A DNA stretch of 64,000 nucleotides from Octopus vulgaris. Taxonomy: Eukaryota. The stretch lies in NCBI GenBank assembly GCA_951406725.2, contig OX597835.1, forward strand, positions 29,574,001-29,638,000, read 5' to 3'. The first letter of the stretch is position 1. Every line of letters starts with the position of its first letter. Positions 1-64,000 of this stretch are shown piece by piece. A model generated the notes under the pieces. That model was not told the origin of the DNA. It searched no databases and saw only the letters and a program-made list of their open reading frames with translations. Both the position numbers and the translations under genes were made by a program.

Positions 1-90
1 TATATATATATATATATATATATATTAAATTGGAACAAACAGAGAGAACAAAGAAAGATATAAAAGTATATATATATGTATATGATATAA

Positions 91-220
91 TATTATATTA
101 AATTAGAGATAAAACCACTATTAGGCAAATCAATATAAATTAATTCATTTTATGTATTGGCTTATGTTTTTCATTGTTTGATTTGCCTAATAGTGGTTTT
201 ATCTCTAATTTAATATAATA
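91..220. repeat. Perfect 43-bp inverted repeat (arms 91-133 and 178-220) in TA-rich flanks
   Basis: TATTATATTAAATTAGAGATAAAACCACTATTAGGCAAATCAA is the exact reverse complement of 178-220; 44-nt spacer. Confidence 0.9.
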
Positions 221-312
221 TAATATAATATATTTATACTATAAAATTGGATTTAATCCTAAATCTGATTTTTCCCTGTAAGTTTGGATTTATTCCCTAA
301 TATTTTATTATT

Positions 313-349
<37 letters not shown>

Positions 350-355
<6 letters not shown>

Positions 356-678
356 TGCCACTTTTTTTACATTCATTTCATGTCCTTCAACCATATTATC
401 AACCCTATTATCTCCCCTTATTTCGCTCTCGCGTCTCATGTTTGATCTTTGACCTCTGGCCGAAATCAGATCGCCATGTTGATTCGTTAGCTACTGCACG
501 CATTTTTTTCTCTCCTTCTTTCTGTGTTTTTTTCTCTCTGTGTATCTTTCTGTTGAAGAGCGTAGGCTCGAAACGTTAAAGACTTGTTTTATTTATATTT
601 CCTGAGCGCCATACTAATACTTCGTTTGTTTTCCACCTGCCTTCGTCTTTTGTCTATTTTCATAAAGCTTCCCGTTAT
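350..678 (+). mobile_element. Penelope-like 3' terminal (pLTR) fragment inserted in (TA)n
   Basis: Flanked by (TA)n; homologous to 12205-12410 and to 44885-45060(-), which lies directly downstream of a GIY-YIG C-terminal remnant. Confidence 0.65.
545..582 (+). ncRNA. Minimal hammerhead-like motif (variant core CUGUUGA)
   Basis: TCTTT-CTGTTGA-A-GAGC(GTAG)GCTC-GAAACGTT-AAAGA: stem I TCTTT/AAAGA, stem II GAGC/GCTC, palindromic ACGT in place of stem III; A6 position is non-canonical. Confidence 0.5.
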
Positions 679-1096
679 ATATATATATATATATACGACT
701 GGCTTCTTTTAGTTTCCGTCACAATGTTTTGGTCGGCCCCAAGCTAAAATAGAAGACACTTGCCCAATGTGCTACATGGAGCCAACACAGCGGAACAGGG
801 GCGACTTTAGAATCTCTGAGGCCATTGTCATACACCAAAAGAAACCTAAGATCAAGAACAGAAGATAGTTACAGGAAGCTGGCTGGTTGCTGCAGCAACA
901 CCTTTCCGTGCATCTCTATTCCACACACGCTCACACACACGCACATCAGCAACATTCGTTAATTTCTTGAAAGTGGGGTCATAACCCCGAAATACTGAAT
1001 GCAAGGTAAGTTTACTTTATTTCATATATTTGTTTTCTTGTGATTTGCCTTGCATTACCTCGCATTGTTCTGACCTTACCCACTTTCCTTTATACA

Positions 1097-1136
<40 letters not shown>

Positions 1137-1139
1137 GTA

Positions 1140-1210
1140 CAAGATGTAATGGCAAGTATTTATTGACCTTATTCTTTCTTTTAAAAATCGGCACGAACTT
1201 TCCAGACAAC

Positions 1211-1216
<6 letters not shown>
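1140..1216 (+). mobile_element. Isolated right end/TIR of a mariner element
   Basis: ATCGGCACGAACTTTCCAGACAACCCAATA matches TIR at 1790-1819; upstream 50 bp is an inverted homolog of 1265-1320. Confidence 0.7.
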
Positions 1217-1264
<48 letters not shown>

Positions 1265-1267
<3 letters not shown>

Positions 1268-1819
1268 GATATTTTAAGAAAAGAAAAAGGTCAATAAATA
1301 CTTGTCAGTATAATAGATACATTTTTAATCAACCAAATACGAATCATTTTGTTGCACAATGCGTCTCCATCTTTCTTTTAACTTGAAAATACCCTCTTCC
1401 CAGAATTGAGGTGGTTTCATGGCAAAGAATTCATCGAGGTATCTTTTTACGTTATCCAAGGAATTGAAATTTTTACCATTAAGACTATTCTGCAGAGACC
1501 TGAATAAGTGGAAATCCGAAGGAGCAATATCTGGTGAATATGGAGGGTAGGGTAACACATCTCAGCCGAGCTACAGCAATTTATGACTGGTTCTTAAAGT
1601 ATCAAGTGCCGAAAATTAACTTTCTTATTTTCTATTTTAAAGGGTTACAGAATTAACACAGCTTATAAGAACATAAACCTTCTTCCATGAAAAGATAGCT
1701 TAAACTGTGCTCTAAATGGAGGTGTAGTCAAATCCTAATTTATGAACTCAACCATGTTCTAAAATAAGTTGAAAGGTAAGCTACTATTAATCGGCACGAA
1801 CTTTCCCGACAACCCAATA
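1265..1819 (-). mobile_element. Internally deleted mariner (Tc1/mariner) element, transposase C-terminus
   Basis: ORF 1325-1558 contains PYSPDIAPSDFHLFRSLQNSL...GIFKLKERWRRIV; TIR TATTGGGTTGTCGGGAAAGTTCGTGCCGATT at 1819-1790. Confidence 0.9.
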
Positions 1820-2285
1820 CATATATGTGTGTGTGAGTTTCTTTTAGTTGAAAAGGAAGGAAGTACTCAATACATGATTTAACTCCTTATAGCTGCATTC
1901 GAGAGCAACATGGAGTTTCCCGCTGATTGAGTTGACATAAATGCATACGTACTCACATGCGTATACATACACTCGTACATAAACACATATAAACACACAA
2001 TCAGACATACACATACATGTACACACACATACATACGCACACATATGTATATATACATAGAATCAGACGCATATAGTTAACAAGTTGTGTATGAGTGCGT
2101 GAGCGCTGGCCCGTGTCTGTGTTTCTGTGTCTGTCAGTATAATAAATAAAATACATGTCTCTCTCTCTATATATATTTTCTTTTCATCTTTCTGTTTCAG
2201 TCGTTAGACTGCGGCCAGACTGGGGCACCTTGAAGAATTTGAGTCTAACAAATCGACTCACGCATTATTATTTAAGCAGGCACAC

Positions 2286-2322
<37 letters not shown>

Positions 2323-2343
2323 AATGTGTGTGCCATTGCGCCT

Positions 2344-2438
<95 letters not shown>

Positions 2439-2441
<3 letters not shown>

Positions 2442-3053
2442 ATAATATGGGGTGAAATTAATTAATTTCATTAATAATCATTAATTTCACCAAGTAGATT
2501 TCGGCATGTAACAGCCTCATTCGAGGAAAATTTAAGTAATACTAAGTAATTAAGGGTTTAGCAACGATTTGCCTCACCACATACCGAATTTAGAAATAGC
2601 AGTCAAAGAGTTATAGCTATTCTTTCTACTAAAAGGGAGATCTCAGTAGAACCGCAGCACTTGAAAGGCAAACACAGACAGGCAAGAGAGAATGAAATGA
2701 CGGCAATCTATCATACAATTTTAAGTCACCTACGGACGTACGTTTCGAAATTAAGTTTTAGGAAATCATAAGAATTAGATAATTATGACTTACCCAAATT
2801 CTTTTCTCATCAGAGGAGGACACTACAATTATGAATAATTGTATATTAAATTTCGAGATACTAGAAGGCATCATCTCAACTCAGTATCAGAGCGAGCTAA
2901 AACCGTTACCAGTATCACCAAATTCAAAATGTGAATGAAAGTTTGTGTCACCAACCCCTTCCCACCAGCATGTAGCCAAGACAAGATGTTGCGGTCATTT
3001 ACTGAGATGAAATATGGTTATCAGTAATAATATAGGGTGAAATTAATTAATTT
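2439..3053 (-). mobile_element. 585-nt ORF-less hammerhead-bearing element with 30-bp terminal direct repeat, inserted in (TA)n
   Basis: GTAATAATAT(G/A)GGGTGAAATTAATTAATTT at 2439-2468 and 3024-3053; long (TA)n on both sides; hammerhead at 2729-2819. Confidence 0.75.
2729..2819 (-). ncRNA. Type I hammerhead ribozyme with extended stem II
   Basis: Minus strand CCTCCT-CTGATGA-GAAA[~25-bp imperfect hairpin]TTTC-GAAAC-GTAC-GTC^CGTAGG; core intact, GUC triplet, palindromic stem III; stem I has mismatches. Confidence 0.7.
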
Positions 3054-3054
3054 G

Positions 3055-3503
<449 letters not shown>

Positions 3504-3784
3504 ATATATATAAAAAGGATAAGACCATTATTTAGAATAACGATCATATCAAGAGTCCAGCATGGAGAAAACCATATAAGTAATAATTATTATAGATATA
3601 TGATAATATAAATATGATTATTTTTAAGGATTCTTAAGAGGCACCACTTCGCCAGAAATAGCAGTCAATCTAGTTTTGACAGCTATTTCTAGCATGGTGA
3701 TGCCTCATTGCTACTCTTGATTATAATTGTGTATATGTATATGTATATATATATATATACGCACACACACACACACAAATATTT

Positions 3785-4005
3785 ATTCAGTGGTTGCTGA
3801 AAAGTTCCTGCCTTTAACGGTGTCGCGAAAAGCCTGGTTGGACGCCCATCGTTCTGCGCTCTTTTACAGGGTATAGAAAAACTAAAGGATCGCAGCAATA
3901 AGTGTGTGAATTGGATAAGGGAATATGTTAAGTAAAATCATAATTAACTGATCCTTCTGTATTTTCTTTTACCCCAAATCAGGAACATTACAACACCCCT
4001 TCGTA
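3785..4005. mobile_element. Mariner-type MITE
   Basis: Ends GGTTGCTGAAAAGTTCCTG / CAGGAAC...CACCCCTTCGTA; same family at 4106-4255 and a right end at 48590-48663. Confidence 0.7.
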
Positions 4006-4014
4006 CATACATAC

Positions 4015-4054
<40 letters not shown>

Positions 4055-4055
4055 A

Positions 4056-4105
<50 letters not shown>

Positions 4106-4107
<2 letters not shown>

Positions 4108-4255
4108 CGAGGGGTTGCTGAAAAGTTCTTGACTTTAAGGGTACCGCGAAAGACCTGGCTGAAGGCCCAAACTTTCAAGATTTTTTACAGGGCTTAGAAA
4201 GAACTGAAAGTTTCTTTAACCCAAAGCCAGGAACTTTTCAGCAGACTCTTTGTAT
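4106..4255. mobile_element. Mariner-type MITE, shorter deletion derivative
   Basis: TACGAGGGGTTGCTGAAAAGTTCTTGACTTT ... AAAGCCAGGAACTTTTCAGCA inverted termini, TA flanks. Confidence 0.7.
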
Positions 4256-4466
4256 ACGATGTGCTTCTTTCAGTTTCTGTCTACCAAATTCACTCGCAAG
4301 GGTTTCATTACAAGGGTTTGGTCAACCGGAGGCTATAGAAAAAAAAAACACTTGCCCATGGTGCCGGGCAGTAGGACTAAACCGGGGACATGTGGTTGGG
4401 AAGCAAGCTACTTTACACCACTGCCACGCCTATATTTACGAATTATACATTCCATGAATACTTACA

Positions 4467-4501
<35 letters not shown>

Positions 4502-4588
4502 TCATACACGCACATATTATTTGCTCTGTATATATATTATATATATACACATACATGCATATATATATATTAATAAATATATATATAA

Positions 4589-4714
<126 letters not shown>

Positions 4715-4850
4715 ATATATACGCATATATGTGTGTATAGGTATATATATATACATACATACACACATACACACACAAGTACATATTATTTGCACCGTCT
4801 TATATATATTATATAAATACACATACATGCATATATATATATATATATAT

Positions 4851-4900
<50 letters not shown>

Positions 4901-4922
4901 CATACATACATACATACATACA

Positions 4923-4954
<32 letters not shown>

Positions 4955-5355
4955 CATAACATAACATCATACACTTCTCTTCAAATCTGCGTTAGATAAT
5001 TTTTTTTGTTTAAGTGAACGTCTTCTGTTTGTTTCACTGTCAGTTATTACAATTCTCCGTTTGACGTCACACTGTTGGTTCACCCAGTACTCCAGGTACT
5101 TAGTACACCCGGATGTTGCTGCTGTTGTTCGTGTTATTGTTGTTGTTGTCGTCGTCGTCATCGTCGTCGTTGTTGTTGTTGTTGTTCATGCCGCTGGTAC
5201 TGCAGCTGCAGTTATGTTTTCCATTTTTAGTTTTTTTTATTTGTTTTACTTTTGTTTGTTTTTTTTTGTTTTTTGGGTTTTTTGCTGCTTTTCTTTCATG
5301 TATTAAGTTTTTTGCAGTTGACTTTTTTTCCTTTATCAATATTACTGTTGTTGTT

Positions 5356-5795
5356 AAGGCGTCGAGCTGGCAGAATTGTTGGCACGCTGGGCTGAATACT
5401 TAGCGGCATTTTGTTCGTCGCTACGTTCCGAGTTCAAATTCCACCGAGGTCGACTATGCCTTTCCTTCTTTCGGCGTCGATAAATTAAGTACCAGTGAAA
5501 TTCTGGGAATGATGTAATCGACTAGTCCCATCATCCAAACTTTCAAGGTCTTGTGCCTATAACAGAAAAGAATATTACTCTTGTTAAGGCGGCGAGCAGA
5601 CAGAATCGTTAGCACGCCGGGCTGAATGCTTAGCGGTATTTCGTCTGTCTTAATGTTCTGTGTTCAAATTCCACCGTGGTTGACTTTACGTTTCGTCTAT
5701 TCTGAGTCGATAAAATAAATACAAGTTCGTGGTCGATATAATCGACCTAACCTTTCCTCGAAAATTGCTGGCCTTGTGCCAAAATTTGAACCAAT
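5356..5795 (+). mobile_element. Two tandem copies of SINE family C (others 7110-7413-, 26355-26530, 30030-30350, 31800-32010, 49260-49445-, 50005-50180, 50620-51117, 51860-52050, 57680-57796-, 58170-58372)
   Basis: Recurrent AAGGCGGCGAGCTGGCAGAATCGTTAGCACG...GTTCAAATTCC...GGTCGACTTTGCCTTTCATCC...GTCGATAAATTAAGTACCAG. Confidence 0.85.
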
Positions 5796-6377
5796 ATTGC
5801 TTTTCTTGTTGTTGTTGTTTTTAGCTACCTCACAGCCATGATTTAACAGTCCGCCCATGACCGTCACATTATCGTTAAGGAATATATAAATCCATATTGT
5901 TATTACTTTCCCTTGTCATATTTATAATTGCTATTTGTTTTGATTTTAGGACGACCTGACTGTTGTTTCTAGCACGTTGTATGTAATCCCATCTTGTTGG
6001 TTCCTTTGTATCTTTGGTTTGATGTTGTTCAATTCTCGGTTAGGCCTGACCCAGAGAATCAATAGTTCCAATTTTAGTCGGTCATGTTACATCTAGGACT
6101 ACATTTTCCAATCCGTCCTTGCTCTTTTGTATTTTTAGCATCCTTATTAACCTTCTACATGTTTCCTCGTTGTTCCCCATTCCCATCTCTTTATCACTAC
6201 TCTCTCATTAACCTATCCACCCCACTCTGTTTTTACCATTTTTGTCTCTCTACTTTTCATTACGCTTTTTCTCCGCCTCTCACTTACATGAACAGACTTT
6301 CTTCACTTGTCAGATTATAATCATATTTAAATGTTAAAGGCGTAGGAGTGGCTGTGTGGTAAGTAGCTTGCTTACGA

Positions 6378-6619
6378 AGATAATGATGGATATATTGATG
6401 GATATATCGATGAGTAGAGGGCGAAGAAGCCTCGTTAGAGGGTTTGAAACCTCATACTGATTTTTTAAAAAAAGAAAATATGTTTTCAAGAAAAATCCAA
6501 TCGGCGGGTTTTGGGTTTCGTCTCCCATTTATTCAATATATTTCATTTTCATTCATTAATGTGTTTGTCCAGCCCGCAGCTACTCTGTATACTGCCTTCA
6601 TGGCAAATAAAATGAAATA
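6378..6619 (+). mobile_element. Short retroposed 3' end flanked by a 17-bp direct repeat, inserted in a SINE family B head
   Basis: AAGTAGCTTGCTTACGA at 6361-6377 and 6620-6636; insert ends with AATAAA-ATGAAATA. Confidence 0.65.
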
Positions 6620-6636
6620 AAGTAGCTTGCTTACGA

Positions 6637-7108
6637 CTCTGTGAACCCAATCAGCCATGAAACTCATTATGCCAGATTTTTTTTAAAAGGGCGGGTGCAG
6701 GTACCCGGTGATTCTTGACGGTCACCACCCCTCCCGGGTGTCATCAGTACCTTGAGCCTGGCCATATAAAGAAGAACTTTCCTCGGGAACAGAGCAAAGT
6801 CCTGGAGAAGTCAATTGTGACCTCTGTAGAAGAGGGAACAAAGGCGGCTGAGGAGACGGAGGACTCCTCAGAGAAGGGCCGCAAGAGAAAGAAGGTGAGC
6901 AACAATGGGTGCTCACCGAAGGATCCTGGGGATGAGAGAGGGGAGGTGAATCTCCCGGTCACGGAGGAGACGCACCCTCCATCAGTTGAGAGGGAAAAAA
7001 GAGGAAGAGGAAGAGAAAGGGACATTGCCGGCAGTCGGTGACATAGCAGCGGAATGTCCCGGCGCCACCGGCAGGGGAAGATACACCGTTGGGAGGAACG
7101 GTGTATCT
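6637..7108 (+). pseudogene. LINE ORF1 (gag-like) fragment with degenerate CCHC zinc knuckle
   Basis: ORF 6715-7041 CHQYLEPGHIKKNFP resembles CX2CX4HX4C, followed by low-complexity E/K-rich linker; higher GC than flanks. Confidence 0.55.
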
Positions 7109-7414
7109 TCCCGAAAGGATGAAAGGCAAAGTCGACCTCGGTGGAATTTGAACTCAGAACGTAGCGGCAGACGAAATACCTATTTCTTTACTACCGTCAG
7201 GGGGCTAAACACAGAGGGGACAAACAAGAACAGACAAACGGATTAAGTCGATTACAACGACCCCAGTGCGTAACTGGTACTTAATTTATCGACCCCGAAA
7301 GGATGAAAGGCAAAGTCGACCTTGGCGGAATTTGAACTCAGAACGTAACGGCAGACGAAATACGGCTACGCATTTCGCTCGGCGTGCTAAAGTGTCTGCC
7401 AGTTCGCCGCCTTA

Positions 7415-7451
<37 letters not shown>

Positions 7452-7703
7452 TATTTAACAATTAAGGATAACCTCTTAATAAGGAATCTTAACAAGAAAT
7501 TATCAGGTAGATAGCGTGAAAAACCTCATAAGAGAAAAATTTCGAAAATAATTCTTTCTTATTGAACATATTAATTTATATATAGAGGGCATTATTATAC
7601 ATACATGCCTCACGCTAAGAGGGACATTAGTCATTTCTACCAAAAATTTTACTAATCATACCCAATGCAATTTTTCAAAGCAAGACATTTAAAAAATGAA
7701 TTT

Positions 7704-7769
7704 AGTCTTGTATCACCTGTGATTTCGTACTTACCGCAGAGATTTGCGACCGTACTCATCAGCAAGACT
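7704..7769 (-). ncRNA. Type I hammerhead ribozyme (copy 1)
   Basis: Reverse complement AGTCTTG-CTGATGA-GTAC...GTAC-GAAA-TCAC(AG)GTGA-TA^CAAGACT. Confidence 0.85.
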
Positions 7770-8347
7770 GATTCTGAACATATCATAAATAAACGACCTG
7801 TACCGCCAAAGCCGAACAGCCAACTGTTCCACTCCAACGAAGCACATGGGGAAGTTTACATATAATACATCCGGTAAATGGCTGGTTTCTTCGAATTGCA
7901 TTTCGGGTAGGAAAAGTTTTTTCGGAATAAAATTATTTAACAATTAAGGATAACCTCTTAATAAGTAATCTTAACAAGAAATTATCAGGTAGATAGCGTG
8001 AAAAACCTCATAAGAGAAAAATTTCGAAAATAATTCTTTCTTATTGAACATATTAATTTATATATATGTTCAATAAGAAAGAATTATTTTCGAAATTTTT
8101 CTCTTATGAGGTTTTTCACGCTATCTACCTGATAATTTCTTGTTAAGATTCCTTATTAAGAGGTTATCCTTAATTGTTAAATAATTTTATTCCGAAAAAA
8201 CTTTTCCTAACCGAAACGCAATTCGAAGAAGCCCGCCATTTACCGGATGTATTATATGTAAACTTCCCCATGTGCTTCGTTAGAGTGGAGCAGTTGGCTG
8301 TTCGGCTTTGGCGGTACAGGTCATTTATTTATGATATGTTCAGAATC

Positions 8348-8413
8348 AGTCTTGCTGATGAGTACGGTCGCAAATCTCTGCGGTACGTACGAAATCACAG
8401 GTGATACAAGACT
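8348..8413 (+). ncRNA. Type I hammerhead ribozyme (copy 2)
   Basis: Stem I AGTCTTG 8348-8354/CAAGACT 8407-8413; core CTGATGA 8355-8361; stem II GTACG/CGTAC plus TCGCA/TGCGG; GAAA 8391-8394; stem III TCAC/GTGA; cleavage predicted after A8406 (AUA). Confidence 0.9.
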
Positions 8414-8542
8414 AAATTCATTTTTTTAAATGTCTTGCTTTGAAAAATTGCATTGGGTATGATTAGTAAAATTTTTGGTAGAAATGACTAATGTCCCTCT
8501 TAGCGTGAGGCATGTATGTATAATAATGCCCTCTATATATAA

Positions 8543-8610
<68 letters not shown>

Positions 8611-8636
8611 GTAAAACTGCCGTGGCTTATAATCGC

Positions 8637-9030
8637 CAGTACGGTTGTGTGGTTAAAAAGCTTGTTTACCAACCATTTCATCTTCAGTTCAATCCCACTG
8701 TGTGAAACCTTTGGGTAAATATCTTGTACTAGAGCCTCTGGCCGGCCAAGGCCTTGAGATTGCAATCGGGAGAGGAGACTGAAACCATCTTGTGTGTCCG
8801 TGTGTGTGTGTGCGCTTGTGTGCGTGTGCGTGAGTGCGTGTGTCTGTACCTTTGTGTTATGTTTGTCTCCCGTTGCCTGTGTTATATTGCCCCCGTAACT
8901 TAGCAGCTCAGCAATGGAGACCGATGAATAAGTACCACTTTATAAAAAATAGTAAATAAAGGGAGCGGTTTCTATAACGGTACTCCAGCAGAACCGCAGT
9001 TCAGTGATTAATACACGTAAAGTATAAATG
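8637..9030 (+). mobile_element. SINE family B, diverged (others 695-780-, 4250-4432-, 6338-6377+, 21380-21565-, 44517-44825+, 45868-45965-, 56812-57310+)
   Basis: GGCTGTGTGGTAAG(T/A)AGCTTG...GGTTCAGTCCCACTGCGTGGCACCTTGGGCAA head with internal microsatellite. Confidence 0.8.
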
Positions 9031-9314
9031 GTATTATACTTTATTGGAATTAACTATTTTTGCTGGTAAAATATTACGGTAATGGTATGATGAGTAAAAT
9101 TCGTAAAAGCATTTGGGAGTTGTGTTTTGATATTGCAGAAAATATGATAAACTTCATCATTCAAATTTTGATTTCGAATTTTGACACAAGGCCATCAATA
9201 TCGGCATAGGGGGTAGGTCGATTACATCGCCTCCAGAGTTCCACTAGTACATTTTTTTTTTATCTCGAAAGGATGAATCAACCTCGGCAGAATTTGTCTG
9301 TCTAATGAACTCGT

Positions 9315-9786
9315 AAAACGAGGGTGAGATTTGGTGGCTATTTTTTGTAGGTCTAGTGACGTTGCTGAGGTTGCCTCCTTCTTGAAGACAGCAACGTATA
9401 AAACGAGGGTGATCTGTTTGCTATTTTTAGTAGGTTTAGTAATATTGTAGTGGTTCGCCTGTTTACTCGGAGACAGCGGCGAGTAAAATGAGGGGGATTT
9501 GGTTATCATTTCTTGAAAGTCTGGTAACATTCAAGATGTTCCCCCGTTAACTCAAAGACACTAAGGTATATGAGGGTGATTTGGTTGCAATTTCTTTCTG
9601 GTATAGTGACCTTGTGGATGTTCCACTCGTCGACTCAAAGACAGTAAGGTGTAATATAAAGGTGATTTGGTTGTCATTTCTAGTAGGTCTAGCAACATTC
9701 TAGACAGCAAGACGTAACAGGAGAGCGAATTGGTTGTTATTTCTAGTAGGTCTGGTGACCTTGTAGAGGTTCTACTGCTGGCTCGT
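9315..9786 (+). repeat. Diverged tandem array of ~85-bp units (~6 copies)
   Basis: Repeating GAGGGTGATTTGGTTGCTATTTCTAGTAGGTCTAG...AAGACAG at ~9318, 9404, 9489, 9571, 9660, 9722. Confidence 0.8.
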
Positions 9787-10419
9787 ATCCATAATAGACT
9801 TTCATGGTGGTCTTTAATATTTCTGTTTTGACAATTGCCAACAACTGTACAAGATATCTCTGGTATGATGATAGATTTAACATTTTACCCTCCAAATAAC
9901 GCCAACTCTTATCTTGAAGTGGTAAAAATAAATAAATAAATAAAAATAAATGATAAAAAATTTAAAAATACAGAAATTCATTCTTTCGATGATTCCTTCG
10001 TGTTTGTGTTTTGAGTATTTCACAGATTCTCGTGTTGATACATAAAACAAACTGACATGGCTGGACATAAAATTTTTACAATGTAGATATTTTCTATTTT
10101 CCATCTCTGATTTTTTCTAGAATAATATCCAAGAAAAAAAAAGATCGAAATATTTCTTGGGATGTTTTTAACCAACCTTTGACTGTTTCTGTTAAAATAT
10201 TATTTCATTTATTTGTTTTTATTTCATTTGATTTTACATTTTTTAAATTTTTATCTATTCAATTATTTATTTAACTATACAAAATTAATTTAAACAAAGC
10301 AGATAATGAAATACTGCAGATGGGTTCATAAATTTGACTTAACATATTAATATACTGAATTCTGTGTGCAGATATTTTTTGCGTGGGGGTGGATATTAAA
10401 AAACCCAATTAAATTCCAA

Positions 10420-11100
10420 TTAAGAATATGCACTCTGAAAGTTAGAGGAATATCACTGAGACAAGTGGAGAAGATTAGGTATCTCTGGATCATATTTACG
10501 AGTGATGAATGTCAGGTAAAAAAAAAAGGTTACCTTCTCGAATAATACCGTCTCATAAGGACCAGTTCCCCAGTCACATGGCATATATATTCCCTACCTG
10601 GACGGAACGCTAGTCCGTCGCAGGATTACTAATTTTTGCCAGCTGAGTGGACTGGAGCAACTGAAAATGAAGTGTTTTGGTCAAGAATACAACTCATCAC
10701 CCGATTCCGGAATCGAAACCACAATCTTACGATCAAGAGTTCAACACCCTAACCACTAAGCCACGTTCATAAGTGTTGGACAATGGCCGAAAGAGTACGA
10801 TCATGAATACAAACAGTTGAAACGTGGTACTTCCGAGGGTTTTCTGGTGTAATGTTACTCAACAGGGCGCGTTGTTTGATGATGGTGTCTTTCCACGACG
10901 AGCCACTACTTTTCTGCGTTGAGAGGTCACAACTCTGGTGCTACGAACATAAGATTAGAATTTCGCAGCAAGGAATTGCAAGACGGATTTTTGAAGCCGA
11001 GCCAACCAACAGGAAACCTAAAGGTAGGTCAAGAACAAGATGGTTGGATAATATCAATAGTCTCATGCATAGGAATCCCCGTGCCCACCACCACGATCTT
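10420..11100 (+). pseudogene. RTE-clade LINE remnant interrupted by a SINE (10530-10766-)
   Basis: Translates to LRQVEKIRYLWIIFTSD and ARRIFEAEPTNRKPKGRSRTRWLDNI, typical RTE RT C-terminus. Confidence 0.65.
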
Positions 11101-11894
11101 CGCAAGAATAACGAATGGAGAAAATGCATGGATAACTTGATGGATGGGTGGGTGGAGTCTTTTACATAAAAAATTATCTACATTAATATATTTATCCAAA
11201 TTCATAGCATTGTACTGCTGGATTTAATTTCCTTGAATCATTTTACTCCAGTTATGTCAACTGGCAATAACAAGATATTAGCAAGACTTTTCTATGTGCA
11301 AAAATCTATCAAAACCTCAGGAATACTTGAATGGACAATTCAATAGTGACGAGGTCTACATAGACCGATACATATCCATAGTTGTCTCTTACCTGCAAAC
11401 ATAAATCAGAATATTCCTTCTCTACACCCACAAATTGACTTGAAAAATCGATTGCTTTTAAAATTATCTCCCCTTCTCTTTGAGAGTTGTGGAAAAGTGA
11501 AGCTAGGTATTTGATTCTCTTTCGAAATGAGAGAGTATATTCCAATTAATTATTTTTTGCAAATTTGGTTCAATACATCATTCTTTAATCATCGATAATG
11601 GCATTGGTTTCTTTCTGGGACTTTTCTTGGTTTATTATGTTTTAATTAATAAATTCTTTATAAGAATACTTATTTTGCCTCACTCTAAAACTTAGTTGTC
11701 TTTTGCGATTGGTATTTAGCGCAAGGTGAATACATGTATGTATATGTGTGTGTATATGTATGTATATTTCTTAAGTGAATGTAACAGGAATAGTCTTTGT
11801 AAGAGTTATTCTTCTAATAAGTACATACATACAGATAGATATAAGATATAGATATACATACATACATACATACATACATACATACATACATACA

Positions 11895-12007
<113 letters not shown>

Positions 12008-12161
12008 GGCGCAAAATTATACTGACCTTTGGCTGTTGGCTGATGAGTAATTTGCTACGAATTTTCAGTTTGTTGTGTTCAGTCTAATTCTCCAGCTTTT
12101 GTTAAACCTTTGAAAATTTATTTATGCAGTGTAGCGCAATCTTTATATTTTTTACCGATAT

Positions 12162-12204
<43 letters not shown>

Positions 12205-12210
<6 letters not shown>

Positions 12211-12410
12211 AGATTAACGGTTCATCATGTTGATTCATTAATCTCTACACAATTTTTTACTCCGTTTTTTTCCTCTCATTACTTTCTATCGAAGTGCGTA
12301 GGATTGAAACGTTAAAGACTTTTCCATTCTTCCCGACCGTTAAAATAATACACCTGCTTGTTGTTCCTACACCTGTCTTCGTCATTTTTAAATTTGTAAA
12401 TTTAATATAT
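12205..12410 (+). mobile_element. Penelope-like pLTR fragment with decayed minimal hammerhead (12282-12318)
   Basis: CTTTCTATCGAAGTGCGTAGGATTGAAACGTTAAAG homologous to 545-582; TA-flanked. Confidence 0.6.
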
Positions 12411-13037
12411 ATATGCATATGATTGTTTTTGTTGTTGTTTGTTCCTTCCCGTGCCATGCCTGGCTCATAAAGGGCGCTTTTCCGGTTTCATTGGCGTACA
12501 GGTTCCAAACCTGGACAATCCGTTGCAGGGGAGTTGCCAGATGCAGAAGGAATTGGTGAGAGAAAGTTGTGGCGAAAGTGTCAACAGAAGTTCGCCATTA
12601 CCCTCTGCCAGAGCCGCGTGAAGTTTAAGTGTTTCGCTCATAAACATACACATCGCCCGGTCTAAGATTCGAAACCACGATCCCTCGACCGCGAGTTCGC
12701 TGCGCTAACCATTAGACCATGTGTTAATAATGATGAAAGGAAGAAAATCGAGAATTATGGATGCATAGATAATTTATTAATATGATATAATGAGGTTGAA
12801 AGATGTTTTTATATAATAAGAATAAATGAGTTATAAAGATCAAAAAGTAATGACATATGCCAACTACCTACATATACGTTTCGATTCATGCCTCTGTGTG
12901 AAGAGTATTTGGATAGGACCATATGCTAAGAATTGGTCATCATTTTCGACTTTGTGGGGCAGAATCTCATCAGGGGTTTTTTATGAGCTTATATTACATG
13001 GGTTAACGTATTTCTTGAATAGACGAATTACTAATAT

Positions 13038-13112
<75 letters not shown>

Positions 13113-13115
<3 letters not shown>

Positions 13116-13631
13116 GTGACAGTAAAAAAATCCAATTCTTCACGCTGCACAGATCCGGACGCTCTACAGGTCCAGGTCCTCCCTACCCAAACACTTCAAA
13201 ACATCGTTAATTTTCTTCCGACGATTCTCATGCACCAGCTGAAGAATTTTCACCCCATTCCCGGGGGTGACGCTAGTTGAAGGCCCTACAGATCGCTCAT
13301 CGTTTTCCTGTGAGACGTTCATCCACTCGAAATGATGCGTACGATCCATTGCCTCTTCTCCACACCCCGGCCCCCAAGTTTGCCGAAGCATGATGAGTGT
13401 TTCCGTAGCTGACTTTCCAAGTTTAACGCAAAATTTCAGACTACAACATACACGTGACCACAAAAAAATAATAAACAAAACTTCACAACTTGTGAAGTAG
13501 ACACAGTGATGTCACTTAGCAAACTGCCTCATAAAGGTCTCTGCTAGCTCGTATTGCGCTCACAATCTTGGGCTGCCATCAGTTGGCGCGCTACAGAACT
13601 CGTCTGGAAACGTTTTGATACCACTTCGTAC
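13113..13631 (-). mobile_element. Mariner element fragment (N-terminal HTH of transposase)
   Basis: LKFCVKLGKSATETLIMLRQ...DERSVGPSTS; end TACGAAGTGGTATCAAAACG at 13631. Confidence 0.8.
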
Positions 13632-13814
13632 ATGCATACATATATATATATATATATATATATACATAGATGAGTGTATTTTTACCTTGTTAACAATTAA
13701 CACGGAAAAATAAATAAATAGTTACCAGGGCAGCAAAAATCTCACAAGTAAAGATGTTGTAACTCCTTGTTTATAAAGGTTGAAACTTCGTGTTTACGTT
13801 GAATATTTTGAATA

Positions 13815-13942
13815 ATATGAATAAAAAATGGAGTTAACGCAGGTTTAAACAAGTTTAAATAGTATCAGTGGAATTTTCGAAACATGTGTCGAAAGTAAAG
13901 ATACTTGTTTAAACCTGCGTTAACTCCATTTTTTATTCATAT
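13815..13942. repeat. Perfect 40-bp inverted repeat abutting (TA)n
   Basis: ATATGAATAAAAAATGGAGTTAACGCAGGTTTAAACAAGT (13815-13854) vs 13903-13942. Confidence 0.9.
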
Positions 13943-13964
13943 ATATATATATATATATATATAA

Positions 13965-14028
<64 letters not shown>

Positions 14029-14370
14029 ATACTATTATATGAATGAAGTCGAGTTCTTAGAGTTTCATGTAATCGAAGTGTGTATGAATTTAGTCTTTAA
14101 TGGCAACATGAATCTAATTAAATTAATCCATACGATTGCATGAGTAATACGTGGCTCTCTGTATAATTCTATAATTCTCTATCTCTTCCGCTCTTTCTCA
14201 CGTGCACACACACACATTCTCTCTGTATTTATAGACACGTACATATTGTATATCTGTATACTATATTCATACATACATACATAATGTTTGCATCTATGTA
14301 TATGAATGTATAATCCTATGATTCTCTCTCTCTCTCTCTCTCTCTCTGTTTATATATATATATATATATG

Positions 14371-14419
<49 letters not shown>

Positions 14420-14557
14420 GTATATATATATATATATGTATGTATGTATGTGTGTAAGCATACATATATATGTGTGTGTGTGTGTGTCTGTGTATGTATA
14501 TATGCATATAATTTATATATACATATATATATATATGTATACATATATATATGTATA

Positions 14558-14607
<50 letters not shown>

Positions 14608-14653
14608 TATATGTATGCACATATATATATATATATGAAACCGAAAGGCAGAA

Positions 14654-14709
<56 letters not shown>

Positions 14710-15150
14710 TTTGGATGCTGTGTTTAAGACGCCGGGAGCAAAAAAAAATTTTTTTTTAAGGGGAACAAAGAGCGAAAGAAAAAGAAACGAAACAAAGAAA
14801 AGGAAATAGAAACGACGGATGGTGGAAAAAAGCGCCATCTGGTTTGTGTTTGATTACTTCATGTAGGTTGTTCATGTTAATGCTGTTATTAGTTTTTAAA
14901 TATTCATTTAGCTATTATTAGTACGCATTGTGTTTTGTACGAACAATTTGCAGGTTTGTTTTTATAATTTAGGTTTAGTGACGGTTTTTTGTTTTGTTTT
15001 GTTTTTACTTTGCATTTTACTTTTTGCAGTTTTGATATTTTTTATTTTCCTTTCAGGAAAAGCTACTCATGGGTATTTATACCCATTTTACTTGAAACTG
15101 TATATTTCCAGTGTTTTCTCTCCCCCTCTCTCTCTCTCTCTTTCTCTCTT

Positions 15151-15258
<108 letters not shown>

Positions 15259-15292
15259 TATATACATATATATATATATGTATATATATAAA

Positions 15293-15337
<45 letters not shown>

Positions 15338-15399
15338 GTATATATATATGTGTATATATATATGTGTATATATATATATGTATATATATATACATATAT

Positions 15400-15449
<50 letters not shown>

Positions 15450-16157
15450 GTATATCTGTACATATAAATATATGAATACATATGCGTGTGCCTGCGAGTA
15501 TATGCATGTATTTGTGCGTGTATCTGTATATGAAATTGTATGTATGCATGTGTGTGTATGTGTGTGAACGTGTGCACGTATGCGTGTATGTATGTGTATA
15601 TATGTGTGCGTATGTGTGTATATGTGTGTATGTATGCATGTGTATGTATGTGTAAGTATGTCTATGTATGTGTATGTATATGCATGTATAGGGGTAAATG
15701 TATATATGCGTATGTATGTGTATGTATGTGGATGTATATGTATGTATATGTGTAAGTGTATATATGCGTATGTATAAGTATGTTTATCTTTATGTGTATG
15801 TATGTGTATGTGTGTATGTATGTATGTGTGTATGTGTATGAATGTGCATGTATGTTTATGCGTGCATACATTCACTCATAATGTATACGTACACACATGC
15901 AAGCATGCATACGTACGTACGTACCTGCCTACATACATGTATTTCCTCCACCTACGATCTTTTCTAAATTTATCTCTTATCTGTTGAATAAATAAACTTT
16001 AGATTGCAATGAGGAATATAAAAGCAACAATATGGCGGCGACATCAACATGAGGAGCCAACCAGAGAGACTCTAGGTGGCTATACAACCTTCCAGATATA
16101 GCAGCTTATTCTCCCTCAAGTCACAACTTACAGTTTGAAATAACAGGAAGAACTGAT

Positions 16158-16203
<46 letters not shown>

Positions 16204-16205
16204 GT

Positions 16206-16261
<56 letters not shown>

Positions 16262-16313
16262 TTTATTATTAAAGCTGCAAAAACATCAGAGAAATCTGAT
16301 GTAGCTTCAGTTC

Positions 16314-16445
16314 AGCGCATGGCTCAGTGGTTAGAGCGTCGGGCTCATAATCACGAAGCAGTGAGTTCGATTCCCGGCCCGGGCTATGTGTTGTGTGTTC
16401 TTCAGCAAGACACTTTAATTCACGTTGCTCCACTTCACTCAGTAA
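16314..16445 (+). mobile_element. tRNA-derived SINE head (related copies 10530-10766-, 55445-55760-)
   Basis: GCGCATGGCTCAGTGGTTAGAGCG...GAGTTCGATTCCCGG followed by SINE body. Confidence 0.75.
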
Positions 16446-16554
16446 CTGTATTTTGTGATGTTTTTTGCAGCTTTAATAATTAAGCATAGTACTCTACCTT
16501 GGGTATTCGAGTACTATTTTTCCAACTTGTTTCACACACACACATATGCAGTAT

Positions 16555-16668
<114 letters not shown>

Positions 16669-16699
16669 TAGATGGATGGATGGATGGATAGGTAAATAT

Positions 16700-20939
<4,240 letters not shown>

Positions 20940-20989
20940 TAGATAGATAGATAGATAGATCTATTTTTCAGTCCATCATTCATGGAAGG

Positions 20990-21290
20990 ATCGTTTGGGT
21001 AGAATTCTCGGGCACGCCCTTATATGGTCCTATCAGAAGCAAACTGAGGGTCTGGTATATTATCTAACCAACTCGTTCTTAATCCACTCCTAGGCCCCCT
21101 GCCGGTTGGTTGCACTTGAAAAAACCGTTTTGAGATTCTTTGCTGCAACCTTCTAATCACATGACCGCATTCTAATCACATGACCGCAATACCATAGCTG
21201 TGGTCTCTCAATGCGGTGAATTAGCGGCTCGACCTAGAGAGAGTCCCTGATACCCGATTTATACACCCTGTCGAATAACAATACTCTTGA
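20990..21290 (-). pseudogene. RTE-like LINE 3' remnant
   Basis: Homologous to 10900-11050 (IERPQLWYCGHVIR..QPTGRGPR..WLDN); contains a 19-bp tandem duplication. Confidence 0.5.
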
Positions 21291-24200
21291 GATTTTGTAT
21301 ATATAAATATACAATGATGGTCATGATTGGAATGCTTTTGCTTTTGTAGGTCAGCTCGATCTGAGCCAAATCTTAGCATCGGTTGTCAAGCGATGTTGGG
21401 GGAACAAACACAGATACACAGACATATATGCACACACATACATATATACATACATATATACGACGGGCTTCTTTCAGTTTCCGTCTACCAAATCCGCTCA
21501 CAAGGCTTTGGTCGGCCCGAGGCTATAGTAGAAGACACTTGCCCAAGGTGCCACGTAGTGGGATTTCCAAATCAAATCTTTCAACAGAAGGAGGTGGTGG
21601 TTAACTGACACTACACCCCTTACTATTGGCTGTGATAGAATGTTAGCGTGTTCTCAGTTCGCCATTTTTCCGTACTATACTAATTTATACTTTTCGTGGG
21701 CTGAAAAGGTTCGTCAGTCTGCTAATTACTTCCTTCATACCAACATTCGTGACACCATACTTGGTACTATGATACAAACTTTCTATGTTAAATTAATCTA
21801 AGTTAAAATATTCCATCAAAATTTCATGTTAAATTATGTTCCAGACGCCAGTGACAATACTTTTTCACTAAATTCTTTTCTATTGTCTTCAAAATTGATT
21901 GAGGCAAGCGCAGTGATTTCAAAGAGAAATATGGTAACCAAAAGTTCGAATGAATGAAAAACCAATATCGCCATGGTTGACACTCTATCATAGATAACTT
22001 TACGTGTAAGGTGAAGTGTAATATTTCGAGTTAATAAAATCTTCATCAATTTTATTGTAGTGTTTACAGCGATTAATTATTCACCCTAGTGATGTCCGTA
22101 CACATCTAGGCAAAATACAGTTCATGGACATAATAGTTTTGTGACATAAAAGCCATCATTTTCGCAGCTAATTTTTCACAATATTCGATTTACGTTCTTT
22201 TTACTTAACGTTTTGTTATATTAGTTTTGTTCTGGGTTTTTTTTTTCTACAGAGAAAACGGATAACAATATTCCAGAAATTCTTGTACATAGAACCTAAG
22301 TGATGTGGCAGTGAGGGAAATATTTGGACTCAGCAAGGTGGCAGTATAATACAAAATAACAAAGACTATTCTAGAATACGTTTAAAATTATTTTATCAAA
22401 CATAGTAGGATGGGCTTACATCCAAATATTTTCTTTGCATACAAGAACGAAAACAGATTATTAGATAAAAGAAAACGTTTTTCACTATAAATAATAACTG
22501 TAACACTGAAATACGAAGCAGATCACATTTGTTCTAGATCAGTAGTTGCCAACCCTTGGATTACAACCCAATTTGAGTTATAAAAGTATATCATAATCTA
22601 CAATACTAGGCACCGACAGCTTTACCGTAGAAGTTCCCTGAAGTTATAATGTATTTTAGCAGATTAAATTTACCAATAAACATAATGTGTGAATTACTTA
22701 CTCACAATTATATATTTGATGAGTTGTAGTTTCATCTAGCGCAGTTATGCAGTTCGGCAAAAAAAGATCGATAGAATAAATGCGAGACAGTAAAATACAT
22801 ACTGGGGTCGATTTGTTCGGTTAGACACTTTAAGGCGGTGCTCCAGTATGGCCGCAGGCAAATGACTGAAATAAATAAAATATAAGATTTAAAGCATCAC
22901 TGCTATTATCTCAAACATTATAAAACAATATTTGTTTCGCACTGAACAATGATTGTGCTTCAATGAATTACTTTCAAATTTTGGTACAAGGCCTGCAAGT
23001 TCTGGTTTCATATTTCCTACATTTTCATCTTCTGACTTCAAGAGTTTCACCTCTGGTTTCAATTCATTTTCATTCTGCAACCTTCGCAACGGGAGTAAAA
23101 AAGTAAAAGAAAAACATTAGGACAAACGAATAAAATTTGGAAAGAATGATTCCCAATATTTCAACAATTAAAGTAATAACCACCTACATATCACACCTAA
23201 TGTATACACACAATTGATAGGTCAGTTACAGCAGTACCAGTTACAAAAGAAATATCAGAGAATGAGACAAAAATTTGTCCCAGCAGCGGCCACCGTGAGC
23301 GCCAGGTGTATTTCGGCCACCAATGACGCGTACAGTTTCATGCTCTGACGAGATTTTGTCTTCTTCGATATAGGAAAAAGTGAATAAACGGCCTATAGTT
23401 AATATGTATGCATTAAGTATGATACATAGATGGCTTTTATTTGTAACATCTGGCTCTCTCATTGCCCACTGCTGGGACAAATTTTTGTGTCCGCTTGAAG
23501 TGGGTTGAGAATGTGCGGAGGTAGTAACACTGCTCTAATAAAAATCGTGATGGATGGGTGCAAACTGGCGAAATCAGTCAGTGTGAGAGGACTTGTTTCT
23601 TTTCTTAACTTTTTGCTCAGGGATTGTTGTTAGCATAAAGCAAATGCCATTTTTTCTTATTACTCTTGTCCGATCGGTTAACAGTTGCTTACTTACCGCA
23701 AAGAGTCATGTTTCATTCTATATTGACTTTATACGTTTTCAGAAAACCTTCATACAGAGTTCCTCCTTCTCCCACCTTTTTTTTCTGCCTCTGGCTCTAA
23801 GTACAAGTAGTCTCTGGATTACAACTGGTCTGCACTGCTCAACCATAGGGCAGATGCTGGGCAACATACCTTCACCGTTCCAGCCTCATTTACAACATTA
23901 TTCGATACACCTGTAGTGGACATTTTCACTTAGTGATGAGGTTTGAGTTTTAAAGTTAGCCAGAACTTTTATCGAGACCCCATTTCTAGAATGTCAACTA
24001 AACTGAAGAGCTCTTACTACTCTTAATCTGGGACTATTCTCGTTCTTATTTCCGAGTGTTGGGGAGTATGAATACTAGCCATTTATACGATGTCCATGAG
24101 TCTCATAGAGAACTAGATGTTGTCGGTGGGTCCTATATCCTCATCCGACCAATACTCCGGACGATAGACAGAAGGGGGAACCTACAGAGAAGAAAACATG

Positions 24201-24456
24201 GTGAAAGAAGAGGAAAAGTGTAGAGAGTGAGCAGTTAGACAAATACGTGATAGGGACAATAATAAAAATGGAGTTAGAGAAAGAATGAGGCTTGCTTGTC
24301 TGAACCTTTCCATTACAGTTACATGTGCTGTGCGATAACAAGTCCACCTAGGGTAGAAGAGGCAGAGACTGTGAGAGGCATGTTTAAATACGGGGTCGAA
24401 GTTTGGTGAACGGAAGTAAGTGATCCTCGTGTTTTGTGGATAGCAGATAGGGATAA

Positions 24457-24527
<71 letters not shown>

Positions 24528-24558
24528 CATTATTATTATGATTATTATTATTATTATT

Positions 24559-24849
24559 GAGTGAGAGAGCAGTGCATGCCATCAAAGTGACACTGGGGTA
24601 AAATATACATAGCTATGATTCTCCCCCACTACTTCTGCTCGTGATCAGAGATGCACATATCGTCAGCCACTAAGGGACATGCTCAACTGGTTAAGGTCAA
24701 ACAACTGACAAGCAAATCTGTGGTATTGAGCAGAATATTTGCTGTAGCCCATCTTTTATACAAAGACAAAAGAATGTACATGATAACACTTCCAATCAGT
24801 TAAGATCAGAAGCCATGAGAGCCACTGCCTGGTACTGCATCAGGGCATT
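24559..24849 (-). mobile_element. Non-coding element inserted in (TAA)n (copies 29486-29929, 51164-51711, 57889-58009)
   Basis: All four copies share the end GATGGCATGCACTGCTCTCTCACTC-(AAT)n; three are flanked by (TTA)n on both sides. Confidence 0.85.
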
Positions 24850-24856
24850 TATTATG

Positions 24857-24930
<74 letters not shown>

Positions 24931-24989
24931 CATTATTATCATTATTATCATTATTGTCTCGTTTTCAGTATTTCTCTGCAAGTTTATCC

Positions 24990-26270
24990 TGAGGTGTTCG
25001 CAACATTATAATTATCAGTTTCATCTAACTCTAAGTATTTGCACGAGCGGTACCAACTCATAAGACTATTTTCCCTTCGCTAACTAGAATGGATAGGCAG
25101 TAATAATAAAGTAGGTCGATAACCTAATGATCTTCAAATCCGGATTAGGCACACGTCGTTACGCCCATACAACACATCACAGTCGCTTTCGAAAGGCTTA
25201 ATCCGAAATTTAACAATGGAAACTAATCTGCTATCCACCAACTTTCTGAATAAAACGAACCCAACCTCTGCTTCCCACAAACTTTGTGTTATAACTTAAC
25301 ACCTACATTCGGTATATTTCCAACCGCCAACCAATTGTTATAAAGAAAAGCGCATTTATAAATTCGGTCTCTCCATCTGATGAAGCAACACGTCAAAGGC
25401 AACTTGGACAGTACATGTCCAACCAGTCGCTTGACCGTGGCAACTTCAAATATGCACCAGCACATAGTAAACCTAGTACAAACAACAGGCTCACATTTGG
25501 GAGACAAATGAGATTTGATTTGATCCACTGTTCCCTAACGACGTCATAACCATTTCTAAATCAATGAACACTTCTACAAAGATAAACTTTACAAGTATTT
25601 TAATAAAATCTTTGTAAACGTCACTTATTCCATAGTCCTTTCTTATAAGGAGAATCGTTTCGTTGAATAAAAACAGAATTCTATAGCAAACTACAAAAGA
25701 AAAAAAACAAGATAGGAGATAACTGGGGCAATAGGTTACCGATGCCCCTTCAATAAAATCTAGATAGCTAGTAGCATCGTATATCCGGCCTCCGCATCTA
25801 AAGAAAATAACACTCCTGTATCTTTCAACGGCCTAACAGAAAATACATTTAAGAATAGACATCACCACGTTCTCATTCAAACATTAATGTAATAAAGAAA
25901 ATACTGCTACTCTCTGAAAAAGACAGAAATGAATTCACCGACATGAGAATGGTTTATTTCAGGCAGAGCCACTAAACCCATTAACTGTTAGAACTTGTAT
26001 AAATCATGCTACTAAACTGAAAATCGTCATTCTATAAACCGTGTACTGATACAAATAGAAAAAAGAAAGCCAGAGTTAATTTCGATTTGCCGACACAGCA
26101 TAACAGTTCTATCTATTTTCATAATAGGAGGCAAAACACAGGTGATGTGATATATTAGATAACATGCCCTCAGCTCATTGTTTTCCCTCTCCATATACTA
26201 AGAAAGTCGACTGAAGATTCTTGTCTCCAAATTAGAATATATTAGCGAAAAACTGAAGTACATCAGCAAG
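24990..26270 (+). pseudogene. Degenerate Penelope-like element (RT C-terminus, linker, GIY-YIG) with decayed hammerhead at 3' end
   Basis: Broken-frame reading gives CP..SIVY.A..GLTENTFKNR..SF..NTATL; CTGAAGA...AAACTGAAGTA at 26211-26260. Confidence 0.6.
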
Positions 26271-27305
26271 AATAAGAACTACACATACATGCACACATGC
26301 ACACATGCATACATACACATACACACATGTTCATAGACAAACATAAATACAAACATGCTTAGTGGCATTTCGTCTGCTTTTACGTTCTGAGTTCAAATCC
26401 ACCGAGGTCGACTTCGTCGTTCATCCCTATCGGGGTCGACAAAAGAAGCACTAGTTGAGCATTGGAATTAATGTAATCGACTTCACCCTGTCTCCCCAAA
26501 TTACTGGCATTGTTCCAAAATTTGAAACCAATCTATTAATTTGCTCCAGTTGTTGTTTAAATGATTTTTTCCAGCCGTGACATCTCCATCTTAGGTACAT
26601 TAAGCTCGGAACCACTTTATCCTGTAACTCAATTTTCTTAGACAATGGGGTATATTTGTAATGAGATTCTGCTGTTTTCTCTTTTAGTAGGTCGAGCGAT
26701 CACTAAGAGATTCCTTCGTTGGCCTATTATTGTTATTGCTGTTGTTGTTGTACGAATTTGTTCTTTCGTTGATGTTGTTCTTGTTCATAGAATTGGTCAG
26801 CGAGAATTGTGGTAGTGACAATAATGTGGAAGCTGTTGAAACTGTCTAGTTTTGATGGTGATGATGATGATGAGGAGGAGGAGGAGGAAGAGGAGGAGGA
26901 GGATTGATGTTGATGATGATTGATGGGGATGTCGGTGGTGGTAGTAGTAGCAGTGAGGATGTCAGTGATAGAGATGGTGTCAGCGGTTGGGATGGTGGAG
27001 TGGTTTGCTATGATTATCATAAGCAGTGAGTGCGGTTCTTATCATCACCACTACCATCATCATCACCATCGTCGTCATCATCATCATTATCATCATCATT
27101 TTTATTATTATTATTGTTGTTGTTGTTATTCAGTATTTTTATTTTTATCACGTACTTTCACTGCACTGCCGAACATAGCTCTGTGTGCTTTGGGTATGTG
27201 CTGTGGTTTGTTTTAGTATTGTTATTTTCACTTTATTGAAAGTGCTTTACGTAGGATGTGTGCTGTGCCTCGCAGTGCTATTTTCAGTATGTTATATATT
27301 ATTTG

Positions 27306-27374
<69 letters not shown>

Positions 27375-27391
27375 GTTATTATTATTATTAA

Positions 27392-29425
27392 CAACACAGT
27401 GTAGGTAAAATGCACCGGCGTCTTTAATCATCTGTCACGTCACAACAAGGACCTCAGACAGATAATACTTTCCTTAAAATATGCACTGTGCCCAATAAGG
27501 CTGCTTTTTGCAAGATATCAATCTTGCATGAGATTTCCAGTTGCCTTCAGAAGTTTTGAAGTTTCAGCGGGATTGAGCCCAACGCTCCAATCACGACTGG
27601 TATCACTTTTACATTAACTTCTTGCATTCCATAATCTTGCCATTTCCACTTTCAATTCAGAGTACTTGGTGATTTTTTTCAACCTCTTTACTCACAACAT
27701 TCATGTCATTTGGTATGGCTGCATCAATGATCTGACAGCATTTGTTTCACTTATTCAATATAACAATATCCGGCCGACGGTATTCGATTATAGGATCTGT
27801 TTGAAAATCATAGTCCCAGGGTATCGTTACTTTTCCATCCTCCTGCATAACTTTACTTGGTACATACTCATACCAGTTCTCTGTTACTTCATATTAGCAT
27901 TTACCGCATAAGAGCCAACGAAAATACACACTTTATCGTGGCGGCTTTGTATTCTTTTTGTGCAAGGCTCTCGCATCCACTTCTCTCACATCCCTTACCA
28001 AGTGGATCACATTTTCCACACTCTTTCCCCGGAGTCTGCATTTCTGGGTGTCAGACGTTTTATAGATGTTATACTTCACTGAATTGGTAGCGAGAACCTG
28101 GTCTTCTGCAGCAATGATCAGGCTTTCGGTGGTACGCTTCAAATCACCTCGCTCGAGCCATGCTCACGATGCTGTATTATCCTTAATGTCCTGTGTATTC
28201 ATTTCAAACTGTCCATGCATTCTCATTTCAAGGTCTTCTTTTCTCTTTTCCTCTGCTCTTTGGTTAAACTCTTCCTTGCCCATCATTTCATCTGCATTTA
28301 CAGCGTATTGCAGCAGGTAAGAGTTCTCCTTTCGCTCCTGATATACTAATTAGTCCTCTGCCACCATTCTTTCTTTTCATACACAGTATGTTTACGTTTG
28401 CTTCATCAACTTTCTCATCCTTCTATCCAGTGTTGATATTTCCTCCTTAGTCCATTTGAAGAAGGACTCACTATATCTGACCACCGAAATTGGTATTCAG
28501 GTTGGATTTCAACTCCATCTTCACCCTTTTTCATACGCCTCAATGACATTGACTTTTATTTCTCTGTGTAGAATGTCATCCGGCTCCAAACTCCCTAAAT
28601 ACCTACTGCTGCCGGGTTCACCCATGGTCTTTCCTGGTGATAACCGCAATCCTCTGCTGGCTGCTTTCTTTCCTCTTTGCATATTAAGTACTGAGCATTT
28701 GGTGATCCCAAATTCCATACCGATGTCCCACACTTCTGGATTGTTTTGGTTAAGGAATCTATCTATTTTTCAGATTTTCCACGCAATTTCAGGTTATCCA
28801 TAAAAAGAAGATGGTTCAATAATTGACCTTTCTTCCCACATCGGTAACCCACTTTTACTTTCCTAAGTCTCATTCTTATGAATATTAATGCAATTACAAA
28901 AAGTAACGGAGAAAACGAGTCACATTGGAAGATTCCCCTTTTAATATTAACTTCTCCAAGGAAAACAGCACTTGAGTACAATTTGGTTTTCCACTATTCA
29001 TGCTATGCATCAGAAAATTTGTGATGTTGTCAGCAACACCAAACATCTGAAGGGGTTAAACGATCCAAGAATGAGGCATCATATCATATACCTTCTTAAA
29101 GTCAATCCAAGCCGTAGACATGTTTGTATGAGGTATTTTATAATGCTTCAAAACTGTTTTATTGATGTCCAGGTAATCCGTGGTACCCTGAGAACCCTTC
29201 CCACATCATTTTTGGTCCCTTGGTAGTATTTCTTCCTGTGGCAGGAAAGTGTATGTCTTTGCCACACATATTCCAGTGAATGTCTTCCAGATTATGTTTA
29301 GGCATGCTATGGGACCGTAGTCTCCCACAATATTCCCCTTCCTTCTATCTTTCTTTACAAGTGTTGTCCTCCCAGTTACCATCCACACGGGGACTGTACC
29401 TTTCTGGACACACTCATTCAATTGG
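27392..29425 (-). pseudogene. R4/Dong-like non-LTR retrotransposon remnant (RT + CCHC + REL endonuclease)
   Basis: YGPIACLNIIWK, RGIFQCDSFSPLLF, NHLLFMDNLKL, TESLIIAAEDQVL..KCRL..ENVIHL; (TAA)n at both ends. Confidence 0.85.
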
Positions 29426-29430
29426 GCTGC

Positions 29431-29485
<55 letters not shown>

Positions 29486-29950
29486 GAGTGAGAGAGCAGT
29501 TCATGCCATCAAAGTGACACTGGGGTAAAATATACGAAGCCCAATATACACATCATGACTACCCGTCTGATAAGGGTACACCAGGCACATGCATCACAAC
29601 CATATATGCGCGACATGGTGATCTCATATCAAGATAAACAGCACATGACCTTGCAGGTGAGGCTTAGTTAGAAATTTCTTCAGGTTGAGTAGCCCATCCC
29701 GCTCAAAAGGTCCCTGAATAAGGGTTGTTTAAGGATGTTGAAAGAACCACCCATGTTTCCAGGGGTAAATCATTCAAACCCCAAAGAATCCCTCTCAACA
29801 CATGGCTATGATGCTCCCCCACTACTTCTGCTCGTGATCAGAGATGCACATATCGTCAGCCACTAAGGGACATGCTCAACTGGTTAAAGTCAAACAACTG
29901 ACAAGCAAATCTGTGGTATTGAGCAGAATTATTATTATCATTATTATTAC

Positions 29951-30025
<75 letters not shown>

Positions 30026-30384
30026 CATCAAAGCATGCCGGGCGAAATACTTCGACGTATTTCGTCCATCTTTATGTTCTAAGTTCAAATTCCGCCGAGG
30101 TCGATTTTATCTTTCAAGCAATCGGTGTCGATAAATTAAGTATCAGTTGAGAACTGGGGTCGATTTAATCGACTTACACCTTCCCCCTAAATAGCTGACC
30201 TATGTCAAAATTTGAAATAATTCAGAGTTCAAATTTCGCCGAGGCCAACTTTGCCTTTCATCTTTTCAGGGTCGATGAAATAAGTACCAGTGAACCACTA
30301 GGGTGGGGGTCAGTGTAATCAACGAACCCCTCACCTATAGTAGAAAGGATTATTTTATAATAATAATTATCATTATTCATATAC

Positions 30385-31530
30385 ACTCAACAAATTAGAC
30401 AGTTGGAAAAGAAAAGTATCCTAACATTGGGCTACAAGTTGCCTTAGGTGCCAAGAACCCTCCAAAGTATCCTAGCTGTCCCCAATAATGCTGTTTTCTG
30501 CAGCTGTACTAAACTGGGCGTTATGCATCCATCTGTTAAGATATTTAGGGATAGTTCCCAATGGACCTATAACTACTGGGATACATTTTACCAGCACTTT
30601 CAATAGTCTCTGCAATTCAACAGCCAGGTCCTGGTACTTTGCTATTTTTTCTATACTTCTCCATATTAAGTTTTCATCATTGGGGAGTGTAAAGTCAATC
30701 GTCTGGCACTTTCTCTTGTCTTTTTATACAACAACCAAATCAGCCCTTCTAGCTTTTATTACTGTATTAGTCTGAATGTTAAAGTCCCACAACATCTTGT
30801 ACTGCTTACTTTATAGTACTTTACTAAATTCTTGTTCATACCATTTATCAGTATGTTCAAATCTTAGGCTTCTACAAACCTCCTAGTGGATTTCTCTCCC
30901 TAGGTTGTCATGTATTCTTTCCGTGCCACCATGCTACATACACTTACTATATGAATAACGCTTTCCTCGTTTGATTTGCATAATCAACAGTGGGAATCTG
31001 CAATGGTTTTTGTCTATTTTGCCGTCTATCAAATTAGTCCTTAATGCCTGATCTCATGCAGCTACTAACAAACTTTCTGTCTCCCCCTTCAACAGCTATA
31101 AACATGTCTCACTACTACTATTTGCGGAAACTATCTTTGGGAATCTACCATGCAACGTCTCTTGCCAGTCTGATAATTTCTGTTCTTTTTTCTGGTGTTT
31201 AAGTCGTTTGGTGTTTTGACTTCCCTACGTCTTATTGTGACTCAAGCAGCTTCTGATAAACATTTTTCAGTATTACCTACATAGGATTCTATATCTACTC
31301 TAGCTAACTCCACGCATTCTTCTACTGATATTAGCCCTCTTCCACCTTCCTTTCTTGGTAACAATAATTTTGCTACTCCTGTGCTTGGGTGGAGTCCTTC
31401 ATTCATATTGAATTCCTTTCTAGCTTTTCTGTCTAGCTTTGCTAATTCAGTTTTTGTCCAATCTACAAAAGCTGCTCAATATCGAAGTAATGACACTGTA
31501 TAAGTATTTACAGCCTTCACTAGAATCACA
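30385..31530 (-). pseudogene. Second R4/Dong-like LINE 3' remnant
   Basis: Minus-strand fragments ETESLLVAA*DQALRTN, KMLWDFNIQT, ADLVVV, IPVVIGPLGTIP..QKTALLG. Confidence 0.7.
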
Positions 31531-31674
31531 TGTTGGGCTACTGCCGTTCATTAATATGTTGGCCTGGAAGTTCCTTGTAGTTAGGCATTGATCTTGGGTT
31601 GCTATGATAAACTCTTACTATTATTATTATTATTACTAATATTATTATAATTATAATTATTATCATTATTATTA

Positions 31675-31799
<125 letters not shown>

Positions 31800-32032
31800 G
31801 AGGCAGCGAGCTGCCAGAATTGTAAGCATGCTGGACGAAATGTTTAGCGGTATTTCACCCGTCGCTACGTTCTGTGTTCAAATTCCACCGAGGTCAACTT
31901 TACCTTTCATTCATTCTTTCGGGGTCGATAAATCAAGTACCAGTTGAGTACTGGGGCCGATGTAACCGACTATCCTCCTCCCCCAAATTTCAGTCCTTCT
32001 GCTTATAATAGAATGAATTATCATCATTGTTG

Positions 32033-32093
<61 letters not shown>

Positions 32094-33121
32094 CATTATT
32101 ATTATTATTTCTGTTGTTATTATTGTCCTTGTTATCATCATTATCGCGAGCAACCTTATCACTAACAAGCGTTACTATTTTTAAAATGAGTAAACCAGGA
32201 AGCGGTAATATGTACCGGAAGTTGGTAGTGAAGTGAAACGACGTTATGGAACATTGAGCACGTCGTAAGATAAATAAGTACATAAATAAATACATAAATG
32301 CTGCAAAAAATCTTAATGAGAAAAAAAACCTACATAATAGTAAAAATTTCTACGCAATATAATGATTGTTAATTTCTAAATTGATTGCGGGGGGGGTGGT
32401 CGTATTTTTAGCGATGGATTTCAATGATTGCCCTTACGTAAATTTTTACTTTATTTCTTCATTTTGTTCATCATTTTTCTTGTTTTTCATTAAAGTTGGT
32501 TTTTACTGTCAATTTATTTTAGTGAAATTTTCTCATCTTCATTTTATATGTGTGTGTGTGTATGTGAGAGAGAGAGTGTGTGTGTGTGTGTGTGTGCGTG
32601 TGTATGTGCCTGTGTGTGTGTCTGCGTCAGTGTATAACAGTATAGATATAGAAATGTATATATATATACAAACATATACAGAGACAGACAGACAAACAGA
32701 TAGACCGACAGGCAGACAGACAGACTGGTAGGCAAACAGACAAGCAAGCAGGCAGATAGAAAGAAATGTGTTAATTTTTTTAGTTTTATATATATTTTCC
32801 TTCGTATATTTTGGACTTCTGAACGATGGTAAACAGGAAGTAAGTTTTAAAATTAAACAGGAAGTAATCTTGTACTGTTTGGCTGCCAATCGAGAGGACT
32901 TACTTTCGTTTTTGTTTTATGATTTATTTACTCAGCATTTTTGTTTTATTTTTCGTTGATATGCCAAAAAAAAAAAACTTTCAAAAACCTAACGATAAAA
33001 ATTAATAAAAATAAAAGTAAGTTTTCTTCTCATTTCTTATCTATTTATCAGTTATCTTCCTTTTTCGTTTTCCGTACTCATTCAAATGCTATGGACGAGT
33101 AATATACATATATACATACGT

Positions 33122-33238
<117 letters not shown>

Positions 33239-33739
33239 TATATATATATATATATATGTATAAATATATATATATATACATACATGTACATATATATACA
33301 TGTATATACATATATATACATGTATATATATACTTATGTACATATACATATATATATGCTTATCTGCATATATATATATATGTATATATATATATATCTA
33401 TTATATATATATATATACATATATACATACACACATACACATATATATGTATACAGACAAATAAGTGTATACATGTGTATAATGTAAACATATGCATATT
33501 TATGTGTGCATATGAGGTGTGTAACTTATTAAGACTGATAGGAATCGCAGGCAGTTTCGTTCGTTCGGTCGACCGTACATTTTAGCAGATTAGAAAGTAA
33601 CAGGAGGAATTTAGTTGGTATAAGCTGTGTAAATAGTTGTCTTACGGCTGTCATTCATTAGTGGTTTACTCTTCGAAATGTTCAAGGAAGAATTTGGACA
33701 TGTGGAACCAAATCATAATTAATTCGTTTTTTATTATTT

Positions 33740-35200
33740 AATATTCGTGCAGAATGGCTGGCTGGCTGGGTGGTTGGTGATTCGGAGTTTTTTAATGAGC
33801 AAAGGTTTGCCAAAATGACGTTCCAGTGCCTAACCGATATTAAAGAAATGAGCGGTCATAGGAAAACCTCCACATGTTTGAAGAAATCAAGCTGTCCAGT
33901 CCAATACAGTGGTTAGTTAAATAGCAGCCCCTTCGCTACTGTTCACATCTATGACAATCGTTTCATCATCCAGGTCCGTGAAGATTGGATGTATCCCGAG
34001 GCCCAAGTCTTTCTGGGTCGAGTAAGCGATGCGAAGATCTCAAAGCCATTAAAGATTCATGCTGAGGGGCGTGTCGAAAGTCATGGTCACACAGATGGCA
34101 ATCACATTAAAATCTAGAGACCTGAGATCACTAAGGAGGTGACCCTGCTTCAAGGCTTACTTCAGGACATGTGCGTTTATACACATCACTCTCAGAGCGG
34201 CCATATTGGTAGAAAAGTGGGAGGAGAAAGGAAACGGATTACTTACCCAATTGGTGAGCCCTTAGACTCGGTCTCCATGAAATTTTAAGACTCCTTTGGG
34301 TGACTACTGCTGGCCCTTAGGATGCTGATGTTGGTACTGTTAATGCTGTTGATATCACAGCTGCTATTGCTACTGTTGTTAGCATTGGTGCCACTATCTT
34401 GTTCTCATCGACGCCACTGCTATTAGTGCTGTACTCTGCTGTTGTAACGACTTTAGTGTGCTTTGTGTCGGTTATAGTGAGCCTTCTTTCGTTTTTTGGT
34501 TTTTGTTTTGAAAACAGAAAGCTCTTAAGTGGCCTTCAGTACAAATGACACCTTGGCCTTCTGTTGTCAAACGGAACACGCAGGTTGATTTCAGTGAGCA
34601 AGTGATTAATGGCTGGTATTCTTTCCACATTTCCCGGTCTACTTTGGAGGAGGATCTCCAGTGTGATCCCAAATTAGAACTTCCTCTCCGTTTGTTCGAT
34701 GCTGAGTAGAGTATCGACACCCTCCAAGACAACACGAACCAACTGCTACCAGATGTCCAACTCAGGTGGAACTCTATCTTAACTCGACATGTCCTGCTCC
34801 TTAAATATACTGGATAGAGGATGAGTTCCTTCTCGCGTACGAGAACTGTTGAGTGTTTCAGGGTAAACGCATCATTAAAGTGACTTCCTCGCTCCTGGAC
34901 TACTTTGCCCTGGTAGCATGATCTATATCTGCCCATATTTTTTTGAGGACTCTTTTCACCTTGTTGCGTTTACTGCTTCTAAGTGACGGGATTTTTCCAA
35001 CATACAACGTTACAACCTCGTACCCTAACAGTTGCTACCAAACTTCCATAAATTATGCCACGTGTTTCAGGTATGCCGCCTTATCATTTAGGGAGAAAAC
35101 AATTGTGCTGACGTCACCGACATCCCGACAAAAGATTGCCCGCTTATGGGTCAACCCCATCCATCACCACCATTTTGTCGTCGTGTCGTCGTCGTCGCTA
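33740..35200 (-). pseudogene. Degenerate Tx1-like LINE 5' part (ORF1 with zinc knuckle and APE start)
   Basis: ORF 34472-34936 with CTEGHLRAFC; MAALRVMCINA..QGHLLSDLRSLDFNVIAI at ~34204 parallels the APE start at 20704. Confidence 0.65.
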
Positions 35201-35676
35201 TTTTTTTTACGGCGATGACTGTTGTTAAGATTGTTGTTGTTCTGTTGTGTTATTGTCTCGCTGTTTTCGTGTAAATGTTCTCTAACAGAGTTGGTAGTTG
35301 TACAAGTCATTCTTCACCCTACCTCATTGCTGAATGCCATATTGGGCGCGGCTGACGCCACAATTCTGGCGTAAATATGAAACAACAAGGTATATAAGAA
35401 AGGGTTCTGAGATCGATTTGTGAATCTAAAATTCTTGAAGCCGGCACAACAGAGGGGATGCTGTAAAAGGATTGAAAGAATGATGGATAAAAAAATGTAT
35501 GTATGTGCATGCATGCGAGTACTCGCTACAGACGAGCCTACGACTGATAAGCGAATTTAGTCTTGTCCAGGGTTCTACAGGTGGTCATGTGGCGGTTTCT
35601 TACAGCATTGAGAGCTATTGACATTTATTTCTTGCAAAATGGTATCTTATTGCGGATAGCTGTTTATATTAAATTT

Positions 35677-35762
<86 letters not shown>

Positions 35763-36429
35763 TATATATATATAAATTACGCTATTTACTAGTGTATGAA
35801 TCAAACCCCTAATTTAGTGATAAATCAGGATATGAACATTTTTCCCTTCTTAATTGTAATTTTTTTTCATTTAAAATCAAGTATAAAGTAATGCGTCCTA
35901 TACATGATTAAATACGGCGTATCTACATAACATACATACCTGTACGTATATATGTATGTATGTAGGTATGTAAGTATGTATGTTTGTAAGTTGGTAGGAA
36001 GGTATGTAGGTAGGTTGGTAGGTGGGTATATACAGATATGTACACATAGCTACATACGTTTGTTAGTATGTGCGTGTGTGTGTGTGTGTGTGTGTTGGTG
36101 TGTTTGTGTGTGTGCGTGCGTCTTTAAGTTATTCTACATTTCCAATATTTAATGCACCCCAGAGGAACAGTGGCATAGGCCATTAGCAGACTTATCAAAT
36201 ATGTACTTCTCTTGTTTTTGATGCCATACTTGTTATTGTTTTTGTTGTTGATGCTGTTTTTGTTGAGGGGGGGGGATCAGGAGGAGGGCTTTTTGTAGTT
36301 TCTAAAGACTTATTCGATTCACATTATTTTTAATACTTTTCTTTGTAATGTTGCTGCTTAGAGTGTGCGTTTATATTCATGTGTATATGTGTGTGTCTAT
36401 GTGTGTGTGTGTGTGTATCTGTGTGTCAT

Positions 36430-36700
36430 TTACTTAGAGTAAGTTGTGTATATGTCTGTTGGTACGTATGCTCCTATATGTGTGTATGTATACATAAAGA
36501 CGAAGTCCACTGTGTGGGTATTTGCGTGTAAGCATACATACGTACATACATACATACATATATACATACATACATACATACATACACACACACACATATA
36601 TATATATATATGTACAAAATTATAGACGTCGATACACACTCACATGTACCTTTATATATGTAAATATGAATGTATATACACATGTGATTGTATGTACGTT

Positions 36701-36740
<40 letters not shown>

Positions 36741-36860
36741 AACACGCAGAGAGATACATGCATTAATATATGTAGACATACACACGCGCACACATACTGA
36801 TATGTACTTATGCATACACACATATATAACTGTGCATGTATGTTATATACACACACACGC

Positions 36861-36912
<52 letters not shown>

Positions 36913-38135
36913 TCATATATGGATAGGTATCTGTATATAATGTATATGTGTGTTTGTATACATACAAACATACATACGTACATGCATACATACATACATA
37001 CATACATATATACATACATGCATAAATACATATATACATACACACACACATACACACACACATATATACATACACACATACATACACACACACATATATA
37101 CATACATACATACAAGCATACATACACACATACATACATACACACATACATACATTCAGACATCCACATATACGTACATACATACACACACATACATACA
37201 TACACACATACATATATACATACACGCATACATACATACACACATACATACATACACACAAATACACACATACATACATACATACATTAATACATACATA
37301 CATACATACATATATAAATACATACATACATACATATATACATACATTAATACATACATACATACATACATACATACATACATACATACATACATACATA
37401 CAAACATATCTTGCGTATACGAATTCTTCAAACCTCGGTAAACGTGAAAACTTCTAAAGAAAAAGAATCGTGCTTGATTCTAGCTTGACATATTCATATA
37501 TTGTGTTATACATTCACACACACACACACACATGCATACACGCGCACACATAAATTTATACACATATAGATATATGCAGGAATACATACATGGATACAAA
37601 CATACATACATACATGCATACATACATACATACATAAATATATACGTATGTACGTACGTATATAAAAACATACATACATGCATGCATACATACATGCGTA
37701 TATGACATATATTCATAGCTACATACAGTATATATGTGTGCATACAAATATAGATATATAACATATATATATATATACCTACATATAATATATACATGCA
37801 TATATACATACTGACATAAAACACATACAATACATATACACATACATGTATGCATATATATATAGCAAATATACATAGTTACATCGAATATATATATACA
37901 TACATCTATACAGATACAACATATATTCATATGTAGTGAATACCATCGCCACGAGTATTAAGTGCTATGTTTTGCACTAGATCGATAAAACTACGAAATT
38001 CAGTTACCAAAGGAAAAAATATAGCAATAACAACAGCAACAATAATAATGATGCTGATGATGATGCTGATGATGATGATGATGATGATGATGACGAAGAT
38101 GATGGTGGTGGTGGTGGTGATGATGATAATGATGG

Positions 38136-38166
<31 letters not shown>

Positions 38167-38242
38167 GGTGGTGGCGATGATGATGATGATAGCGCCAGCA
38201 ACAGCAGCAACTATAATAATAACAATAATAATAAAAATAATA

Positions 38243-38286
<44 letters not shown>

Positions 38287-38345
38287 TGATAATAATAACA
38301 AAAACAACAACGGGAGCAATAATAATAATGATGATGATGATGATG

Positions 38346-38411
<66 letters not shown>

Positions 38412-38450
38412 GTGATGATGACGATGATGATGATGATGATAACAATAATG
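36430..38450. repeat. Large compound microsatellite block (TACA/TA/CA then GAT/GGT/AAT); representative of many such tracts
   Basis: Direct inspection; explains the YIYI/MYVC/HTHT/poly-N pseudo-ORFs. Confidence 0.95.
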
Positions 38451-38923
38451 GTGTAAAATGTAAATATCAGTAAAAAATCCAAAAGCAATTACATGAAACA
38501 TATAGGGTAGCTTCCACCTTAACCACGCCCACCCACCCCTCGAACTCTAAAACGGTCCCCACCACCTTATATGCACCCGTTACCTACACATGCTTACCTA
38601 TAAACCTACCTGCCTACCGGACTACCACTCTCTACATCTATCGCCAACCGCCATTAATCAACAGATCGACCTTCCTTTCCATTTATGCCTTCATACCTGC
38701 GTGGGTGTACTTTGCGATTATACACGTTATATAATTGTAAATGTGTATGCGTATGTATACGTATATATATATGTATGTGTATATGTGTATGTGAACACGT
38801 ATGTATATGTAGGTGGATATCTTATATACATACCTGCATACAACGTATATGTATATACATATACACATATATGACATATAATATAATATAATATAATATA
38901 ATATAATATATGACACATATATG

Positions 38924-38976
<53 letters not shown>

Positions 38977-39209
38977 GAGGCGCAATGGCCTAGTGGTTAG
39001 GGCAGCGGACTCGCGGTCGCAGGATCGCGGTTTCGATTCTCAGACCGGGCGTTGTGTGTGTTTATTGAGCGAAAACACCTAAAAGCTCTACGAGGCTCCG
39101 GCAGGGGGTGGTGATCCCTGCTGTACTCTTTCACCACAATGGCGGTGCCCCAGCATGGCCACAGCTCAAGAGCTGAAACTGGAAAAACAAAACAAAAAAC
39201 AAACAAAAC

Positions 39210-39247
<38 letters not shown>

Positions 39248-39444
39248 TACATGTACACATATATACATGTATACATATATAAATATATACATGTATACAT
39301 ATATACATGTATACATATACAGCATATACACATATCTACATCTGTTGCATATATACATACACGATGTATAAATGTATAACATACAAGAATATAACGTGTA
39401 TCATTCTGAGTATAATGTTTACATTTTAGCATGTATGGGGCGTG

Positions 39445-39499
<55 letters not shown>

Positions 39500-40480
39500 T
39501 CTGTGTATGTGTCTGTGTTTGTGTGTGTGCGCGCGCCTGTCCGTTATGTGTAGTAGAAGCATTATTAGATTTAAATAGCCAAATGTGTATCATATTAAAT
39601 GCAACTATATCTCGGGAAGTTAAATTAACTGCGGTATTCTTCCGGAGATAATATATCTTATGGAGGTAATGTGTTTAAATACAAAAATTAAATAACAGTG
39701 GCAGAGGAAAATCGCTAAGAAATGCGAGGGAGAATGCTGAATGGGCGCCCTGTCCTCATTGCGCTTCGTTAGTAGGCTGACAACCGCGTGATCAAACGAA
39801 GTCCCTCAATACCGAAATAATTGCAGTTAAATGCTACACCCATAACTTTTCAATGTTCTCATATGTGTGTGTGTCTGTGAGTATGTGTGTGTATGTGTGT
39901 GTGTGTGTGTGTGTGAGTGTGTGCGTGTATGTGTGTGAGTGTGTGCGTGCGTGTGTGTGTGTGTGTGTGTTTGAATTTATGCGTGCCTCGCCGTTCATCA
40001 TGACTTCATTTGGAAAAAAAGCATTTAAACTAAATAGAGTTAAAATAACATGAAGAAAGATTTCCAAATAGGTTCGAAACCGGTCAAGAGAAGATCCACT
40101 TTCCTCACCATGGAACGATAACTACTATATATGTTATTAGTTTCTTTCAGTGTGCTATTTTACATACATATACACGCATAAACACCTCCACAACAAGAAC
40201 ACGCACATATAAATATGTGTTTGCACATACATACATACATACATACATACATACATACATACATACATACATGCATACATACATACATGCATACGAACGT
40301 ACGTACGTACATACATACATACATACATACACATACATACATACATACATTCATACATACATGCATACATACATACATACATACATACATACATACATAC
40401 ATACATACATACATACATACATACATACATACATACATACATACATACATACATACATACATACATACATACATAAAAGA

Positions 40481-41011
40481 GAATGCTACGCTGAACTATT
40501 GAAAAATCGGCATTTACTCTATCCATATTACAAGTTCAGATTTATAACTGTAATTAGTGGGTTGCTGGGATATGTAACACATTTCCTAAATACCAATCTC
40601 GAGAAATTAGAAAGAAGAACTCTAATTTTAAGACTACAGATTAAATCCAACACTAGAACAATAAAAACCTGTAAAACTTTCCAGAAGTTTATCATTTAAA
40701 TATATATTAGCATGTCTAGATATGCAACTATATACATGAGAATACATACATAAAGCATACAAATTTGCACATACATACATACATACATACATACATACAT
40801 ACATACATACATACATACATACATACATACATACATGCATGCATGCATACAAAAATACCGTATTGTTGATGTTGAAATTCTAATGAAGGAACCTTGGATC
40901 TAGGTTAGAAACCGGTTCTTTCTCTGGCAAGGAAACTTGAAATAGACTGAACAACGATATATATACATACATACATACATACATACATACATACATACAT
41001 ACATACATACA

Positions 41012-41044
<33 letters not shown>

Positions 41045-41172
41045 GTACGACTGACTACAAATACTGCACATATGCACACATACCTGCAAAAATACCCTGT
41101 TGATGGTGCTCGAATTACAAGAAAGAAGACATGGATCTAGGTCAGAAACCAGCTCTTTCTCTATTGGCAAAC
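40481..41172 (+). pseudogene. 3' end of a REL-endonuclease LINE with duplicated 3' UTR block (homolog at 63920-64000-)
   Basis: LYPYYKFRFITVISGLLGYV..LQIKS..TIKTCKTFQKF*; GGATCTAGGTTAGAAACC block at ~40895, ~41133 and inverted at ~63955. Confidence 0.6.
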
Positions 41173-41174
41173 AA

Positions 41175-41735
41175 TCAGACACACACACAGATACACACAC
41201 ACATATATGCACACATGCATACACACACATATACATACATGCATTTAGAAATATTGATATACATATACATATACATACAGACACACACACACAGACACAC
41301 ACACACACAGACACACACACACACACACATATATATTTATGCACACATACATACACACACATATACATACATGCATTTAGAAATATTGATATACATATAC
41401 ATATACATACAGACACACACACACAGACATACCCACACACACCTATATTTATGCACACATACATACACACACATATACATACATGCATTTAGAAATATTG
41501 ATATACATATACATATACATACAGACACACACACACAGACATACACACACACACACACACATATATTTATGCACACATACATACACACACATATACATAC
41601 ATGCATTTAGAAATATATACATATACATATACATACAGACACACACACATATACATACACACACACACACACACATATATATTTATGCACACATACATAC
41701 ACACACATATACATACATGCATTTAGAAATATAGA
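41175..41735. repeat. Minisatellite of ~115-130 bp units built from CA/TA microsatellite
   Basis: ATGCATTTAGAAATAT anchor recurs at ~41239, 41371, 41484, 41601, 41717. Confidence 0.8.
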
Positions 41736-42049
41736 TATACATATATGTAGCTGTGTACCTTCATGAGCAGAAATATACATATATATAAATAGCATTGCAC
41801 ACAAACACTCATAGCTACAGACGTACATAGGCATACATACGTCTACATACACTCTCATACACACACACTCACACATATGCATACTTACCTACATAGGAAT
41901 ATAGCTTTGCATTGTGGGATATAAGATGTTTGATATACAGATAGACACTGATGGATAGATTGGCAGACAGACAGGCAGACAGACAGACAAACTGACAGAC
42001 GGACCGACAGACAGACAGACAAGCAGACAGTTAGATTAGATAGTTAGAT

Positions 42050-42083
<34 letters not shown>

Positions 42084-42134
42084 GTAGATAGATAGACAGA
42101 CAGACAGACTGATAGATAGACAGACAGACAGACT

Positions 42135-42226
<92 letters not shown>

Positions 42227-43292
42227 TGTTTCTTTATTAGCCACACAGAGCTGCACACAGACGGGACAGATTACAAAGTAGAGCTTTTCTTTTTGGGGAG
42301 AAAGAAAAAAGAAAAATGTGGGGTAGGTTTTCGATCAAAAGTGATGGTAAAAGGGAAAGAAAGAAAATAAAGGGAAAGAAAAAAAGAAAAAGAAAAAATG
42401 ATCCATAGGGATCGTGTATCACAGAAATGTCATGATGTAAAGTGTAAAGGGGGAAGCAGATAAGGTTTATCCGTGGAAAGAAAAGCCTACGGAAAAGACT
42501 ACGGTAACCTTGGTCAATATTGTTATATGTTACCACATTTGTTTGCAAGTGGATAACCCTCTGTTTTCAATTTCTGGGTTCATAGGATTATGCTCAAGGC
42601 GGCTTCGTCATTCATACGTGCCATCCTTGCTACATTCACCCATCTTTTTTTAAAACGTTCGCTAGATAAAACTTGCCTCTCTACTCTCACTTTCCTTTTC
42701 AAGTCATACTTGAAGAAGTTGATGAGAGATTGGCCAGAGAGGAAAGTGTTTGTCTCCAATCCTTTCAGACGCGTCCACCAGATACATTCTTTCGCCATAG
42801 CCACAAGAATGATGAAAATAGCTCTTCCTTCCCGTTTGAAGTAAGGACGCGTGACAATATTGTCGATAGACTCAGCTGATAAACCGACTCGTCCCACACG
42901 TGACAGCAGTCGTTCGACATAAGCCAACAGGTGGGAAATTGTTGGACACTACACGAGTGCGTGCAGAACGGTTTCGTCGCTCTGACCGCATCTCGAGCAG
43001 GTCGGCTCCGTGTTTCTCGAGCCGTGTCTGTAGAGCTTATCCTGAACGGGTAGCGCTACTCAGTAGCACTGCCAGGCCAGGGGTCCCTGGAAGTTGTCCA
43101 TGGGCCCTGGCCCGAAAGTCTTCCTGAACAGGCGAGTCAGGTATTCCGCGTCGACATCCAGGTTCGCTACGAGCTCGTCGTCGTACCTCCCCTCCACTAA
43201 TCCCCTATAGAATGCTTTGGTTGTGTTGAAGTCTCTCAAGGTCGACCCGGGACGGCATAGTTGCTCGAGAGCAACACGACACTCGCGATGTC

Positions 43293-43293
<1 letters not shown>
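42227..43293 (-). mobile_element. Second, heavily 5'-truncated copy of the Tx1-like LINE, also in (GATA)n
   Basis: Aligns to 16811-17980; (GATA)n at 42135-42226 and 43293-43365. Confidence 0.95.
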
Positions 43294-43367
<74 letters not shown>

Positions 43368-43432
43368 GGAAGAGAGAAAGAGACTAGTTGATAGTCTTTC
43401 TCTCTCTATCTCTGTCTCTATCTCTATCTCCT

Positions 43433-43475
<43 letters not shown>

Positions 43476-44384
43476 CAGAGTTAGGTAATTTGACTGATAG
43501 ACAACCAGAAGTATTCTCTATACCCTACAGACGTGGCGAGACGTGTGTATAGTTTTATACATGTGTGTGTAAAATTTAGTGTGTATAAATTTGTACGTAT
43601 GTGTGTGTGTGCATGTGTGTGTGTGTTCTTGAGTGTGAATACACGTCTAATTGTGTTTTGTGTGCGTGTGTGCTATTGCGTTGTGTAATTGTGTGCGTGC
43701 GTATGTGAAATTGTGTGCGTGCGTATGTAATTATGTGTGCTCAACGTGGGGGAGGGGGATATAGTTGTGAGAGAGAGAGAGGGGGAGAGTTATTTTCTTT
43801 GTTGTGCGTGAGTATGCGTGTAATTGTGTGCGTGTATGTGTGAGTATACGTAACTGTGTGTGTATATGAATGTGTATGTGTGAGTGTGTGTGTCTGTATG
43901 TGTGTTGTGTATGAGTGTGTGGGCACGTAACTGGGTGTATGTGTCTATCTGTGCAAATCCGTGGTAATTGCGTGTGTGTGTGTGTGGTTGTGTACGCCTA
44001 ACTGTGTGCATACATGAGAATCTGTGTGAATGTGTATATGCGCAAAACTGTGTGTGTGTGAATGTGTGTGTGTGTGCGTGTGTGCATGCGCTTAGTGTTA
44101 AGGTTGCGTTGAGTAGTATAGTGTCAAAAGCGTTCCAGCCAATGTACAGGTGGCATGTTTAGCTAAATTATCGATAAAATCCAATACAGTCACTGATCGA
44201 TCACTCTGCAAAACATTAATAATTGTGATACTATAAAAAGATGAGCTTAGATGGAATGGCAAAGCAAAGAGAGCTCGATTAGTGAGTAGGTCGGCAAGGA
44301 ACTAGGAGTTAGGGCTGGTAAGTTGGTCGTGACGTAAGTAGATATATGTGTGTATGTGTGCGTGTGCGTGTGTGTATCCATATA

Positions 44385-44426
<42 letters not shown>

Positions 44427-44884
44427 TATATATATATAGGTATTTATATATATATTTAGATATATAATATATAAATATATACACATATGTATATTCATAT
44501 ATATGCATATACATACGCGCAGGAGTGGCTCTGTGGTAAGTAGCTTGCTTACCAACACCATGGTTCCAGGTTCAGTCCCACTGCGTGGCACCTTCGCCAT
44601 GTGTTTTCTACTATAGCCACGAGCTGACCTAAGCCTATGTGGGTGGATTTGGTGAACGGAAACTGAAAGAAGCACTCGAATATATATATATATATATATA
44701 TATATAGGTGTATATGTGTACATATTTCTCTGTCTTTGTCCCCACAACATCGCTTGACAATCGGTGTTGTTAAGATTACGTCCCCGTAACTTAGGGTTTT
44801 GGCAACAAGACACCGATAGAATAGGTGCTTTCGCTCAGGAAACACTCACAATGCCCGGTCTGGGAATCGAAACCGCGATATATA

Positions 44885-45827
44885 GTTGAAATTTATAGAA
44901 AAACAAAAAGAGGAAGACAGGTGTATAAATAAACAACAAACATGTGTATTAGTTTAACGTTTCGAACCTACGCACTTCAACAGAAAGCAACACGATGAAA
45001 TAAAGAGAGGGAATGGGAAATCTTATGGAGCTAACAGTCAATCATGGCGGCTGGCTGGACAAAGGTAGTTAGACAGGAGAGCTAGGAAGACCGGAAGATA
45101 ATAATGTATTGGTGATCCCAAAACGTATGTGCGCATGAGTGTGCATGCGCGAATGTGTGTATGCGTATGGATAGGGGCTGGTGAGTGACGTGTGGATGTG
45201 TGTGCGTGTAAGTGTGTGCGCTTGTAAGGTGTGGGTGTGTGGATGATAATGTGGGTGTTGGGAAGCGGTCAGTGCTAGTGCGTGCGGGGTGGTGTGATGT
45301 GGCGTGGTGGTGTGTGGTGTGGTGTGGCATGATGTGGTGGTGTTACGGTGTTGGGGTGCGGGAATGCGAGTGTAGGGCGTGGAGACGTGACGGTGGGGTG
45401 TGGGGTGTGAGGGTGGGATTGGGTTTGAGGAGATGTGGTGGTAGGATGGGGTATGTGGGAGTGGGATGTGTGGAGTGGGGTGTGAGGATGTGACTGGGAT
45501 GTGTAGGGTTGGCGAGTGGATGGAGGGGGAACGATGAAGGGAGAAAGAGAGGAAGTTGGTGTCAGAACAAGAGAGGAGAGAAGAGGTGAGTAGGAATGAA
45601 GGAAAGAAGTAAGTGTTAGATGAAGAGAGAAGAGGAGGGGGAGGGGAGTTGAGCCCATTTGACGCAAAGGAGCGAAGAGAGAAGATCAGTCCTTGTTCAC
45701 GGCGAAGACGAGATTCCGGATGCCCCTGCGCAAAGACAGCCCAAATGCAGACAGGTGTTGTAATGAATGACCGGTAGAACGGAAATGGCATAAGACCGTG
45801 GTGTCGTTGCCGAGTCTAATGTATCGG

Positions 45828-45828
<1 letters not shown>
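44885..45828 (-). mobile_element. Penelope-like element 3' fragment: GIY-YIG C-terminus, C/A-rich spacer, pLTR with minimal hammerhead-like motif (44953-44987)
   Basis: RYIRLGND..CHFRSTGHSLQHLSAFGL and RLRREQGLIFSLRSFASNGLN; CTTTCTGTTGAAGTGCGTAGGTTCGAAACGTTAAA. Confidence 0.75.
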
Positions 45829-45865
<37 letters not shown>

Positions 45866-46391
45866 GCTATAGTAGAAGACACTTACCCAAGCTGCCATGC
45901 AGTAGGACTGAACCCAGAACCATGTGGTTGAGAAGCAAGCTTCTTACCACACAGCCATTCCTATGTCTGTGAAATTATGTATGTAAGGTACTGAAGGATG
46001 AAGGTAGTAAGTGGGTAAGAAAAGTTCCTTTGACCCCGCTGCTACATGTTTAAATTCAAGAACTGAACTCTTTGGATCATGTCCATCAGTCACAAAATAC
46101 CTGTTACGGATTTGCACTGTTCCACCCAACGGTCATGGCTAGAATCCGCATCTCTACTATGTTCCTGCAGAACTTTCCCATACGTTTTAACTCCCATTAT
46201 TTTAAAATTTATTTTATTTATGTATATGTATGTATATATATATAATATATATGTGCGTGTGTTTGTATATAGATGTGTGCGTATGTATGCGTATGAGTGT
46301 AAGACTGTGTCCGGTGCATATAAGCGACTTTAATGTGCACATTATATGTATATGGATATGTTTGTATATGTGCGGGGGGTGAGATGGATAG

Positions 46392-46425
<34 letters not shown>

Positions 46426-46456
46426 AATATATATATATACATATACACATATATAA

Positions 46457-46520
<64 letters not shown>

Positions 46521-46869
46521 GCATATATGTATATATATGTGTGTATGTATATGCGGGAGTGTGAATGTATGTCTGTATATATATAATTATATATATATAT
46601 ATACACATGTGTGTGTGCGAGTATATGTGTATGAGTATATATATGCATATATGTTTGTGTGTGTGTCTGCGTGTGCGTATACATATTTGTGTGCATGTGT
46701 ACATATATAGAGGTTGTGAACGCAGGTGGTTTATGTCTATGTATGCTAGTTTTGTGAGTATATGGTTGTGTGTATTGTTTTATATATTTTTATCATATTT
46801 TTTATCTTTTTCTTTTTCCATCTATTAGAGTTACTTCTCTGATATTTAACGGTTTTTCGTGGCGTCTGT

Positions 46870-46941
46870 TGCCATTAATAACCGAGGAGAATGTATCGTA
46901 GATCTTTGCTCCAACATTCGCAACTCTGAGTACTAGGGTAA
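46870..46941 (+). ncRNA. Decayed type I hammerhead
   Basis: CCGAGGA-GAATGT...ACATTC-GCAA-CTC(T)GAG-TA: perfect 6-bp stem II and palindromic stem III, two core substitutions. Confidence 0.45.
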
Positions 46942-46970
46942 CCGTTTATTCTTTGCTCTAATTTTATAAT

Positions 46971-47018
<48 letters not shown>

Positions 47019-47107
47019 CCAACAATTTCATGTAATAAGAATGGTAAATAATAGGAATGGTAACCATTCTTACTACATGAAAAACCACAGAAAAATTATT
47101 TACCATT

Positions 47108-47167
<60 letters not shown>

Positions 47168-47194
47168 TACATATACATACATATATGATGCTTC

Positions 47195-48400
47195 AGTTTT
47201 GGGTGAGAAATAAAAGTCATTTTTCTGATATAATGTATGAACTTTAATCAATTATATATTTTCCCTTTTGTTCGACATCTTTCTGACATCTTCGTGATTC
47301 CGCTCTCACATAAATCCGGGTCCTTATCAGCCAAAAACTGAAGCAAGTGCGATTTCAGGTCATCATTATGATTAAAAGTTTTACCATTCAAAGAATTTTG
47401 CAAACTTCGAAATAAATGGTAATCTGATAGTGCGCGGTCAGGGCTATATGGTGGATGTGACATTACTTCCCAACTAAGCTCCAATAATTTTTCACGAGTT
47501 AGTAAAGACATTTGTAGTCTCGCGTTGTCATGGTGGAACACAATTCCTTTACGATCTGCCAATTCTGACCGGTTTCTTTTTATTGCTTCCTCCAGTTTCA
47601 TTAGTTGTTGGTAGTAAACATTTGAATTTATTGTTTGGTTCCTTGGAGGCAGCTCAAAATACACAACTCTTTTGTAATCCGACCTAATTGACAGCATGAC
47701 CTTTTCTTGATGCAATTCAGCTTTCGGTGTTGTTTCAGCTGGTTCATTACGTTTGGACCATGATCGTATTGTAGAGACAATCCATTTTTTTATCACCGGT
47801 GATGATTCGTTTAAAAGAATGGGTGATTTCATTGCGTTAGAGATGCATATCGCAAATATTGATTCGTTGTGTTAAGTGAATCACTTTCCAGTTATGCGGA
47901 ACCTAAACATCGACTTCCTTAACGAGTTCAATGCGTTTTTAGTGATTTTGAATTCTTGTATGTGATACATTTAACCTCTCTGCAATCTCTCGCACAGTTA
48001 TATAACAATCAGATTCAATTACGGATTTGATTCGGTCATCATCAACTTCAGTATGTCGACCAGAACGTTGGTCATCTTTGAGTGAAAACGGAATTTTTTT
48101 AACCATTTCTGACATATGTGTTCTGTTAAGCAATCAACACCATAAACTTGGCATATCTCTTTGTGAGCTTCAGCAGCTTCCTTGCTTTACAGAAATCAAA
48201 ATGCAAAATATGGTGAAAATGTTTGTTTTGCACTCCATGTTAAAGTTGACACTGAACTAACAGCTGTAAACAAAATTACGCGCAATTTGCTTCTAGAATG
48301 ACTTTAAATAACGGCTATCAAATGTCAAAAGTAAAAAATCGTACCATAGACAAAAGTCATTCAAACAAATCGTAACTCTATTTACGAAAAACGAAATGAT
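47195..48400 (-). mobile_element. Near full-length degenerate mariner element
   Basis: ORFs 47939-48133 (DDQRSGRH..ITVREIAERLNVSH) and 47248-47832 (KVMLS, FHHDNAR, HPPYSPDRALSDYHLFRSL). Confidence 0.9.
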
Positions 48401-49171
48401 CAACATCGGTCATTTCTAAAACCTGGAAATCCTCACATGTCCAGTGTATCCACCATCTGTCTCTACACGTGCGTACACTCCTAATAGCGGCGGAGTGATA
48501 TTAACGGTGGGGATGGCGTTGATATTGTTATCGGTGGTAAAGGAAAGACCACGGCAATAAATGTGTGAATCTGGGAGGGGAATATGTTGAATAAAATCAT
48601 GATTAACTGATCCCACTGTATTTTCTTTTACCCAAAGCCAGGAACTTTTCAGCACCCCTCGTGAAAGATTAATTCTAAGTAATTTATTTTACCTTTTATT
48701 TGAACGAGGCAAATTCGTCTCATAAATGTGATTGAAAAAAGAATAATGCTTTCAATTTTGAGATAGGACCATCAATTTCTGTCGACTACATCGACCCGGG
48801 TTCAACTGGTACTTATTTCATCGCATCTTTTCAGGGCCGATAAAATATAGCAAAGTTGACCTCGTCAGATTTTGAGCACGTATTACAAAAATATGCTAAA
48901 ATTACCCGCTGTATTTCATACTGCATTAATTTTAATCAATTAAAATTTAAGATTTGTCTCCACCAGTCTTTTATATATTTTCTTATCTAATTTTTTTTAC
49001 CAGAATTCTCCGTTTAGATTGTGTTCTCACATTACTAAATGTATAAAGAGCCAGTGGAACCGCGTGTGACCAAGTCGCAATTAGTGCGATGAAAATTTTG
49101 ACGCCTAAATAATGCGTTTGCTGATGCAAACAGTATTAAGTACAACCTAAATGTGTGTGCATCTGTCTATC

Positions 49172-49256
<85 letters not shown>

Positions 49257-49517
49257 CTTTTCTACTCTAGGCACAAGGCCAGAAATCAGATCAACACCAG
49301 TACGCAACTGGTACTTAATTTATCGACCCCGAAAGGATGAAAGGCAAAGTCGACCTCGGCGGAATTTGAACTCAGGACGTAGACAGACGAAATAGTGCTA
49401 AGCATTTCGCCCGGCGTGCTAACGTTTCTGCCAGCTCGCCGCCTTTCTATATATATATGCATGTATGTATCTATGTGTGTATGTATGCATGTATGTACAT
49501 ATATATATATATATATG

Positions 49518-49588
<71 letters not shown>

Positions 49589-50830
49589 GTATTGTGTGTG
49601 TTTTGTATCTATGTATTTACGAAACTACGTATGTGGTATCGCGTGTATATGACAGTCGTATTAACGTTATCATCCCATTGCCACTGAATATTTGTCGTTA
49701 CATAACGCTGTTCTCGCTGTCTCTGATATAAGTCATCTTCACTCTGCTACTGCGTTTCCCTCCGACTAAATACTCTTTGGACCCTTCTCATTTTATCATA
49801 TAATTCACCCAACCCCACTGAGGGGAACATTATTGATCTTTATTGAAATCCAGTTAGACTATCATCGAACTGGATGTTGGTGTAACATATATGTAAAGTT
49901 TCGTGAATATTGGTTTGCTGATTGAGGTACTATGATGGTAACAGACAGACAGAAATTGTCATATATATATAAGATATATATGTGTTATTATTTATTTCGA
50001 CTAAAGTAGTGAGTTGACAGAACCGTTAGCACAATGCTTAGTGGCATTTCGTTATGAATTCAAATTCCGCCTTTTCATCATTTCGGGATCGATAAAATAA
50101 GTACCAGTTAAACACTGGGGTCGATGTAGTCGACTTACTCCCCCACTGAAATTTCTGGCCTCGTGTCAAAATTTGATATCATTTATTCCTACTTAAACGT
50201 GTATGTTCTGCTAGGACAGACTATGCGGCTGTAGTTATCATTAAAAAAACTCCCAGATTGGCTTTTGGTGAAAAATAGCAGTCTTGTGCACTCTTATTTT
50301 TATTAATATTTAGCAGAAGTAACAGGGTGTCTGAAGGGCCGAGAGTTTCTTGCGTTAGCACTTATCAAACAAGACACCAAATAATAAATATCTGAGCATA
50401 GTTAAAAGTTTCGGTCTTTGAATGTTTTTCAATGGCTAACATATGTTTTCTCGGCTGCAATTGTTTTAGTTTCAACACACGGTCTCAGATCATGTTACTT
50501 GCCTGTCAAGTAGAGCTCCAAAATAAATGTATACAATCAGAGGAATAAGATTGTTGGATTTATTACATCAGGCATTTCAGCACAGTCCATTTATATATCT
50601 AGTATTGTTAGCTGTAGTAAAGGCGGCGAGTTGATAGAAACGTTGGCGCGCTGGGCAAAATGCTTAGCGGCAATTTTGCCCGTCTCTACATTCTGAGTTC
50701 AAATTCTGTTGGGATTGACTTTGCCTTTCATCCTTTCGGGGACGATAAAACAAATAGCAGATGACCACTAGAGTCCATCTCTTCCTCAAAAACTGCTGCC
50801 CTTGTGACAAAATTTGAAACCATCATCATC

Positions 50831-50885
<55 letters not shown>

Positions 50886-51130
50886 ATAGTAAGGCAACGA
50901 GCTGGCAAAATCATTAGCACATCTGACAAAATGCTAAGCGATATTTCGCCCGTCCTTTACCTCCTGAGGTCAAGTGTCGCCGAGGTAGACTTAACTTTTC
51001 ATCCTTTCTGTGGTAGGGTGGGATCGATAAAATAAGTACAATTCGAGAATTGAGGTCGATTACATCGACTAGCACCCTCCGCCAAATTTCATGTCATGTG
51101 CCTATGGTAGAAAGTATTATTATCATCATC

Positions 51131-51162
<32 letters not shown>

Positions 51163-51750
51163 TGAGTGAGAGAGCAGTGCATGCCATCAAAGTGACACTG
51201 GGGTACAAATATACGAAGCCCAGTATACCCATCATGACTACCCGTCTGATAAGGGTACATCAGGCACATGCATCACAACCATATATGCGCGACATGGTGA
51301 TCTCATAACAAGATAAACAGCACATGACCTTGCGGGTGGGGCCCAGTTAGAATTTTCTTCTGGTTGGGTAACCCATCCCACTCAAAAGGTCCCTGATTAA
51401 GGGTTGTTTAAGGGTGTTGAACGAAACACCCATGTTTCCAGGGGTAAATCATTCAAACCCCAAAGAATCCTTCTCAACACATGGCTATGACGCTACCCCA
51501 CTACTTCTGCTCGTGATCAGAGATGCACGTATTGTCAGCCACTAAGGGACATGCTCAACTGGTTAAGGTCAAACAACTGACAAGCAAATCTGTGATATTG
51601 AGCAGAATATTTGCTGTAGCCCATCTTTTATACCAAGACAAAAGAATGTACATGATAACAATTCCAGTCAGTTAAGATCAGAAGCCATGAGAGCCGCTGC
51701 CTCAGGGCATTATTATTATTAGTATTATTAGTATTATTATTATTATTATT

Positions 51751-51795
<45 letters not shown>

Positions 51796-51815
51796 ATTGT
51801 TATTATTATCATAAT

Positions 51816-51859
<44 letters not shown>

Positions 51860-52064
51860 ACGCAGTGAGCTGGCCGAATCGTCAGCACGCGGATAAAATG
51901 CTTAGCAGCATTTCGTTCGTCCTTACGTCTTGAGTTCAAATTCCGCCCAGGTCGACTTTGTCTTTCATCCTTTTGAGGTCGATAAAATAAGTACCAGTTG
52001 AGCACTGGGGCGGGGGGAGGGGAGGGGCTCGATGTAATTCTTGAAACCAAATATTATTATCATG

Positions 52065-52378
52065 AGTTCGTCCGTCGTTGTCAACGATTGACCAAGGACA
52101 TCAGATGGGAGAAGAACATGGCGCACGGCGTGTCTGAGTGTGGCCGATCATTCAGATGAGTGCTCGGAAGGCTCTGCCTCAGGTCGGGCACTGGTGGTCT
52201 GCTGAAGCTGAGGAGTTGGCTCTGGACTTGCGCAGCTCGCGTTATTATTATCATTTTTTTTTTTTTGTGCTCTTTGCCGTCCTATTCTGTACGTCGGAGG
52301 TGGCATCTCTGTTGGTGCAACTTCACCCGGCAGGACGGTCTTGCGCGTTTGTGTTTCCCAAATGCCAGAGTTGATCTC
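52065..52378 (-). pseudogene. RTE/BovB-like LINE 3' end
   Basis: RELRKSRANSS..HQCPT*GRAFRALI..GHTQT terminal C2H2-like motif. Confidence 0.6.
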
Positions 52379-52626
52379 AAAATATTACATCATACCACAC
52401 ATCTATATATATATCCTTCTGTTTACATTTCTTTTTTTAGAAAAAACCAGGATGTGATTCGTGAGTCATGTAACTGTCAAATTATTACAGGTCGACCACT
52501 TGCGTGAAGGTCTCCCGTAGATATAAATGTACTCTTGTACATACCTTCACATAACTCTACCTCTTTCTTTCATTCTCTTTCTTTCTCTACCTCCCTCTCT
52601 CCCTCCCCCATTCTCTCTCTCTACAA

Positions 52627-52708
<82 letters not shown>

Positions 52709-53009
52709 GCACGCACACACATATATAAGTACATACAAACACGCACGCTCGCATACACACACATACATACACACATATATATACATCCTCCATATATCCA
52801 TGCCCAACTCCCCTCTCTCTCCCCCCACTCTCCCCATCTCAATATATTATTCAGCTTCTCGCGTTCTCCTTTTCTCTCTGTTGGTGAGTCGTGTGTATAT
52901 ATATGCGTATGGACGTTTTACTATGTTTGTGTGTGTGTGTATGTGAAAGTGTGCATGCATGTGTGTGTATGTGTGTATATATGTGTGTGTGAGACAGTGT
53001 ACATGTGTG

Positions 53010-53142
<133 letters not shown>

Positions 53143-53320
53143 GGGTATATATATGTGTGTGTATATGTTTGTATATGTGTGTATATGTATGTGTGTGTAT
53201 ATATATGTGTGTGCATGTGTGTATGTATGTATGTATATATGTATGTACGTATGTATGTGTACATGTGTGTGTGTGTATATATATATATATGGGTATGTAT
53301 ATATATATATATATATGTGT

Positions 53321-53365
<45 letters not shown>

Positions 53366-54105
53366 TTCGTTGATGATACTAAATCTCCCCCATACAGCCT
53401 TAATTTTGTCTCCAGCTCTCTAAAATAACAAACACGTGTCTGGAATGAATGATAAGGATGAGAGGTTATTGACCTGCGCAGAAGTGACATAATTTGATTG
53501 GTGGTGGCGCCGACGGTTGCGGCGGTGGCTATGGTAGTATTAGAAATAATAGCAGTAGTAGTGGTGGTAGCTGGGGTGCGGTGCGGTGGTTGTGGTGAGG
53601 GCGTAGCGGTTGTAGTGTGGCGGTGTTAGGTATGTTGGAAGTACTGGTGTTAGAACAGGCTGTGGCGTTAATGGTGGTGACGGTGGTTGTAGCGGTTGTA
53701 GTAGTGGCAGTGGTGACGGGGGTCGCTGGAGAGATGGAATTGCGGTATTCATTGTGTTAGTGGTGGTGGTGGATACCATTGTGTTGCGAGAGTATCTCAG
53801 TAGTGTTGTTGTTGGTGGTGGTGGTGGTGGTGATGGTGGTGGTGGTGGAGGTCGAGGTGGTGGTAGTAACGCTAGTGACGGTGTTAGTCGTATATGTGTG
53901 TAGGTGGCAATGCAGATGGTTATGGTAGTAATGGTGACTGGTGGTGTTGACAGTGGAGGCTGCGGTGGCGTTGCCTGCGGTAGGAGCTGCGGCGACGTTG
54001 GCAGCTGTCTCGGCGGTCTTGGCAGTGGCGGTGGTAGTACTGCTGCTGCTGCTGCTGCAGCTGGTTCAGTTAATGCTTCTGATGCTGCTCACGACGACGA
54101 CGATC

Positions 54106-54171
<66 letters not shown>

Positions 54172-54510
54172 TCGGTTGATGGTGTACAACGACGTTATCG
54201 AAGCATTTCAAAATTTCCGTCGCCACCATCATTATTATCAGCAGCAGCAGCAGCAGCAGCAGCATCTCGTCGTCGTTGTCATTGTTGTAGCTGCTTTCGT
54301 TGGTGAAATCGTCGTCGTCGTCGTCGCCGTCGTTATCGTTATTATTGTTGTTGTTGCTCTTATTGTTTATTCCTAACCATCACACATTTCTCTTAGTCTA
54401 TCGAGGACAGCATTATCATATATTAACCTCTCGTTGGGCTGGAGATAATTTGGTTGCTATTTTTTGCAAATTGTCTGATCACGTAAAAGGAGGTTCCCTC
54501 CCTCTCTCTG

Positions 54511-54543
<33 letters not shown>

Positions 54544-54697
54544 CAATCTTTCTCTCTCTATCTATCTTTTTCTCTCTATTTCTCTCTCTCTCCTTCTTTC
54601 CCTCTCTCTGACTCTGTCTCTCTTTCCCTCTCTTTCTCTGTGTCTATTTCTGCCTCTACCTCTCTTTCTCCCTTTATAATCTGTAAGAACATTGACA

Positions 54698-54776
<79 letters not shown>

Positions 54777-55799
54777 GGACAACGTGAAAGAATTTTAACT
54801 GTCCGAGACTAATCAACAACAATAACTGCAACATCTGCAGTAAAAAGAGGAGTTTTCATGATACTGATCTCCATGCTCGAAATATCAAGTCATACACTAA
54901 TGCTTTGATATAATTTGACTCAGTTGCACATTCCTTAATGATTCGTAGGCCTAGAACATGTCTATCACGTCAGAAGTTCCCAGACCAGAATGTTGCCCAG
55001 ACTAAAATGTAACAATAACCCTGAATTATTCCTAATAAAGGTATATTCGGTTTAAGAGAACGCTATTATATTTCTTTTAAAAGTCATCTTTTATGTAAGA
55101 ATAGGTGTAATAGAGGTCCAGGGTATCATATATTATAACATTGAATGTATCCAATATAAGTAATAACAAAGAGCCTATCTAATTCAAGCATGTTAGATAT
55201 ATACACGGATTTAAATGAATATTAACATAGTTATATTTCATTTGGAAAATTATTATTGCATATAAGAGTACATTACCTTTTATTCTACAAATCCTTTCCT
55301 TCTTAAAATAATTTGTAACCGGTGTGTTAGAAGCTAAACTATCTATGGAAATAAGATCCATTCTTATAATGTGTGGAAACCGTAGTTTTTCAAGAGAAAA
55401 TACGTCTAAATATTGGAACAACAATACATGTAGGAATAAAGACTCCGCCGGTTACGACGACGAGGGTCCCAGCTGATACGATCAACGGAACAGCTTGCTC
55501 GTGAAATTAACGTGCAAATGGCTGAGCATTCCACAGACACGTGTACCCTTAACGTAGTTCTCGGGGATAATCAGCGTGACACAGAGTGACAAGGCTGACC
55601 CTTTGAAATACAAGTACAACTCATTTTTGCCAGCTGAGTGGACTGGAGCAACGTGAAATAAAGTGTCTTGCTCAAGGACACAACGCGTCGCCGGGAATCG
55701 AACTCACAACCTTACGATCATGAGCCGAATGCCCTAACCACTAAGCCACGCGCCCTCCCGTAAGAATAATAAATAAATGGAAGTAAGAGTTGCAAAGAG

Positions 55800-56390
55800 A
55801 TCCAGCTTATGCAGAATTAGACCATGCCCATCATGTCCTCGGTAATTATAAACGTTGCCAAGTCAGTACCTCAAGATACTCAATGCCTTTGAATTGGGCA
55901 AAAAATGAAAACCCCTCATTTTACACGTTGACAAACAGTTCAAGATCAAAATAAGGGTATGCACTGGTTCAAACCTTCATGGTAAATATACATGATGTTA
56001 GCTACATGAAAACATCTTTACCACCCGCTTAAAACGTATTAGTTTCACAACAACTAGTATAAAAGAGATGGGAAGTTTTCCTGTCGAATGCTTGTCGAAC
56101 AGGAACACAAAGAAATTGGTGGGGATTTCCATCGTTTGAATATCCTTCATAAAACTTATCTTTAGCAGAGCAGTATTATTGAAATCGCTGTTCATTAATT
56201 TTGCACTTCTGAAATTGAGACATCTAGGCTGACATGGCAAAGGCAATAAGTTCTAGGATCCAAGAGACATACCAAGTTGGCATGGAAGGAATTCTTGATA
56301 TAACTACATCCAATAGTTTGGTACATGTTGGTAAAATTCGGAATCTTCTTGACACGTGACTTGCGCCATTGCAGAGTCGCATCTGATCTA
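55800..56390 (-). pseudogene. Very old reverse-transcriptase remnant
   Basis: TTCGACAAGCATTCGAC (RQAFD-like) motif in a decayed context only. Confidence 0.3.
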
Positions 56391-56974
56391 AATTATATAC
56401 CGGACACACACACACACATATATATATTGGCAAAAACGGTAAGAAAGAAAGAGACCTCAATATTATTGTGAGAATATCTCAGTAGTGTTGGTGGTAGCAC
56501 TGATGGTGGTAGTGGTGGTGGTGGTGGTGGTGGTGGTGGTAGTAACGCTGGTGACGGTGTTAGTCGTATATGTGTGTATACCAATAATCTTTCATTAGGA
56601 AACCTTGATTAAGAAGTATTCCGGTGACCCACGTAGAGCTGAGGAATTTATGTTGATACAAACCAACCAGAGACGAAACGTGACCAGGGTAAAGATTTCG
56701 AAATACTACCAGAACTAGATTTCAGATGGTTGGTGAAATATACTGTATTTGAAGAAGCGAGCACGATGATAGAAATGAAACGATTCTGAAAGGAAAAACT
56801 TGTTCGCATAGGTGCAGGCGTGGTTGTGTGCTAAGAAGCTTGTTTCCCAGCCACGTAGTTACGGGTTCAGTCCCACTGCGTGACACCTTGGGCAAAGTGT
56901 CTTCTACCATAGTCGCGGGCCGACCAAAGCGTGGTGAGTGGATTTGGTAGACGGAAACTGAAAGAAGCCCGTCG

Positions 56975-57006
<32 letters not shown>

Positions 57007-57040
57007 TGTATGTATGTATGTATGTATGCATGTATGTATG

Positions 57041-57074
<34 letters not shown>

Positions 57075-57826
57075 TGTATGTATGTATGTATGTATGTATG
57101 TATGTATTTGTGTGCGTGTATGTGTGTTTTCCCCCTCCCCAATGCTTGACAACCAATATTGGTGTGTTTACGTTCTCGTAATTAGCGATTCAGCAAAAGA
57201 GACCGATAGAATAAGTACTAGGCTTACAACGAGTAAGTTCTGGGCTCGATTTGTTCAACTAAAAGGTGGTGCTCCAGCATGGCCGCAGTTAAATGACTGA
57301 AACAAGAAAAAGAATTAAAAGATAAAAAGAACAGGGTTAGAAATCATGATTAAGATTAAACCGAGATATTGGCCAAGATCCCTGACCTAATTCGGATATC
57401 TGGAAAGCAGTGTCTGCCCGTGGCACTGGAGGTCGGAAAAAAACCAGTGGAAACACCGATCACCTCATGACCGTCTGTCTTCAGCAACAGAATGCATCAG
57501 CTGAAATGGGGTCTCAATTGCTGTCAGCACTACATCAACAGCAACAGCAGGGTCAGAGTACAACCACAATATGGAAAATATGACTCTAACTCACAGAGTT
57601 ACCAAAAGAGGATGAAGGACAAGTTACGGAGGACAGGAAAACTAACAGCAATAATAGTCACCAAACTAATAACAATCCTTTCTAGTATAGGCACAGAGCT
57701 TGAAATTTGGGTGAGAGGGAGACTAGTCGATTACATCGACCCCAGTATTTCATTGGTACTTACCTAATTTATCGACCCCGAAAGGATGAAAGGCAATACT
57801 AATAATAATAACAACTGAAACTATTA

Positions 57827-57888
<62 letters not shown>

Positions 57889-58873
57889 GAGTGAGAGAGC
57901 AGTGCATGCCATCAAAGTGACACTGAGGTAAAATATACGAAGACCAGTATACCCATCATGACTACCCATCTGATAAGGGTACACTAGACACATGCATCAC
58001 AACCATATGCTTATTTTGCTGGCTATGATGGAAAGTGTCAGTTGTCCTCAGCTAGCAGTCACTAAGGTGACACTTGTTTACTGATCTTGCATCAAGAACC
58101 CAACGAAGAATTCTTGCAGTTCCAAGCAATGCTGATTTTTGTAGATGTTCTGCCTTCACACTTGCACAGTGGCGAGCTGGCAGAATCGTTATCACGTAAG
58201 GTGAAATGCTTTGCTGTATTTCGCCACTTCGCTACGTTCAAATTCCGCGAGGTCGACTTTGCCTTTCATCCTTTTCGGGGTCGATAAATTAAGTACCAGT
58301 TGAACACTGGGGTCGATGAAATCGATTTACCACCTCCCCTACTACTGCTGGCCTTGTGTCAAAATTTTAAACCATTAGTATCAACATGATCATCATTATA
58401 CTTGCTTTTGTTAATGTTTGTAATTGAAGCTGCATCAAAAGAAAGCTTGATAGTGAAACAGAAAAATATCATCCCGCCATGTTCGACTGTTTTTTTAATA
58501 AAAACATACACCAAAAGTGTAGATGTATATGTATCATAATATGTGTGTGTATACACATGCATATATAGATATGTGTGTGTTCGCATATGTATGCGTGTTT
58601 ATGAATGCACACACTAACACCGACACATACTCACATACATACACACATACACATCTTTATGAAGAGAAATACACACATCTACAATCATGTATATATGCGT
58701 ACATGTGTGTATGCATATATATGTATATATATATATGTATATATATGTACATATATATATATACATATATATATATATACATACATATATATATACGTGT
58801 GTGTGTGTGTATTCCTATATATGTGTATACACACATATATGTATGTGCATATATATATTATATACATCTATGT

Positions 58874-58926
<53 letters not shown>

Positions 58927-61434
58927 TGTATGTATGTGTGTATGAGCATGTACGCGTACACACACACACACACTAATAATATATTATGTTATGTAGGTCA
59001 TCGTATTTTTTTCAATATCGAAAATATTTGGAAATCTATAGAACGTTTCATCTTTATTATAACTTATTTTATTCTATTTTATATTTTTTTATTTTGTTCT
59101 TATTCCGTATTTTTTTTTATTTCTTATTTTTGCGGCTTCCCCATTAACATTGTTCAGAAGCTAAGAAATAGATACAGCCAAAGATTATATATCAAACGAG
59201 AGGTCCACAACAATGTAACCTGACCTGCATAAAATAGCAGCCAAAATTTCTTTCTAATCAGATCATCAGGACTAATGAGTCGATGCCGTGCTAAACCGGA
59301 CGTTGTGGAAGCGCAATGGGCCAGCGGACTTGCAGTCGTAGAAACGCGGTTTCGATTCCCAGACCGGGTTTTGTGAGTATTTATTGAGCGAAAACACCTA
59401 AAGTTCCACGAGGGCCCGGCAAGGGGTGGTGTCAAACCCTGCTGTACTCTTTCATCACAACTTTCTCGCACTCTTTTTTCCTGTTTCTGTTGTACCTGTA
59501 TTTCAAAGGGCCAGCCTTTCAGTATTTCAAAGGGCCAGCCCTCATCGTCGTAACCGACGGAGTGCCACGAAACTGGACACCAATCCACCCATGCCCTCTA
59601 TTTCTGTCCCTAGGTTATACAGGTTCTCTTTTTAGTTTATTTGGATGCTTTCTGCAGCAAGCTAGCTTTTGTTGGTTTGGTCATTTCCTTTAATGAAAAT
59701 TATAAAAAAATTCGTAGCTAATCCCTTCCGCAAACCATTTTTTTTTTTTTGTCTTCAGGGTTTGTGACTAGCCAATTAATATTTTCATTTGAATGATAAT
59801 ATCCAGATGGAGATCAGACAATTCTGAGAAAGAGAAAAAGAGAGAGACAGGCAGACAGACAGATAGGCAGGCAGAGATATGCAGACGGCAGGCAGAAAAA
59901 TGTACTTCCAGTAATTGAGTGGTACTTTATATTATATTATTGACTTGGAAAGGATTAAAAAGTACATTTGACCTCGACGAGTATTTGAACTCAGAACGCT
60001 AAGAGCCGGAGGAAATACTGTAAACTATTTTATCTGACATTCTAATTACAGTGTCATCTGATTACTTAATACGTAATTTTGCTACTTTGCAGATACTAGA
60101 TAGTGTAGAGGCACAATGGTTAGGACAGCGGACTCGCAGTCGTAGGATCGCGGTTTCGATTCCCAGATCGGACGTTGTGATAATTCATTGAGCAAAAACA
60201 CCTAAAGCTCCTCCAAGCTCCGGCAGGGAGTGGTGGCAAACCCTGCTGTGCTCTTTCACCATAACTCTCTCAGTCTTTCGTCTTGTTTCTCTTGTACCTG
60301 TATTTCAAAGGGCCAGCCTAGTCACGCTGAATCTCCCCGAGAACTACGTTAAGGGTACACGTGTCTGTGGAGTGCTCAGCCACTTGCACGTTGATTTCAC
60401 GAGCAGACTCTTCCGTTGATCGGATCAACTGGAACCCTCGTGGTCGTCGTAACCGACTGAGGGCCACGACTAGATAGTTATAAGAACAACTCGGGCACTT
60501 GAAAGAAATATTTGTATTGTAGCAAAGATAATTACAAATATAAGACTGGCCGAGAGTCAGGAACAGGCAAAATATCCTTTTATATGATTCATTTAGTAAG
60601 TCTAACTTCATTACATGTCGACTCAGTTCGAATCACGTTAACCGTGGACTGGTTCACGATGGCGAGAAGGGAAGACAACTCTCGTCTATTTGTTGCTGAT
60701 TCTTAATATACAACATAAACTGTCCAATTTAATATGCAAAGCTTCGTCCGATAAACTGATTAGAGCATTTATTCCCAACGTGAGGTACATGTCCAGCAGG
60801 TGAGGCCTGGGAAAATTTGTGGTGGGGCTTGGGATCCAAATTTTTTTTTCTTTTTACTTTTAGTGGGACATGGAATTGTGAAAATCTTTTTTTTTCCTAA
60901 CAAACTTCGGACACCTATATTCAGTCTAGCCGAACCAATCTTCCCAGCTAAGCATAATGTGTGAAGACTTTTTGCTACAGTATAACGCTATTCTAGTGCC
61001 CTAGTGTGCATACTACTTTAAGGAAGGTATATAATTACGAAATATTAAATATACAGTTAGTGTTAGGGTTTTTCAACTACTGGTGGGGCGTACATTTTCC
61101 GGGAGAGTTATAGTGGTGCCTGGGGGAAAATAGGTTGGAAAACACTGGATTAGATAGAAATAAAATGCAATGAGTTCACTTGAAGTGTTGTTGATCAAAG
61201 ATCAACTGAGCCTCACCTACAATGGGATTCGGTCCCTTATGTTGACGCTCGGGTTATCTCATATCATGTTTTGGAGAAGTTAACTTTAGATTTATTACGT
61301 CTGGAATAAAAGACGAGTTGATCACGGTTGGAACGCCCTTGATTTTTAGTTTGCTTCCTTAGTGTTGATCTGTGGCTAATCAACGTCAAGAGCAACTTTG
61401 AAAACAACAAAAGACTGTTAGCGTTGTCTCTCCT

Positions 61435-61790
61435 CCTGACAGAAATAGTAACCAAATCTCCCTCAAATTACACTTTAACATCTTAAAAAAGGGAATAACG
61501 TGCCAACGTGAGAGACTCTATGAGGTCGATCGATCTGCTAAAAATGGAGGCTGACTCGCCTTCAAATTACACTGTAGCATCTTTAAAATGAGAATAACAA
61601 ACTAACGAGAGAGCCACCGTGAGGTTGGTCTATCTGCTAAAAATAGTAGCTAAATCTCTCTCAAATAACCCCGTAGTGTCTTTAAAAAAGGGAATAACGA
61701 GCTAAAGGAAGAGCCTCTGCGGGATCGATCTACAAAAATAACAGCTAAATCACCCTCAAATCATACACTACTAGTATCTTTAAAAGGACA
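61435..61790 (-). repeat. Diverged tandem array of ~99-bp units (~4 copies), same family as 9315-9786
   Basis: Repeating CTGCTAAAAATAGTAGCTAAATCTCCCTCAAATTACAC..TCTTTAAAA, reverse complement of the 9.3-kb unit core. Confidence 0.75.
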
Positions 61791-62138
61791 TATTGAATAA
61801 TATGGCCCTCGGTTCCCTGCAGCTAGGAAAATCGTACAGGTTGGACATGGGTTGAGATGTTTTCCATTTTAGGTCTGCTTAATCAGGGCTAACCTAGGGC
61901 TAAACAGCAATGAACTCAACAACAGCAAACATAGTGATCCCGTGTTTGAAATGTTGGCGTCGACGGGAGATTCAAACACCAATATCTCTGTTGTTTAAAT
62001 GTGGGAATATACTCAGAATATGTCGTAGGTTTGATATTTATTCCAGAGTAGCAAATTCTAACGAATCACATTGTATATTGTTTTAGCATAAGCAGGTAAA
62101 ACGTTCATGAAATTTTTGTATTTTCGTACTGATTACGT

Positions 62139-62171
<33 letters not shown>

Positions 62172-62227
62172 CACACACACACACACGCATGTATGTATAT
62201 AGATATAGATATACGTATGTCTGTATG

Positions 62228-62260
<33 letters not shown>

Positions 62261-62380
62261 AAGTATGAATAATATGTGCTTGTATGTGAGTGTTTATATA
62301 TATACATGTATAGATGTTTATGTATCTGTATCTATATATATTTATACATCTTTGTGCTTATACATCTATACGTGTATATA

Positions 62381-62416
<36 letters not shown>

Positions 62417-62451
62417 TGTATGCATGTACAAAGACACACACACACACACAC

Positions 62452-62497
<46 letters not shown>

Positions 62498-63684
62498 GTG
62501 ATGTCTATACACTTTATTTGATGTGTTTGCAGTTTTATTAATAAAGCATATCACTCTACCTCCGGTATTCGAGTACTATTTTTTCCACCTTGTTTCGCAT
62601 TTATGTACTTATTCTGTTATATATATACTTCCATATGTATACAGGTAATATAAACGAGAGCAGTACAACTCGGTATATATGAAAAAAAATAGAGTATTAA
62701 TATATTTTATTTATTCTAGTGACTCGGAATCCGACAGCTTAATCCCAGAACACAGATCTAACTCGATGAGAAATCTTTGGTCTTACAATTCCCTGGAACG
62801 AAACTTTAGAATCTAGAGCTGATGTCACTCCGCGATTAGCATAAAATATTATCTATGCAGATTTATGTGTGCATTTTTATGCGTTGATATATGTAGGTTT
62901 GGGTGTATGTGTGCGCGTGCGTGCGTGTGTGTGCGTACATATATGTAATACATATATCTTTTATGGAAATACTTTATTCGTATTTGTCCTTAGTTTCCTC
63001 TCTCACTCGTATCTTGTTGCCACTGCGTTCTACGTCTTTTTGTTTGTAATGTTTACCGCCTCAGTGATGTTTGACTTCCACGAGCGCAATCAGAAAAGTA
63101 GTCTTGTCAAATTTAATTCTTCAGACTTCAAGTGTAGCAAAACTGCGTTGGTTTTGGCGTCCCTGGCTGACGTGAGGGTGTTCTACGTTTTATAGTTCTT
63201 TTTCCGTTAATCATTTCCATGTCTCGTTTGGATTCTTTATTACTGCATATACTATGCATCAATGTATATGTAGGCATTATGGACAATTGTATGTATATAG
63301 CTAATATTTACTGGTTTTTAGTTTATAGGCTAATCTAATACATCTAGAGCACTTGTGTTAAATTGATGAGATGTCTGCATTGCTAACTTGCCGATTGCTA
63401 CCGTTTGCTAACTTTTGTAGTGAACCAGAAAAGCAGTCTCATGTTCAAGTCTTTCTTGCCTTCTTGTGCACGCACAATAATCGAATATTTTGCTATACCA
63501 GGTTAATTTGTTCTGAATCCTCGGACTGAGCAGTGATTCACAACGAGCATAAGTCCACAGATCAGTGAGATATATTCAATCGTCCAGTTGCTTCAATAAA
63601 ACATTTACTGTACTCTTAATCTGTATTGAGTTCTTTTTGGTTTAGAGGTTGCGGCATCAAGTACAACTTAACTATTGTTATGTA

Positions 63685-63742
<58 letters not shown>

Positions 63743-63783
63743 ACTTACATGCACGAAAACTTTACATATGTGTGTGCGCGTCA

Positions 63784-63861
<78 letters not shown>

Positions 63862-64000
63862 GTGTGTGTGTATTATGCATGCATGTATGTACGTATGTAT
63901 GCCATTTTTCAGTTGTATTTCAAGATTTCTTGCCAATAGAGAAAGATCCGGTTACTAACCTAGATCCAAGGCTCCTTCATTGGAATTTCAACATTAACAT

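What the first reader, a model, noticed from the sequence alone, without database searches (positions are those of the whole stretch)
7448..8545. Retrozyme-like 482-nt hammerhead element in tandem plus inverted arrangement inside a TA microsatellite
Seen: a 482-nt unit with no recognisable coding capacity. It occurs as ~1.3 tandem units on the minus strand (137-bp terminal redundancy) fused head-to-head to one unit on the plus strand. Each full unit holds a complete type I hammerhead (CUGAUGA, GAAA, AUA cleavage triplet, 7-bp stem I extendable via GAAT/ATTC, stem III with a 2-nt loop and near-palindromic ATCACAGGTGAT). Known: type I hammerheads mark Penelope pLTRs and metazoan non-LTR retrozymes, which give monomeric circular RNAs; palindromic short stem III is typical of dimer-active hammerheads; partial tandem plus inverted copies are a Penelope integration signature. 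Inference: a non-autonomous self-cleaving, possibly circular-RNA element mobilised by a Penelope RT and targeted to (TA)n. I do not know of this family being described.
Basis: partly seen in the sequence, partly recalled or inferred. Interest (0 to 1): 0.9.

Follow-up and report, generated by a model that had tools for sequence, protein, structure and literature searches.

The report
Self-cutting RNA hitchhiker of Penelope transposons
This is one copy of a roughly 480-base non-coding repeat, scattered more than a thousand times into TA-repeat tracts and carrying a conserved hammerhead ribozyme fold; it is likely copied from a circular RNA by enzymes borrowed from Penelope-type retrotransposons, so it is a new family of a known kind (a retrozyme) that shows the Penelope insertion footprint unusually clearly.

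Summary
Observation confirmed. The 482-nt unit belongs to a dispersed non-coding superfamily (periods about 450-495 nt, 65-98% identical; 764 exact hammerhead-motif and 1,525 tail-motif hits, 0 in controls). Hammerhead stems I and II covary across subfamilies; no ORF is conserved. Insertions carry the Penelope (PLE) footprint: 186 of 200 3' ends abut (TA)n, and 62 of 69 inverted insertions end one arm at site A and the other about 130 nt further, at site B. Two young intact Neptune-like PLE families show the same targeting and two-end habit but no DNA similarity to the unit; no sampled copy runs into an ORF. Repeated parts within one insertion come mostly from one template, which fits reverse transcription round a circle but does not prove it. 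No long arrays were seen (maximum 2.16 periods in 133 insertions), and this copy has one hammerhead per strand, so it cannot itself release a monomer. Cleavage, circles and expression are untested. It works like a non-LTR retrozyme / non-autonomous PLE; I found no description of this family. The scan noted a similar, ribozyme-free element in another genome.

The parts
7418..7448 (.). Left (TA)n target tract
7448..7581 (-). About 130-nt 'tail' (unit positions 1-134) of the minus arm, ending at 3' end type B next to (TA)n
   Evidence: B ends recur in 23 direct and 65 inverted insertions
7582..8063 (-). One full 482-nt period, minus arm
   Evidence: folded as a circle z = -9.8 against 20 shuffles
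7704..7769 (-). Type I hammerhead of the minus arm (core starts 7762; predicted cleavage after A7711)
8051..8066 (.). AT-rich 5'-to-5' junction of the two arms, at the internal A site
8064..8545 (+). Plus arm: unit positions 11-482 plus the first letters of the next period, ending at 3' end type A (CCCTCTATATATAAAT) next to (TA)n
8348..8413 (+). Type I hammerhead of the plus arm: stem I 8348-8354/8407-8413, core 8355-8361, stem II 8362-8390, GAAA 8391-8394, near-palindromic stem III 8394-8405, predicted cleavage after A8406
8211..8460 (+). Conserved long-range helices that enclose the hammerhead (CCGAAATGCA-type strand paired with the TGCATT strand downstream of the ribozyme)
   Evidence: predicted; some compensatory changes
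8547..8607 (.). Right (TA)n target tract

Best explanation
The element is a non-coding, dispersed repeat with a conserved type I hammerhead fold and a Penelope-type insertion footprint in (TA)n, and it is likely a non-autonomous retroelement (retrozyme type) whose RNA would be cut to unit length by paired hammerheads, closed into a circle and reverse-transcribed into TA tracts by a borrowed Neptune-like RT/GIY-YIG protein. Steps: (1) shown: dispersed copies, no conserved ORF, TA targeting, two fixed 3' ends A and B, partial tandem and inverted arms. (2) Inferred from covariation: the sense RNA folds and the hammerhead is under selection. (3) Predicted: a single hammerhead misfolds, while two pair through the palindromic stem III into an active double hammerhead, so cutting would happen in the minority of loci with two same-strand ribozymes (or between two RNAs) and be damped in the finished monomer. 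(4) Inferred by analogy with retrozymes: a host ligase closes the monomer. (5) Inferred: the PLE endonuclease nicks (TA)n, RT primes at the AU-rich A or B site, runs through the sealed cleavage site and sometimes more than once round; a second arm made from the same template is resolved at the other site, giving the A/B inverted structure. The window copy is a product of step 5 and cannot release a monomer by itself.
For: Family size: 2,372 first-look candidates, 40 scored, copies on many contigs; 764 and 1,525 exact motif hits, controls 0. Covariation: in 53 distinct hammerheads the six inner stem I pairs form in 49-52 of 53 and stem II pairs 1-4 in 44-52 of 53, with swapped pair types; these stems were mostly not fixed by the pattern that found the divergent subfamilies. 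On 12 full periods 96.8% of cells pair and 18 of 74 pairs change on both sides, 0 of 500 shuffles reach this, slid controls give at most 6. Circular fold z <= -2.8 in 11 of 12 periods, and the antisense strand folds less well in all 12. Footprint: 186 of 200 3' ends within 30 nt of (TA)4+ against 391 of 4,619 control positions; 62 of 69 inverted insertions A/B, 0 A/A; this matches the PLE 'tail at one end only' (PMC8557442). Helpers: two PLE families with many intact 781-aa and 775-aa RT/GIY-YIG frames, a CX4CXXC-type linker, TA flanks and the same two alternative ends with 30-40-nt tails. No ORF linkage: of 232 body pieces, what lies 5' is another unit piece (170), TA (38) or unshared flank (24); the one apparent link (L115) is a later insertion, 0 of 24 other copies of that PLE continue into the unit. 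One template per insertion: differences at shared polymorphic sites are 0.21 (tandem, 22 pairs) and 0.28 (inverted, 38 pairs) per 100 nt within loci against 1.96 between loci; two other subfamily sets agree. Dimer: in 11 of 11 hammerheads the monomer minimum-energy fold is not the active one (active fold 1.5-8.4 kcal/mol higher) and the two-strand fold is 3.6-9.0 kcal/mol below two monomers; the 3 dimer folds printed are double hammerheads. A subfamily with at least 189 hits has a perfect palindrome in stem III.
Against: No cleavage, circle or strand-specific RNA was shown. No autonomous PLE with sequence similarity to the unit was found (blastn and nhmmer against about 90 PLE loci of a few families), so the helper is not identified; a resemblance of the tail ends was not significant (p < 0.05 in 1 of 12). 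Only 14 of 133 insertions have two same-strand hammerheads, so few loci could make monomers. Single-template identity is equally expected from RT jumping back on one linear RNA or from a homogeneous dimer locus; a few loci, the window copy among them (3 shared and 6 private differences in 460 nt), mix variants, and a cruder nearest-neighbour test was inconclusive. The structure counted was derived from the same alignment. One period (L107) folds no better than shuffles. The two central letters of stem III also occur as GG (11) and AA (22), which do not pair canonically in a dimer, and the commonest form AG gives tandem mismatches. Energy models ignore the tertiary contacts that stabilise hammerheads. 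Loci were chosen for near-full length or intact ribozymes, so length and truncation counts are biased.
Confidence: 0.68

Rival explanations
1. A non-autonomous PLE-dependent element copied from linear RNA: the hammerhead only trims transcripts (or cuts slowly), and partial tandems and inverted arms arise when the RT jumps back on the same RNA or on its own cDNA. No circle is needed.
For: All footprint and single-template results fit equally. Few loci have two same-strand ribozymes (14 of 133). PLE clades without canonical hammerheads make the same tandem/inverted structures (PMC8557442). Only 1 of 9 predicted frog retrozyme dimers cleaved in vitro (10.64898/2026.07.22.740005).
Against: A ribozyme kept intact by compensatory change across 65% divergence would sever the templates, yet 121 of 169 truncated pieces extend 5' across the cleavage site with no pile-up there (6 within 5 nt; biased by selection for intact ribozymes). 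Related invertebrate retrozymes do accumulate as circles (PMC7229834).
Confidence: 0.22
2. The copies are only terminal-repeat (pLTR) remnants of an autonomous Penelope element that I did not sample.
For: PLE 5' truncation leaves mostly 3' ends; the genome holds 30,323 first-look PLE protein candidates, of which I saw few families; hammerheads are normal in pLTRs (PMC4209133).
Against: In an autonomous PLE an ORF separates tail and 3' region (L079); here tail and body are contiguous in 90 of 232 pieces and in all 12 full periods across subfamilies. PLE protein matches lie in 10 of 132 unit loci and 2 of 11 further loci, never continuous with the unit body.
Confidence: 0.07
3. A DNA-level repeat (satellite monomer, Helitron-like or foldback element) with a chance hammerhead-like motif.
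For: Partial tandem and inverted pieces in AT-rich tracts can arise at DNA level.
Against: Variable 5' ends with fixed 3' ends, strand-specific RNA fold, covarying ribozyme stems around an invariant core, and the same end pattern as the genome's PLEs.
Confidence: 0.03

Closest known systems
Metazoan non-LTR retrozymes (Cervera and de la Pena 2020, PMC7229834; Li, Clavereau and Pollet 2026, 10.64898/2026.07.22.740005)
   Same: Non-coding, low-GC (31-35%) unit with one type I hammerhead per period, highly self-paired when folded as a circle, living beside autonomous PLEs with minimal hammerhead variants; unit length lies within the 51-972 bp range of Li et al.
   Different: Longer than the 170-400 nt RNAs tested in 2020; sampled copies are dispersed partial tandems and inversions (maximum 2.16 periods) rather than dimer-to-multimer arrays; strict (TA)n targeting with two fixed 3' ends is not mentioned in the passages I read; stem III is a 12-nt near-palindrome, longer than the 1-2 bp stem typical of animal hammerheads; no similarity to the pLTRs examined, whereas 21 of 57 frog families matched PLEs.
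EN+ Penelope-like elements, Neptune-type, and their pLTR hammerheads (Craig et al. 2021, PMC8557442; Cervera and de la Pena 2014, PMC4209133)
   Same: 5' truncation, partial tandems, inverted arm, tail at one end only, (TA)n preference, palindromic stem III proposed to work as a dimer; the 2014 paper already notes opposite-strand hammerhead pairs 100-700 bp apart and proposes circular templates.
   Different: No ORF; tail of about 117-137 nt instead of 30-40; canonical C3-G8 core and long stems, while this genome's young PLEs carry minimal variants (U3-A8 type in one, a C4 variant in the other).
Non-autonomous Chlamys PLEs such as MRC1 (PMC8557442, section 10)
   Same: Short non-coding PLE dependants forming pLTRs and head-to-tail insertions.
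   Different: Those generally resemble an autonomous family at the 3' end and their clade mostly lacks canonical hammerheads; this unit has a hammerhead and no detected autonomous relative.

Membership tests
Non-LTR retrozyme | Type I hammerhead in each unit | tested here: met
   Core, three stems and covariation; Rfam score below cut-off
Non-LTR retrozyme | No protein-coding capacity, no LTR/PBS/PPT, low GC | tested here: met
   No conserved ORF; GC 31-35%; PBS/PPT were not searched for separately
Non-LTR retrozyme | Tandem repeats with at least two consecutive hammerhead-bearing units | tested here: inconclusive
   Not met by the window copy; 14 of 133 sampled insertions have two same-strand hammerheads, 1 of 133 reaches two full periods, none a long array; whole genome not screened
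Non-LTR retrozyme | Self-cleavage of the RNA | not testable with these tools
   Folding predictions only
Non-LTR retrozyme | Accumulates as linear and circular unit-length RNA | tested here: inconclusive
   Only assembled contigs of runs guessed to be RNA were available
Non-autonomous Penelope-like element | 5'-truncated partial tandem and inverted insertions with a tail at one end | tested here: met
   62 of 69 inverted insertions A/B; scattered 5' ends
Non-autonomous Penelope-like element | Microsatellite (TA)n insertion bias shared with a resident autonomous PLE | tested here: met
   186 of 200 ends against 8.5% control; PLE ends
Non-autonomous Penelope-like element | 3'-end sequence similarity to an autonomous family | tested here: not met
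   None with the families sampled; most PLE families of the genome were not sampled
Autonomous PLE (pLTR remnant) | RT + GIY-YIG ORF between tail and 3' region | tested here: not met
   0 of 132 and 0 of 11 unit loci continuous with an ORF

The most novel reading that the evidence does not exclude
A long-lived lineage of retrozymes that is not derived from any resident pLTR and needs no genomic arrays: it persists as dimer-gated circular RNAs that recruit Neptune-type RT by structure alone, each insertion being a snapshot of reverse transcription round one circle with two priming/resolution sites. It would be direct genomic evidence that circles are the template behind Penelope's tandem and inverted insertions, and a 480-nt substrate for reconstituting that mechanism.
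Probability: 0.35. Interest if true: 0.72.

Novelty: new variant of a known kind. Interest (0 to 1): 0.5.

Why it matters
Retrozymes are thought to be moved by Penelope enzymes, but in the papers I read the support is co-occurrence and similarity to pLTRs. Here more than a thousand ORF-less copies carry the integration footprint itself (TA target, asymmetric A/B ends, inverted arm) next to young intact PLEs that leave the same footprint. How PLEs make tandem and inverted insertions is stated to be open (PMC8557442, discussion passage); a short, structured, multi-subfamily substrate makes it testable. The concept is not new, which caps the score.

Tried and rejected
Rfam: the miRNA-type hits are the palindromic junction, below cut-offs; rejected. 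Hidden small protein: a 56-aa frame exists in the minus arm but is not kept among copies; rejected. Autonomous parent: L063/L094, L091, L129, L218 are separate unit insertions near PLEs; L115 looked like a PLE ending in the unit but 0 of 24 sister copies do. Tail-motif resemblance to the 781-aa family: not significant. Viral contigs: 4 pattern hits without stem I or wider similarity, taken as chance. Expression: no RNA holder listed on record (20 of 24 rows hold part of the stretch, several organisms by code). Four runs guessed to be RNA were laid: contigs of family members cover 25-28 of 29 bins, summed word depth reaches about 3,900 in X1 with 7% of laid sequence running on into unlike sequence, no joints, no start/end pile-ups; contigs cannot show strand, ends, level or circularity, so this is inconclusive. 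Nearest-other-locus test of template identity was uninformative and replaced by the shared-polymorphism test. Rows dropped before counts: duplicate fetches of the same place (7 loci), two segmental duplicates of L164, L153 (other family), and clusters under 150 bp. No protein-database, structure or complex jobs were run. Earlier scan notes: none by sequence or in this genome.

Full report
Observation. The window holds, between two (TA)n tracts, a minus arm of one 482-nt period plus a 134-nt extension and a plus arm of one period, joined 5' to 5'. Rfam Hammerhead_1 scores it at 17 bits, under the cut-off of 34. With one ribozyme per strand this locus cannot release a monomer by double cleavage.

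Family. The window lies in a 2.8-Gb genome of 227 contigs; that it is an octopus-like animal is my unverified guess from size and repeat content. A DNA search gave 2,372 first-look candidates, of which 40 were scored. Exact patterns gave 52 hits for a 24-mer of this subfamily, 764 for core plus stem III, at least 189 for a perfect-palindrome variant, 83 and 24 for other central letters and 1,525 for a 22-nt tail motif; all reversed-pattern controls were 0. Twelve natural periods, chosen to span subfamilies, are 448-495 nt (one lacks its first 9 letters) and 65-98% identical. No ORF is conserved.

The RNA is under selection. Among 105 hammerheads (53 distinct), stem I and stem II pairs are kept with swapped letters while stem II length varies from 12 to about 30 nt. 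On the 12 periods, 18 of 74 pairs change on both sides, including 4 of 4 counted stem I and 3 of 4 stem II pairs, above all 500 shuffles and all slid controls; the structure came from the same alignment, so this leans in its favour. Folded as circles, 11 of 12 periods beat 20 shuffles each at z <= -2.8 (window -9.8; L107 -0.1), and the antisense strand folds less well in all 12. Conserved helices enclose the ribozyme and bridge the A junction.

Dimer gating (predicted). In 11 of 11 hammerheads the monomer minimum-energy fold is not the active one, the core usually pairing with stem III; two strands fold 3.6-9.0 kcal/mol lower than two monomers, and the three dimer folds printed are double hammerheads. 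The two central letters of stem III are AG (764), AT (189 or more, stricter pattern), TG (58), AA (22), GG (11), TA (5), others 11 (my count): mostly compatible with a self-paired duplex, not exclusively. Cervera and de la Pena 2014 describe this kind of control for animal hammerheads.

Insertion footprint. In 132 loci (133 insertions after dropping duplicates and short pieces) 186 of 200 3' ends lie within 30 nt of (TA)4+, against 391 of 4,619 control positions. 3' ends are of two kinds, A (end of the period) and B (117-137 nt further). Of 69 inverted insertions 62 are A/B, 6 have one irregular end, 1 is B/B, none A/A; 62 insertions are direct (38 A, 23 B, 1 other) and 2 complex. The longest run is 2.16 periods; 14 insertions have two same-strand hammerheads. 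The first 30 loci were best full-length matches and most others were chosen by an intact ribozyme, so lengths are biased upward; the first 100 places, a run through contig C1 and most of C2, show at most two same-strand ribozymes side by side. This is the structure Craig et al. 2021 describe for EN+ PLEs, with a tail at one end only.

Helper and parent. A GIY-YIG search (6,136 candidates, 150 scored) and a protein search (30,323 candidates, 76 scored) revealed two young families with many intact RT/GIY-YIG frames of 781 and 775 aa, an upstream ORF, a Cys linker of the Neptune/Nematis type (clade not tested by a tree), TA flanks and the same two alternative ends with short tails. Their hammerheads are minimal variants (1,391 hits for one). 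Neither they nor an older family resemble the unit in DNA. PLE fragments occur in 10 of 132 unit loci but never continue into the unit body; of 232 body pieces the 5' neighbour is unit (170), TA (38) or unshared flank (24). The unit is therefore ORF-less in everything sampled; an unsampled parent is not excluded.

Template. At sites polymorphic in the family, repeated parts within an insertion differ 5 to 25 times less than copies from different loci (0.21 and 0.28 against 1.96 per 100 nt in this subfamily; 0.07 and 0.28 against 1.86, and 0.56 and 0.00 against 2.69 in two others). So both tandem parts and both arms usually come from one template. 121 of 169 truncated pieces reach across the cleavage site, without a pile-up there. 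A selected ribozyme, templates continuous across its cut site, more-than-unit copies of one sequence and no long source arrays are most simply reconciled by a ligated circle, the model proposed for PLEs in 2014. RT jumping on a linear RNA explains the same data, and some loci, the window copy included, mix variants.

Expression could not be judged: only contigs of runs guessed to be RNA were available.

Literature seen. 10.64898/2026.07.22.740005: parts 1-3 of 5, abstract to discussion, supplements not seen; 35 species, no mollusc listed among them. PMC8557442: passages and section 10, supplements not read. PMC7229834: passages and section 14; 'octopus' and 'cephalopod' 0 times; supplements not read. 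PMC4209133: parts 1-2 of 4, supplements not read. PMC13282606: passages and a search of its one supplement; 'ribozyme' 0 times in both, 190 Penelope-like families tallied. Eight searches listed no description of this family; repeat libraries could not be searched and may hold it unnamed, and the unread supplements may list such hammerheads.

Verdict. A real, selected, ORF-less hammerhead retroelement family that works like a non-LTR retrozyme and a non-autonomous PLE. Membership of retrozymes in the strict sense (arrays, cleavage, circles) is unproven, and 3'-end similarity to an autonomous PLE was not found. New variant of a known kind; interest 0.5.

Noticed in passing
L153:3330-4030 (G000:C1:159160859-159161571) and L238-L261: A second, older family of about 420 nt (73-85% between copies, 242 candidates) with the same tandem/inverted TA-flanked architecture and, in the best-kept copies, the same stem III palindrome, but similar to the 482-nt unit only around the hammerhead.
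   Followed up: partly
L079:944-6160 (G000:C6:133342300-133350300): Young autonomous PLE of about 5.2 kb with identical 504-bp terminal repeats, a 479-aa ORF1 without Pfam match overlapping a 781-aa RT/GIY-YIG frame, and a minimal U3-A8-type hammerhead.
   Followed up: partly
L207-L236: Second very young PLE family: 76 scored copies near-identical at protein level (775-aa frame), also with an upstream ORF and a hammerhead-like motif whose core reads CCGAAGA.
   Followed up: partly
genome-wide hits: Further hammerhead subfamilies with stem III ATCACTGGTGAT and short AT-rich stem II that I did not fetch.
   Followed up: no
window 17268-20501 (-): LINE with endonuclease, RT and zf-RVT domains split over several frames or stops.
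   Followed up: partly
window 47248-47871 (-): Mariner-type transposase fragment, Pfam Transposase_1.
   Followed up: partly
window 7110-7416 and 8611-8790: Short repeats flank the two TA tracts (a 70-nt segment twice at 7110 and 7294; similar sequence recurs in other loci); they look like SINEs, by recall only.
   Followed up: no
window 7582-8545: The two 98%-identical arms would form a roughly 470-bp double-stranded hairpin in any read-through transcript, a possible substrate for editing or small-RNA silencing; about half of sampled insertions are inverted.
   Followed up: no
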